A stretch of DNA of 64,000 nt from Sphagnum compactum (Eukaryota), in NCBI GenBank assembly GCA_965153455.1, contig OZ234493.1, positions 33,532,213 to 33,596,212 on the forward strand, read 5' to 3'. Below are positions 1 through 64,000 of the stretch, one piece after another (the stretch's first letter is position 1; each line of letters begins with the position of its first letter). The notes below the pieces were generated by a model. That model worked only from the letters and a program-made list of their open reading frames with translations. It was not told the origin of the DNA and did not search any database. The position numbers were made by a program, and so were the translations under genes.

Positions 1-45
1 CATGGCCTCTGAATATGCTAAGAAATTTTCTGCAGGTCTGCACAC

Positions 46-380
46 AGGTAGGTAGGTAGGAAGGTAGGTAGGTAGGTAGGAAGGTAGGAAGGTAGATAGG
101 TCTGGGATGGGATTCTTTTTTTCGATTTTGTGAAGTAGCAAAACTGGCGATTCATCCACAAGAAGATTTAGCCAAATTTGGCTATAGGTCAGGGTATGAA
201 ACTAAAACCTCTTAAGAATCCTTCACATATTTGGCTATAGACCCAGTATGAAAGTAAAAAGCTCTTAAGAATCCTTCACATATTTGGCTATAGACTCTTA
301 AGAATCATTCACATGTTTGGCTATAGACCTGGTATGAAAGTAAAAACTCTTAAGAAGCCTTCACATATTTGGCTACATGC
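46..380. repeat. (AGGT)n microsatellite followed by ~57-bp tandem repeats
   Basis: AGGT/AGGA run at 46-100, then 3-4 copies of TTTGGCTATAGA..GTATGAAAGTAAAAACTCTTAAGAATCCTTCACATAT. Confidence 0.8.
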
Positions 381-850
381 TAGACCCTAATAAAGAAATA
401 TGGCGATTTTTTCACCCAAAAAAAATCGAAATCTGGCTACTAGAAAACAAACATAATACAATTTTTTAGCCATTTTGAAAATAATTTAGCCCAAAAAAAA
501 GAAAAAGAACAGAAGCTGGTCTGCGTGGTGCTTCCAGAGAGAGAGAGAGATCCTCCTCATGAGCGTGGAGCCTACCAGACATCGCAGCTGCTTTTTGCTG
601 GGGCTACTGCGATGATCGTGGACCAGCGATGGAATGGAACCAACCCTCCTTGTCTTCACGAATGCCTGATCCACAAAAGGCATCCGTGATGGCCTTTAAG
701 AGGCTGTAGGCCATCTGGTTTTGGTTATTATTATTATGATTCTCCATTGTTTGTTTTGTGGACATAAGAACAACAAAGTTTTGGCCAAAAAAAAAAGCAA
801 ACGAGAGACTCTCTTCTCTGAAAACGAAGAGCAGACCTCCTCTTCCAATA

Positions 851-1777
851 ATGGCCAGAACTGCTGCCATGGCCATGCCTTCTTCCCTCCATATCAATAC
901 CCCCTCTTCTGTGAGTTGGTTTTTCCTCTTCATGATCCATGATGGGGTTTTTGCAGGAATGATGAATTCTAGGGGAAAATTGGGAGATGGATTTTGCTGA
1001 ATTTGTGTTGTTTTTGTTGTTTTTTGGGAGTCTAATTATTGTTTTGGAAGAGTTGGCAATTTGGGGAAAATGGGTCAGGGTACAAGCATTATTACCTCCT
1101 CCAGCTTCAAGCATCATGGCTGTTGCTGCTCCACTAGCTTTCTGACCAGCTCAACGCTTGTTGGAGTTAGTATCCCAGCTCACTTGTTAGGCAAGAATCC
1201 ATACCCATCCTTTTCTGAGGCACCCATTTCATGTTCTGGTGTTATGGATGTTAGGAAGCTGTTGCATTCTTTGCAAAGGAGGAAGTAGGGTATAAGCTCA
1301 AAGTTGATTCACAGACAGCCATGATTGAAAGACTGCTGAGAATTTGAGACTGACGTATGTATTCGGTCAGACTTTTGAATCTCTAAGTGCCAGGGGTAAG
1401 AATTGCAGGCAGTATAATTTTGTTTGAAAAATTTGTGGCATTTAGATGGTGTTGTTGATCTTTGGACATTTCCCATGCTCAGCTGATACCTATTGCAGCG
1501 AGGCTTTTTTTGGGACTAAGTCCTTGTGATGCAGAGGATGTTTGGGAACTGCAGTGAGAGGTCCTGAGCTCAATGTGAGAGTGCAGTCAAATGGGTATTC
1601 ACCCTATTGTGCCCTTCTTTTGAAGGAGCGGTGAGTGGGGTTTTTCTCCACCTTTCCTTTCTTTGTTCATTTTCATCGATGTATATATATGTACAGTTCC
1701 TTGAGGTACTGCGTTGCTACCTCAATCCTCTTTGGCCTGCAGTTTTTGGCTGTCGAAACTGCACATGGGATCACAAC
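851..1777 (+). pseudogene. Disrupted upstream exons of the PP2C gene (Ser/Thr/Ala-rich, transit-peptide-like N-terminal extension)
   Basis: ATG 851 MARTAAMAMPSSLHINTPSS|GTGAGT; putative exons 1079-1190 (GC donor), 1315-1354, ~1535-1630 and 1743 onward. In-frame TGA at 1326-1328, and a 13-nt duplication at 1763-1787 shifts the frame relative to the catalytic exons. Confidence 0.55.
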
Positions 1778-4700
1778 ATGGGATCACTGCCTTCTTGGTG
1801 ATGGGTTTTCATTGCTTTGTGTTTGTCCAGCTATGGTGCAATAGCAACTCAGGGGACAGGGAGAAGATTGATGGAGGATACGTACAGTATTGTAGTTGAC
1901 CCAAAAGGAGTGGATCCTGCCTTTTTTGGGGTTTATGATGGTCATGGTGGCAATGCGGTCGCAGAGTAATTCTTGATCGTCATCTCCACTCTCATGCTCT
2001 GTATTTAAGCTTTTTCTTCTTCAACAAGTTGCATCAATTTTACATCTCTTTTGGGTCGAATGTGTCTTTAATGTATTGGATTCTCCATGGGCTGTCAATT
2101 GAGGTACTTCTATGGATGTATGCTTCAGATCAAAGGAAATGACACATGAGATTCAATGTGTTTATGTTTTTCCTGACACTTGGGGGTAGACAATCATTAA
2201 CAAAACAAGGAGTCATTGATGCATTTATACATATATGTCGCTTTTGGATTCAGGATGCTGAAGACAAACATGTGGCCTGTGTACAAGAAGAAGCTGGCAG
2301 GTAATGTAGAGAAGTCAAGTAGGCTGTCATTTTATATACGAATTTGAGAGGGGTACACATTTGCACTATTGAAGGTTGCTGATTTGACTCACAATACATC
2401 TCCTTTTTCTACTGATTTTGTTGTGAAATGGTGCCCCGACGGATTGGGTATGTAGGTCCAGATCTTGTGAAAGCCACAACAGCTGCTTATCTTGAACTTG
2501 ATCAGCTATCACTTGTAAGGAGCAGCTCTTTCTTGTTAGTTGCAATGTTCTTGAAAGTGGGGGCAGTATTGACCGCCGTCTTCTTTTAACTTTTTTATGC
2601 ATTAGGGTTTGGATGTTTTGTGCAAATGAATACAAAAACAACCAAAGGCAAAATAGAGTCTAGTGAAGTGGCTATGGAAAGAGCAAAGGTGTTGAGAGAT
2701 CGAGGTTATTTGGATGACAGGCACAACCAAAGGGTCTGTTTGGAGCAATGAGGGAGCGTGGATTGGGAGGATCAAAGTGTGGAGCAACTGCTGCTACAGT
2801 GGTTCTCTTGCCTCGACAAGGTTAGCTATATTTGTGTTTTGTCTGTTTTCATGCAACTCTTGCAGGCAGCTAGAGCTACACCCCTCACCATCTCCAAGGC
2901 ATGTACAATGCAATAATTGCTGAGAAAGATAATTAGTATATTGTTGCTTAGTCATGGTAGTAGTGGCTTTGTTATGTGGATATGCACCCCCCATCTTGAC
3001 CCTGGTTCATATCAGGTGAGAAACAGGTGTTGGTGGCTGCAAATGTAGGAGATGCTCGAGTTGTTCTCTGCCGTGGGGGTCAGGCAGTTCAACTGACTGT
3101 TGATCACAAGGTTAGAGAGAAGCTTTCTTTTTTCCCCACCTCAACAAACTTTGGGATTGGTCCCACATGCACAAGACTTTCTTGTATGCCTGTGGATATT
3201 TTCTCTTCCCTATAATAGTTTATGGAGGCTGCCTGATAAAAAATTGCAGCCAGATGTTGAAGCAGAGAGAAAGAGGATTGAGGCCAAGAATCCCACACCC
3301 AAGAAGCCACTTGTAAGTTGGTCTCATTCAGTTGCGCTGGGTTAAAACTTTCTTGTTGATGTTGCTTGTCTTGCTCACTGCTACTGCATCTATTGGTTAT
3401 TTGTCTCCTCCATATGTTTTTGCCTGAAAAAATTGCATCATTTCTGTTCCAAGTCTACCTCTCCAATTATTCTCAGACATGATTTTTGTCACATCTGCTG
3501 ACTGTGATCTGTGCCAGGTAGTGAATGTGGAAGGTACATGGCGAGTAGGTGGTCTACTGGCTCTCTCGCGTGCATTTGGGGATGTCTATCTTAAAGAGTA
3601 ACTCCTGCTGTGCAAGAAGCCTGAATAGCTCATCTTTTTTCTTGCCTAGCAGATTACAACAGCATCAACTTAGAGCTTCTCCACCGGTGCTCAGATATGT
3701 GGCCCAGCACTGGAAATCTCAGATGAGGTGCAACAGTCATATCCAGTTGATCCACTGGAAGACTGTTGCACCTCGGAAAAATGCACATCTTCGTGCACCT
3801 CGGAAGAGTCTTGGAAGAGTCTGATAAATACAGTCAAATCGAATTTATTGACTGCTCCTTGTTTCTGATTGGTTAGATAGTTTGATTGGTCCAGGTGGGT
3901 TGCTATTAGTAATCTCCCAACTATTTGCAGTCCCAGTTTTAGTTTCATGGGTGGGGTTGGAAAAAAGTAAATAATTAAAACTTGGATGTAAGAAATATTT
4001 TTGCAGGGTCACATACTGAGCACCACTGCTGGAGATACTCTTACAAGCAGCACACACACACATACACACACACACCTGATGATGTCAAAACTGTTTTGCT
4101 GGTTGTAGCTGGTCAGATAACAAAGTGGATGGTGCTCGTGGAGGATTTGGGCTGACTGCTGAACCACATGTGACAGTGGAGACACTCACTCCTGGTAATG
4201 ATGTCATATCCTAATTTCCCATGGACCTCGTTTGGATTAGTCCCACATATGTGAAGCAGATCTTAACAGCAAGAAAGACAGCGTAATCACATATTTTATC
4301 TATCTTCTGATGCAGAGGATCAACTGATAATTTTGGGAACTGATGGACTCTGGGAACTGGGAAATCAACAAGTTGTGGACATTTGCCTCGCAGCAGGGTG
4401 AGTTTGACTTGACCTTTAAGTTTCTTCAGGGAACTCGTGTTCTATTCTCCTTTCAGGAAACAAGGAGGATTATAAGTGTAGTTGTCAATCTGATTGCTAT
4501 TCAGGACAAAGCATGTGATGGTCTGATGCTTTGTGAGCAACTCTCAGAAGCTTATGACTGCACCCATTGTGATGAAGGTGATGGTCTGACACTTTGTGAG
4601 TGACTCTCATAAGGTTATGCCTGCACCCATTATCACAGTACTGTTCAAATGGCTATTGTAGATCACTTTTCTGCAATTTATTTGTCAGGATGATGCTATT

Positions 4701-4929
4701 GCGCGTCTTGTAAAAAAATGGATTGTGCATGCATGAATGTATACATCAGTTGTGGAGGGTTTCAAATGGAATTTAGTGAGGGCATACTCAGAGGGTAGTG
4801 AACTTGATACTTAATTTGGATGGGCACAGAGAAACCACCCCCTTAGATGAAATCACAAAGAAATTGGTGAAAGTTGCACAAGAAACGGGTGTAACTGATG
4901 ACATAGCAGGCATCGTCATTCGCCTGTAA
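1778..4929 (+). CDS. Protein phosphatase 2C (PPM family), multi-exon; catalytic domain intact from ATG 1778
   Basis: GT-AG exons read by eye: 1778-1797, 1831-1965, 2254-2300, 2456-2514, 2721-2820, 3016-3110, 3250-3312, 3518-3597, 4109-4194, 4316-4398, 4830-4929 (TAA). They splice in frame to MGSLPSCYGAIATQGTGRRLMEDTY..FFGVYDGHGG..CGATA..VAANVGDARVVLCRGG..LTVDHKPD..LALSRAFGD..AEPHV..IILGTDGLW..TDDIAGIVIRL*, covering the PP2C metal-binding motifs (MED, DGHGG, DG, DD). The true start is uncertain (see findings). Confidence 0.92.
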
Positions 4930-6997
4930 TTTTTCAAGCTCCAGTCAATGGGGGCTTCTGCAAGTATTTCCCTTCCAATGAAAAAGCTCTTCTCCACTAT
5001 CAAGTCTGGCATGGTTTCGAGGATGGGTTTTGATGTGTAGATGGTGACAAGGTCTTTTGGGGGTTCAATGCAAGTATGTATCCAAATAGGTAGTTGGTGA
5101 CTATGTTTTCTAGAGGACTGTAGTTCGGTAATGCCTACCGTGGCACACTCTGCATGAGGACAGTTTTACAAAGTTTGTGTAGAGGTTCAGATACATTTAT
5201 CATGTTGAGGTTCACATTTGGAGTCACATTTGCAGGACTATTCCTGTTTTTAATAACTGGTACATTTCCTACCTGGTTACATCCTGGGCTTTCTTACAAA
5301 TCCTCCTTAGTTCCTGCAATGACTTTGTTACAGGAATGATTTTCTCATCATTTGGGGAAAGTTTGGTGGGCCGATTGATCACAGAAGAAATTATAAAATA
5401 AGAGAAAAAAAAGGAACAACTAGCAAAACCCAAAGGTGGATGTGACCAAGTAGAACTTATGAAGTATTTGTATTATTGCGCAACCTAGAATAATTTCATA
5501 TTAATTTAAATCACAGGATACCCAAATGAGTGTTTTGACCATGGCCCCTTAGGGCATCTCCACTGGCAAATTGCACAGTCTGTTTTGCATTAAAGAAAGC
5601 TTATGCTGGTTTGGGGCAGTGAAATGGGTTTGGGTTCGTATTTGTGCAGAAGATGCAGGGGCTTGCAAAGGCATTTCATAATCTGGCAATTACTTTTGCT
5701 TCATAAATTGAATGATTGGTCCAGGTTGTTGGTTATTTGTAGTCTCTTTCTTTTTTAATAGTCCCAGTTCTGATGCGCATGGGAGGAGCTTAGAATATAA
5801 TAAGTCATCTTGGATGTGAGAAATATTGTTTTACGCTCAAATAGTGAATATAGGTGGAGTTGCTCTCACAAGGAGAACCTATTCCCATTGCCAAGCAGTG
5901 TTTTCTTGTCCATGGTGGACTCCCTCACCCTGGACAACATGGCATTAAACAAGAACTGCCCAATTACCGTAATGCATTTTTGCTCATCCTGGTCATTGGT
6001 TGGCTGAACCTCATTACTCACCCTCTTCTGTGTTTCATATACCCATGAACTCTACAATCGATTATATCCAATGGCCAGCTTGAGCATGCTGGTTACCATG
6101 AATATTCTTGGTGCTCATTTGTCTCAAACCACAGCAGCAACCTGCAGACTCTTGCCAATTATCTAGTCTAATGAGGACTGTATTCAACCGATGATGAACT
6201 TTTTAAATTACACCTGAACTCTAAGGGTCTGTTCACAAGAACATCTTAGTAGTGAAAACCTGACATATTGCAGATACAAAGCATCAGTATCTACCATGTG
6301 TATTGATTTCGTACTTAATATATGTTCTTGAACAAACTATGAAGGGGGAAAAAAAAAGGCAATTTCTGTTGCGTCTTGACAATTATCTTTCATACTCAAA
6401 AAAGTATATTTTAGATAAAAATCTGAATCTAACTTTCAGTGTTGTGATTTGCTTGAGGAAATATGTATGTACAACCATTCTGCACTTGAAATATATGCAA
6501 ATGAAGCAATGCTTGGGGGACCTGATAACACAACCTAGTTTGGAAAACAGAATTTCCTCTTTGATGTACAAGGAGGGATTATCTAATAAATTAGACAATC
6601 TACTTAGAAACTTGAACAGTCAATACAAAATACACGGCAGAAATTGGGGTTAACAATAGCATTAACTCCAACAGAATTACATTGCATAACTATAAATTTA
6701 AAAAAAACCTACAACACAATTAACATAGGTCTTTCCCAAACTCAGTTGTCATAGGTTTTTGCGTAATTGCCATAGGTAAGTATGGAGTGGGTATCTAGTC
6801 ATTCCACTCCAATGCATGCCCTCTGAATGTGAGATCAATTAAGGCACTAAACCAAACCCGTGTTATTGTCCTATTGAATATCCATATTGAAATCCAGCAT
6901 CCAAAATGCTCAAACTACTCTACAGAACAAGATCCTCAAGGATTTTACAAATTTAAGCTTTTGGAGCTCAATCATTCATGCTCAACTTGTTGGATTC

Positions 6998-9057
6998 TCA
7001 TGTGTACTGATTTCCAACACGAGATTGTGCTGGTGGCATTTGGTTTTGTCCACCAGGCATTTGATTTGCTCCTTGACTGGGAACATAAGGAGGTTGCCCT
7101 CCTTGATTTTGTCCCGAAGCTTGATTTGAGTATACATTTGGGTATGATGCACCTTGCTGAGCATTTGGATTCATCTGCTGCTGCTGCTGACTACCTTGAG
7201 AGTAGAAGCCACCTGCACTTTGAGGAGCTGCAGAAGTCCTTTGACCACCCCCTCTGGTGCTTAAGGCCTCCCTCATATTCTTCAATCCTTTGTCGTAGTT
7301 CATAAATCCCATGAACCAAAACTCATGCCCATCAACCATCAATACAAGGATGTACTTCTCATGTGGTTTATTCTGATTCTCTGAGGGACTCACCTCTTGC
7401 ACCTTCTCCAATGGTAAAACCACCTGCAACATAACTCCAGAAATTACACAATAGCTAATCAGGACACCACAGCTTGACACCCACACTAGTAGTAGCAAGT
7501 TTTATGTACGCACCACTCATCATTGAAAGCTGTAATTAGCATGTCACAGATAACTGTTCTAATGACAGCTCCAGAGTGTGGTCCAATATGATGTGCTAAA
7601 ATCACTTTCAAGTACACTCTGATTTCTTCAGGCCACAAGCCTCACAAAACCTCAGATTTCTTCATGCCACAATCCTCACAAAACCTCAGATTTCTTCAGG
7701 TCACAAGACTAACAAAACCTCTTCTATTGGAACTAAAAAAGAGTCATCTTTGAACATTCGTACAGGGTGCAAACTGCAGACCTAACCTCTTATTCTTTCA
7801 GGCAAAAGCTATGATCTGCACTGACCATCGGAAATGCTCTGCTGGCAACAACTGTCATCTCACATGATTGCAGGCACATTGTAAACAAACCAGAAGGTAA
7901 GTAGCCACCATGTACCTTGTAATGGCTAGATGCCTGTTGACCAGGAGTGGGTGCATATGAAATAGGCCGGTCACTGCAGAAGGCAAATTTCTGATTGGTA
8001 ACATACAGTGTGCCAGGAATAGGACCTGTTGAAGCAGATAAGTAGCAGGCATAGGTTTTGAGAAGCTGCTCATTTGGTGCTAATCCAAAATGCTGCTTGT
8101 ACAGACCTTCAAAACCGCGTGCTGTCAGTAAATTGCTGCCATGGCTCATCTTTCCCCAAGCTGAATCTGACATTGAGTTGCCGACTTTCACTGCACATCC
8201 CCAAGCCATCCAAAACACAACACTAGAATTATCATCAACACTCCTCAATGAATGATTCTCCAATGAGGAACTTAGAAGTAAATTCATTGTAGAAAAAAAT
8301 TATATCCAAGCAGAGATCTCTCTCTCTCTCTCTCTCTCTCCATATCATTTTCATGGTGTAGACCTGCATATACGACACAACATGAAGAAGTTGACAACTG
8401 TGTGAATCTCAATTGCACATTTGTACAAGCTTGAAGTTGAAAGTAAGACAAGACAACATAGTAGAAGGAGAATAACTGCATATAAGATGTGTCAAGAATA
8501 TTCTTGATAAACAGACTTACAATGATTCCAAACATTCCCAGCTATACCCTCTGCTTGCTGTCCTAGCTTGTTCAAGAAATCCATGCTGCGACCACCTGCA
8601 AACCGACAACAAACATGCACACACACACAGAAGTCACCAGCTGCTGCTGCAGGAAAACAGAGACTTTAAAACAAACGATTCTTTTGAGTTTAGGGAAAGT
8701 GGATCAAACTTCTTGCTCCTGGGTTGCCCAGACATCCAGACTCCAGCCATACACATACCCAATTGCAAGCTGCAGATTGCTCAAAGTCTTGTGCCCAACT
8801 CACTTCAGGAATTGGTCATCATGGACTGTGTGTGCATCATCTACAAGAGCTCTTAAAACTCGCAAAACCCAGTCTGCTTGCTTGCAGGAAACGAAGAATT
8901 TCATACCTGTGCCAGTAGCACCAGAAGCTGGAATCGGTGTTGTCTGCACATAAGGACTTGAAGCTTGCTGCCCCCCAGAGTAACCAGTTGTTTGGGGAGC
9001 TGCCTGCTGCTGCTGCCCCCCATACCCAAAAGGCGGTTGCTGTGAATTGTTCCTCAT
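6998..9057 (-). CDS. GEM-like / GRAM-domain protein (GER/FIP1 family)
   Basis: Exons 9057-8907, 8595-8521, 8190-7916, 7423-6998 with GT-AG borders. Spliced product MRNNSQQPPFGYGG..AEGIAGNVWNHLKVGNSMSDSAWGK..GFEGLYKQHF..EQLLKTYACYLSASTGPIPGTLYV..AFCSDRP..YKVVLPL..KYI..VDGHEFWFMGFMNYDK matches the plant GEM-like GRAM signature; Q/G/P-rich termini. Confidence 0.93.
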
Positions 9058-9568
9058 AGTGCTTGCTTGTTTGCTTGCTTGCTTGCTTGCTTGCTGCTGC
9101 TCCTCCTGTCTGCTCCTCCTTCCACTCAAAAGGGATATGCAATGGAATACAAATTCTTTGAACTATGCAACAACTCCAGGGAAATGCTTGCAATGTTGTG
9201 TAACACTAACTACAATCTGATGTTACAATCACGTTACTGAACTACACCTACTCTTCGGGTTCTTAAGAAGAACAAAATTACGCGTGAAGTAGATCCATGT
9301 ATGAGAGAGGAAAACCTTAAAAAAAACCAGGGGGGGCGGGGGGGGGAGGGGAGTTTGTGAAAGGTGGCATGAACTCACAGCTCACTGACTGGCTATTGCT
9401 TCGATTCTGCTGCTGCTAAGAAGATCATGAGCTACGTGTTGATGATATCTCAAGAGCATTACAATTTTAGTTCCAAGCGTTGTTTGTTTCCCGCCCCCTG
9501 GGTGGACCCAGCAAGCGCAGGTGGCCGGTGTGAGCAGCCGTCGGAGGCAGAAGCGTTGTTGGAAGCCA

Positions 9569-9605
<37 letters not shown>

Positions 9606-12600
9606 GATTACGTTCACTCAAGAAAATTTGAAAAAGACGCGCACAAATGGCTGACGCCTGTCTCAAGGAGGTGCAAGCACTTGCCCCCCGCCCCCACCCC
9701 CCCCTTCCCCGTTTTTACGCCTGTAATCAACTCCGCCTTCCACCGCATTGCTTCTTTGGCTAAGCGTGGACCAGACTCTTTCTAACAGCATCTCAAGTAT
9801 TGAAGAATTGGTGTGGTAGATCACTCTACCCATTTCTAGGTTTTAAATGAATTGGGAATTCATGTGGGTGTGACTTTGTGCATACATAGTAAGTTGAATA
9901 TTGGGAATTTGTGTGTATGTGACATTGCAACTTGTCTATATTATTATGGTGAATATTGACAATTTGTGTGTGTGTGTGTGTGTGTTACTTTGTGAATAAG
10001 TACTTTATGTTGAACATTGGGATTTAGATCAAATTCCTATTTCGAACATTGATCAATTGATAGGTGTAGGACTTCATGTACATTTATAGTTGAATTATGA
10101 GAAATTAGTGTGGATGTGATTTTTATGTATATCTATCTCGAATGTTGGGAATTAGTGTAAGTGTGACAAAAGTGTACCTACTATGTGATGATATGGGGTG
10201 TGCTAAGGTATGTTCAGTAAAGTGATCAAATTTAAAGATATCAATTTCAATTGAATTTTATTATTGAGAAATATTTTCACCATGCAAGAATATAGTATTC
10301 CAAAACTCCTCTAAAAGAAACCAAAATCCTTCAAGCTATTATAACTCTATAACTAATCTCAAGTTTCAACACAAGCCAAAATAGGTATCATCTTTCAAAA
10401 ATCCTCCTATATAAAAATAGACCTATTACCTAGGGGCCAAAATCCCTAAGCTATTATTATACTGTTTAATGCATCTAAACACAATATCCTTGCCTTGGTA
10501 GGCAAAGCCAACAAAACAATCATACTAGTACTTACTAAGATGTGGTCCTTTATATGTTGTTAACAAAATGGCAAAAAAGGACAAGTGTCAACTAAATGGG
10601 CAACTAGGTGGACACAATGCAACTAGTTCAGCAAACAGGTCAGCCACAAAAATCTGCATCAGCAACAAAAAAAAAAGGTGCATCCCAAGCATTTTCAAAT
10701 GAAATTATTTTGGGAGTTGTGGAATTGCAAGTGTCCCCAATTTTTGAGACACGGTAATGCAAGTGGTAAATTTTGTCCAAATCAAGAATTATTTATATCA
10801 TTGGAAAACTTTCAAAGTGTAGACATAAAAAACAAGCTCACATTTTTCATTTGAAATTATGAACTAGAAGTTTTGAGCTTAAATGAGAAAATTATGAACT
10901 CATAAAATTACAAGAATCATAACTTGGGAATCATAGGCCATTTAACCATTTTTTTTTATGTAGCTTTCATTATCAATCACAAAACATATTATAGAAAGGA
11001 CAGGTGGCGGCTGTTAGGGGATGAAATTGTGACCCCCGATCATTATCGTCTTCCAAGAGATAAAACCAAAAGAATAAGGTTAAGATCGTATTATTCAACA
11101 AAAAGAAACTAACCTCATTAGCTTATTTTATTACAACTACTAAAATAATAAGTAAAAAATTACGCAAAAAAAGAAAAAAAAAAAGAAAAAAGGGTCTCCT
11201 ATATAAAAACAAACCTACCATTCCAGTTGTAATCTCCTCTTGAGGTGCTAGGAAGAGAAAATATAGAAAGGCAACATGGGAATTGATTATAACTATAAAA
11301 TAACTACCTTCCAAGATTCTATAATACCTTTGATGCCCCATGGATGTCACCGTAGTGGGTTTGTAGAGCTCTTACAATTATTGTCCCACCTCAACAATGC
11401 CTATAGTCATTTTATAGTCATTCTAATGCCTCTACCTACAGCCCTTCAAAATGCCTCCCCATTATTGTCTATCGTCTACAACACATTACATCCATTCCTA
11501 GCCATGGCATATCGCCTGCAACAATACCTTTTTATTTACAAGTCGCTACTTTCAAATGCCCTTTCTCTCTCTACTATACCATACCAACTATCATCTCCTA
11601 TGGCAGCTAGTAGATTGATATTCCAAAGGCTACCACTTGGGTATACCTTTTTACTTTCTGTTTTAAAAAAAATACAAAAATACTATGGCAGGAGGTAGCA
11701 ACACTTTTGTATATTCTTAAACTAAACTACTTTCTACACCTCCTAATAGGATGCATGCACACAACACAACTATAAGTTATTTAACCATGTTTCCATTTTT
11801 AAAAATCACACACAAGACACAATTACATTTTTTCAGTACTCTCTCCTCTTTAATGTACACTACACACACACCTCTCCCAAAAAAGTCCTCCATTCCAACA
11901 ACACAAGTCTCAAATGCCTGATAATTCCTCCAAAACCTCGTATAATCCTCCTTCTCCACAAGACCACACAAGGTTCATATTGACCTTATGAAAATAAGGT
12001 CCTTATCCTAATCCATTCTTAGAAATCTCTTAGACAATTGGGTAAATTACCCCCAACCACTCATTGATATGAACTTTTTAATCTCACTAGCTTCATCCCT
12101 TGGGTAAAGGACAATAAATGTACCATTAGTAACCATTAGTTACTAGGAGGCCTACGGTACTAATTAGTTTAGAGGTTTCTACCTTTTAGTAGTGGCCTCT
12201 TCCCAAATCCAAGCCAAATGACTATACAACAAAAGGTGTCCTTGTACGCTAGATGATTTCACTAAAGTTTGAGTGAATTCACTAATTGTAGTGAACAGGG
12301 ACTAGTGGGGAAACAATGAATTCACTGGTCTAATGAATAGGGATTAGTGAACTACACCCACATTTTGTACTAGTAATATATATTGAGTCCAAAGCAAATC
12401 CATAATCTAAAGTTGATTCCATTTACATTTTGGAGGTTAGTCCCAATACCTCATGACAAACTTAAATGTGCATCACTTTTAGATTTCATATCTTCAATTA
12501 GTTTCACTTACTCCTTCAAATCCCCAATGATTTGTTCTAGGTGGGTATCATGCATTTTTTTTGAAGTTCAACTTGAACTTCTTCCAACTTTCATCTAGTT

Positions 12601-14724
12601 GAGTCTTTAGTATATTTAAATATAATTACCTTCCTTTTACAATGTCCGATAAAATTTGGCCATTTTGTGCATTTTGGCAAGTAATTTTTTTCCTTCTTTT
12701 CTCCTTGTTAAATAATTATCATTTATGATTCCACTAGGTCAAAATTGCATACCCACCTTCCAACATGATTTTTTAAGGGAAGAGTCATTGAATTATATTT
12801 TAAGCAAAACTATGTAATGGTATAATCTTACATCATCACCTTGAATGACGTACCTTAATGGTTTAAGCACTATTTCCATCTCCTATTATGTTACTAAATA
12901 TATTTTATTCAATCAAGTTAGACAATAATCCGAGCTTATCTTTCAAATGTGAAATTACCACATGAAGATTGAGAAAACTTTTTTATATTAAATATTGTTT
13001 TCAAAGCCTCCCAAACTAGTTTTTCTCATCTTAAAAATATGTCACCACAACTTGAAAACTTATTTAATGGAACTTCCACCATGTTAAAGTCTCTTCCTTC
13101 ATACATACCCTAGATAGTATTTTCCTCAATTGGTCCTATAATTTGCATTTTTGTGAAACTCATTAAGTGTGTAAATATTTAAGATGCTTACTTCACCGCT
13201 TAATAAACCTTTTGATTGCAACCATTTTGCCATGTTACTTAAGATAGCTTCATAGTGCATAACAAAATTAACCCATTTGTGGTCAAGAAGAATGCATGTT
13301 CCTACACATCCCATTCCTTACTCATTATGTTGATTATAGTAACCTACGGTTGTTTTAATTGTCCAGTTACATGTGTATTTTCCAAATACATTTACCCAAG
13401 TTGATGGCTTTATCTCCTTTGAACTTGTGCTTAGAGCATTATCACATTTTTTTTCAACTTTAGTTCATGAAAATATAGTCAAAGTTGGTGAACTTCTTCC
13501 TCCAAATTAAACTTTCCAACATGTTATAAGTTTAAATGTGTGACTTTTCAAGGCACAACATTTTATTATTGAAAAGTTAATTTAAAGGTCCTTTCATGTT
13601 GCTTTTCCTTAATTTAAAAAAAAATCCCCATTAGTCATTGAAGGATTATTGAATGTTGGGTTCCTTTTTTGGGGGAGTAACAACTTTTTATCACCTTGCA
13701 TTTATTTGAGGACAACTATAAATTGTGTCCTTAACCATTAAAACATTCCATCCAATAGTTTGACAACATCATCCATGCCATGTACATGGCATATAGGTGG
13801 AACAAACCATTACATTTTCATTATATAATGGATATTGTGTGGATGATTTCATTAGATGAATATTTATTCAAATTAAATCATAATTTTGTCTAATTTTGTG
13901 TAGGCTATTTTTTTGTGTAAAGGAAATTATGACCAGGTCATCTTGTTCTCATTAATTCTTCTTCCAATTTTAAGTTTTCATCAAGGTCTTTCAAGGTCTA
14001 ACTTTTATTAGAAGTTAAATTTTATAAGTTGGGAATCACCTCCCCTACAATTCCATCAATTAGTGAAATCTATGTTTGTACTTCCACATCTCCTTACGAC
14101 CTAATGTGAGGTGACTTCCTGTCCCTCTACTCCCGGTTCTATGAAGTGACGATACTTGAAAGTACATATGCTACGGTGGAAAAAAAAATGCAAATGTGTT
14201 TTTAGATGTTAAGTTACGGTTGTAGTTGAAACCAAGTAGCTTACCTCCTATGCATGATTTATGATTTAGAATTGATAGATATATCTTCCAAGCTTGAACA
14301 CTTCAAATCCTAGAATTTCGTGTTAAATTGTCACTCACTCAAACCAACTTTTAAGGATTCAAAACCATATTCAATTTGGCAACAAACCACCAGTCACTCA
14401 AAATATTACTCCTATTATGTATGTTGTCCAAATCAAACTTGCCTTAGTTCATTAGAAAGTTAACTACAAGGCGTATATGCCTACTAAATTTCAAGTTCTG
14501 CCTCCCAACCAATAAGAAGTTATGCTACCAAACGCGAGAAGGTTTCATGAAGGCAGAAAATTCAACTTGGATGCATACCACTAGTCACTTAAAATATTAC
14601 TCATATCGCATAGGTTGTCCAAATCGAGCTTGCCTTAGCTCATTAGAAAGCTAGCTATAAGGTGCCTTTGCCTATCAAATTGCAGGCTCTACACCCAAAC
14701 TAAAAAGAAGTTGTGCAGGGAAAT

Positions 14725-15545
14725 TGATGCGCCCCCAAGTTCCTTATTAGACCCAAAAAGGGTCCAACTATGTTAAAGAGCAGAAGTAGTTGGAACTTGG
14801 TGCCACTCCCAGCTTCCAGCACTAAAGGGGGTGAGAGGGGCGTGCTGAAAGCTTCAGGATTAGACTAGGAAGAAGGACAACGTATTTAGTTACTCGGTCC
14901 TGCATCAAAACGAACCAACAAGTTGGTTAGATCACATTCGGAATCACTCTTGGTGTTGGGACAAGCCACGGGCAACACGGACTCACTTGACTCACCACGG
15001 CTCGGACTCGGGGGAAGTCACCACCTTCTCCCATATAATATTCTCTGCGTTTGCCCACGACACCTACATCCGAATGGCTTTTTGTCCCGGGACTCCCAAG
15101 GAGGAGTCCCGAAATTGTCCCGGTTTGGACTCCCGGGGCTTTGGAAGCTCATAACTCCCAGCTCAGACCTCCGATTGGGATGAGGTCTAAAGCAAACTTG
15201 TAGCTCTCTTCAAGAGCTTTCCAACGGTGTGTCGCACTCCACCTGCACACACCGAGATTGGGTCGATTCTTGAATTTTAGTGGTCGGGAGTCAAATTGCC
15301 AATTTGACTCCCGACCCTTCTTTTGACCATAACTTGTGCTGCAGATGTTTGAATGGCTCATGCAAGACCATTTTCAACATTTACACTTCAAGATCTTTCC
15401 AACGGTATAAAAAACACCTCAATACAATGTGTTTTGACCCCTGCAATCAAGCTCTGAGTTTTTGGGAGTCCCGGAGGACTTCAAGTTCCCACTTTTGGGA
15501 GTGTGAATTTCATCCTCACACTTGCCTCAAAGTGGGGTTGCGACA
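14725..15545 (-). mobile_element. Solo LTR (821 bp), reverse orientation
   Basis: TG...CA ends and a perfect 5-bp TSD GAAAT (14720-14724 / 15546-15550); reverse-complement homolog of 17465-18349. Confidence 0.85.
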
Positions 15546-17464
15546 GAAATTCCTTTAAAATTTCAAGTTCCCAACACTATCCTACCCACTTCTATTTTTT
15601 CAAAGTACTCCGAACATCCAACCCATTCTTCCTCTTTCCACCATCTACTAAGACTCATCCTTCTTCTCCTCTCCTTCCCAAGAAAAATAACATAAGAAGG
15701 AAACCCCAAAAACTCTTCCCCCCCAAGCTTTTCATGACCCCTCCTTGAACTTGTTCTCTTCATCCAATGAAAGTTGTGGAAATCCTTCCCTCCAATCCAT
15801 GGCTCCTCATCCTTCAAATACGAATGAGAATCGATAATGATTTGCCCTCCAATGGAGTTTAGGATGAACATTCTTGTGCCCAATGAAACACCAAAAGGGT
15901 TCCATCCTCCAATCAAATCAGATGACAATCTTCATGACCAATGGAATTGAAAGACTCATCATTTTCCTTATTTTGGACATCTTGATGAGGTTTTTGAGCT
16001 CGATCCTTATCCACTCCGTCCGTTTGACTTTCACATCCTACTTCATCGTCATAATTATTTCAAGTAACTAACTACTAGGATAATTTATCGGTAGTAATAA
16101 GTAAACATCCTTGAGTTCTTACTTGATTAAATCAACTCAAGGGTAGTAGTAACATTCGCATGTACCATTTACTCTTTTAATATCCCCTAGTTATTCTTTA
16201 CCAGGTACTAATTAACTGTGTAGTACACAATAAATTGGAATTAAAATTTTCATCACAAGAACCCCCATGTACTTCTAAATCCACCGTCAAAATTAGGGCT
16301 TCACGAATCCATTAGAACTAGGATGTCCGGGTTTTCATGAAGTTTTACCGTCACTGCCACACATTGCGCCTACCCTAATTTGTTAAATATAGGCATCGAC
16401 CCCCTTTGAATGTAAGTACCAAATTGTTCTGGCTACTCCTTTGGTTTTTGTTGATGCATGTGAAGATTCAGTCATGGCAGATGATGTTGTTACGCCCTCA
16501 AATCCTCTAGATGCGCTAGTAGAAAAGAAAGAGCTTGAAAAAACACCGTTTGACATGAATGTCTCCCAACGGCTATGTGACGAAAAACCGTTCGAAAGAG
16601 TGGTGCACACTTGAATCAATCGTTCAGCATGGGATTGTTGATTGTCTCCTAACCCACATGCTTTAGCGATCTACTTAGAATTTGTTCTTGTTCGTGGAGC
16701 TGCGCCAGAAAGGTTTTAAGAGTGTCAATGTGAAGATGACGATGTTTGTCTTCATTGTTGAACTTGGGTTCCTGGTGATGGCCATTATTGATGGTTATGA
16801 GGCCTAATCAACCCCCTTTCCATGGAGCATCGAGCCGAATACCTAACTCGCACCATTCGTCACATTCTGGATTTTCTACAGTTGTGATTTATCCCCTCTA
16901 AGTCATTTACTAAATTGTAATTCATTTGAGGCTACTCTGGTGGAAACACTAGGATTTAAATTCGATTTCGATTCTATTTAGGGACCTAATAGAAGTGAAG
17001 ATTGAGTAAAGGTGTATTAGGATTACATCATAGAAATCTTACAAGCACATCATTAGTGTCTGAAGATTATTCTAAAAAACTAATGGCGATATGTTGTGTT
17101 AACCATGGGCTTGAAGATTGTTCTATCTCTTTTGGACCTTTCATCGACACCTCTTCAACTACTTCATGAATCTCAACATCCTTGCTACTTACTAAATACT
17201 AGAACAAGACTAATGTTTTGCTGAACACCACGAACTTTGGTGTCTACTTCCACCCCCAACTCTCTAAAGATCTTTCACCCCTAATTACGCAACTGAGGTC
17301 CTAAAACTATGGTTATCAGCTTTTTGCTGGAGAAAGGAACTAACCCAATACCTTATTCACCAATATCGTATTTCAAAAAAGAAAAAAACCCCCCCACGCA
17401 ACCATGTGCATTCATCATTCCTTATTTTACCCTAAAGTCGTTAAAAACCCTTAATAACTTTACC

Positions 17465-18349
17465 TGTCGCAACCCTAGCCTTGGGTTCGCGACCAAGGCG
17501 AGGGCTTGCAAGGGTGCGGGCCAAGAGGAGGCCCAGGAGTCACATTTCATGCTCCCGGGAGTGCAAGAAAGTGTGAGGGAATGTCCCCTCACACTCCCAA
17601 GGGAACTCCCACTTTGGGATTTGGAGTCTCGATGGACTCCCGAGTTTTCAGAGAGTGATTGCAGAGGTCAAAACCCAATGGATTGAGTAGTTCTTCATAT
17701 CATTGGAAAGATCTTGGAACGTAGGTGTCCAAAATGGGCTTGCATGACCCATTTGGACACTTATAACACAAGTTATAGTCAAAAGAAGGGCTAGAAGTCA
17801 AAACTTCCGACCACTAAAAGTTGGGAATCAATCTGATTCCCTTGTGTTCAGGTGGCGTGCAACATACCATTGGAAAGCTCTTGACGAGGGCTATAACTTT
17901 GCTTCAGACCTCATTTCAATCGAAGGTTTGCACGCAAATATATGGGCCCCCAAAGTCGTGTGAGTCTAAGTGGTGGGAATTTCAAGACAAAAAGCCATTT
18001 GGGTGCAAGCCCCATGGCTAGGCATAGAATATATTATATGGGGGAAGGTGGTGGCTTCCCCCGAATCCGGGCCGTGGTGAGTCTTGTGAGTCCAAGTTGC
18101 CTGTGGCCCGTCCTAGCACCAAAAGTGCTCTCACTATGCACTAACCAACTTGTTGTTTGGTTTTGTGCAGATCTATGTGAGTGATTGATTGCTTGTCAAT
18201 TCTTCCTAGTCTCATCCCAGAGCTCCAACACACCCCTCTACCCCCCCCAAAGTGCTACGAGCCAAGGAACGTGCCCCAATTTCTTATCCTTTTGTTGTTT
18301 TCAAACCAGACTCATATTTGAGTCTATCAAGGAGCTTGGGAGCGCGTCA
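17465..18349 (+). mobile_element. Solo LTR (885 bp), same family as 14725-15545
   Basis: Begins TGTCGC, ends GCGTCA; perfect 5-bp TSD TTACC (17460-17464 / 18350-18354). Orientation is given relative to the other copy. Confidence 0.85.
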
Positions 18350-19379
18350 TTACCACATTCAAATATCCTTGATGCAACTCTTAAAAATTGAGACTACCGC
18401 ATACGGTTATGTCGATATGGTTCACACCTAATATTTTTAAAATTTTGGAATTTATTATTTGATGATTGGATTTTGTGGAATCCAATGTTATTTTGGATTG
18501 GGTGCTTCATGGGGGTTGTTTGAATTGAATTTATGCCTTTCCATTGGTTTTCACCACCTTTGAATGGATCACGACTTGGTCATTTTTTTTCTTTTACTTG
18601 GGCGTTATGAAATAATCCATGTGGTTGTGGGTGTTTGGATTGAGTTGGGAGACCAACATCACTTCTAATCCTAGCCTCTTCTCATCCTTTGGCCCAATTT
18701 TAATCTTCATTTAGTCTTTGTTTGGAACCATTGAACCTCTTTGGAAATTAAACCATGGATTCTAATGGGTGGGTTGAATGGATATTTCAATGGCCACCAT
18801 GACTTCTATATTTTGTGTAGGTTGCTACATTGTCCTTACCACCATAAAGTTATTCGCATCCATCATTTAACTTCTAGGTTTAATTATAGATGGGGTTGAA
18901 TTTTTAAAAATTGTTTCCCACAAATAGTATTTTTAAACATACCATGTTGATAGTGGTTACCAAGGGGAATTTATGTGCAAAAATATGACCACATGAACGA
19001 TAATTACTTTTTGTGTCTAGTTGATTGTGCATTCACCCCTACATAGTTCATTGAATATATTGTAGTAAAATTAGATCACTATGTAATGGACCCAATTCAT
19101 GATGTAATGTATATAATATATTCATAGTTGAATTGGGACCCTATGTTTTGAACCCAATTTGTTATATATTGAACATAATTAACTTGAGACAATTTATAAT
19201 TATTAAACAAATAGGTTTTGTAATTTTAAAAACTGGATACATATGTGTTTTTGTTGCAATCCAAATGGTGTTTCAATGCCATTAATTGGTTTATGTCACA
19301 TAAATGCTAACCCAATATGGATTTTTGGTCACAATGTTAATCGATGCACTAATAAAAATGTGAATAATAAAAGATAGCT

Positions 19380-20130
19380 TAATTTTTTTAAAAATAGCAT
19401 AGGGTTGAATAACTTAAAATAACCAATAGTAACATATCTAGAATAACCTATAATAGCCAAAAGTAACCTACAATGGAATGGTTTAAAATAACCAAAATCA
19501 AAACATCTATAATAGTTTATGATAACAAAAAATAACCTAGAGTGGAATAATTTAAAATATCCAAAAATAGTTTAGAATTGCCTAGAATTGTAAAAAGTAT
19601 CTTAGGGTGGATGGCCTAAAATAACCAAATGTAACTTAACATGGAACAACTAAAAATGGCCAAAAAAATAAGACCCTTAAATTTTTTAAAAATAATTTAA
19701 GGTGGAATAACTTATAATAGCCTAAAATAACCTAGAATGGCCAAAGTAGGATAAAACGATATAACCTAAAATAACATAAAATAACTTAGAATTACCAAAA
19801 GTAAACTAGGGTGAAATAACTTACAATAACACCCAAAAAAAAAAAAAAAAAAAAAAAAACCTAAGGTGAAATAACCTAATATTGCCAAAAATAGTTTAGG
19901 ATGAAATAGCCTACAATAACCAAAAGTAACATATAATGACCTAGAATTGCCAAAAGTAACCTAAGGTGAAATAGCCTATAATAGCAAAAAAAAACCAAGG
20001 ATAGCCTTGAAAAATCAATAAGATTTTAAGATGAAATAGTTTAGAATAACCAAAAGCAAATTAAAATAATTGAAAGTACCCAAGGTGAAATAACCAAAAA
20101 TACTTCAAAATTGCCAAAAGTAATTTAGCT
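19380..20130. repeat. AT-rich degenerate minisatellite
   Basis: Repeated AAATAACCTA(G/A)A..CCAAAAGTAAC..GGTGAAATA motifs. Confidence 0.75.
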
Positions 20131-23100
20131 TAGGTAATATTATTATATTAACAAACAATTATTCATTTATTTTTAAAAATTCAAAAAATGATTGTAATTA
20201 AAATGTTATTGAATAAATATATTCAAAAAAATTTGGTCAAATCATTTTACATTTTCAAAATGAAATAAATGTATTTGTGTACATTATGGAAAAGCCTTTA
20301 AGAATATTTTAATTAGTTCATTTGGACAAATTATCAATAAGATATGAAATTTTAAAATTAATGTTTGTGTAATGTTTTAAATGATTTTTGGGTAAATATA
20401 ATGCATTGTAATTTATGTTCACAACAAGTGAGGTGATTTGGTAGTATGGGTGTTTGTTTCGATCTTTGGGGTTCAAGGATCAAACCTTGCCAAATATGTG
20501 GTTATGGTGAACAATAGTATGTTGACTTGAATATTCCCTTAGGCTACATAGGTGGACTATCTAGTCTACCTATTTAAGTTAAGTTTTTTTTAGGATGGAT
20601 GAAACACTAACACATTCACTATCTCATGGGATGAAAAGAATGAAAATACCAATAACATATATTGTTTTATTTTATTATTTATACAAATATGTAAATTATT
20701 AATTCAACATTATTGCCCAATGAAATGGTTTGATGAATTTGTTTCATTAGAAGGGTACTTTGTTTCACTAATTATTAGTGAATTAAGTAGAGTCAAAACA
20801 TTTTTAATCATTATCAAACCATCATGTTGTTCAATTAATGGGTTTATAATTTATTGTATACAAAGTTTGAAAAACCTTCAGGTTAAATTTTTTTTGGAAA
20901 CATACTGGCAAAATGTGTTCAAAAATATTTTTACATTAGAAAGCTTGATATATTATTATTTTTTAAGTAAAAGTTGAAAGCCCATAAGAATATTTGAAAA
21001 CAACAATATCCAAGAAAGTAGAAAAATCCAATATTTCTCCTATTTTAAGCCTATTTTCTATGAGACAAATGTTCGAAAAAAATTACTTAACGTTGTGAAT
21101 GTACTTAAATGAACATTAAACATGTACTTTTTTTATACCATTGGCATAAAGTTAAAGAACATGTACAGATTGATCATTGGAATAAATAATATTTTAAAGT
21201 TACTATATGAAGATGTATTTTATGGGTATTTTCCATTTATGCAAACAAATCTCACAAAGTGTTTAATTGATCATGCTTTCACTCATAGTGAAATAGGTCT
21301 ACTACATAGTGATTAGTTCACCTATGGTGGATTGGGGTTTAGAGTTAGGTGAAATTATTTCATTATGAAAACCCCACATTGATTTAGGTTAGTGAATTGT
21401 GCCCACCTTTTGTACTAGTGTATATTCTTGATTTTGAATCATTTTCCTTTTAATGGGTTCTTGTGTTTCTAGTTGGTCATCTAGCCTTTGGGTGCACATA
21501 ACAATGAATAAGATGTTCAAAATTGTAAAATCTATACCTAGTCAATAGTTGTTTATAGTCAATGCAAATTGTTGTAACATTGTGATCTCTTAAGCTTATA
21601 GTGTGTAACTTGATAACCCATCTCATTTTTAGGTCTATTATAATGTAGAGCATAGGGTCCTTCCTTGTTTTGTTTGTTTGTGTAATCGAAATTTAATATG
21701 ATGTTAATTTGTCTTACAATTGTTACCTCAATGGGTAGGTACTCCATTGATAAAATACACAGGGGCATCAACAGAAGTAGCTTTAACCTTCTAAGAGTGT
21801 CTGGGTTAAATGTCAATATCCACATATGAAACGTCACAGTGCACTATTGGGATTTGAGTGGGGATAACATGAAATGTGTTTGGTTGCATATGCATTAAGA
21901 AAGAGAAATAATAAAATCCCTTTAATCTAATTAAAAGCCCACTCCTCCTCTAAGAACATGTTGATTGAAATACGCAATTCAATTTGCTATATTGAAAGTT
22001 GATAGCTTGTTACCCATGAAGCTAGTTATAATTGTGCATTTTGTATATCACATTATTTCATTCTTAACCGCTATCATGTTTAAAGTAATCGTTGAAATTG
22101 AATGTGGTTTTTAGGATCAAACCTTTGTGATTCTTAAAACACCTTTTAGGTATAATTTCTCATTGTTGGGCTTTAAAGGATGGACTTTATTATGTTTGAT
22201 TGATCTTGCACCAAAGCTTTCCAGCAAATTTTATTCCTCGTATGTTTGCACTATTTTCATCATGCGGGTGGCTTCTTAGGGTTGTCATTAACAATGGGGG
22301 GTAGGACACACACACACACACCCCACATTGGAGAACCTCCTTATATGAAAGTTGTGCCATTTGAAAATATTAGTTGAATGTCTTCTAGCCAATGCATTGC
22401 TTGAACACTGCACTTCACATTGCAAACACTTTGGTTAAAAACATGATCAACTTCTTACAAGGACTCAATAACCTTCAATCAAACATAGATGAAGAACTCC
22501 TCTAAACCCTCCCACCAACAAGATCACCTCACTCGCGATCAATAATCAAGATCCCCACTTGCTTATGGAACATTGTGATGGAAACACCCTAAAATCAAGC
22601 AATCAAGTGGATTAATCTATCTAGCAATTAATCTCTAAAAAGACTCATTCGTTTGGCCACAAGAGACTTTTGTTGACATTGTCCAATGAACCTCTTTTTG
22701 GTGCAATGAGCCTTTTTGATTGGCCCATTACAAAAAAGTTTCGAAACTTTGGAGACTCTCCAACATATAGACACATTCCCTCCAAACATATAAAACATAT
22801 AAGTCCCAAGCCCACCTATACGCGTTCCAAGAGAAACTATTGGGCAAATCATATGGGACAAAGTGAGGTGTTGTTGGGAATATGTTGGGGAACACATTGG
22901 GAACTTGATGGGAACATAATAAAAACTTGGTGGGGAATACATTGGAAACTTGATGGGAACATAATTAAAAAAAACACACAGAGCAGGTCTATATGCTCGG
23001 TAAAGCCCTCAGCAATGGTCGCTTTTACTGGGATTGGGCCTTCAGCACATGGCTTTAATTTGCCTCAAGTAGGCCCTTAATTCTGGTAAGGCCTAAAACC

Positions 23101-23802
23101 TGGGGTTGACCCTACTCTCTTTTGTTTTACTATGGGGTAAATATAATCCCTCCTGCAAATACAATAAGGGGAAAGCTCTTCTTGTGTTCTCTGCAACAAA
23201 ACTGAGCCCTTTGCATTATGTTGTTTTTTCTCAGGCAAGTTCCATTCCTTGTGATTGTATTTTGCTTGCAAGAGAAATAAATAGTACTGCAACTTTGTGG
23301 ACATCATTGCCAAAAGAACTTCACAATCACACTGCATTGAGTTTATTTGTCTGTATTTATTTATTTACTTGAAGCAGATAGTAAGTAAAGTACTTATCAA
23401 AGTGAAAAGAAAAAAAAAGTCAACTTTTCCCACAATTTAGTTCCCACAATTTTGGTCATTTACCAAAATAAAAAATCAATAAATAATTTTTTTTAAAAAA
23501 ATCCAAAGAAAAGGTGCCAAGAAAATAAAAAGGTGCCAAGGCAAGGCAAGGCAGGCCCCTGTGTTTTGTTGGGATTTCTCTTCTTTTGTCCAATAGTTGA
23601 GTTGTTTTTGGTGATGTTACCAGAAGTTTTTAGGGTAGAGAGTAATGGGTTGTCTCATTTTGTAGAAAAGAGAAGAGAAAAAACCCTAAAAAGTAGAAGA
23701 AACAGAGGCCTTTCCAATTCTTACCAGGAATCTTTGTACAACTGTTGTATCTGTGTGTGTCTTTTCTCTCTTTCCCTCTCTTTGCCTCTCTCTCTTTGCC
23801 TA

Positions 23803-23833
<31 letters not shown>

Positions 23834-24132
23834 GCCTCTGCACACACAGGTTCCTTTGCCTGCCAACAAAAGTTTCCAAGAACCTTTAGCTCTCTTATGT
23901 AAGTTGTTCCCTTCCACACTCTTAATTGATCACCTAACAAAGTCAAACAAATGATGTGAATGATGATGGGGAGCCAAAAACCCACCCCCTCATGACCTCT
24001 GCAAACAACCCAATCATTCCATTCTGCACTTGCCTTTTGCATCCATCCCTGCTCTCTGTGTGTGGGCTGCTGTTGTAACAAACAGATTCCTAGTCCACTG
24101 CCCCTATCTCACAACACAACACAACACGCTAA

Positions 24133-24458
24133 GGCCGACTTTAGACGAGGGTCCAAGGTCCAGGGACCAATGAATTCAAGCAATCTTAAAATTGGTTGAA
24201 AGCTTTAAAATTGTCCCAAGGCCTTTAGACGAAGGGTCTGAGACCAAAAAGTGGCAAAATTGAGGCTAAACCTACATGGCACCTGTTTTGGAGGGAAAAT
24301 CAATTGGTTGGGACCAAAAAAGGCGAGCTTGTGATTTGGAGAACCGCGAATCAGGCTAGGGACCAAGATAGAGTCCAACTCAAGGATTCAATTTGCTTCA
24401 AATCAGTCCAAATTGGTTCCTAGGAAATTGGACAATGGACCCTTGTCTAAAGCTGGCC
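24133..24458. mobile_element. MITE, Tourist/PIF-Harbinger-like
   Basis: About 23-bp TIRs GGCCGACTTTAGACGAGGGTCCA / TGGACCCTTGTCTAAAGCTGGCC, flanked by TAA / CAA; non-coding interior. Confidence 0.7.
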
Positions 24459-24913
24459 CAAGATCCATGCCTTGAGGGAAACACTAAACACTAGACCGTC
24501 CGTCGACAAAGCTGTTGCTCATCAGAATGGGTTTTTCACCAAAAGAGCTAATTCTTTGCACAAAATGCAACTACTAAGTTCATTTATCTTTTCTTAAAAC
24601 AAAATTCCTTGCGCTGTTGTTATTCAGTTAGGTCCATTTTTTATTTTCTTTCAAAAAGAATTCCCCCTCTTTTCTTCAAATACTTGATCCCTCACCTTTC
24701 TCACTTTGTGTGATTACTAGAGTGGCCGGTGGTGCCATTGGCCCAAGTGTGAACTCTACATTCAACTGATTTCTCCTTCCGAAACAAATTTTTTGTAGTT
24801 TAGTTGAATTTCCAACCATAGGTCTAAATCTTGTGAAACAACCTCAATGCACCTCAATGATACTCATCAAGAGCTGCTGGGTTTTGGGAGATCTCAACAC
24901 AACAAACAAACAA

Positions 24914-25240
24914 GGGGTGTGTCACACTGTGGCCTTAGCCATTCACATTAAAAAGTATCTTAAGGCAAAAGACAAATTATGGAAAAACTCAAATATTTCA
25001 CCATGCAAAAATATATTAATCTTCAAAAAAATCCTCTAAAAGAAACCCAAAATCCTTCAATAAATCATAACTATATAATTAATCTCAAAGTTTCAACACA
25101 AGCCAAAATATCATCTTTCAAAAATCCTCGCATAAAATTAGATCCACTACCTACGGGCCAAAATCCCTTAAGCTACTATTATACTCTATTATGAATCTAA
25201 ACACAATATCCTTGCCTTGGTAGAGGCAAGGCCAACAAAC
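24914..25240 (+). repeat. Dispersed ~320-bp repeat family (other copies 26803-27125, 35720-36005 reverse, partial 10270-10515 and 26260-26370)
   Basis: Near-identical blocks (..GGCCTT(A)GCCATTCACATTAAAAAG..CTCAAAGTTTCAACACAAGCCAAAAT..GCCTTGGTAGGCAAGGCC) occur five times in this window, with short inverted GGCCTTGCC/GGCAAGGCC ends. Confidence 0.85.
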
Positions 25241-25886
25241 TACCTTCCTTAATACATAGATTATCTGGATCCGTACTTACTACATTAAGCTTCTACAATT
25301 TACGTTTCATGGGTATTTTCTTTAATACATTTATTTCATTTCATGGCTCCAATTCCTTCATTATTCCCCATTTTTCACCCGCCATGTGAATTTCCGATGG
25401 TGTGTGGACTTTCTGTGGAGGAGAGATGAAGAGTCGAAAAAGGACATAAACAAAACACAACACAACACACACACACACACACACACACACCTCCCTGTGT
25501 CAGTCAGTAGCTTGCACAATTTCCTCTATTGAGCAAATCCTCAAACCTCTCGGAGGCCAGGTGCTTGATTGATTCCATGCAATGGGCAAGCAGCAGCCCC
25601 AGACCTGCAAAGGCAGGCAGCATGTGCTTTATCCAAGATCCAATACCAAAGGTTCCTTTCAGGTGGTATGATCTTTTTTTCTTTTTTTTTTGGTTGATTT
25701 GCAGGCACCTTCAGGGCAGTGATTTTTTTTTTGAACAATTTTTTTTTCTTTTTTTCAACAAAAATTGGGAGTTTTTTGTGAAGGAATTTTTTTTTTCCCC
25801 TAGTTTAAATTTGACTTAATTTGCTATAATTTTTTGGGGAAAATTTTAACCAGATTTTTTGTATTTCAAAATTGAACGAGTTGACA

Positions 25887-26251
25887 TGTCAAACAGATTG
25901 CTTCAGCCGTATGCGGGGAAATTTGCATGTATGGTTTAGAGGGAAGCTTGAGGGGGTCTATTTATCTTAAAAAATATAACAATATTTTATCATGGGTTCA
26001 AATTCCTCCATAGGAGACGTAGTTCAATTGGTAGAGCGCATGTTTTGCAAGCATGAAGCTGTCAGTTCAAATTCGATTGTCTCCAAATAAACGAATAATC
26101 TGCTATGAGAAAAACAGCATAAGTGTTTGGATGAATGATGATAACATCTGCGAGATATTTCGTTATGCTTTGCACTTGAACAACTTGGCTTCAGGAAAGC
26201 CAATCCAAAAATCAGAATGGGAGATTAATTTATCTATAGATTTTCTATGTT
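25887..26251 (+). other. NUMT-like insertion: group II intron domain V/VI, degenerate tRNA 3' exon and trnA
   Basis: AGCCGTATGCGGGGAAATTTGCATGTATGGTT (about 25905-25936) is a group II intron domain V (AGC triad, GAAA tetraloop), followed by tRNA-like sequence and trnA. The block is flanked by the direct repeat GAGTTGACA (25878-25886, 26252-26260). Confidence 0.75.
26013..26085 (+). pseudogene. trnA: Decayed organellar (mitochondrial-type) tRNA-Ala(UGC) in a nuclear insertion
   Basis: 73-nt cloverleaf GGAGACG..TGTCTCC-A, anticodon loop TTTGCAA, T-loop TTCAAAT. Stem defects are C>T/G>A-type transitions, and the Ala identity pair G3:U70 reads A3:U70. Confidence 0.8.
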
Positions 26252-26693
26252 GAGTTGACACATATAAAAATAGACCTATTATTATTACCTAGGGGCCAAA
26301 ATCCCTTAAGCTACCATACTCTATAATGCATCTAAACACAAAATATCATTGCCTCGGTAGGCAAGGCCAATAAAACATTTTCCACCCCAAAAATTATAAA
26401 TTCTCACAGCTTCAATGTGCTTGAAATGGGTAGGGTAAAGTATTCTTTGGGTACCTTATATGCATGAAGAGGAGGCATTCTTCAATTGTAGGAACTTGTA
26501 TAGGAGGCATATAAAGTAGATGAGACAACAAGTTTGTATACATGAAGAATTGCCTCCTATAAAAGTTCCTATTACGTAATAGGTTGCCTTTGGGAATTCA
26601 CATGAAATCCATTTCATGCACTGGATCACCACAATGGATGTGGTGCAATGTGCCCATCTCACCACCCACTTGGAAATTTAAGGGTCACCTTAG

Positions 26694-26715
26694 TAGGGTT
26701 TAGGGTTTAGGGTTT
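26694..26715 (+). repeat. Short interstitial plant telomeric repeat
   Basis: TAGGGTTTAGGGTTTAGGGTTT, three units. Confidence 0.6.
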
Positions 26716-29160
26716 AAATTCAGGGCCCAAGTGCCCCACAGGCACCTTGGTAACCCTAACCACACACAATGGCCTATATCTGACACACTCGATAATATGA
26801 CAAGGGGTGTATCATGCTATGGCCTTGCCATTTACATTAAAAAGGTTTCTTAAGGCAAAAGAAGAATTATGGAAACTCAAATATTTCACCATACAAAAAC
26901 ATATTAATCTTCAAAAAAAATCCTCTAAAAGAAACCCAAATCCTTCAATATATCATAACTAAATAATTAATCTCAAAGTTTCAACACAAGCCAAAATATC
27001 ATCTTTCAAAAATCCTCGCATAAAATTAGATCCACTACCTAGGGGCCTATAAAAATCCCTTAAGCTACTATAATCTATTATGAATCTAAACACAATATCC
27101 TTAAGGGCCTTGGTAGGCAAGGCCAAAAAAGGTCCCCAAGAAGAAGGAGAATCTCTTACTTACACAACCTTAGCTTCTCAGCCACACAAAACACACAGAG
27201 AGCTGCTCCAGCCCAGGTTTAAGAGGGGATCCAACAGTGCCCTTTTTCCATGGACAACTGCTTAAATGCCCATGAGCTTTGAAGGCTATGGTGTAAACCT
27301 CTAGTAATCATGCTAAACCTTTATTACAATAAAGCACTATTAGGTGCCTACAAAAGGAGGAAGAAGAAGAAGAAATAGAGAGAATGGAGAAGGAGAGGAC
27401 CATAACTCCTCTCTAGTTCAATTGCTACATGTCAAATCTCTAAATACCAAAGGTCAATAATAAAAATTATATTTCAACAACCAACATGAAATAATATATC
27501 AGATAAGTTCTATCTCAATAACACATGATTCCCCTCTTTGTAGAGTTGCTCCCTAATAATACTCACTTTAAATTTTTTTTAATTTAAAAAAAAAAAAAAA
27601 CTTGTTTGTTTCTTTACTCAATGGCTTCCAAAGTTAAATACATTCTTTACAATTTTTGGCTATGGCCAAGAAATTCACTTTCTATTTTGCTTACCCAATA
27701 TTAATGTCCTACAAAACTTTATTTCATCACTCTTTCAAAACTTCAATTCTCTTGCTTGCTTCATGCACACATGGAGTTGAGTGAGTGAATTTGAGTGTTC
27801 TTCTTTTTCAATTTTGTGACGCAGCTAAAGTTGCCATCATTTGTAAAAAGATTTAGCCAAAAAAAAAATTTGAACAAAGAATTTGCAACAAAATATATTC
27901 TTTTTATATGTTTTTTTGAGGCCGAAATCTTGTGACATTTGAGAGGAAAAAAGCCCTTGGAACTTAATGTTGTTGCTTCATTTGCAACTGGGTGTGGCAT
28001 GTGCAGTTGGCCCCAAGTGTTATCACATCCTCAACTGACTTTTCCCTTCCAAAACCGGGTTTTTTGAAATTTACTTGAATTTTCAGCGACAAGAAAAAAT
28101 CATTTAAAAAATCAATGATCTCCCACATTCTGAATCCAAATCTTACCAAATAAATCTTACCATTAAATTCTGCTCATCAAGATCTTTCCAACAACACCAA
28201 AGGCACAACATTCCAATTCCTCTGAAATTTTTAGCAACGATTTAATTTAATTTAATTTTCATTGAAGAAATCATTCAATATTCAAGAACTTCTACACCGC
28301 AAGTCCAAAGGCCATCATGAAACCAAGCCAATGCATCCCTCCTCCTTGAGAGGTTTCTGAAGAGACCAAGACCGCAATCTGAAGCATCTCAGTTTGGAGG
28401 ATCTTATAAGTAAAAACAAAACAAAACAAACAAACTACCTTCCTTCATAGATAGATGGGGATGTCAGATTTCTATGGGCTCTGAAACTTTGGCAGAGCTC
28501 AGACAATTTCAAGTAGTGGTTTTCCAGGAATTTTTTAGTGTAGTCCAAGTGTTGTTCATACTCGGAAGATGCAGACAAAATTGGCTATCATGCCTGAGAA
28601 GATTAGCCAAATAGGCTGCAAAACCTGGATATGAAGTACAAATCTTTAATCAACCTTTTATATTTATGGCTACACACTGAAAACCAAGCTCGTGATTTTT
28701 TTAGTCTCATTATTTCTCACTTCTGGGCAGGCTTTTTTTTCTTTTTCTTTTTCAAATTTGTGATGTAGTTGGGTTGGTGATCATCCACAAGACAACTTCT
28801 TAACCAGATTTTGCTTACAGATTAGAGAAAACATTAGCAATAATTAGGATTCGTGTGCCATATTGTGTTGCCAAAATGCTGGAACTTGTTGTCTAAATGT
28901 GGCGATTCAGTTTGTTTTCCCCTCAAAAATAATTTGGCAAATTGTTTTGCGCCATTTTTTCCCAAAGAAAACCTTTGAAGAATTCACAATGCAAAGCAGA
29001 AGAAGAAGAAGAAGAAAAAAGAAAACCAGTGTGAATTCATTCGCCAGAAAAAAAACGCTGCTTCTGGCGATTGAAACATTGCAAAATCATTTGATTTTCG
29101 AAGTTTTAAATTTTTAAATTTTCTTTTTGGCGAAGATTCACTAGTGAAAAAACTGGCTGA

Positions 29161-29280
29161 TTTCTAGGCCAGGTTAAACAAGGGAAGCGGCAGCGCCGCT
29201 ATTTCTAGGCCTGGCTAAACAAGGAAAAGCGGCTGAGCCACTATTTCTAGACCTGGCTAAACAAAGGGAAGCAGGTGCCA
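29161..29280 (+). repeat. Three tandem ~41-bp repeats
   Basis: TTTCTAGGCC(A/T)GG(T/C)TAAACAAGGGAAGCGGC.. starting at 29161, 29202 and 29244. Confidence 0.8.
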
Positions 29281-29859
29281 CCACACCCGTGCTTGTCTGA
29301 CGAAACCGGCGCCGGGTCCGGTGACCGGTCACTGACTTATTTATTTACCCGCCCTTAGTAAACCGGAAACTCCCAAGTAATTGCGTTTCGCCCTTTTCTT
29401 TTATTATGTCTTTCTTCTTTTCTTTCACTAAAAGGCCCCCCCAAAAAGACAAAGAAAGATGGGCAAAAGAAACCCCTTGTTTTTCTGACATTTTTATTAA
29501 TTTTCACATTTTTCCTTTTTCTTGGTAAGAAGACAGGTGAAAGATTCTGTAAGCAAAAGTGATGAGAGGCCATGATTTCGGAAGTTGACTTTTAAAGTAA
29601 GTGAGAAAATATTTACTAGAGGTGAAAAGGTTGTGGGGGGGGGGGGGGGTTTAAAGATTAATCATTTTCGTTGAGCAGAGCGGTGAAAGAAATGGTGTGC
29701 GTAAACAGATATCTCTTTACGAGAAAAATGCAAATGATGAGAATTTACAGTCATGTTTTTGCTGACAAATTTATGTCGTCTAATGGACTCTCTGGTCCCA
29801 AACGGACGTAAAATTGTAAAACAGTAAACAGTGACAAAACATTTTTTGTGGTAGAAATC

Positions 29860-31765
29860 TTTTTTTTTTTAGTCCGAATTCAACTACATTTGCCAATTTT
29901 AGGAGAAAATTTCGCCAAATTTTTCAATATCATAAAACTTTGGGGGAAAAAACTCTGTTAGGCCTAAGCAAGGGTCAAACGAAAGAAAAGAATTTTTAAA
30001 AAAAAAAAAATTCTCTTCTTTTCAATTTTGTGATGTCAGAATTGGCGATACTTTCCAAAAAATTGGCAAAATTAATGGAATTTACCCCCCCCAAAAAAAA
30101 ACACTAATGAGTTAGGGCAAAACAAAAGGAGGTGGTTAAAAGAAAGGAATGGGGAGAGCTGTGTTTTTTCTTGGGTAAATTATACTAAATTTGCCCATTT
30201 TTTGATATCACGCAATTGGGGGGGGGGGGGGGGGGGGGGCGGGGGGGGCGGGGAGAGAACCCTAATGAGAAAGGACCAAAGAAAAAGTCGTTTAAAAGAA
30301 AGGAACGAGGAGAAATGAGTGTTTTTTCCTAGTGTAAACTAAACTAATTTTGCCAAATTCTTGCAAAACTTCGCCAGTTTTTAATATTCAAAAAAAGAAA
30401 AAGAAAAACCCTGATGAGAAGAGGCCAAAAAAAAGCCGGTTAAAAGAAAGGAATCCTGGGAAATGTGTTTTTCTATGTAAATTTTTACAAAGTGTCAAAA
30501 AAATTCAAAATTTTCTGCAAAATTTTCAATCAAATTTTTTAAAATGTTTTTAATTTTATTTATAATTATTTTATATTTTATTTTATATTTAAAAAAACTG
30601 ATGAGAAACCCTAAAACATTACATATGCCCATAATGGCCCCATAGTTGTTAATGCAGTCAGTAGAAGAGGACTGCAACAATTCTTTTGCCCTAGTCTGCC
30701 CTTTGCCCCAATGTTTTTTTCCTTCCCACCCCCCCCCCCCCCCCCTTTTGAAGCACAACAGCAGAGATGGGAAAGGGCCAAAAAAAGGCGGCTAAAAGAA
30801 ATAAATGGGGAGAAATGTGTTATTTCTGCTATAGATAAATTAGACTAAATCAGTCAATTTTTTGGAAAATTATATCAATTTTTCGATATCAAAACTTGGG
30901 GGAAAAAAAACCCTGATAAGAAAAAGGGCCAAAAAGAAGGCTATTTTTAAAAGAAGGAATCACGAGAAATGTGTTTTTTCTTGTGTAAAATCGACTAATT
31001 TTGCCAGAATTTTGGAAAATTGCGCCCAAATTTCGGACACCCAAAATTTAAATTAAATTATCCTAACAGTTAATCCTGATGACGAAGGGCCATAGCAAAA
31101 GGGGGATTAAAAGAAAGGGATCAGGAGAAATGTGTGTGTAATCCCTAGTGTAAAAAAAATCGACTAATTTTGCCAAAATTTTGGAAAATTTCACCCAAAT
31201 TTTGGACAAACAAAATTATGAGAAAAAAACACGAGATGTTCTGGGAAATGCAAAAAAAAAAAATGGCGGTTAAAAGAAAGGAATCAGGCAGGAGAAATGT
31301 GGTTTTTCTATTGCAATATCGACTAATTTTGCCAAAATTTTGGAAAATGTCGCCCGAATTTCGGACAGACAAAACTGGGAGGGAGGAAAAAAAAAAAGTG
31401 ATGTTCTGGGCAATGAAAAGAAAAAGTGGGTTAAAAAGAATGGAATCAGGAGGAATGTGTGTTTCTCTATTGTAAAATCGACTAATTTTGCCAAAACTTT
31501 GGAAAATGTCGCCCAAATTTCGGACATACAAAATTGGGAGAAAAAACAAGGGATGATGTTCTGGGCCATGAAAAAAAAAATGGCGGTTGAAAAGAAAGGA
31601 ATCAGGAAAAATGTGTGTTTTTCTATTGTAACAAACATCGACTAATTTTGCCAAAAAGAATTGGAAATTTTCGCCCCAATCTCGGACACACAAAATTGGG
31701 GGCAAAAAGAACGATATGAGTTCTGGGCAATGGAAAAAAGGCGGTTAAAAGAAAGGAATCCGACG
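29860..31765 (+). repeat. Tandem array of ~150-180-bp units upstream of SMR
   Basis: About 10 degenerate copies of GGCGGTTAAAAGAAAGGAATCAGGAGAAATGTGTGTTTTT..TCGACTAATTTTGCCAAAATTTTGGAAAAT..CGCCCAAATTTCGGAC. Confidence 0.85.
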
Positions 31766-32628
31766 GGAAAGGGCCGGGAAGGAAGGAAGCAAAGGGGACG
31801 ACGACGACGACGAAGAAGACGGGTGGTCGAGTGGAAAGCGCGCATTTGTGCAGTTTCTCCGCCGCGTTTCTCGCTGTTTTGCAGACGGACTTCGTGCGTG
31901 GCGTGCTAGGCTAGAGCGTCCGCATCATGTTCAGTTTCAAGCTCGCACTTGTTCTAGTCGCCACGATATCTGCAAGTTGCTGCTGTCGTTGTTGTGTCCC
32001 GCGCTGCAGTGTATGAAAGAAGAGCAGTTTGTTAGTTTTGTTATGACAACGGCGGCTTGCTCTTGTGCAGCCGGGCTTCGGTTTTTGTTCATGCGCATGT
32101 TGTTGCAGCACTAGTGTCGTCTATGAGGAAAGCGACTAGTGCAGGAAGACTCTAGGGGGTCGAGAACTGGAGACGAGAACAGGACTCGGTATCATCATCG
32201 TCAGAAGAAGAAGATTGTAGCCTCATTGTTGTAGTAGCAAAGCTGGGGCTTATGTTTGTTGTTGTTGTGGTGGCCGGTGGTTGTGGAAGGAAGAACTAGT
32301 TGGAGCTGCTGCTGCTGCCTCTGCTTCAAGAGTAGTGCTGGACAGAGAGCTAGTGCTGGAACTCATGAGGTTGTCAGCTACAGCTTGCAAACATGGAGAT
32401 TTCTTTAGCGACTAGCTAGGACATGAATTGAGAAGAAACAAATAGGCGGCTCGGAAGAAGCTGCAGCTGCATGCGCCATTGGTAGACTCGTTACTCCATT
32501 TGAGTTTCCGAAGGAGCACAGCAAAGAGGTGGAGTTTGTAAGGTTTCTGGGAGCAGCACAGACACTAGAGTACAGGGTTGAAGAAGAGAAGATTAGGCTG
32601 GGCAGCTCAGTGTAGAGCTGCTGCAGCT

Positions 32629-33198
32629 ATGGCGCCTGGCACCATGGCTGGTTGTTGCGGCCCTTCGCTGCAAACAACGTCGCAAAGACACGAGATGAAT
32701 GCAGGGAATAGCGGCGGCGGAAGTAGTAGTACTACTACTACTACTAATCTTACTACGGAGGTGGTCCTGGTGGTTGCGCGGTCGAGACGGAGGACGTTGT
32801 CGAGTATGGAGAACTGGGTGCAGTGTTTACCATTGCTTTGCATGTGCACTCCAATGCGCATGTCGTCGGGAAGCAGCAACCCTACATCTGAGCTTTGCAC
32901 CACTAGAGAGCAGATAAGCGGCAACTCTGCCGCGGACGCTGGCGACGAGAGCGAGCCTGCTGGGTTTGTGGTGGGAGGAGATCGTCAGCAGTACGGCAGC
33001 AGCCGCTTCAGTGATGAGACAACAGGCGCGAGAACTGCGACAAAGAAGCATAGAATACCGGAATTGAAGGCATGTCCTCCTGCGCCCAGGAAACCTCGAG
33101 CCATAGCCAGAAAACGCGTGCAACCCATACGGTTCTTCACCTCCCCAGAATTAGAGGCTTTCTTCTCCCAATACAAGCTACAAGCTGTGAAGTTCTGA
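32629..33198 (+). CDS. SMR: SIAMESE-RELATED (SMR) cyclin-dependent kinase inhibitor, intronless, about 189 aa
   Basis: First ATG at 32629 in ORF 32578-33198. C-terminal motifs HRIP..CPPAPRKP and FF.SPELEAFF are SIM/SMR family signatures. A later start (32644 or 32695) is possible. Confidence 0.88.
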   Translation: MAPGTMAGCCGPSLQTTSQRHEMNAGNSGGGSSSTTTTTNLTTEVVLVVARSRRRTLSSMENWVQCLPLLCMCTPMRMSSGSSNPTSELCTTREQISGNSAADAGDESEPAGFVVGGDRQQYGSSRFSDETTGARTATKKHRIPELKACPPAPRKPRAIARKRVQPIRFFTSPELEAFFSQYKLQAVKF

Positions 33199-36100
33199 GC
33201 TCCGGAGCTCCGGAGGGAAGAAGGAGCGAGCAGCTCCAAAGCTTGTTTTACTGCCAGCTTTAGGTCTTGGGAGCACGCGCATACACACACACACACAAGG
33301 TTTGATTGCAGTACAAGATCTGCACCAGGTGATGCAACTCCACATACACTTGCTTTCCTTGTACATGGGTTTTGATCATCAGAATGGGTTTTGAGGTTAG
33401 CATCTGGGCTGTGCACTCCTGTGTGCTTTTGAGCTTGCAGTCATGTAGTGAGTTGCCCTTGTAGCAGCTCTGGAAGAGAGAGAAGAATTCCTGTTTCTTT
33501 TTTTTTCTTAGCAAACACATGACCTCCACAGTGAAGAAGAAGATGATGAAGAAGAAAAAAAGAACTCAACTGTAGGAGGAGGAAGAGGAAGAAGAAGCAG
33601 CAGCTGCTGCTCAGGAGGAGAAAACTTCACATTTTAGACAAGTGCTTCTTGTAGCTGCAAAACTCCTTGTACTTAGGATGAGAGAAACATGATGCAAAGT
33701 GCATAGTTTTTTTGTAGAGTAAAAGGCCTCAGCAGCAGCAAGAGCCAGCACCATATCCATCTTGTAAAGGTTTCGAAGGTTTACATGCACTTTCCTTCTC
33801 CAACACCAAATTCTGGAATTTTGAAAAGCTCTGAAAGTTTGTATTGCTAATTTTCTAGTCGGTCTTTCTTTTGTGCCTGATGTTGTTGTTGGTTGTTTTG
33901 CCGCATGTTGTGCTGCTTTCTTTCTTTTGTGTATGTTTTTGTGCTCTCTTTGTTTTTCATTTCCTTTTTGTTTTCATTCACTTTGCAAAAATAGTTGTAC
34001 GTTTTGGTTTCTTCTAGTGCGCCCTCTAGTAAGACAAACTCTTCAAGGTGTCTTCATCTGTTGTGCCTGAATGCTTTTTGCAGCAACTTTCTGTGCTTGA
34101 CTTGTGGCTCTTGAAACCTCTTCTTCTTCTTCTACTCAAAACTCACATATATCCCAACTTTGATGTTGAGGGAGAAAAAGAAAGCAGCAGCACAGAGCAA
34201 AAAAATTATTTCAAGAGTCCTCAAGAAGCCCGTCCTGCCTGCAAGAAAGTCCTGACTTGAGGAAGAGTATATTTTAATGGTTGATATATGTGAACGTCCT
34301 AACTGTTTGGAACCACATTTGGGATGTGTATGCAGATGACTCAACTTTGATTCCCTTGAATGATACTCATGTAGCATGAACTGGAGTCTTGAGAGTAAGT
34401 ACAAATGCAAAGCATAGTGAAGAAGATGTGCACGTGTTTTCTTGTATGTACACACCAAAAATTATATTATTTCTTGAGGAAGAAGATGTGCACATTTTCA
34501 TCTGTCTGCTAACAGCAAAGAATGTATAATTTCTTGAGGTCACAAATGGGAAGTATGTTGTCCTCAAAGTTCCAAAAACTCAAGCTCACATTAGTTGCAC
34601 TGAGACAGGAGAAAGTCACATCAGTGTTTTGCTGCTCAGAGCTCTTTTTACTATGATGAAACCCCAGCCACATTCATTAGTTATTCCTCAAGCCTCTTTA
34701 CCAGGATCAAGACTCTAGACCCATTTTGGTTCTGCTCAAAGAAAGAGATTAAACTTTAAAGTCTTGGGACACCTGAAAGTCATGACCCCCAATCTGATGC
34801 ACAAAAAAACCACTTTTGAAACAAAATGGTTGTCATTCTATACAGGGATCTGTTGAGCTTTTTCCACTTGCCCAACATCTTTCATTCATTCTTTCAGTCA
34901 TTAGTCTCTTCACATGAGAAGGTTGGTGATCTTGGTGAAGGATGAGAGTTCAGTACTGCATCAAGAGTAAGTGAAAAAACAAAGTGTCAAAATTCACCTT
35001 AGCTAGGTACTGCCTATTTTTAGCACAAAAGGTGCAAAAGGATAACAGAGCATGGGGCTCAACAAAGGTCACATTTTGGACCTAGCTTCCAGCAGCAGTA
35101 TTGCCAATCTATCTGACACTGTGAGAGAATCACTCCCATGTGCTCCTAGTAATATCCTTTCCTCTGCAAAATGCCACAAATTTGGTGGGACCCATTTTGT
35201 CATACTAGCTATTTCATTACAGAAAGAAGAAGAAAAAGAAGAAGAAGTTCAGACCTGTGAATTGCAAGGAGAGAGCTCACCACTTTTGCTTGGCACTTTG
35301 CTTGGCAATCAGCTCACTTTTGCTTTACCAATGATTGTGTAAAAAGTTGGCTCATGTCACAAGCTTCTATGCAGGATGACACGATGCTCAAATAAAAGCA
35401 TCGAGGCCAGGATCTTACCATAGTTGTGGTGTGGTTTGAGTTTCACTGGCAACTTTGCAGATTGGGTGTTCGGGTGGAGGGATGGATCATGACTAGGAGT
35501 GTTTGGCAATCCCAGTATCTAGCATAAGACAGATTGAAAGCACTGTAAAAGTTTGCATCCATGTGTGTGGGTGCTGGTTATTTTTTGGAGTCAAACAATA
35601 TTTCTGATGGATGCTCAGAACCCACCACCATTCATGAGAGATATCATGTGATGATGCTCTCTAATCAGAAACTATTCTCACCTGCTCTTACAGAAAGAAG
35701 CTCTGTTGCTCTTATTATTTATTGGCCTTGCCTTGGTAGACAAGGATATTGTAGCTTGAGGGATTTTGGCCCCTAGGTAGTAGTAGGTCTATTTTCATAT
35801 GAGGATTTTTGAAAGATGACATTCTGGCTTGTTCTGAAACTTGAGATGAGTTATAGAATTATGATATCTTTGGAGGATTTTGGTTTCTTCAGAGGATTTT
35901 TCTGAAGAATATTTTTGCATGGTGAAATATTTGAGTTTCCATAATTCTTCTTTTGCCTTAAGATACTTTTTAATGTAAATGGCAAGGCCACAGTGTGACA
36001 CATCCCTTGTTAATAATACTTCTCCCTCCACCCCCACCCCCAATTTTTCTGTGACTTGGATCCCTTTCCCTTTCTTTTTTTCCCTTATGGCATATTATTG

Positions 36101-39100
36101 AAGTTTTTTCTGCCTATGTTTCTGTGATTTGGGTTTTTTTCTCCACCTTTTTTTTGGTTTTGGTTCTGCCTTTTGGTTTGATAGAGTATTAGAATAAATC
36201 CTCACCATTCATTTGACGGGTTTTGACATCTTTTTTCTTGATGCTTGACATATACATGTGTGTGTGTGTGTGTGTGCGCCAAACTTTTCTAGTGCCTGAA
36301 AGAAAGAACGGAAACTTCAAACTTTTAATTTTTGATTGAGTGAGAGAGTTTGGGTGGTTTCTCATGGCACACTAAAATTCAAATTGTAAAGAACTGGCCT
36401 CCATTCCATATTGTTACATTTTCTCCACCTAACAAGACCCTACTAAAAGCATCATCAATATTCAACATCAAATGAGACACGATGTGACTTTTGATGTTCT
36501 TATTACAAGAATCCTATCTCCTAAATCACCCGTGCTTCATGGAAGAAAAAGCATTTGTTTGCCTTAAGACTTTATTGAGGTTTTGGCAATTGAGATCCCA
36601 CTTATTGCTCTAGCCACAACATTTTTTATACTTCAAGTTGGAAAACTCAAATGACAATATACTTCCATACTTGATGAAATTAAAATTACTTTTTGCATTA
36701 GCCTCTCTATTGAGGTTTGGCGAATCAATATCTCACTTGTTGCTCCAGCCACAACATTCTTATGTTTCAATTGAAGAACTCAATTGATAAAATACTTTTT
36801 TTCAAGCTTGGCAACTAGTGACATTGCTTAGCACATTCACTAAACATGCAAGATCCAAAAAACAAACTCTTAGAAAATTGTGTGAAGAAAAGCTACAAAG
36901 AAAAGAAAGGGGACAAGAGGTGATGCCTACTTGCCATGCTAGTCTACAACTTAGGTTCTTAACAAGGATTTTAGGTCATCATGATTGACTTCGAGTCCCA
37001 AGTGAAATCATATTGATATTTGGTTCATATATGTGATATTTATAAAATTGAACATTTTAAGATTCCACTTTCACTATGACAACCAAATTTTCATGGTTGT
37101 TTATTTTATCAAAAAAAAAATTTACTTCCTTTCAAATTGCCCTTCAATATTTATGTGACAGGCATTGTGGATGCAACATAACAACCATGTTGTCGATTCT
37201 TAATTGGATGTCTAATGATGATGAGTGACATTTAGCAATTTGCTACCAATCTACCTCGTGCTTTCAAACTTGTTACACTTCACATTAATGTGTGAACAAG
37301 AAAATGATTTGCCCATCATTTGGCTAACCCAATGGTGGATCAATAAGAGGATGCAAGGTTCACACCAATGTTTAACAAATACATAGTTTGTTGGTTGGTA
37401 TATGACATGGTGAAGGTAATGGCATTCAAGGTAAAATCAATCTACTATGTGATTCATTACTTGGATTAGGTGCATATGAAAGTTCAATAACCAATACTAG
37501 GTGAAAGCATAGTAAAGTGTACAACTAAAAGTACTTGCTATTCTACTTATCAAGTGATCCAAAAGTAGAATCAAAACCCATCACAAAATTGTTATATATT
37601 CAATCTTTTTAGTTGAATGATAAACAACAAGATATTCTTTCATTATTACGCATTAACTTTTAAATTTTGCATTGTAAAAGTAGGTTTCAAATAGACTTTT
37701 CTAAATGCAAGTAGCTTTTAAAACCTACTTTCTATAGCGTAAGACAAGTATGTGTTTTGAAAGTATATTCTACCAAAGAGAAAGTAGATTTTTTTTGGTG
37801 ATGCCCTTGAATATACAATGATCTTTATGCTATAACTGCATACATGTATATTTCATTAAATTTTCTAACGAAAAAGTAGATTTGAACACCATTTTGTTCA
37901 ATCAATTTCAAACATATTTATTCCCTACTTTTATTAGTCCAATTTTTTTGAAATTTTATAATTCATTTACAATAAACCAATTGAAGGTTCAATAGTTTCA
38001 AAATGAAATTTAAGTAAAATTTGAATCTACTTCCTTGTATTTTTGTGAAAAACTACTGCTTTTTAAACTTGATATTTTTTCGTCAACTTTTTATGTATAA
38101 TCTTTCACCCTACTATCTACCAAATCATATGCTAACAAGATGTGGTAGACTACCTCCAATATTCATTACCAATTACCCTTGGTTTTGCACAACCAATATG
38201 AGTTGGGCATAACAATAAGATTGAACATTATGCATGGTGGTTGTTGTTAGATTGTGAAGTGTTTTGTAATAATTTAATCATGTGGTGATGGTGTGGTTTT
38301 AAAAGTTGCTATCAAAATTGTTTATGGTTCATTCGCATAAGGACTTTGAGTGATACATGTGACACCAAAAAGGTTGCATATAACTTTTGAAATTAGAAAT
38401 TTCTTCACGTTTGTTCAAACTCTAGATCCTTCTTTTGCTTACAATTGTAAATGTCCTTGGAAATGGGTGACATTAGACTTTAGATTTTATAATTGGGAAG
38501 AATTTCAAATACTTAACAAGAGTGATTCAAGGATATGGAACAATAATTATGATAATGAATATGAACAAAGAGAAATCTTCCTAGCACAAGAGAAATATGG
38601 CTAAGAAATTTGTGATGAATTATTACATTAAAACCATTTGTACAAGAAATAAATGTTGTAATTTGATATGTATACATGATTTGCATCTTTTGAGTACCTT
38701 ATTGACTTATTTACATATTGATGAACTCGTACAATGTTAGGAGCATGCGAAAATGTCACTTTTTTGTCCATTTAAGTAGGTATTTTGATATTCATATGAA
38801 TAGGGGGCAAACACCTTATGATGTATTTAATATGATGTATTATATGTTTTATCTATTCATATATTTGAAATTAATCATCTTAAAATTGTCATATTTTATA
38901 TATATATGAATCCCATGCTTTTGAAATACCTATAAAATAATACATATTTTCCATCAAACCCCATGTAATATAAAAAGTTTGAACATTTGAACCCAAAATG
39001 GTTTGAATGTTTGAAGATTTTGACACATAGGTGAAAATGTTGATAAAAATGTTTAAAGATGTCTTGACATTAATATTCAAAAAATTACATTTACCCATCA

Positions 39101-42100
39101 TTGTTGCGCCACTCAAGCAAACCATGACCTGTCGAATGACCCAACATTTAATATGGGTTCACAAGTTATTCAGTGTAGCCCCAACAACTAAGCCTCATGC
39201 TCCAATGCATGAAATTATCATGCAAACATATGGAGTTTAAATGTTTAAGGTTAAGTGTCTATCATTTTTTTATAAATTTATCCTATTCAATTAATAAGGT
39301 ATTTAATTTGTGGTTCATTGTGGATTTAGATTTTTTTCAAACTCTAATTTTATTAACAATGTCATTTTTATATATTTGAAATTTTATTTCATGGCATAAG
39401 GACAACAAAATATAATTATTTGAATGTCCCCAAATCAAGTTGAATTCATATGTGAAAAGTATATTACATGGATTCTCAATTAAAACATAACATAACATGA
39501 TTAGATCTTAATTTGAATTGCACAAAATTCTCTAAAAAACATATCAATCATTTATCAATGTTATGATCATGTGTTAATATTAAATTCAACCTATTGATCT
39601 TTTGTTTGTGCCCTTATGATCTATGGTCTTTCTTTTTATAATGACATAATTAAATTTATATCTATCATTTTTCTTCAATGAAGATCATTCCAAATTTCTT
39701 AATATGTTTGTGCAATGTTTTTTCCCATGTTGAATCATTTACAACCTTAACCATGACATCACCAAATATGAAAATAATTGTCACAAGTGGCCATGATAAT
39801 GTCTTTTGGAAGTATCAAAAGTATAAAAAAACTATGGATGAACCTATATCTAGTTTATGTAAAGACTTTTAAGTGGATGACAATCAAACATTCTTTATAT
39901 CATTAAGTTTTTGGGTACTCTATCCATATAGGTTAAGTGATCTTACCTATAAATGTTTTGTACCTAATACTATGCATATCCAAAACTTATATGTCAATAC
40001 CTTGTTGTCTATTGTTAATAATATTTTGACATAATAAGTATTAATGTTATATCAATGCATCGAATTTAGTTTTGTCTCAAACTCATCAACAATTGTTGAA
40101 ACAACATATCTCATGTATAATAACAAAAATAATGGAAATACATATGTTGCCATCCACATGTGTTCAAAATCCTTTTAATGGTTTAAAGAGAACCAAATTT
40201 GGATAAGATTTGGTTCTCCAAACCTTGATCCAAAGCTTCAAGGCACCCCAAAGTGGAAGTTCACCTTGGGAGTTTTGATTGTTCTTTATCTTTTATTCTT
40301 GGACGACTTCCACTTCATGTGGGAAGGTGTTTGCACCCTGCACCTTGACCCTTTTCATCACTTGATTTAAAAAGAAGCCTCATGATTTCTTTCATATTAG
40401 GAAGAACACTTAATTATCATCCAATGATTTCCAAAAGTTATCAACTTGGGGTCATGACAACTACTTAAATAGAATTATTAAAATATTTATCATGTTGCAC
40501 AAAACCATGCATTTTAAATCAAACACAAGGTTATTGTCATATTATGTTTTAGTCATAACTTATTTAATTGACATTTGGCTAAACTCTTATTATAATCATA
40601 AGTTGTAGCTATTGAACCATTTATTATAATGTGGTAACTTTGAACAAAACACAAAAAAATTCAAATATGTTAGAATGGGTTGAAGAGCTTTTTTTGTATT
40701 ACAACATATGTTTACATTTGTGGTTTCTTTCATTAAACCCACACACATAATATGTGTGCTTTAATATTTAAGCTACTTTTTGAGGGCCTTCAATGTATCA
40801 TTGACTATTGAACATGAAATAGAACAATGGTCATTGTTAAACAATACAGTGATAAAATATTGTTGCCACTATTAGGCCCCAATTAGCTTAACCCAATTTT
40901 GGTTTAAAGTATGTAAGCCGGCTAAGGGAGTTTTGGGGTTAACCCAAGGTTCATGGGATATAGTAGTATGTTTGATCTTATCCCAGATGGATTTGCCAAG
41001 GGGTGGGTGCCCTAGATAAGATAAGGTGGGTGGTAGAATAGGTGGATTAAGTTAAGGTAGGGTTACCTTGTCTTCACATGGATCAACTAAGTCTATCAAA
41101 TAAGGAGGTACGGACATGGTAGAGGTGGCTTTTAAAAAGGTGTTAGGAATTATGTTTAAATCAAAACAACAACAATAGTTTTTTTCTAAATCTAAGAGGG
41201 CAAGAAGGCATTGTTGACCACTCCCTCCACCTCAAGAGTGATGAGTATTGTGTGAAGAGGTGGGAGGGAGTGTTGATGAAGATGTGATATTTTGGCTAAT
41301 AGGGAGTTGTACATATCATGAAGGGTTGAGGTAAGGTGAGGGGATTGCTACATCATGAAGAGGTGAACTTTTAAGGTACACCCAACCAAGCAACATGGTT
41401 GGGATGGGGGTGGAGGCATCATGAATTGGTGGTGGCGGTTGTTCAAGGGAGGGCTCTAGGCATAGTTCCACTCAAAGGCAAATGGAGGAAAAGGTACAAA
41501 GGATTGGTGTTAGGCTTGGTAATGTAGGAGTAGAAAATTAAGGTGGGCAAAAAAAGAGGGAGTGCCTAACCTAAGACTGAAAAAGAAGGTTTACCTTCTT
41601 GTGTTAGAAAAAGGAAAGTGGGGAAAAAAAGGAGTTGTTTCGAAAAGCTTGAGTAGGTATGGGTTGTCAGGGTTCTTAAGAGTAAAAAACAAGAAGATTA
41701 GATAAGGAAGGAAGGTAGGATTGTTCATATAAAAGGGAGTAGGTTTGATAAGGCATGGGTAGAAACTTGGTTGGAGTAGGAGATTAACAATCTAAGAACT
41801 AATGATTCCATCGTAACTACCTTCCTTTTCTTTTGATGTGTGAAAGATTGATTTGAAAAAAACCTTATTTCATTTCATGAATGTTGTGTGTTTCTTTTTT
41901 GTGATTTACTTGTTTAAGGTTACGGTTGGGTATAATATGAGTAAAAGGAAAGTTGTTGTGAACAACAAAAAAAATTGATGTCTAAATCAGACGAAGGAAG
42001 GGTAGAACATCAATTACAAGGAGGGAAGGGAAATTTTGCTCAACAAAAGGCCAAACCTTTACTTTATGTTGGTTATGTTATCTTAGGTAGATGATTCACT

Positions 42101-44379
42101 CATGTGACTTGGTTGCAACTTCTCCTTGTAGGTTTTGTTACAATGGTTTTATTGTATTGAATGAGGGGTCTTGGGATTAAAAAGGTTAGTTGGGGTAATG
42201 AGATGAATATTTAACTTGAAGTGAATACCTATAAGGGGTAGAAGGGTAATTACTTAATTGTGACACCTTTTGGATGTTCTTCAAAGGGCAAAGGGGAGTG
42301 ACTCTAGGTAAGATGTTAAGGACATGTGTTAATTATGTGTTTAACATCCACTTTTGGTGATTGTTTATAAACATTTGAACCATCCCTCCTCGACATGATT
42401 AACATAAGTTTGGTTTTCAGCCTATGTGAATCCACTTGTTATTTCAAATGTAGAAAGGTATGCATATTTGGATTTTTTGAAAATATAATGGCCTATATAT
42501 GGACATTGTGTTATTGATTCCAATGATGTCAAATCATACTTGGTTGGTTAGTTATTTAAATTTTCATGAAAATCAATTTCTAAATGTGAAATTTTTGGCA
42601 CAATAGTTTCTTGGGATTCTTGCAAATTGGTTCACAAATTGAAACAAAATGGATTTTAGGGAAGTATATCCATAAGTTTGAATAAGTGTAAATTTGGTCT
42701 CAATGATTTAAACATGTTGGTCATGATCTACAAAAATTAACCTACATGATCTACATGATGCAAGCATGAATTGCACACAAAATGATAATGGCTTGGAGGA
42801 AATTTTCATTGTTAAAGATGCCATTCTTGCTAAATATGAACATGAAAAGAAGACTATGTGTTGAATGTTTGTGTGTTCATTTTGAATATCTCAATACTTT
42901 AATTGCAAAAATACAATAAAAGTGCCATAGTTGTCACATAATAAACATTATGAAAATCCAAAGTTCATAACCTATGCAATCCTTTTTTCATTATACATTC
43001 CTTGTTGGAACCCCAACCTTAAATGGACCATCTTGATTTCTTATATTCATACCACTACTTAATAACAATTTATTTGTGTTCATACCATATTGATAAATAA
43101 AGTAGACAATTTTTAATATCAATATGATTTCAATGTTAAAATAAATAATGGTCACAATTGCATAATGGAAAAATGACAAGTTGATGGCAAAGATTAAAGA
43201 TGTATTTATAACATGTTTAATCCCTACTATTAATGAAAGTAAATTGTTTGTTTTGTTTAAACCATGAGGACTAATTGTGTTTTTGGTACTATTTGAAAAC
43301 CATTTGTTAAAGTCGGGTGCATCAATGTGATTTTGTATTGTTTAGACCTACAATCCAAGAATTTTTTACTTTTGAGTATTTTCATGACTATATATATATA
43401 TAAAAGGAAATTGATGGTGTGCTCTTGGTCTCATTGGAAAACTTTCAATGAATACACTAAGGTGGTTTTGTAAATTTTGGACCTATAGTGTGGAGCTAAA
43501 TTTTGAATAATTTTCTCATTGGAAATTTAATGTAAAACTATGTTAAAATGTGTTCAACAATGCACACCAAACTAGTGTGATTGCAAAACAACATTTCACA
43601 AGATAGAATTTATCAATTAATTATTTGGAATTTGTCAAAAACCAATAACCCAAGGATAAGAAGGATTATTTTTTCTTTCTTCAAGGAAATTTTGCAACTT
43701 GGAGAAATTTTTGAGGGAAATTTTTGGACAAATATCTTCTTTCAAAGCAATTTTGACTAAACTAAAATTTTTTTTGACATTATTTTCCCATTTTCTACTT
43801 CAAAATATTGAAAAACATTGTTGGGAAGGATGGAATGCAAGAATCGTTTAAACTATCTTCTTTACTTGTCAAAGATGGTCCCAAAACCAACACATTGTTT
43901 CTTTTGTTAATTCCACACCATTTCACGATTGTTTTACAAAAATCAATTGAAGTAGATATACTAAATGCAAACTATTACAAATAAAAAACACATGTTGCAC
44001 GCTTTGAATAAGACTATTCATTGTCTACTCTGGGTGAACATTAAAATTAATGAATCAATCTATATATACCCTTGTTGATATATCATTGTTGAAAATAGTC
44101 ATAGTTTGATCTAATTGTGATTAATTTGAAATATTTTTGGTCATGCAATTCTATGTTCAATGATGTATTTTCACATCGGTGCCCATGTTTAAAAATGTAT
44201 GTCCACATTTTCTCTTATGATTGCATGTCAACAATTAACATCTAGTTATAATTATGACATATAGACTTTTTTGAGGGTCACATTTGCCCTTAAATATTCA
44301 TTGAGTAAATGTTGTTGGGTTTTCAACATATATTCCATGTTGGATACTATCGCATTTTGAATGAGGTTTCAAAAAAAAA

Positions 44380-47300
44380 AGGATATATTTATAGGTGTCC
44401 CACCAAAAATCCAAACCTTTCATTTCCATTTTTTGTTTCAATTACATGAACCAATTGAAGTCCAATAGCCTTTGTCAACTTTTCAATTGTAAACTTTGGA
44501 GTTTACATTTAATTAAGAGCTTTAACTTTCATTTCTAGGTGTTAACCTTTCACCAAACCATTGGTTAAAAGAACTTTAATTTATATGTGCATGTTAATCA
44601 AGTTTATCTATCTACCTTTGCAAAAGCATGGTTGTTGTATCCCATTTAACTTTAAGAACATGGGTCGTTGGTTTGCCCTTATTCACATTAATACTTAAAC
44701 CAATGCTTTGACTTTGTTAAAGGTTTTTTGTAATTGGGGGGCACAAATGAAAGAAATCCATTTCAGAAAGGAACCATTTCAAACACTACAACAAAAGGAG
44801 CTTGGAAGTTATGTCTCTTTGGCCCACTTCCATTAAAAAGGTTTCATTGAATCAAGTTTTTTTTGGCACCTTTTATATCACAAGTAAGCCAAAGCTTTAT
44901 CCCAATTGATTTTCAAGCTATTAATATGTAAGAATTGTGTAGTACATCAACCATTTCATAGAGGTTTGCCTCCTCACCTTTAATCATGATTGTAATATTG
45001 TCAACATATTTTGAAATAGTTTGGTGTTTTCATCCTCATGGCAAAGCAATCCCTTTGATGTTTCCAAGTTGTTCTCCTTCCTTGACCATATGGTTAAACA
45101 TTTTTCCTACAAGGATGAAGAGGTAGGGGGCTAGTGGGGCACCCCTACCTAAAACTTTATCAATTTTGAAGGTTTTTGAAATGTCACTATTGAAATATGA
45201 CTTCAACATCTTGAAACAATAACTTCATCATCACCAAAAAAAGTTTCCCATGCCCAACTTCTCCATTGCCATAAACAAAAAATCATAACTTATCTTATCA
45301 TAGGCCTTTGCAAAGTTTAACTTGTAAAACACCAATGATTGATTTGAATGCCTAGTCCAATCTAATGTTTCTTGAGCCAAGAATAAATTGTCCAAAACAT
45401 ATTGGAATGATAGGAAGGCCATTTGATTACAATTTGATTACTTTCATTGGATTGGCTAAAATCTATCATTTTAAATAAGTTTTTCCAATTAAATCACAAA
45501 ATTCCAGATATAAAATTTACCACAACCCCATATAGGTCATGGGATTTACTCTTAGCCATTGATTTTGTAATTGAGTGAAGCTTCTCCATGGAGATTGGAT
45601 TGATTAATATAAAGTTCATAACTTATGAAACTTTTCAAGAATGTTTCAAGAATCAAGGCTTTTATTTATACTTGCTTTGTGTTTCTTTGTAAGCCTTGTA
45701 CAACTTGTTATAAAAGTAATGAGAAATCTTTTATAGTTGTTCCCCCTTAATTACTACAAACCCCTCCTCATCTTTAAAAGCCAAAATAACCATTTTTCTA
45801 TGTTTCAATTTTATTACAACAAAGGTGTTGCCTTTGAACCTCCACCTTATTTTGGCTTGGATTTTTTGACCTACTACCTTCACCTTCTCAAAATATTTGA
45901 GTTTATTTCTTAAGAATCCCACACTTTGTTGTAGTTCATGGTCATGGATTATACTTTGTAGGTCCCCTTGCATGAGTTCCAAATTGCACCTTCACTCCAC
46001 TTTTTCCTTTTAAAAGTTAGCTACTACATGTTTGCAAAATATGCCTTTGTAAATGTTTAATAATGTCTCTCATCTTTGAGAAAAAAATCAAACCTTTTGG
46101 TTGGGCATGGTGCAAGTTGTGGATTTACTTTCCAATAACTTTTTCAAACTGCTTGATGTTCATTTTTCTAAAATGAACACCTTGAAGTAATGTCTAGAAT
46201 CTCCATTACACAAGATATTGGATGGCGGAGAAAATTTACCCATCACTTTTTATTGTGTAGCAAGAAATTTGATTATTTTGATTTTTAAAAAAATAGTTAA
46301 AGATATAAAATTTATCAAACATGGTGTTATTATGTTGTTGCCATTTCTTAGGTGTCCTAGGAGTATCTAAGACCTCCACATGTTTTTATGAGTTCTTGAA
46401 TGTTTGGGGCTAATTTAATAGCATCTTCAAACAACTCTAACTCTTTTTCAAATAACTTTACCTCCTCTTAATTAACCTAGGTTAATTTCTTGCTAGATAA
46501 GTAAGGAGGTTACTAATTTCACTTGAGGGGTTGTGAAAGCTCTTTTGTTCAAGATAGATCCAATTTGGTGGCTTTGAATCATGTGAGGCAATGGAATTTC
46601 CACTAGCTATTATGATATTGTATTTTTTCCACTAGCTTTTTTCATTGTGGGGTTTTTGTCATTTAAGTTGAATGTGCATTTTCGAGGATAACCTTAGAAT
46701 TGTCAATATTTTTCAACATTGTGTCCACATCCACCATTATGGAGGTTGTTTGTAAAATTGAATTTAATTATTCCTCCCTTTTGTATTCATTTCCTTCCTT
46801 TCTTTCAAAACTCTCCATTTGAATTATTGATCGTTTGTTATCCCCCACCTTCATGGGAGACCAAACGATGGGAATGATTTTCATTGGTGTTTTTTCAACC
46901 TAATTGATTTTCATATTAAATATTATTTCTATTTTTATTCCATGTTTTTGGCTTTATCAAACCTTGTAATATGTTATCCCTTATAGGGTTTCTATTGCTC
47001 TTGACTTCTAATCTTTAATTGAATGCACTTGTTTAGGCATGAACTTGTCGAAAAACAAAAAACTCTTTCCTTGCCATACTTTGTGAATTTTTCTAGTTGG
47101 TGTTGAACTCAATCATTTGGTGGGGCACTTTTTTATTTTTCCTTTTGTTTCATTTTAGCCATTTTTATAAAGTCTACATTGTTTACCTTTAGGCTCTTTT
47201 GATAGATTTTTTGACCTAGAACCTCCTTTCTAGTTTATATTTCAAATTAGCTTTGTTATGCATCTTTCCACTAGTTTGATTTGATTTTCATTCCTTTTTA

Positions 47301-48200
47301 CCAACATTTGTTTTTCCTTTATTGTTGATGTCTATTATGTGTCTTGATGCATTTTTTCGTGAACAATTTTTTTGATAATCACTTAGAAGATGAAGCAAGT
47401 TGCCACAGAAGTGGCACATGATAGGATATTGTTTTAATGCGACAAAGATTGTAGTTGTTTTTCCATTCACCCCAACATGCTGATTGATAAACCCATCCCC
47501 ATTATGGATCCATAACCACACAAAACCTATCATATTTTCTTATGTGGTTATTAAAGTTTTTCTCCCCAAAATTTTCCAATTCTTGTAGTAATCTACCTTT
47601 TAGAGGTTTATATTCAAGTGGCAACAGTTAAAAGGTGCACCATCTCAAGATTTTCAAGCTCTATAAGAAATTTTTGTTGAACAATCGTACCCATTCTTGG
47701 TAGATGTTCCCCATAGTGTCTTGTGTGGAATCATCATTAAAAAATTTCTTAGCTCCTTTGGAAGTTGTAGAATTCAAATACATGAAGCTCCACCCCACAT
47801 CCTTGATAACCTAGATCTTCACTTCTACATTCATTAGCACAACCTAGTTAATAAGGATTTGGAACTTACAAAATTAACAACTATCATATGTCGAAAATTG
47901 TATTTAATTTCTTGTTGAAACACCTCCATTGACAAGTCTTTTTATGACATTTAATTGATCTTACTAATCAATAGGTTCTAATTTTGACAACACTACTTAT
48001 CCTTGCAATGCCTAAAAATGCATTGAGTTTTTTTATGCATGTTGGTTTCATGCAAAGGGTTTCTATAATTTTGTTCATCTTTGCCATGTTGATGTTTTTA
48101 TCCTTTTGAATTTCTAGTTATAACACTTCTAGATCATTTTGTCCACGAGTTGGAGGAGGTGAAGATTGCAATACTTAAAAAATGAAACCATTATGAGCAA
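44380..48200 (-). mobile_element. Decayed L1-type LINE retrotransposon
   Basis: RT fragments LDNLFLAQETLDW..KLNFAKAYDKISYDFL..MEKLG (45231-45422) and RGAPLAPYLFILVG (~45110-45150); ORF1 zinc-knuckle remnant CHFCGNLLHLLSD (47288-47533); many stops and frameshifts. Confidence 0.8.
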
Positions 48201-49391
48201 AATACCAAAATGCCTTGCACAAAATTAGAAGAATTTTAGACCTAATCAAAACAAGAAGGTTAAAGATGGAAACTTTAAGCCTCAGAAGTTGTTGTTGCCC
48301 TTTGAATATAATGACTTTTGTTTGTTAAGAGTGATCAAAAGCTTGAATTGCAAACATAAAATAAATTGATGTGACAAAAATAAAAATAAAAATTGATAGC
48401 AACAATGCCAACTTAAGAATTTTGATCAAATTGAAAGAATGTTAGAATGTAGTTGCCATAGTTCTCAAAAATTACAAATGTGGGTTGTAATTAAGCAAAC
48501 ATGAAAACATTGAATGAACCACAAATCTTTAATTAAAAAAAAATCATCACTCCTCCACCCCTCCCCACCTAAACTTGACTTTGTTAAAAGTTTAACACAT
48601 GAAAACTATCAAAACACAATGTAACTCATAAAATCAAGAATTCCTTTGATTATAAAACCTCTTATCTAAATTTATTTTAAACTACAAGATTTTTTTTTAA
48701 TGCTTTTAAAATTTATCTTTCAAACAGTGATTTTAATAAATTCCAAATTCAACTATTGGGATTTGAACTGCAGACCTTTTCGTGACAATAACTTAAATCT
48801 CTGAAGTAATCTAAACACACCAAATTGCTCCATAACATTTGATAGAATCATGTTTATTATTTTTTATAATCATTATTTGTTGAAAATTTCAAAATTAAAA
48901 AACCAGGTGCTGAAATTTATTAAGATTTCAAATTTAAATAATTATTGGACAGTTTTTGTTGCAGAAATGATAAAGGTAAAGTACCTATTTTATATCCCAT
49001 GCCTCAAAGTCTCAACCCATACATACATACACCGATGGAACAATTTGGTCACATTGACTATGAAAACAACGCGGTTTAAAGGTTGTCTTTTTCTTGTGGG
49101 TGGGTTCCCTTCATTTTTGGCTTTTGATGGGGGTATTGAAATTGCCAAAAAGTTCACCTCCGACATTTTGGAATGCTCCAATGTGTTCGACACACTAGGG
49201 TAATGAACATGTGGTCTAGAAGACGGCCACCAACTTGAAGTTAATCCTTCCCTTCTCAATGCTAACTTTTGTGACCCTCCCTCCCTCACAACAAAAGTGA
49301 GGAGGAGGAATGACCGACCGGGTGATGACATCTTCCACTAATTTCTCAATTGTTTGACGATTGTAAGCCAATAGGACTTATTAATTAATTA

Positions 49392-49633
49392 AAGGAAAAT
49401 TTTAAATTCACACCTTTTTGGGTTAAATTCACACCCTTTCTTCGCGCGTCCGATTATATGCAGATTAAATTTGAATGTGTCTGTGATCAATCAGGGCACA
49501 ACTCGAGAACTTGCCCGCAGAAGTAATTGAACTGATAAAGGAACATACTCTTAAAGTTTAATCTGCATAAAATCGGACGCACAAAGAAAGGGTGTGAATT
49601 TAACCAAAAAAGGTGTGAATTAAAATTTTTCCT
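49392..49633. mobile_element. Fold-back element / MITE with long inverted repeats
   Basis: Arms AGGAAAATTTTAAATTCACACC..CGTCCGATTATATGCAGATTAAA and TTTAATCTGCATAAAATCGGACG..GGTGTGAATTAAAATTTTTCCT form about 80 bp or more of near-perfect inverted repeat in a TTAA-rich context. Confidence 0.75.
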
Positions 49634-52077
49634 AATTAAATTAAATTAAAATTTTATTTCTTGGGTGAGCATTGTTTCAACTTCCATCAAAGGGTCAATG
49701 ACTAGTGTGACTTTTGATGGTTTAGAAGAGGGAAAATGCAGCCTAAAAGACAGAGGACAAACTATTTATACAGAGCTATTGCCAAACTTTCTTTAATAGG
49801 TAGCCCCCATGTTGGGAGAGGAGGGTGTTGTGTAGGTAGTTTGCAAGGTGCTTTCCTGGTTTAGGGTTTAGGATGGAACTTTAGTCTATTTTGGGAATGA
49901 AGCTCCTTTTGAGAAATCCCCATGGAAATCCCTCCCCCCACATTCCAGGGCTTTGGATCATCTCCACCAATAGCACTCTACTAGCCATGCACACACACTA
50001 TTTGGATGAAGTGAACTCTTGTCACATAGTGTGAAACTCATTGTGGGCCTTTACACTTGCCCATAACAGACTTGTAACCAGACACAAACCATAGTAATGG
50101 TCTTGATAGAAGGATTTTACAAGGGTCAACACCAAAATCATAAAGCCCACTCTGAAATTATGAAGCCACACTTTGAAATCATTAAGCCCACTACGAGGAC
50201 GGAGGTTTTAAAAATTACATGTTAAATTATTTAGAGCAGCTTCACCCATACTTGGTTTTTAGTTAGGCCTGCAAAAATTATTTCTCGCACATCCAATGTG
50301 ATTTCTTTCCTTGTTTGCAAGCCCCACCCATAATCACCGAAATTGAGATTTTAAAATGTAGGAGACTACTACTAGTAGCAAAGCAAACAATGTCGACCAA
50401 TTGATGTACCTATGTAAACTAATCAAGAGCAAGTGGTAGATTGTGCAATGGCATTTGTGAAGCACCTCGGCATTCATTCAATTAAAAAATGCTAACCCAA
50501 AGCCATTTTACTAAGCCAAATCCACAAGATTTTCATCCTTCTTCATCCAAATGCATTCATCAAATCCACAAGATTTCATCCTTTCTTCATCCAAAAACAT
50601 TCTTTGACGTGCCCCAGGGGTAGATTCTCTCTAAAGTGTTGACCAAATACAGTAGACATTATGTTGTGGATGTTTAAGGAAACCCTAAAAATTTCAGGCT
50701 CAATAAGAGGGAAATAAAAGAGAGGACTTTGTCGGAGAACACAAACGGGGAGGACCCATCAAACAAAGGAACCCAAAAAAGTGTATACCGCTTTTCCGCA
50801 AGTTTCTCTTCAAGCGCGTCAAGAACCCCTTTCAACTCTGTTTTCACTCATTCATTGCGCCCTTGTTGATTCTTTGTGCATCCAAAGGCGACCCATTTGA
50901 CCCTGTTTGTCTTCGTTTTGTCTTCTCCAGACTTCACTCTCTGGGCGGCGATTGACGCCTTCCTACGATTGCAAGGTACCAGTTTTTCAAGCAAGTAATC
51001 AGTGTTTGCTTGTATTTTCCTTTTTTTTTCACTGGAGTTTTGGGGCTTTGGGTGGGGCTTTTTTTTTCTTGGGTTTTCTCTGATTTTCTCGTGATGGTCA
51101 CATCACTGGAGTTTTGGGGCTTTGGGTACAATGGGCTTTTGGATTTTCGTCTTTCTTGTTCATGCTGGGCTTTCATCGAGATCTTTCCAACAAGCTAAAG
51201 ATCACTTGAATTGGAGGTGATTTGATCCCTAAATCTGGCTTTAAACATGAACTATGGTTTGTGTTTCCTTATGTGGTTTCCTTTTGTGCATGTATTTCGA
51301 CCAGTCGTAGACCAGGGTTTTTTTACTGCAGAGGTGAGGTTTCTTGAAGTTTTCCCCATCCATCTTCATGAGCAATCTGTGTGTGTTTTTTCACAATTTT
51401 TTTTTCTCTGCAGTACTGTGGGTTTGGGTTTCTATGGTATTAATTTCTAAGCTCAATATTTTCTTCTTACTGACTTCACAGAAGATAGGTGGTCTTTTTT
51501 TCCCTCTTTTGTCTAACAATTTTTCTTTCTCCTTTCTGTCTGCACATATTCCCAAATAGGAGTAGGGTTTGAAGTGTGTATGATGCACAACTGAAGGTGA
51601 ATTGAACTTGCTTCCATTGCCTCAACAATTCAGTGCATATGGGGGGATCTATTTCATCCTCCACACGCAAGGACTGTAGAACATGATGATCATGAGAAGA
51701 AGAACATAATCATCATCTCTTCTTGAAGTTGAATGTAAGTTGTAAACAGAAATGTGGAACTTTATATTTGTATCAAGGATTGTTGTTTGAGTTATGCTCA
51801 CAAGTTCTTGGATATTATCACTTCAAGTGAACTCCATATCATTCTGGATGTATATTATGTGTGCTCTTGTTGTTGCAGGGAGCCATTTGATTCTCCTTGA
51901 AGATGATCACTCTTAGCCGTTCTAAATCTCCCTTTTTTGTTGGTTTTTTGTTTTTGTCTGTATGGGCCCCAGAATTTGTCTTTTCCTGTTCTTCTGTGCG
52001 ACTCCAGGCTTTCATGCCCAGCTCGAATACTCATAACTTGCTTCCAGGCCAGGAGGGAGTGTCTTCTATTAGTAACA

Positions 52078-53871
52078 ATGGGGATGCCACATGTACGTTA
52101 TGCCCTCTCCTGTGTTCTGAGATTTGAAATTGTTTTAGGGCAAAGACTGTCATTGTGTTGGCTGCAGTTCAGGGTTTATTTTTGTTTTCACACACACACA
52201 CACATGCTTATTAGGAGAGATTCGCTTAATACTAAAACCCTAAGGAATGAGGTATATAGAGGATGCGCCTCTGTGTGCTGCAGCTGGTGCTTTTCTGTAT
52301 TGGAGATAGCATGAAAGCAGATATTTCGATATTTGCATGTGTTCAACGTGCAGCCTTGAAGTAAAATTGATCCTTTCTGTCTCCTTGTTGCAGAAACCAA
52401 AGGTAGATGGAGTAGAAAGACCAACGTGGTGTATCAATCCATGGCAATGGAGAAACACAGTGACTCGTAGTGTAACATATGTGCTAGTGGCCTTTCTTTT
52501 TTGTGAAACCATAGGCAATCATTTTGTGCAAGCTTCAACTACGTATCAAGTGGGTGGCAGATTCGTACCAGGAGCTATTTGGACCAATATGTTGAATGGA
52601 ACTATCAATTCAACAGGCCTTCAGGATGCTTATCAGCAGTGGGCTTCATCAGTTAGTATTGCTGTTGGAGACAGTATAGGTATGTTATGAGTGCAAATCC
52701 TTACATCTGTTTTGTTTGTTGCCTTGTCCACTGTTTGTGGGGTTAGGGTTTGGCAAGAGGTCGATAGGGTTTCCACTATAATGCAGTGCTTTTTTTAATC
52801 TATGTATAAGTGACAGTTGACATCAACTTCTTTTATGGAAAAATGAAATCACTTATTGGTAACTTATTTCTGAAACAGAATTTAACTATGAAGAAGGTGC
52901 ACACACTGTCCATTTGCTTTCAAATTCAGCAGACTTTGCTGCCTGCAACACTGCCAGTGGTGTAACACTTTCCACCTCTGCACCTCCTACTATTGTGAGT
53001 TCACAAACTTTTTGAAACTGCCAAAATTCCACAAGTTTTGCTAGGGATATTGTTAGAGCAGGGCTAAAACTGAATAGGCAGTTGTAACATGAAAACTTTG
53101 CTTGAGGTTTGCCAGCATTTCCAGAAATTTTGTAGGTAGGAACAGCTTCTGAGATTTGTATCACTAATGAAAAAAAACCATAGAAATGTGATTATTCTGG
53201 GATAAGATACTAGCTTTCATCGGTGACATTGTAAGGTATTTGCTACTTCTGTGTATACTTGGGATTGACTTATTGAACTAGATTTTTTTGACTCTTGGTT
53301 GATGTCTTTGTGCAGTATGTTGTGCAACCAACAGATCCATCCACTCTCTACTTTATTTGCACAGTAGACAGTCACTGCCTGGATGGCCAGAAAGTGGCTA
53401 TTGATATCAAAGTACATAACCTTGTCCCTGATTCAGATTTCTAAGCACTAATTGTTGGTATCCTCCAAGAGATTGGATAAAACCCACATGTATATTCTTC
53501 TTTGGGTCTTCCCTAGTCCACTTCATATTTGCGACATTCTCACCAAATATGCAATGAACTAGGGAACACCCAAAATGTGACATATATTTCAATGTGGCAA
53601 ATATTCGGTGCTTCTTTGCAGTCGTATTGGTATATTTCTTTTATGGACAAGGAAGGGTGAAGTTACTTTATTTCATGGAGATCTTTTTCTAAGACCTGCT
53701 GTTGTTGGCACTCAGCAGGGGACAGGTTTAACACCAGTTTCTTCACCAGTTTCTTCACCAGTTGCAACACCCAGTGGTTCTGCTGGAAATCATTTGCACC
53801 ATAGTTTGGAAATGGTGCCGCTATTGCTAGCCATCACCTCATATCTCATATTTCTTGGCCATCTTCAATGA
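52078..53871 (+). CDS. Phytocyanin (plastocyanin-like blue copper protein), stellacyanin-type, probably GPI-anchored
   Basis: Exons 52078-52092 (MGMPH|GTACGT), 52394-52679, 52879-52994, 53316-53411, 53716/53719-53871. Hydrophobic leader, TTYQVGG..W..YQQWASS..VGDSIEFNY..HTV..ADFAAC..YFICTVDSHCLDGQKVAI (Cu ligands H, C, H, Q), then a Ser/Pro linker and hydrophobic C-terminus. The first and last exon junctions are less certain. Probable 5'UTR exon(s) from about 50.8 kb with an intron at 50976-51878. Confidence 0.85.
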
Positions 53872-55603
53872 TTCGTTGGTTTTGGGGTATGGAATTGCTG
53901 ATCACCTCCTTAAGCCTGAAAGTCATGTACTTTAGCTTTAGTATGGTCAATCATTCATGATATTTGAAAATGAAGATCCAAGCTCTAGATGTGTTTTTCC
54001 TTTTTCCTGTGCTAAACTCTTTCCCAAATATCCGAAAACCTTGTTGAACCTGTTTTGTTGCCATGTGGGTTTGTTGAAAACCCAACATAGCTTTTTGGGT
54101 TATGTTGTTTTTTCACAGTTTGTTTTGATTAGTGGTGAGGAATGAGATTTCATTGGGGGTCATTAACCTCAGATGACCGCCCCCAGATATGGCAACCAAT
54201 TTGAATAGGGTCTGCTGTTATCTGCAGACACAGACCAGGATTGCTTTTGGTCTGCTGGTGGGGTATTTGATCCACTACATGTATGAAATTCTTTGGTTTC
54301 TTAAAACAAAATCTAACCATGAAACAAAGTGTCCATCACTTGTATGAGCACTTTGTTACAGATTGATGGATTTCAAAGATGCCTCAAGTTTGATTTTTTT
54401 CCACTTACAAATGGTTTTAGGGTCGCAATGTTCTCCATTGAATTCAATGAACATTGGGTTAAACTAGGGTAAATCAAAATATTTGTGCAATTATGGCACA
54501 TTTCAAAGTGGAGGAGGCCAAAAAAAAAAAGAAAGTTATGCAATTGGTAATGCAAACATTAGCACTTGAAATTTCAAAAATCCTTTTGGAAATATGAAAA
54601 AAAGAATGAAACCAATCAAACATCCTTATAAGAAGATACCTTCAAAGCTTTGTTATGTTATGATGGCAAATGTGGTAGCAAAATTTAAAGGGGTTGTGTA
54701 AGAATATGGTAAGAATTTGGTTCAAGGCAATTAGTGCAATGAACTTAAATCAAATGCCAAAAGAAAATATGTTTAATAGATTAGTTGCCATAATTTGAAC
54801 AAAATTCATCAAAATGACATGCATTGCGAAACATGAAAATGCATATATTATCAAATAATTTTGGCATATACTATCTTTTTACCCACTTCAAAACAATTGC
54901 CCTCCCTTTGATAAGAGTAAACCTCAGGTATATGTATTGGTGGCCGAGGTGAACTAGTATATCTACATTGGTACCTTTCACCTTATTGTGCAAAGCCTCT
55001 TAGGGCTAATAATTAATGGTGGAAATTTGGACTTGGAAAATCTGATTTAGTCTAGGGATTGGATATCAATAATGTTTAGAAGCAAAGGGGAAAATGTTTT
55101 TGCCAGCCTAAAAGAGTTTATATATATATATATATACCTTGTTTTAATCCTGCGAGTAATAGGTATCAGTGATTTTTTTGGGGCAATTTTTTTCCATTTC
55201 GTGAAAAAAAAAAAAGATTTTCAAAAAAGAATATTCTGTCACAAATTCTCTTTTTACAAAGAAAACTTTCTTCAAGGAAAGAAATAAAAATTTCGAAACA
55301 TTTGCCCAAAATCATCACAATTGCTTACAATATGAAAAGGTACTTAAGATTTTTATACTTTCATATTTTGAGTATTGCCAAATTTGGCTAAATATACATA
55401 TGGACTATTCAGCAACATCACAAAATTGAAAAAAAGAAAAGAAAAACACTGGCAGGTATATCATCAGGGTAAAAGACTTACCCACTCAACACTGGCGTGT
55501 TCTGTCACCAGCAAAATGGTTGACCTAATTTAACAATAGTTTCAAGTTAAAATCACAATTACTTTAAAAAGAAAAAAAACAAGAAACTTAAAATGGTTTG
55601 CTA

Positions 55604-55749
55604 ATTTTCAATAAGGTGACCAACCAACCAACCATTGTTTACTGATCCCATTTAAATTAAAAAAGTAATTCAAATGTTGTAAAACCCATTGTTTTCACAT
55701 TTCAAAATTTTTTCAATTAATTTTCCTGGTTGGTCACCTTATTGAAAAT
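55604..55749. mobile_element. Small MITE-like element
   Basis: Perfect 23-bp inverted repeat ATTTTCAATAAGGTGACCAACCA / TGGTTGGTCACCTTATTGAAAAT around an AT-rich core. Confidence 0.6.
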
Positions 55750-56380
55750 TTTAAAATGTTAGCTTTGTTGGGTAATAGAGTTATCCTTAAAGTCAGGCGA
55801 TCAGGGGGCGAGAACGGCCAGTTTCGGCATAATAGGGCATCAAAAGCGTAACTGAGAATGAAAATTTTACAAAAGGAAATAACTGGGACCCACACTAGTT
55901 TTTCCACCAATTTTAGTGGTGAACTGAGTTTCATCCTGTGTTTCCTTTTTCCTGAGCGCCTGCACTGCTGCTACATATATTTTCACTGCTCCCACCTGTA
56001 CAACTACTATAATTAGTACCGACCCTTGTGCATTAATGCATTTCATACCCAGATTTAATAAAATTTCCTTACATACTTTGCTGATACTACTGAAAGAGGG
56101 GTTAGGGGGCGAAAGCAGAGGAGATAGGGGGTGAAACAGAGGGTGACTTTTAGGATAACTCTAATGTGTGTTGCTTGTTTGAACATGAGAAATTGTCATC
56201 ACATATGAGTCCAATTTGTTAGCTCACTTGTTAATCTCTTGATGCCTATCTATAACAGCATATGATATGATCATCCATTCATGGTAATACTTCCCCAATT
56301 TAGCCAACCCAACTAATGAGAATCTGGCCGCTCGGATTGAAACAAGATCACAAGGTGTAACCCATAACCTTTGAAGGTTA

Positions 56381-56838
56381 TAACCTGTGTTGGTCGGTTA
56401 TTGAGTTTTGACTCGGTTATCATCCCGGGTATGCTAACGTATCTTGATTTTTTTTGATATTCGGTTAATAACTTAACTACCTAATATTGCTTTTTCAAAA
56501 ATTAATAACCTACCCAAATGAGTTAGTAATCATCTAGGGAGGCTAATCAATCTTAAAACCCTAAACAGGTTTATGATATAAAACAGAAAAACCCAGAAAT
56601 AAATAAATATAAGACATTAAAAACCATTAACTGAGCAATAACTGACAGTTATCAATAGATTTTTTTGATAACCTACCCTTATGCATAATTGATGATTATT
56701 ACTCAACCAGTATTGATAACTTAATTGGCACCTATTATTTAAATATTATTATTGATAACCTAATTGACACCAATTAAAAAAAAAAAAACCCTACCCAACA
56801 ATTATGGAAAAAAAATTAATAACCGGCCAACACTGGTT
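56381..56838. mobile_element. Non-autonomous DNA transposon (hAT-like TIRs)
   Basis: TIRs AACCTGTGTTGGTCGGTTATT / AATAACCGGCCAACACTGGTT, with multiple subterminal TAACC motifs. Confidence 0.6.
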
Positions 56839-57447
56839 GTAACCCATAACCTCCAACATTCATTTGAGTAGTGACCTAGTAGTTTAGCACGAGATACCAC
56901 AATAGGCTCTCATTGGATGAATGGTTCCATAATGCTTGGCCTTTTGGATGAAACTTTCATACTCTCTCTTTCGCTCTTCGTGGATGAAAAGAGGGCATCT
57001 CAATTTTCAGTAAAAGATCGGTTAATGTCTGACATCTAGCACCCAATTGCTGGTCACCTAGTACCCAAACCATGGTTATGAAAGGGTTAAACTTTTAGGG
57101 GCGAACCCTAGATTCCCCCAGCAAGTCACTAAACCTAAAACAGTCCCCCGAAAAAAGAGGTTCTTGTGAGAAATCTACGGACCAGATGCTCCCCTGAATC
57201 GGACGGTGGCTGTTGAAAACCTAATTCCTTGCGTGAGTTCTTCCTGTCGCCGTCGCCGCCCGTCTGCGAAAACCGTCGCTCTCGTCGCTCGCTCGTGTTT
57301 CTAGCTCTGCTCTCGCGTTTTTGCTGGAACATATTCCTGTGCAGTCATTCGCGTGAAGAGTGGAGGGAGGAGAGCAGCAGAATACAGGAAAACAGAAGAA
57401 ACAGAAGAGAGAGAGACAGAGAGATTCTGTCTCAAGCGACGCACAAA

Positions 57448-58277
57448 ATGGGGCACTCAGCGGTGTGGAACTCGCATCCCAAGAGTTATGGGCCCGGCTC
57501 GCGCACCTGGTATGCATCGCGCGCTCTCTCTCTCTCTCTCTCCGCCGTTCCGTTATCTGTTTCTTTTTAGACCTTTCGTGCGATTGATGATGTCCTTGTT
57601 AGATTCGAAGTTAGAGGAAGTTTCGGTGAGCCGGGAATGCTTGGAAGATCTTAGGTCAAGAGTTTTCTTAGTGTCGGTGGCTCGACGCACACTGCGAAGC
57701 AAGCTTTTTATGGCTGTTATTGTTTTACCGATCCCAAAGCTTCTCTGTACTTTGCGCATCTCTTTCCTCCTTCAGGATTTACTTCTAGTAAGGGTTTTCC
57801 TCAAGAGCTGGATTGTTTTTAGGGCATTGCAATCTGGTCTGAGATGGAATGATTTCGATTTCTATGGATTAAAGGGGAGTATATATGCATATTGTCTGGG
57901 TTTTGGAATGCATTGCAGCCGGGTGTGTGGGAACAGTCATGGTATGATCCGCAAGTACGGGCTCAACACGTGCCGGCAGTGTTTTCGCATCTACTCTAAG
58001 GATATTGGCTTTGTGAAGGTATCCCCACTCACATTCCTTTCTTTCCTTGCATGCCCCTGCACATGTATAGGATGTAGTAGGAAGTCCATGCTTTTCTCTG
58101 AAATGTTTTGGAACCGAAGGTAGAAGAGATGGCAGCAATAGATGTGTCCTTTCCACAGGAGGTGCAATTCTGCTAGTGATTATGTGTAGTCTGAACTGTT
58201 TTTAGTGCAGTGTGTTGATATGTGAACCATGATGAGCTTATTCTTTTACATTGCTGTTTGTGTTTCAGTACCGCTAA
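57448..58277 (+). CDS. RPS29: 40S ribosomal protein S29 (uS14)
   Basis: Exons 57448-57509, 57919-58018, 58269-58277 give 56 aa: [56 protein letters not shown], with the CxxC..CxxC zinc finger. Confidence 0.97.
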
Positions 58278-59630
58278 GGTGCCAATGAAGTAATGTGCTG
58301 CTGCTATTTTGGTGAAGGCAAGACTGGAGCATCTGGAGAACTCCAAAGTGGAAAAAGACATAATAGCAAATGGCATGTGATTTGTGATTCTGATGTTGTA
58401 GGTGTTATGAGATATTTGTGGTTGAAGACATTATTAAATCTTTTTTTTTTAATGTGAAGGGGATTCCCCTTACTTCACAAAGAAACTGTGGGTTGAGTGG
58501 ATTATAACTTTGTGTTCTATTTTTCACCTTCGCTTCTTCAGCTGGTGTAAGTCTTTTGCATAGAATTGAGATTTCATTAGCTATTATCTTCTAGCTGCAT
58601 GCAATTCATCATGATATCAATTGCAGGGATCGCAGGGCTATTGTTGGCAATCAACTCTTTGTGGAAGAGAGTAAAACAGGATCAGTGTCTTGTAAGCCAA
58701 TGGAACATAAGAATGTGAAACCATCAAGAAGAGTGTCTTCAGAAATGTCACAGAAGTATGTTTAATTTCCATCCCCATTTGGTCTAGTTTTCCTCTGTAG
58801 GCAGTTTCTCTTTGTTACATGTCCCTTTTGTATGTCTTTTGTTTTCCCCCCTAGTATATTTCTCCTCGTTTTCTTTGCTGCTAGCTAGCCAGTATAATGA
58901 CTGGGTTTTCGCGTTATTTCCAGACTTGCTGCTGCAACTTAGTTTGTAGAAGGGAAAGTTGTGATAGAGAAGTTCTTATCATACATTTTAACTGTTGAGC
59001 GGCCATTGAATAAGTGGACAGATTTGTCAATGCTTTGAAGATTGGAAGGTAATATATCAACGAGGATTGTTGTACACTATCAGTCAGCTTTTTCTACATA
59101 GATTGTTGCAGGTCCTTAGAAAGTTAATAAATTATATCATTTTCTCAGAACTTTGCACTTTTCTCCATCAATTTACAGTCCACTATTCGTTATTTAATTT
59201 TTGGTTACAATTTTCAAATATTGACACTGGAAACAATTTTCTGAGCTGTTTCTCACAAGAAAAATGTCAATCTGTTCGAGTTGCATTTGTGAAAGTCGAA
59301 TTGAAAAAGGTTGCTGTGGTTTCGGGTTTAGCGGATATGTGTCTTAATGTCCCTTAACGGACGTTTAGTATATAAGGTTTGCAATCCAACAAAACTGACA
59401 AGTTCACTTGCTAGAGAATTCAGATGCTAAAACTGGTGAATTTCAATTCCTAGAGATTCGAATTGAAGCACAATCTGATCTTTGCTTAAAAACTTGATAA
59501 AACTTTGTATACCTTCCTACTTCTCAAGTTCCTCAGTATCCTTTTAAGAGTAACCATTTTCCAGAAACGATCACAACATTGTTGTCAGGGTTTACTTTTC
59601 ATGGAGCTCGGAAGTCAATTTTTATTCAGC

Positions 59631-59717
59631 ATGGCATCAGTTTGTCAGAGGTGAAAAAACAATTGCAACATTTGTGTAATTCAGTGTGTAGAATAAGATT
59701 CAATCATCACTTGCCAT
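59631..59717 (-). ncRNA. Box C/D snoRNA, snoR16-like, double guide
   Basis: 9-bp terminal stem AGCAUGGCA/UGCCAUGCU (59720-59712 / 59636-59628), box C GUGAUGA, D' CUGA (59684-59681) preceded by CUUAUUCUACAC (antisense to 25S GUGUAGAAUAAG), box D CUGA (59640-59637) preceded by UUUCACCUCUGACAA (antisense to 18S UUGUCAGAGGUGAAA). It lies next to U43, as I recall snoR16 does in angiosperm clusters. Confidence 0.88.
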
Positions 59718-59767
59718 GCTAAAGGACCCACAATAAAATGGGACCCAGATACCCAGCAGAGAGCATG

Positions 59768-59868
59768 ATCTTTCAGAGATGTCAACGGCATTAGTGCCGA
59801 GAACTGTGTACAGACATTCAACATGGCATCAGTTCAGTCCGCCCGTCTGCATTTTGTCATCATCAAGT
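59768..59868 (-). ncRNA. U43: Box C/D snoRNA U43 (SNORD43/snR70 homolog)
   Basis: Minus strand: box C AUGAUGA (59863-59857), guide GACGGGCGG, D' CUGA (59837-59834), box D CUGA (59776-59773), short terminal stem. The guide pairs with universal 18S CCGCCCGUC, and the +5 rule gives the C equivalent to yeast Cm1639 / E. coli C1402. Confidence 0.9.
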
Positions 59869-59885
59869 CCGAGCTCTCCAACTTA

Positions 59886-60024
59886 CAATATGACTGCTGA
59901 AATAATGCATGCACATATGCATTCTTCCACATGTCTTCAAGACTCATGTTATCTCGCCAAGTACCTCAACGGAATTTCAATGCCTAATAGCTATCTTACG
60001 ACAATCCGTTATAGTTCCGACAAA
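59886..60024 (-). ncRNA. Candidate box H/ACA snoRNA
   Basis: 5' hairpin UUGUCGG/UUGGCG with inner stem AACGGAUU/AAUUCCGUU and an internal loop, H box AGAUAA (59954-59949), second hairpin (AAUGCAU/AUGCAUU, GAC/GUC) ending in AUA+3 nt. It lies between two other snoRNAs of the cluster. Confidence 0.5.
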
Positions 60025-60181
60025 ACAGTACAAGAAAAATTTCAAGAAGCAACGAAGGCTGTCATGGAAACCACGAGAGAGAGAGAGACCATCGATCGAG
60101 AGTGAACCATTCCAAATCCTTTGACTGGGAGAAACAGATGACTGAAATTGAAGTGTGCTCATCTTAAGGTTTTATTTCGCA

Positions 60182-60346
60182 ATATGTCAACAGCCCATCG
60201 TACCGATCTCGGAGAGCATAAAACCGATACCGGCATAGCGAGGGCTGCATAGAGACGGGCGTTTCCTAGGCGCCCGAATCCAGCACTCTTGCTTCAGGGA
60301 ACGGACCCACTGGTACTGCACGACACAGCGATCAGTTTATGAAGCA
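60182..60346 (-). ncRNA. Box H/ACA snoRNA, E3/SNORA63-like
   Basis: 5' hairpin closed by UGCUUCA/UGAAGCA, H-like AGAGUG, an extra hinge hairpin CGGGCG/CGCCCG, 3' hairpin CAGCCC/GGGCUG with pocket UCGCUAU / ACG, ACA 14 nt below the pocket top and 3 nt from the end. The pocket fits 25S CGU[U]C-AUAGCGA. Confidence 0.78.
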
Positions 60347-60459
60347 TTTCACTGTCCAAAACAACTTGTTGAAGTCTAGCTAAAGCAAAAGAACGAATAG
60401 AAAACAAATCGCAGATTACGAAGACAAAATGATCACAGATATGCAGATGCTGAAGTGAA

Positions 60460-60675
60460 GAGGACTTATAAGCGGCGCAGCTCTGAACTTATATGACGAA
60501 GGGTTTGGGTGAAAGGGGCGGCACCAAACCCTAACCCTAATCCCATCGCCGCAACCCTGGAATTGGCTATACCTGGGATCCGGCCGTTGCGCGAGTTTCA
60601 GCTTGGCGCCCAAAGACGAGTTCGACGTTCGTAAAAATCCGACGAGCCGCGCCACAGTTATTGAAGGTGGGCCAG
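60460..60675 (-). promoter_or_regulatory. Putative Pol II promoter of the snoRNA cluster (TATA + teloboxes + site II)
   Basis: TATA-like elements at 60465-60472 and 60488-60495, overlapping teloboxes AAACCCTAA/AACCCTAA at 60526-60540, site II TGGGCC at 60668-60673. This combination is typical of plant ribosome-biogenesis and snoRNA genes. Confidence 0.6.
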
Positions 60676-61329
60676 AGCTCCGAGAATGTCCATAATTTGG
60701 CTGGTCGCTTTTCCACTCTCTCGTTGGTTTATTTCTGTGTAAAAGCGACTTTGAAGAATGTAATCTGTTCCCTGAAGATTACGACGAATATAATGGCCAG
60801 AGATTTATTTAAGAGATCAGATCAACACAAGGAAGGATAGTTGCAGTTAGACGAGAAGATGCTTAGAGAGAGTTAAAGATTACTCCAATTTAATTTTTCA
60901 TTGCAAATTTTCAATGGGTGCAACTGTTCTGTAAATAAAATAGTGTAATGAAAATTTTACAGAGGCTTCATAGTTGCGGTGTATAACTGGGGTCCAGTCG
61001 AAAGTCCAGTACAAAGTCCAGTCCGAAGTCTGGCGACACCGTCACTATTTTGAACAAGGAAAGTGATTGATTTCTCGAGATAGAAGACGACATGCAAAGA
61101 ATAGGCGTGTAATGGATTAAGAACGACAATGCTTCAAGATGCGTAAAATTTTGTAAGTACGTGTTAAGTACGTGTTCCTTATTTTTCGTGACGATCCATA
61201 GAATGATATACACAATTGAGTACGAGTAAACAACTGCATTCAACGGAAGAGAGCATACAAATATCGGTTGCTGTTTACTAGAGGCTGGGCTTTAGTTGGA
61301 TTCTGCTATGCACACAATCAACTGAATTC

Positions 61330-63730
61330 CAATGTCTACAAACTCAAGAGACACCAGGAGTATCAATATCTGCAGTAACCTTTGAAATTGGAAGTTCTGA
61401 ACACTCAAGCATTTTGAAAAAGTTAATGGATAAAGTTGTGTAGCAGACTAGCTCTGAAGTCATACATGAATCAACTCAATGCCCATAAAATGAAAGATAT
61501 CTCGCACATTGGACAAGGGGATGTAATCATGAATAACCCATATCTCCTGAAGGCGAAGGCTGAGTGTGAATGAGCACCCACAAAAAAATGATGATACCAA
61601 GGAGGTCAAAGGACTACTTGGCCACTGAAATTGTGTCACACAACACTCATACTTCTGTTGTCAAGCTGTCAACTTGCAATTTCCCTTTCACACTTGACAA
61701 TCAAACCAGGTGCGCATCAAATTGCAGAGCAGATACAAGGCTGAGGAGATGATCCAGAAATTTCCAAGAGAGGATACTTTTGAAGCTAGAAAAATAGCCT
61801 ATTTCTCAAGATTGGTTTTGTGAACCTTCAGAGAAACTCTCTTTCTGCCATTTAGACGACAGAATTTGGCATGGTCTAAAACTGCTGTGGTTGTTGATGC
61901 AAGACTGGGTACTAGTCTGAAGCCGGAGTCATTATGTGCACCACACTGACATTGTTTTTAGGGTTTTAACAGAAGCAGAAACCTATCTTTCAATTTTTCA
62001 TGTTCAAAGTGGTGGTGAAACACTGCCTTCTCGAGTTTCTGTTGCCTTTCCAGAAGCAATAGGAAGAATCAGTAGTGATGTTGGGTAGCACTCAAGAGAC
62101 AAACTGTGAAGAAAACAGTGGCACAATAATATCATGACTTGTGACTCAAAATTTACTGGGAGTCAACAAACTCTTACAAGATGTAAGCTTTCTGGGCTAT
62201 CCCCCATTCAAGAGCATGCAAGATGTAAATCACTCAAAGCAGCAAGGAATTTATTCATCATTCTGAATCTTTCTGCACATATGAAATTTCTTCCAAATAT
62301 ATGTAAATCACCAAAATATTGCCAAGCAACCCCACTGTTTACTCCCTTCATCGTACCCTCCACAATCAGTGATGATCATCAACTGCAATCTCTGTTCAAC
62401 GTTTCCAGTTGATTTCAGCAACTCAATTGAGACAAAACTTGAAGCTCCTAGCATGACACGTGTGAACCTAGTAAACAAATGGGAAATCAAATTGAAGAAA
62501 GGAAATGGTAGGTGCATACCTCAGCATGCATATGCTTGCTCACATATGGCAAGGACCCATGTTTATTGGCTTTAGTGACAATTCTCAAGTGGTCTTGATA
62601 AAGTCTGCATCTGGAAACTGTGGTGGAACATTTCTACCTTCAATGCTCCCAGCCTATGAATTGTAACCCCAGCCATCAAACGGCCTGTGACTGTGCTTGT
62701 GGGCATAATGGAAAGTGTAAGTCCTTGCTGCCTATAATGGATCATCAATCACATGCACCTCACAGGATTATGTCTAAGATGCAGAACAAAGTCATTCCAT
62801 GGTAAGATTGCATCAGGAAATGCAAGAACTCTCTAGATTTGAACCTAGATATAACACATATGAAGGAGGAATGAAGCATCATACAAAATTCACGTACAGT
62901 TTGCAGGATGAATGTACACCCAGATACCAGATTGAATGTAGATGCCAGTCTTGTCCATATGAGCCCTGTGCAATGAGCTAGGGTTTGAGCACAATTGGTG
63001 ACTTCAAATGCCTGAGATATCAGTTGCGGACATGTTATCAGTGGCAGTTGCAGTCAGCTGCCTGGATAGAACATCTGTGCATCTTCAGGCACTGATGGTG
63101 TAGCAGACAGCTCTTCCTTCTTGCCTGCTCCAGAATCCCTTCACCTCTTCTTCATCTTGAGGGTCATTGATGCTGTGGTGTACTATTGAAATTTTCCTGG
63201 TGGCCAGAAAAGGCTGAGAATGTGGGTGGAGCAGAGCAGTTTTATTGCTACAAGCACTGGCCCTGTTGATAAACCTCATTCACTATATTGCATGGGTATG
63301 TGAGGGATTCCTCAACCCTGGACACTGGCAATGGACTATATTGCATGGGTGTATGTGAAGGAATTCCTAAACCCTGAACAATCTCAACATCCAGTTGCCA
63401 AGTTCACGAAGTCACATTGGTTGTTTTCACCTTCAATCAATTTGAAGCATTTCAAAACCTGCTAAGAGGTTCCTGATGAACGGCGGTCAGTTGCATTGCC
63501 TTCCATTGCCAAATCCTTTGCGGTTTGTGTCTAAGATTGAAGAGAGAAGCAATGTCTAAACCTTCTCCACAAAGATCACTAGCAAAATCATCTTGGTCAG
63601 TATATCATGGTGGAGAAGATTGGCCATCAAATCCATGGATTAAAATGTTGGCAGAGCTGGCTCACATGTGCCTTTCAAAGACAGCATGAAATGGCCTGCT
63701 ATTGTCACACATCATATAGGTTGAATCTCT
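61330..63730 (+). pseudogene. Probable decayed receptor-like kinase (WAK-like) pseudogene
   Basis: Stop-interrupted, coding-like sequence with Cys-rich EGF-like fragments (CNPSHQTACDCACGHNGKCK; YQIECRCQSC), a juxtamembrane-like VFTFNQFEAF and a kinase C-lobe-like LAELAHMCLS..KWPAI (~63650-63705). No intact kinase core seen; boundaries are approximate. Confidence 0.4.
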
Positions 63731-64000
63731 CTCCCAGTTATGTAGAAAAGAATTACCTTGCACTGTGAACAGAAACAAGGTACTGATCAAGTATGAGGGT
63801 GAGGATTGCAAATCTGAGAATCCAACCATGGATACAGGGGATTGTCATGAAGAGAAATACCATGTATCTTTATAGATGTAATCCCATGGTTGAGGGCATT
63901 CTCTGCCATTGAGGACAATTCTCTTCCAACTGTGGCATGAATCCAAATCCAAAATGACAAACCCTATCTCCTAGTTCTAAACCTGGAATTCAGAAGACAA

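What the first reader, a model, noticed from the sequence alone, without database searches (positions are those of the whole stretch)
59519..60675. Hidden polycistronic snoRNA cluster with its own telobox promoter, convergent with RPS29
Seen: on the minus strand, at least four structured small RNAs lie in series within ~850 bp (H/ACA 60346-60182, H/ACA candidate 60024-59886, C/D U43 59868-59768, C/D snoR16-like 59717-59631, and possibly a fifth degenerate C/D). They sit behind a TATA + telobox + site II promoter, in a region where the ORF track shows only junk. Established: plant snoRNAs are often polycistronic with telobox promoters. Inference: one Pol II precursor supplies guides for both the 18S decoding region and the 25S peptidyl-transferase region, tail-to-tail with a ribosomal protein gene. 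Mixed C/D plus H/ACA clusters in bryophytes are poorly described as far as I know.
Basis: partly seen in the sequence, partly recalled or inferred. Interest (0 to 1): 0.8.

Follow-up and report, generated by a model that had tools for sequence, protein, structure and literature searches.

The report
Moss snoRNA gene cluster beside RPS29
This is an ordinary plant-type gene that makes several small RNAs guiding chemical marks on ribosomal RNA; two of them are clearly real and a third is likely, and the same pair already sits together in a known Arabidopsis cluster.

Summary
The minus strand of 59.6-60.5 kb is transcribed. In stranded polyA RNA-seq of the same species, every read there is antisense-first, and there are no reads on the other strand and no splice joints.

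Two box C/D snoRNAs are solid:
- A snoR16 homologue at 59719-59629 scores 42.7 bits in Rfam, and its orthologues in close relatives score 45.7-46.2 against a threshold of 45.
- A U43 homologue at 59870-59767 places 18S C1645, the Arabidopsis U43 site, at the fifth guide position. It is 92% identical over 53 nt to the gene beside snoR16 in a distant plant.

The first H/ACA candidate (60346-60182) is probably real. It is 98% conserved against 82-89% for the spacers, and it has a canonical 3' hairpin, pocket and ACA box. Its H box is off-consensus, it matches no Rfam family, and its rRNA target is not significant.

The second H/ACA candidate and the "fifth C/D" are not supported.

The telo-box, site II and upstream TATA elements are conserved. 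RPS29 is convergent, about 1 kb away.

Arabidopsis already has a mixed cluster snoR160/snoR16-2/AtU43-2, so this is a new member of a known kind. One modest novelty is that the snoR16 D guide here matches 18S (U900) instead of 25S U48.

The parts
60668..60673 (.). Site II element (TGGGCC on the + strand, GGCCCA on the transcribed strand)
   Evidence: GGCCCA is kept in relatives L061 and L062. The motif definition TGGGCY, valid in any orientation, comes from PMC4660826 passages.
60526..60540 (.). Telo-box pair (AAACCCTAACCCTAA on the + strand)
   Evidence: Exact AAACCCTA at 60526-60533. There are 19 in the window against 3.35 expected, and 0 of 100 shuffles reach 19. The pair is invariant in L061 and L062.
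60499..60506 (-). Telo-box-like AAACCCTT (7 of 8) on the sense strand
   Evidence: Read. Invariant in relatives.
60489..60494 (-). Conserved TATA box (ATATAA)
   Evidence: It is invariant in relatives, whereas the second TATA (60471-60466) reads TTTACT there.
59629..60465 (-). Transcribed precursor region (ends approximate)
   Evidence: run X22. Antisense-first reads are found only in bins 59616-60524, at depths 1.08 to 10.4. Depth is 0 on the other strand, 0 in 59010-59615 and 0 in 60525-61000. No joints were seen.
60182..60346 (-). H/ACA-like snoRNA (probable). It has a 5' hairpin (60346-60290), a hinge AGAGUG (60289-60284), an extra hairpin (about 60282-60249), a 3' hairpin with a 7+5 nt pocket, and an ACA at 60187-60185.
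   Evidence: Fold z -2.09. 162-163 of 166 aligned positions are identical to three relatives, and the conserved block ends 3 nt after the ACA. No Rfam family matches.
59886..60024 (-).
59767..59870 (-). Box C/D snoRNA, U43 homologue. C box 59865-59857 (two overlapping UGAUGA), D' guide 59850-59838, D' 59837-59834, C' UGAUGC 59831-59826, D 59776-59773.
   Evidence: The Arabidopsis C1645/U43 assignment is in PMC8053127 Table 1.
59629..59719 (-). Box C/D snoRNA, snoR16 homologue. Terminal stem 59719-59712 with 59636-59629, C 59710-59704, D' guide 59697-59686, D' 59684-59681, D guide 59656-59644, D 59640-59637.
57914..58018 (+). RPS29 exon (the convergent neighbour). Its last exon starts at 58268.
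   Evidence: Pfam PF00253. Loose end at 58267 and depth up to 292 on the opposite read orientation.

Best explanation
This is an independent, RNA polymerase II type snoRNA gene of a moss-like nuclear genome.

[quoted passage not shown] The precursor is then cut and trimmed to release three small nucleolar RNAs.

(1) An H/ACA-like RNA at 60346-60182. It is probably a pseudouridylation guide whose target is not established.

(2) A U43-type box C/D RNA. Its D' guide directs 2'-O-methylation of 18S C1645 in the decoding region.

(3) A snoR16-type box C/D RNA. Its D' guide directs methylation of 25S at about U2456. Its D guide, unlike the angiosperm one, is complementary to 18S around U900.

Shown here: strand-specific transcription, the boxes and stems, guide complementarity, selective conservation, and homology.

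Inferred: polymerase II, a single precursor molecule, processing, and the modifications themselves.
For: Transcription. In X22 (polyA RNA-seq raw reads of the same species label, about 12% of the run read) the cluster bins carry only first-mate-on-+ reads. Depths are 1.08, 2.4, 3.66, 5.77, 7.48, 10.4, 6.65, 1.18 and 0.21 from 59616 to 60524. The + strand gene RPS29 carries first-mate-on-minus reads (up to 292), so the cluster RNA is minus-strand. Flanks read 0 and there are no joints.

snoR16.
- Rfam RF00296 scores 42.7 bits over the full-length model. Orthologues score 45.7, 45.7 and 46.2 against a gathering score of 45.
- Terminal stem of 12 bp.
- The D' guide pairs 12 of 12 with GUGUAGAAUAAG, the 25S variant seen in G004 and L003. 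It pairs 11 of 12 with L055, target U2449 in L055 numbering. This fits Arabidopsis U2456/SnoR16.1 (PMC8053127 Table 1).
- The D guide makes 13 contiguous Watson-Crick pairs to 18S, target U900. Only 2 of 200 shuffled guides do as well.

U43.
- 9 contiguous pairs put 18S C1645 at position 5. C1645 is the U43 site in Arabidopsis.
- Window 59863-59811 is 92.5% identical over 53 nt to a gene about 110 nt downstream of snoR16 in distant-plant contigs L058/L060.
- Arabidopsis has the cluster snoR160/snoR16-2/AtU43-2 (PMC2875012 table).

Selective conservation against three related contigs.
- HACA1 97.6-98.2%, cd1 96.0%, cd2 96.6-97.8%.
- Spacers 82.4-89.1%, tail 82.4%.
- All guides and boxes of cd2 are invariant.

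HACA1.
- Its only 3 differences fall at a G-C to G-U change, an apical loop and a bulge.
- The pocket top lies 14 nt from the ACA.

Promoter. 60720-60481 is about 95% conserved, including the telo-boxes, GGCCCA and the upstream TATA. The TeloSII definition is in PMC4660826.
Against: - No small-RNA data, so mature ends and accumulation are not shown.
- RNA-seq support is thin, roughly 25 reads by my arithmetic from the depths. Coverage falls 10-fold from 5' to 3', so a single molecule spanning all three genes is not demonstrated.
- The window's own snoR16 copy is 2.3 bits below Rfam's threshold.
- The U43 guide alone is not significant: 29 of 200 shuffled guides score as well, and two other rRNA sites score equally. 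No Rfam family matches it.
- The snoR16 D' guide alone is also not significant against the L055 variant (51 of 200).
- HACA1 has no ANANNA H box, carries an extra hairpin, and its 5' hairpin has no pocket at the canonical distance. It matches no Rfam family even at E<=10 on 191 nt.
- HACA1's best rRNA match (3+7 bp to 25S CGU-UC-AUAGCGA) is equalled in 13 of 80 random windows.
- The rRNAs used are from other plants (contaminant rDNA in bacterial assemblies), not from this species.
- The relatives are close (85-91%) and amount to about two lineages, so there is almost no covariation.
Confidence: 0.75

Rival explanations
1. One reading: four or five snoRNAs, namely two H/ACA, two C/D and a degenerate fifth C/D, all made from the one precursor.
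For: The 60024-59886 stretch lies inside the transcribed region, at depth 5.8-7.5. It has a conserved AGAUAA after a 5' hairpin. Two changes in its 3' hairpin keep pairing (G-U to A-U, G-C to G-U).
Against: - No ACA box, only AUA.
- Fold z -1.5 here and -0.94 in L059.
- The 5' half is 68-69% identical with an 11-nt deletion, and the 3' half is 87.5-89.1% identical, no better than the spacers.
- Of 43 predicted pairs, 1 is compensatory and 5 are broken in at least one of 3 sequences.
- No Rfam hit.
- The 'fifth C/D' has zero reads in 59515-59615 and 82.4% identity.
Confidence: 0.12
2. The conserved block 60346-60182 is not an H/ACA guide. It would instead be another structured non-coding element, for example a processing or stability element of the precursor, or a small RNA of another class. 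The locus would then make only the two C/D snoRNAs.
For: - No canonical H box, only AGAGUG.
- An extra hairpin, and a 5' hairpin without a proper pocket.
- No Rfam H/ACA family at E<=10.
- No significant rRNA target.
- No homologue next to snoR16/U43 in L058/L060.
Against: - The 3' hairpin has the defining H/ACA geometry: a 7-bp lower stem, a 7+5 nt internal loop, an upper stem, and an ACA 14 nt from the pocket top.
- Conservation stops exactly 3 nt after the ACA.
- Arabidopsis keeps an H/ACA (snoR160) in front of snoR16-2/U43-2.
Confidence: 0.25
3. The snoRNAs are intronic passengers of a spliced, possibly non-coding, host gene rather than parts of an unspliced polycistron.
For: Intronic snoRNA clusters exist in plants and algae; I saw only the title of the Chlamydomonas paper, in the reference list of PMC5122169. 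Coverage is low, so rare junction reads could be missed.
Against: No joint from X22 inside 59600-60500. Coverage is continuous across the snoRNAs and spacers alike. No flanking exon-like covered blocks are seen, with 0 depth on either side.
Confidence: 0.05

Closest known systems
Arabidopsis polycistronic cluster snoR160 / snoR16-2 / AtU43-2 (Kim et al. 2010, PMC2875012; table passages seen)
   Same: It is a mixed cluster with one H/ACA in front and the same two box C/D families, snoR16 and U43, behind it. The U43 guide is for 18S C1645 and the snoR16 guide for 25S about U2456 (PMC8053127 Table 1).
   Different: - Here the order of the two C/D genes is U43 then snoR16. In the distant-plant contig L058 it is snoR16 then U43.
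- The H/ACA-like RNA here shows no detectable similarity to any Rfam family, snoR160 included if Rfam holds it. It has no pocket for 18S U1306 that I could find.
- I did not see the Arabidopsis sequences themselves.
Rfam RF00296 snoR16
   Same: Full-length match to the model. C and D boxes, the GGCA/UGCC terminal stem and the D' guide plus D' box are conserved.
   Different: The family consensus D guide (CUCCGCUUAUUAU, printed) fits 25S U48. That guide is absent here and is replaced by a 13-nt complement to 18S. The window's score is 42.7, below the gathering score of 45.
U43 / SNORD43-type box C/D snoRNAs
   Same: The D' guide places the decoding-region cytidine (plant 18S C1645) at the fifth position. 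The C box, guide, D' and C' are 92% identical to the U43-position gene of a distant plant.
   Different: There are only 9 contiguous pairs. The part between C' and D differs between the moss and the distant plant and varies among the close relatives, so there is no conserved second guide. No Rfam model recognises either copy.
TeloSII promoters of plant ribosomal-protein and polycistronic snoRNA genes (PMC4660826, passages)
   Same: Telo-box AAACCCTA, site II TGGGCY and a TATA box lie within about 250 bp upstream of the transcribed region. All are conserved in relatives.
   Different: Promoter activity, the transcription start and the polymerase are not tested. Telo-boxes are common throughout this window (19), so the motif alone is weak evidence.

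Membership tests
snoR16 (Rfam RF00296) | Covariance-model score at or above the gathering score (45 bits) | tested here: inconclusive
   The window copy scores 42.7 bits, E 1.7e-5. The orthologous copies in L059, L062 and L061 score 45.7, 45.7 and 46.2.
snoR16 (Rfam RF00296) | Box C, box D and a terminal stem | tested here: met
   GUGAUGA at 59710-59704, CUGA at 59640-59637, and a 12-bp stem. It is the only such hit in the window on either strand.
snoR16 (Rfam RF00296) | D' guide for 25S about U2456 (Arabidopsis numbering) | tested here: met
   12 of 12 pairs with the GUGUAGAAUAAG variant and 11 of 12 with L055, target U2449 in L055 numbering. The link to U2456 rests on an offset of about 7 nt, which I did not check against an Arabidopsis sequence.
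snoR16 (Rfam RF00296) | D guide for 25S U48 | tested here: not met
   The D guide here is UUUCACCUCUGAC, complementary to 18S (13 bp, target U900), not to the 25S 5' end.
U43 box C/D snoRNA | Guide placing 18S C1645 (decoding region) five nucleotides upstream of D' | tested here: met
   9 contiguous Watson-Crick pairs, target C1645 in plant 18S from L031. This is the U43 site in PMC8053127 Table 1. The pairing alone is not significant (29 of 200 shuffles).
U43 box C/D snoRNA | Sequence homology to an accepted U43 | tested here: inconclusive
   92.5% over 53 nt to the gene next to snoR16 in L058/L060. I call that gene U43 by position and guide only. No Rfam model matched and I saw no Arabidopsis sequence.
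Box H/ACA snoRNA (candidate 60346-60182) | ACA box 3 nt from the 3' end, 14-16 nt from the pocket top | tested here: met
   ACA at 60187-60185. The conserved block ends 3 nt later. The distance is 14 nt. The true 3' end was not measured.
Box H/ACA snoRNA (candidate 60346-60182) | H box ANANNA in the hinge | tested here: not met
   The hinge reads AGAGUG, with G in the last position. No ANANNA lies in the hinge.
Box H/ACA snoRNA (candidate 60346-60182) | Hairpin-hinge-hairpin-tail fold | tested here: inconclusive
   The minimum-free-energy fold has three hairpins, with an extra one after the hinge. z -2.09, and 5 of 200 shuffles fold as well.
Box H/ACA snoRNA (candidate 60346-60182) | Bipartite guide complementary to an rRNA or snRNA uridine | tested here: inconclusive
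   Best match is 3+7 bp to 25S CGU-UC-AUAGCGA. Equally good matches occur in 13 of 80 random windows. snRNAs were not searched.
Box H/ACA snoRNA (candidate 60024-59886) | ACA box and conserved two-hairpin fold | tested here: not met
   AUA instead of ACA, z -1.5 and -0.94, and identity of 68% and 88% with indels.
Plant polycistronic TeloSII snoRNA gene | Telo-box plus site II upstream of a TATA box | tested here: met
   The definition is from PMC4660826.
Plant polycistronic TeloSII snoRNA gene | All snoRNAs on one primary transcript | tested here: inconclusive
   Coverage is continuous and single-stranded without joints, but no single read pair or cDNA was shown to span the cluster.

The most novel reading that the evidence does not exclude
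The U43-snoR16 gene pair has stayed linked since mosses and seed plants diverged, while its contents were rewired in the moss lineage. snoR16 would have exchanged its 25S U48 guide for one directing a lineage-specific 2'-O-methylation at 18S U900. The H/ACA slot would be occupied by a founder of a new H/ACA family, with an extra hairpin and an off-consensus H box.
Probability: 0.3. Interest if true: 0.4.

Novelty: new member of a known kind. Interest (0 to 1): 0.25.

Why it matters
It gives one well-documented bryophyte example of the plant way of making snoRNAs: an independent polycistronic gene with a ribosome-biogenesis promoter. It also shows that a specific gene pair, U43 with snoR16, is linked in both a moss and a distant plant.

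It yields two directly testable predictions about moss ribosomes: a methylated 18S U900, and retention of 18S Cm1645 and 25S Um at about 2456. A 2024 review of plant rRNA methylation that I searched does not mention mosses at all.

None of this changes how snoRNA genes are understood.

Tried and rejected
- Rfam at gathering thresholds over the whole window gave no snoRNA.
- The genome search with the LSU family failed twice. A pattern search worked instead.
- L054 turned out to be chimeric (bacterial-looking sequence joined to a 25S piece) and was not used.
- My first guide ranking, by total matches, was misleading and was replaced (then).
- The relaxed H/ACA target scan is non-specific: random windows score 10-13. 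I therefore give no weight to any H/ACA target.
- The idea that the HACA1 pocket site equals human 28S psi4390 (SNORA63, PMC6984369 table) rests on my own recalled numbering (yeast 2826 = human 4373, plus 17 nt). It is a lead only. It is not the universally conserved psi2826/E. coli 2457 site (PMC11121408 passages).
- I looked for a snoR160-like pocket for 18S U1306 and found none.
- blastn-short found no HACA1 or HACA2 homologue in L058/L060; the best hit is 12 nt, E 0.1.
- The metatranscriptome contigs (X16) cover 59351-60711 at about 86-91%. They reach beyond the transcript limits and come from a relative, so I do not count them as evidence of expression.
- The per-base differences of organisms B and C inside the cluster were cut from the output.
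- Brown 2001 and Qu 2001 are not held.
- The supplementary modification tables of PMC8351944 and PMC8053127 could not be seen. They may list a plant pseudouridine at the candidate site, or a methylation near 18S U900.
Full report
WHAT IS THERE

Read on the minus strand, the stretch from 60.72 to 59.6 kb contains the following, in order:
- GGCCCA, the site II element (TGGGCC on the + strand at 60668).
- A double telo-box (AAACCCTA at 60526-60533 on the + strand).
- AAACCCTT at 60506-60499.
- Two TATA-like boxes, at 60494-60489 and 60471-60466.
- A leader.
- A structured block at 60346-60182.
- A (CT)n microsatellite near 60080.
- Two box C/D units.

On the + strand, RPS29 lies upstream. Pfam PF00253 matches 57914-58018 at E 9.6e-9. 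Its last exon starts at 58268, and its reads fade out by about 58.6-58.9 kb. The two genes are therefore tail-to-tail, about 1 kb apart.

EXPRESSION

One sequencing-run search and one lay of reads were available. I laid four runs on 58000-61000:
- X22: raw polyA RNA-seq reads under the same species label, about 12% of the run read.
- X16: a moss metatranscriptome.
- X9 and X11: two related organisms.

In X22 the RPS29 last exon carries first-mate-on-minus reads (depth up to 292), so the library reads the strand opposite to the RNA. Bins from 59616 to 60524 carry only first-mate-on-plus reads. Depths are 1.08, 2.4, 3.66, 5.77, 7.48, 10.4, 6.65, 1.18 and 0.21. Depth is 0 on the other orientation, 0 from 59010 to 59615 and 0 from 60525 to 61000. 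No joints were reported inside the cluster.

This shows a minus-strand, apparently unspliced RNA. It starts somewhere in 60424-60524 and ends near the 3' end of the last C/D unit. Coverage is thin, roughly 25 reads by my arithmetic, and declines 5' to 3'. A single full-length precursor is therefore inferred, not shown.

REFERENCE rRNA

No genome is held for this window. I annotated two of them with Rfam:
- L031 holds a full 18S (666-2473) and 5.8S.
- L038 holds 25S positions 1-2259.

A pattern search in 5 of the source genomes, 4 of which matched, gave L055. L055 aligns to 25S 945-2169 at 96.5% and runs on to the 3' end. These rRNAs come from other plants, not this species.

THE snoR16 HOMOLOGUE (59719-59629)

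- At lax thresholds, Rfam gives snoR16 at 42.7 bits (gathering score 45), E 1.7e-5, model 1-86 of 86. Nine other C/D families overlap the same place, at 16-25.5 bits.
- The orthologous copies in three related metagenome contigs score 45.7, 45.7 and 46.2.
- A scan of the whole window, both strands, for RUGAUGA...CUGA flanked by a stem of at least 5 bp finds this unit only, with a 12-bp stem. Twenty shuffles give 0 or 1 hits each.
- The D' guide CUUAUUCUACAC pairs 12 of 12 with the 25S variant GUGUAGAAUAAG (seen in L003 and G004). It pairs 11 of 12 with L055, with the target U at 2449 in L055 numbering. This fits the Arabidopsis assignment U2456/SnoR16.1 (PMC8053127, Table 1 passages).
- Against the L055 variant the D' score alone is unremarkable: 51 of 200 shuffles do as well.
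- The D guide differs from the family. The Rfam consensus CUCCGCUUAUUAU fits 25S U48 (also assigned to SnoR16 in that table). Here UUUCACCUCUGAC makes 13 contiguous Watson-Crick pairs with 18S and puts U900 at position 5. Only 2 of 200 shuffles do as well.
- No methylation at or near 18S 900 is in the Arabidopsis list I saw.
- Both guides and all boxes are invariant in the three relatives. The 2-3 differences all fall between D' and the D guide.

THE U43 HOMOLOGUE (59870-59767)

- Boxes: two overlapping UGAUGA at 59865-59857, D' CUGA at 59837-59834, C' UGAUGC at 59831-59826, and D CUGA at 59776-59773.
- The terminal stem GACUU/AAG(A)UC has one bulge, by my reading.
- The D' guide gives 9 contiguous pairs that place 18S C1645 at position 5. 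C1645 is the U43 site in Arabidopsis.
- The pairing alone is weak. 29 of 200 shuffles do as well, and two other sites score equally.
- The decisive evidence is homology. The one metagenome scan (5 loci) returned three close relatives (L059, L061, L062). It also returned two contigs of one distant plant (L058 and L060, 99.97% alike).
- In the distant plant a canonical snoR16 (74.8 bits, with the U48 guide) is followed about 110 nt later by a sequence 92.5% identical over 53 nt to window 59863-59811. That stretch covers the C box, guide, D' and C'.
- Kim et al. 2010 tabulate an Arabidopsis cluster snoR160/snoR16-2/AtU43-2 (PMC2875012, passages).
- The part between C' and D is not conserved between the moss and the distant plant. 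It takes all 4 substitutions seen among the close relatives, one of them at position 5 of the would-be D guide. I therefore read this as a single-guide snoRNA.

THE FIRST H/ACA CANDIDATE (60346-60182)

Evidence for:
- 162-163 of 166 aligned positions are identical to the relatives. This compares with 82-89% in the spacers and 84% in the leader.
- The block starts 2 nt before the 5' hairpin and ends exactly 3 nt after the ACA (60187-60185), where the first indel appears.
- The only three differences are a G-C to G-U change, an apical-loop base and a bulged base.
- The 3' hairpin has a 7-bp lower stem, a 7+5 nt internal loop and an upper stem. The ACA lies 14 nt from the pocket top.
- RNA-seq depth peaks here.

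Evidence against:
- The hinge reads AGAGUG, not ANANNA.
- An extra hairpin follows the hinge.
- The 5' hairpin has no pocket at the canonical distance.
- No Rfam family matches, even when only 191 nt are searched at E<=10.
- The best rRNA match is 3+7 bp to 25S CGU-UC-AUAGCGA. It is equalled in 13 of 80 random 881-nt windows under the same structural filter, and in 68 of 80 under the looser one.

I rate it a probable H/ACA snoRNA, at about 0.65, of unknown target.

THE SECOND H/ACA CANDIDATE AND THE 'FIFTH C/D'

Second H/ACA candidate, 60024-59886:
- AGAUAA is present, but the 3' end has AUA rather than ACA.
- Fold z-scores are -1.5 (20 of 200 shuffles fold as well) and -0.94 in L059 (33 of 200).
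- The 5' half is 68-69% identical to relatives, with an 11-nt deletion. A further 3-nt deletion lies just after the AGAUAA box, counted in the 3' half, which is 87.5-89.1% identical.
- Of 43 consensus pairs, 1 is compensatory and 5 are broken in at least one sequence.

'Fifth C/D', downstream of 59629: there are no reads, and identity is 82.4%.

Both behave like spacer.

THE PROMOTER

- 60720-60481 is about 95% identical in L061 and L062 by my count from the alignment. That is higher than the transcribed spacers.
- The telo-box pair, AAACCCTT, GGCCCA and the upstream TATA are invariant.
- Telo-boxes are generally enriched in this window: 19 against 3.35 expected, and 0 of 100 shuffles reach 19. 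The motif alone therefore says little. The combination with site II and a TATA box is what PMC4660826 describes for polycistronic snoRNA and ribosomal-protein genes (passages).

COMPARISON AND NOVELTY

This is a plant-type polycistronic snoRNA gene. Its two C/D members belong to families already found together, with an H/ACA, in Arabidopsis.

A literature search for snoRNA + Physcomitrella + polycistronic found 17 papers, of which 12 were listed. None of the 12 is about moss snoRNA clusters, judging by title. A 2024 review of plant rRNA methylation does not mention mosses. The bryophyte instance is therefore new as a record, but not as a kind.

The points of modest interest are:
- The U43-snoR16 linkage is shared with a distant plant, with the gene order swapped.
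- The snoR16 D guide has been replaced by a well-conserved 18S complement.
- There is an unclassified H/ACA-like RNA.

Noticed in passing
window 25902-26085 (+): A group II intron 3' domain (Rfam 43.2 bits) lies 42 nt upstream of a tRNA-Ala(UGC) gene (55.2 bits; ARAGORN agrees). This looks like a piece of organelle DNA inside an otherwise nuclear-looking window.
   Followed up: no
window 58909-59009, core 58952-58990: This is a multi-copy element. DNA depth is 632 in X9 and 348 in X11, against about 30-40 nearby, and RNA reads (13x) are on the + strand sense. Other copies continue upstream with a C-box-like ...GCTGATGAAGTCAGT that this copy lacks. It may be a fragment of a repeated small-RNA gene. 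Rfam gave nothing at gathering.
   Followed up: partly
window 59624-59642 and 59816-59834: A 19-nt direct repeat (18 of 19 identical) links the D box, 3' stem and flank of the snoR16 unit with the C' region of the U43 unit. The U43 part is also conserved in the distant plant. It could be local gene conversion or chance; I have no explanation.
   Followed up: partly
window about 60075-60090: The (CT)n tract is expanded to (GT)n(CT)n of very different lengths in the relatives. It is also where the contigs of X9 and X16 break.
   Followed up: no
window 58268-58460: About half of the RNA reads on the RPS29 last exon carry alternative letters and small indels (for example 209 of 418 at 58287). This suggests that a second, expressed RPS29 copy or allele maps here.
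   Followed up: no
window 26694-26715 and elsewhere: There are three tandem telo-box units at 26694-26715. Telo-boxes are also at 56556 and 56786, upstream of RPS29.
   Followed up: no
L058 4440-5080: The distant-plant contig carries four box C/D units in a row. The first has a guide resembling the 25S 5'-end complement, followed by snoR16, the U43-like gene and a fourth C/D. All lie behind a TATA-like box near 4010. Only snoR16 is recognised by Rfam at gathering.
   Followed up: partly
L001-L053 (genome contigs): Eukaryotic rDNA, including plant-type ITS starts, is present in at least 53 contigs filed under bacterial or archaeal assemblies. One of them (G001:C45, L054) joins a 25S fragment to GC-rich bacterial-looking sequence.
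   Followed up: no

What the first reader, a model, noticed from the sequence alone, without database searches (positions are those of the whole stretch)
59631..59717. snoR16-like RNA carries a 15-nt box D guide to 18S rRNA, predicting a possibly lineage-specific 2'-O-methylation
Seen: the D' guide CUUAUUCUACAC and the D guide UUUCACCUCUGACAA. From recalled rRNA sequence, the first pairs with 25S GUGUAGAAUAAG (snoR16-type site). The second pairs fully with 18S UUGUCAGAGGUGAAA in the helix 23 region, and the +5 rule predicts Um at the U of UUG[U]CAG. I recall angiosperm snoR16 using its second guide on 25S, and I know of no yeast or human Nm at this 18S position. Inference: guide re-targeting and a new Nm site, or a chaperone interaction.
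Basis: partly seen in the sequence, partly recalled or inferred. Interest (0 to 1): 0.7.

Follow-up and report, generated by a model that had tools for sequence, protein, structure and literature searches.

The report
Moss snoR16 with a switched guide
A small nucleolar guide RNA in a probable moss keeps one of its two flowering-plant targets but has swapped the other for a site in 18S ribosomal RNA that is unmethylated in the plants and yeast mapped so far, so it predicts an untested lineage-specific ribosome mark.

Summary
On the minus strand at 59719-59629 lies a canonical 91-nt box C/D snoRNA: an 8-bp terminal stem, box C UGAUGA, D' CUGA, a degenerate C', and D CUGA. It is the snoR16 orthologue. 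Rfam gives 42.7 bits against a cut-off of 45, and two relatives' copies score 46.2 and 45.7. It sits beside a U43 homologue, as in Arabidopsis.

The D' guide is conserved and pairs 12 bp with plant 25S at the Arabidopsis Um2456-type site. The D guide is not the flowering-plant one, which targets 25S Um48. It pairs 13 bp with every 18S gene fetched, and 15 bp where the 18S reads TT before GTCAGAGG. The +5 rule places Um at about U899-901 in flowering-plant numbering.

No Nm is mapped there in Arabidopsis, tomato, tobacco or yeast. Both guides are invariant in three related metagenome copies, with 3 of 91 columns varying against 178 of 651 in the flanks. Strand-consistent polyA reads cover the whole gene cluster.

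Not shown: the species' own 18S, the mature RNA, the methylation itself, and which D guide is ancestral. Verdict: a real new variant of a known family, of moderate interest.

The parts
59629..59719 (-). snoR16-like box C/D snoRNA, 91 nt including the 8-bp terminal stem (59719-59712 pairs with 59636-59629)
   Evidence: Sequence. Rfam snoR16 full-length match at 42.7 bits, E 5.1e-5. The fold shows only the terminal stem. 3 of 91 alignment columns vary among three sequences.
59704..59709 (-). box C, UGAUGA
   Evidence: invariant in alignment A1, including the Rfam-type loci
59685..59697 (-). D' guide CUUAUUCUACAC(A). It pairs 12 bp with 25S GUGUAGAAUAAG, and guide nt 5 (59689) faces the U
   Evidence: duplex -16.6 kcal/mol. 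0 of 13 columns vary. Arabidopsis snoR16-1 is assigned 25S Um2456.
59681..59684 (-). box D', CUGA
59665..59670 (-). degenerate box C', UGUUGC here and UGUUGA in all relatives
   Evidence: (59665 G>T in X16, X9, X13)
59641..59656 (-). D guide UUUCACCUCUGACAA(A), complementary to 18S (UU)GUCAGAGGUGAAA. Guide nt 5 (59645) faces the predicted Um
   Evidence: -22.8 kcal/mol for 13 bp, -24.6 for 15 bp. 0 of 17 columns vary. No difference is listed here in three relatives' contigs.
59637..59640 (-). box D, CUGA
59759..59878 (-). U43-like box C/D snoRNA upstream in the same transcript. Box C is at 59865-59860, the D' guide GCAGACGGGCGGA at 59850-59838, D' at 59837-59834, D at 59776-59773, and an outer stem GAGAGC/GCUCUC
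   Evidence: A 53-nt block is 92-94% identical to the snoRNA lying next to snoR16 in the four Rfam-type loci. 6 of 116 columns vary. Arabidopsis U43 guides 18S Cm1645. Rfam does not call it.
60183..60345 (-). conserved structured island, possibly an H/ACA snoRNA, first in the transcript
   Evidence: 4 of 164 columns vary. Highest polyA depth, about 10. Fold -61.6 kcal/mol, z -2.28. No Rfam match and no clean H box, so the identity is open.
60465..60533 (-). promoter region: TAGGGTTT at 60533-60526, AAACCCTT at 60506-60499, TATAAG at 60493-60488 and 60470-60465
   Evidence: Sequence. 5 of 150 columns vary over 60620-60471. RNA reads begin in bin 60426-60463. That such telo-box motifs mark plant snoRNA and ribosomal-protein promoters is recalled, not tested.
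59621..59626 (-). AAUAAA just after the snoRNA. polyA-library reads stop near 59600
   Evidence: The motif is not conserved in the relatives, so this is weak.

Best explanation
This is the orthologue of flowering-plant snoR16 in a non-seed plant, probably a moss. It is transcribed with a U43 homologue, and perhaps an H/ACA RNA, as one unspliced polycistronic precursor from a TATA/telo-box promoter, and is then trimmed to a roughly 90-nt box C/D snoRNP.

Its D' guide keeps the family's 25S site, the Arabidopsis Um2456 type. Its D guide, read by the strong terminal C/D motif, pairs 13-15 bp with the 5' strand of 18S helix 23. It directs fibrillarin to 2'-O-methylate the U of G[U]CAGAGG, at about U899-901 in flowering-plant numbering. 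Flowering-plant snoR16 instead uses its D guide on 25S Um48.

Shown: the anatomy, homology, linkage, complementarity, conservation of both guides, and precursor transcription on the right strand. Inferred: snoRNP assembly, the methylation itself, and the organism's own 18S sequence.
For: Anatomy: all box C/D elements are canonical and correctly spaced.

Homology:
- The Rfam snoR16 match is full-length at 42.7 bits, and the next family scores 25.5.
- Relatives' copies L069 and L070 score 46.2 and 45.7, above the cut-off of 45. The Rfam-type loci score 73.5-74.8.
- In alignment A1 the stem, box C, D' guide (12 of 13), D', D and the 3' stem are shared, and only the D-guide half differs.

Linkage: a U43 homologue is adjacent in both the moss-type and the Rfam-type loci. 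Arabidopsis has snoR16.1-U43.1 and snoR160/snoR16-2/AtU43-2 clusters.

Targets:
- The D guide has a single strong rRNA site, with a duplex of -22.8 to -24.6 kcal/mol.
- The paired 13-mer lies inside a published conserved 18S primer, and 52 of 53 contigs fetched with that primer are 18S-like.

Selection:
- 3 of 91 columns vary, against 178 of 651 in the spacers and flank (Fisher p = 1.5e-8). Variation is 0 of 13 and 0 of 17 in the two guides.
- In the listed part of the read table, 37 places differ in 59435-59627 and only 2 in 59628-59726, both in the central spacer.

Transcription: 26 of 26 laid polyA reads have the first mate on +, which means a minus-strand RNA in the usual stranded library. 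They run from about 60463 to about 59600 with no joints.
Against: - The organism's 18S and 25S were not seen, so the two outer A-U pairs are unverified.
- Depth over the snoRNA itself is only about 1 read, from about 12% of one polyA run. No small-RNA data show a mature 90-nt species.
- The metatranscriptome contigs also cover the promoter, so they may be DNA and do not count as expression.
- The relatives are close (85-91% identical in flanks), so conservation is shallow in time.
- The window copy is under Rfam's cut-off, and its C' box is weaker than in the relatives.
- Prediction alone is unreliable in plants: 212 sites were annotated in Arabidopsis but up to 117 were mapped.
- No methylation data exist for any plant other than Arabidopsis, tomato and tobacco.
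Confidence: 0.65

Rival explanations
1. The D element is a real, selected antisense element that pairs with pre-18S helix 23 without methylating it. It would act as a folding or assembly chaperone, or as extra pairing that helps another event. The snoRNA would then methylate only 25S.
For: The 13-15 bp duplex is long and would hold open the 5' strand of helix 23 up to the loop. No Nm is mapped at this place in any organism I could check. Box C/D snoRNAs with non-methylation roles are known, for example the acetylation guides seen only as a listing.
Against: The element abuts a perfect box D with the canonical one-nucleotide offset, and a U sits exactly at +5. That is the geometry of a methylation guide. 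Known chaperone or acetylation guides use other, often bipartite, layouts (recalled). Nothing here tests assembly.
Confidence: 0.15
2. The D guide is a decayed or orphan element and the 18S match is fortuitous. The RNA would work only through D', or be a pseudogene.
For: Arabidopsis AtsnoR16-2 has lost one of the two assigned targets, so guides in this family do decay. The window copy is below the Rfam cut-off.
Against: The chance expectation for the match is 8e-5 to 5e-6. 0 of 17 D-guide columns vary while flanks vary at 27%. The boxes and stem are intact and the locus is transcribed.
Confidence: 0.05
3. It is a methylation guide, but for another RNA (snRNA, tRNA or mRNA) that shares the 13-15-mer, not for 18S.
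For: Only rRNA was scanned, and part of the 25S was missing from the scan. snoRNA targets outside rRNA exist (Arabidopsis snRNA table).
Against: The complement lies in one of the most conserved stretches of 18S, which is used as a universal primer. 18S is the most abundant nucleolar substrate, so a second target would add to this one rather than replace it.
Confidence: 0.05

Closest known systems
Arabidopsis AtsnoR16-1 / Rfam RF00296 snoR16
   Same: Box C/D layout, terminal stem GGCAAG...UGCC, and D' guide to the 25S Um2456-type site (12 of 13 guide letters shared). It lies next to U43 in a polycistronic cluster.
   Different: Its D guide is CUCCGCUUAUUAU, to 25S Um48. Here the D guide is UUUCACCUCUGACAA, to 18S helix 23. 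The gene order is also reversed: U43 then snoR16 here, snoR16 then U43 in the four Rfam-type loci. The window copy scores 42.7 bits against 73.5-74.8.
Arabidopsis AtsnoR16-2
   Same: A snoR16 paralogue that has changed its target set, in a cluster with an H/ACA RNA: snoR160/snoR16-2/AtU43-2.
   Different: It keeps Um48 of 25S and has no assigned D' target, which is the opposite half to the one kept here.
U43 / SNORD43 family (18S Cm1645 in Arabidopsis, equivalent to E. coli Cm1402)
   Same: The neighbouring RNA at 59878-59759 shares the guide block GCAGACGGGCGGA-CUGA and the following 30 nt with the snoRNA beside snoR16 in the Rfam-type loci.
   Different: This is the neighbour, not the finding. 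Its second (D) guide also differs between the moss-type and Rfam-type loci, and I found no convincing rRNA target for it.

Membership tests
box C/D snoRNA (class) | Box C RUGAUGA near the 5' end and box D CUGA near the 3' end, brought together by a terminal stem | tested here: met
   GUGAUGA at 59710-59704, CUGA at 59640-59637, and an 8-bp stem
box C/D snoRNA (class) | An antisense element of 10 or more nt directly upstream of D and/or D', with the target nucleotide opposite position 5 | tested here: met
   12 bp (D') and 13-15 bp (D) against fetched rRNA genes, with a U at +5 in both
box C/D snoRNA (class) | Assembly with fibrillarin, NOP56, NOP58 and the L7Ae-type protein; nucleolar, stable, about 70-120 nt RNA | not testable with these tools
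   Only a polyA precursor was seen
snoR16 (Rfam RF00296) | Score at or above the curated gathering cut-off of 45 bits | tested here: inconclusive
   The window copy scores 42.7, below the cut-off. The near-identical relatives L069 and L070 score 46.2 and 45.7, above it.
snoR16 (Rfam RF00296) | D' guide to 25S Um2456 (Arabidopsis numbering) | tested here: met
   12-bp match to GTGTAGAATAAG in plant LSU fragment L126. A U lies 34 nt upstream, which fits the Um2422/Um2456 spacing.
snoR16 (Rfam RF00296) | D guide to 25S Um48 | tested here: not met
   The D guide has no match to the 25S 5' end. No CCGCTTATT-type guide occurs anywhere in the window or in L067, L069 or L070.
snoR16 (Rfam RF00296) | Genomic linkage with U43 | tested here: met
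   A U43 homologue lies 40 nt upstream. The Rfam-type loci have it about 100 nt downstream of snoR16's 3' end, roughly 175 nt start to start. Arabidopsis and rice clusters are described.

The most novel reading that the evidence does not exclude
The swapped D element is more than a methylation guide. By holding 13-15 nt of the 5' strand of 18S helix 23, up to its loop, it times the folding of the platform/E-site helix during early 40S assembly in bryophytes. Methylation would be secondary or absent. This would be a lineage-specific dual-function snoRNA born inside an ancient U43-snoR16 cluster.
Probability: 0.1. Interest if true: 0.6.

Novelty: new variant of a known kind. Interest (0 to 1): 0.35.

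Why it matters
If the site is methylated, it adds a 2'-O-methyl in the stem of 18S helix 23. This helix forms part of the E-site platform, and human rRNA carries a pseudouridine in it (U966). No Nm is mapped in this stretch in Arabidopsis, tomato, tobacco or yeast.

It would be one of the first concrete predictions for a bryophyte ribosome. A 2024 review states that no plant other than Arabidopsis has been profiled by sequencing.

It also moves the origin of snoR16 and of the U43-snoR16 cluster back to the common ancestor of mosses and flowering plants. A 2016 survey traced snoR16 only to the flowering-plant ancestor and did not list it among the seven C/D families conserved in land plants.

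It is a clean example of one guide evolving while the other guide, the boxes and the gene neighbourhood stay fixed. The limits are that guide turnover and lineage-specific sites are expected features of snoRNA evolution, and that nothing here shows a functional consequence.

Tried and rejected
- Own genome: none is held, so the species' rDNA could not be read.
- The 15-mer in viral contigs gave 64 hits, none of them rDNA. This only gives a feel for chance matches.
- Paper search for the guide or target strings returned 141 papers. The 30 listed are PCR-primer or unrelated papers, none on snoRNAs.
- Searches for a bryophyte Nm map or snoRNA catalogue found none in main texts. One search found no mention of moss, Physcomitrella or Selaginella in the 2016 survey's text.
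- PMC4344503 was searched for the yeast site list without success. PMC5199042 gave it.
- PMC8393311 did not give a full human list, so the human claim stays recalled.
- The bacterial promoter/terminator scan is irrelevant to a eukaryote and is ignored.
- The fold z-score of the snoRNA (-0.12) says nothing either way, because C/D snoRNAs are unstructured.
- Metatranscriptome shares of 0.12-0.13 and the X16 contigs are rejected as proof of expression, because the contigs also span the promoter.
- The flowering-plant U43 D guide and the moss U43 D guide gave only weak, G-U-rich rRNA matches, so no target is claimed.
- My recalled equation of Arabidopsis U2456 with yeast U2421 was wrong. The review aligns yeast Um2421 with Arabidopsis Um2422 and lists Um2456 as shared only with tomato.

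Full report
**What is there**

Read on the minus strand, window 59719-59629 is a textbook box C/D snoRNA. Its parts are:
- an 8-bp terminal stem, GCAUGGCA with UGCCAUGC;
- box C, UGAUGA (59709-59704);
- a 12-nt antisense element plus one unpaired A (59697-59685);
- box D', CUGA (59684-59681);
- a degenerate C', UGUUGC (59670-59665);
- a 15-nt antisense element plus one unpaired A (59656-59641);
- box D, CUGA (59640-59637).

The fold shows the terminal stem and little else, as expected for this class.

**What family**

At Rfam's curated cut-offs nothing is called here. With E-value reporting, the best match is snoR16 (RF00296), full length, at 42.7 bits against a cut-off of 45. The E-value is 5.1e-5 in 4.5 kb and 7.2e-4 in the whole window. 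The next family scores 25.5 bits.

One metagenome scan used box C, a gap, then the D' guide and D' box. It returned 7 loci.
- Three loci (L067, L069, L070) are relatives of the window, 85-91% identical over about 1.3 kb. L069 and L070 score 46.2 and 45.7 bits, just above the cut-off.
- Four loci (L065, L066, L068, L071) are classical snoR16. L065 and L066 score 73.5 and 74.8 bits. L067, L068 and L071 were not scanned with Rfam.

In alignment A1 the stem, box C, the D' guide (one C/U difference), D', D and the 3' stem are shared. The half that holds the D guide is not.

**Neighbourhood**

Forty nucleotides upstream, on the same strand, lies a second C/D RNA (59878-59759). A 53-nt block of it, holding the guide GCAGACGGGCGGA followed by CUGA, is 92-94% identical to an RNA beside snoR16 in all four classical loci.

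That guide is the U43 type. Arabidopsis U43 is assigned 18S Cm1645, the equivalent of E. coli Cm1402. Arabidopsis and rice have snoR16-U43 clusters, one of them headed by an H/ACA RNA, snoR160.

Here the order is U43 then snoR16, the reverse of the four classical loci. A third conserved, structured island (60345-60183) comes first in the transcript.

Upstream lie TAGGGTTT and AAACCCTT motifs and two TATAAG boxes. My reading of these as a plant telo-box promoter is recalled, not tested.

**Transcription**

One polyA RNA run carries the same species label as the DNA runs that hold the window. About 12% of it was read, and 26 reads were laid. All 26 have the first mate on the + strand, which in the usual stranded library means a minus-strand RNA.

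Depth runs from the bin 60426-60463 to about 59600. It peaks near 10 over 60122-60273 and falls to about 1 over the snoR16-like RNA. There are no splice joints. This fits an unspliced polycistronic precursor. It does not show the mature snoRNA.

The contigs of a 'moss metagenome' RNA library also cover the promoter, so I do not count them as expression.

**Organism**

Names are coded and no genome is held. The only RNA libraries that hold part of the locus are labelled moss or plant metagenome. The locus is clearly diverged from the classical snoR16 loci. I therefore call it a probable moss. This is an inference.

**Targets**

I had no rRNA from the organism, so I fetched real rRNA genes. The stretch GTCAGAGGTGAAATTCTTGG is a published conserved 18S primer: 18SF3 in PMC4536233 and 892C in PMC6751601 (passages read).

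Of these, 52 are 18S-like.
- The 13 nt GUCAGAGGUGAAA that pair with the D guide, including the predicted target U, lie inside the primer. This makes them present in all 52 by construction.
- The two nucleotides before them are TA in 28 contigs. Of those, 27 are of one type that I recall as flowering-plant 18S. One comes from an assembly titled as a leaf-nodule symbiont.
- They are TT in 14 contigs and something else in 10.

The full 15 bp therefore holds only for TT-type 18S. Whether this organism is TT-type is untested.

In six 18S genes of 1806-1810 nt, the G of GUCAGAGG is at 898-900, so the target U is at 899-901.

Against a flowering-plant-like 18S-5.8S-25S(5') contig and an LSU 3' fragment (identified by Rfam), each snoR16 guide has one clean site:
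- moss D on 18S, 13 bp;
- moss D' on 25S GUGUAGAAUAAG, 12 bp;
- classical D on 25S AAUAAGCGGAG, 11 bp.

About 100 nt of 25S between the two contigs was not covered. Duplex energies are -22.8 kcal/mol (13 bp), -24.6 (15 bp) and -16.6 (D').

**Is the site known?**

- Arabidopsis snoR16-1 is assigned 25S Um2456 and Um48, and snoR16-2 only Um48 (tables read).
- Table 2 of a 2024 review compiles two Arabidopsis RiboMethSeq maps and the tomato and tobacco cryo-EM maps. It lists no 18S Nm between Am812 and Am978.
- The same table lists 25S Um2456 only in Arabidopsis and tomato. It lists Um48 in all three plants and in Ostreococcus.
- The review also says that no other plant has been profiled by sequencing.
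- Yeast has none between Am796 and Am974.
- The main text of PMC8583080 has no U898-U902.
- For human I have only recall. The same helix carries pseudouridine 966.
- Sites in algae, protists and archaea that are not shared with plants were not visible to me, and supplements are closed.

**Selection**

In an alignment of the window with L070 and L069, the variable columns are as follows.

| Region | Variable columns |
|---|---|
| snoR16-like RNA | 3 of 91 |
| D' guide | 0 of 13 |
| D guide | 0 of 17 |
| U43-like RNA | 6 of 116 |
| Upstream structured island | 4 of 164 |
| Promoter | 5 of 150 |
| Two spacers plus downstream flank | 178 of 651 |

The contrast between the snoR16-like RNA and the flanks gives Fisher p = 1.5e-8. 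The three changes in the snoRNA are all in the central spacer, and one of them turns UGUUGC into the better C' box UGUUGA.

Contigs of two other coded organisms and one metatranscriptome agree. In the part of the difference table that was printed (40 rows; 131 not shown), 37 places differ in 59435-59627 and two in 59628-59726, again in the central spacer. The relatives are close, so this shows recent constraint, not deep conservation.

**Reading**

The most likely account is an ordinary methylation guide with a changed second specificity. D' keeps the plant-specific 25S site. D now addresses the U at about 900 in the helix 23 stem of 18S.

I put 0.65 on the whole chain. The homology and reality of the gene are near certain. 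The methylation itself is about 0.7, because many predicted plant sites were not confirmed (212 annotated against up to 117 mapped).

A pairing-only chaperone role gets 0.15, decay or chance 0.05, and another substrate 0.05. The direction of the change, in the moss line or the seed-plant line, is open. So is the question of what guides 25S Um48 in this organism. No Um48-type guide occurs in the window or the three related loci.

**Novelty**

This is a new variant of a known family.

New points:
- a predicted 18S site not mapped in any plant or yeast map I could read;
- evidence that snoR16 and its U43 partnership predate flowering plants. The 2016 survey traced snoR16 only to the flowering-plant ancestor. 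Its species list and alignments are in files I could not open.

Not surprising: guide turnover and lineage-specific Nm sites are common. Interest 0.35.

Noticed in passing
window 59759-59878 (-): A U43-like box C/D snoRNA that Rfam does not call even at E up to 10. A 53-nt core is 92-94% identical to the RNA beside snoR16 in four classical loci. Its D guide differs from theirs and has no convincing rRNA match. The gene order relative to snoR16 is reversed.
   Followed up: partly
window 60183-60345 (-): A strongly conserved island (4 of 164 columns vary). It folds well (-61.6 kcal/mol, z -2.28), has the highest polyA read depth and ends near an ACA. It is possibly an H/ACA snoRNA, like snoR160 in the Arabidopsis cluster, but it has no clean H box and no Rfam match.
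   Followed up: partly
window 60465-60620 (-): A conserved upstream region (5 of 150 columns vary) with TAGGGTTT, AAACCCTT and two TATAAG motifs. RNA reads start just downstream.
   Followed up: partly
window 25902-26085 (+): A group II intron domain (Rfam 43.2 bits) lies 43 nt before a tRNA (Rfam 55.2 bits; ARAGORN calls it tRNA-Ala, anticodon UGC). This looks like an organelle-derived insert in nuclear DNA.
   Followed up: no
window about 60075-60090: A CT/GA dinucleotide run whose length and type vary among relatives. Contigs break here, with loose ends of GA or AC repeats, and one relative lacks 15 nt at 60083.
   Followed up: no
L065, L066, L068, L071 versus L126: The classical snoR16 D' guide has C where the moss guide has U. 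The one plant LSU fragment fetched reads A at the facing position, so the classical guide would mismatch that 25S. This suggests guide and target co-vary among flowering plants.
   Followed up: no
27 are of one flowering-plant-like type. This is contamination in public prokaryote assemblies.
   Followed up: no
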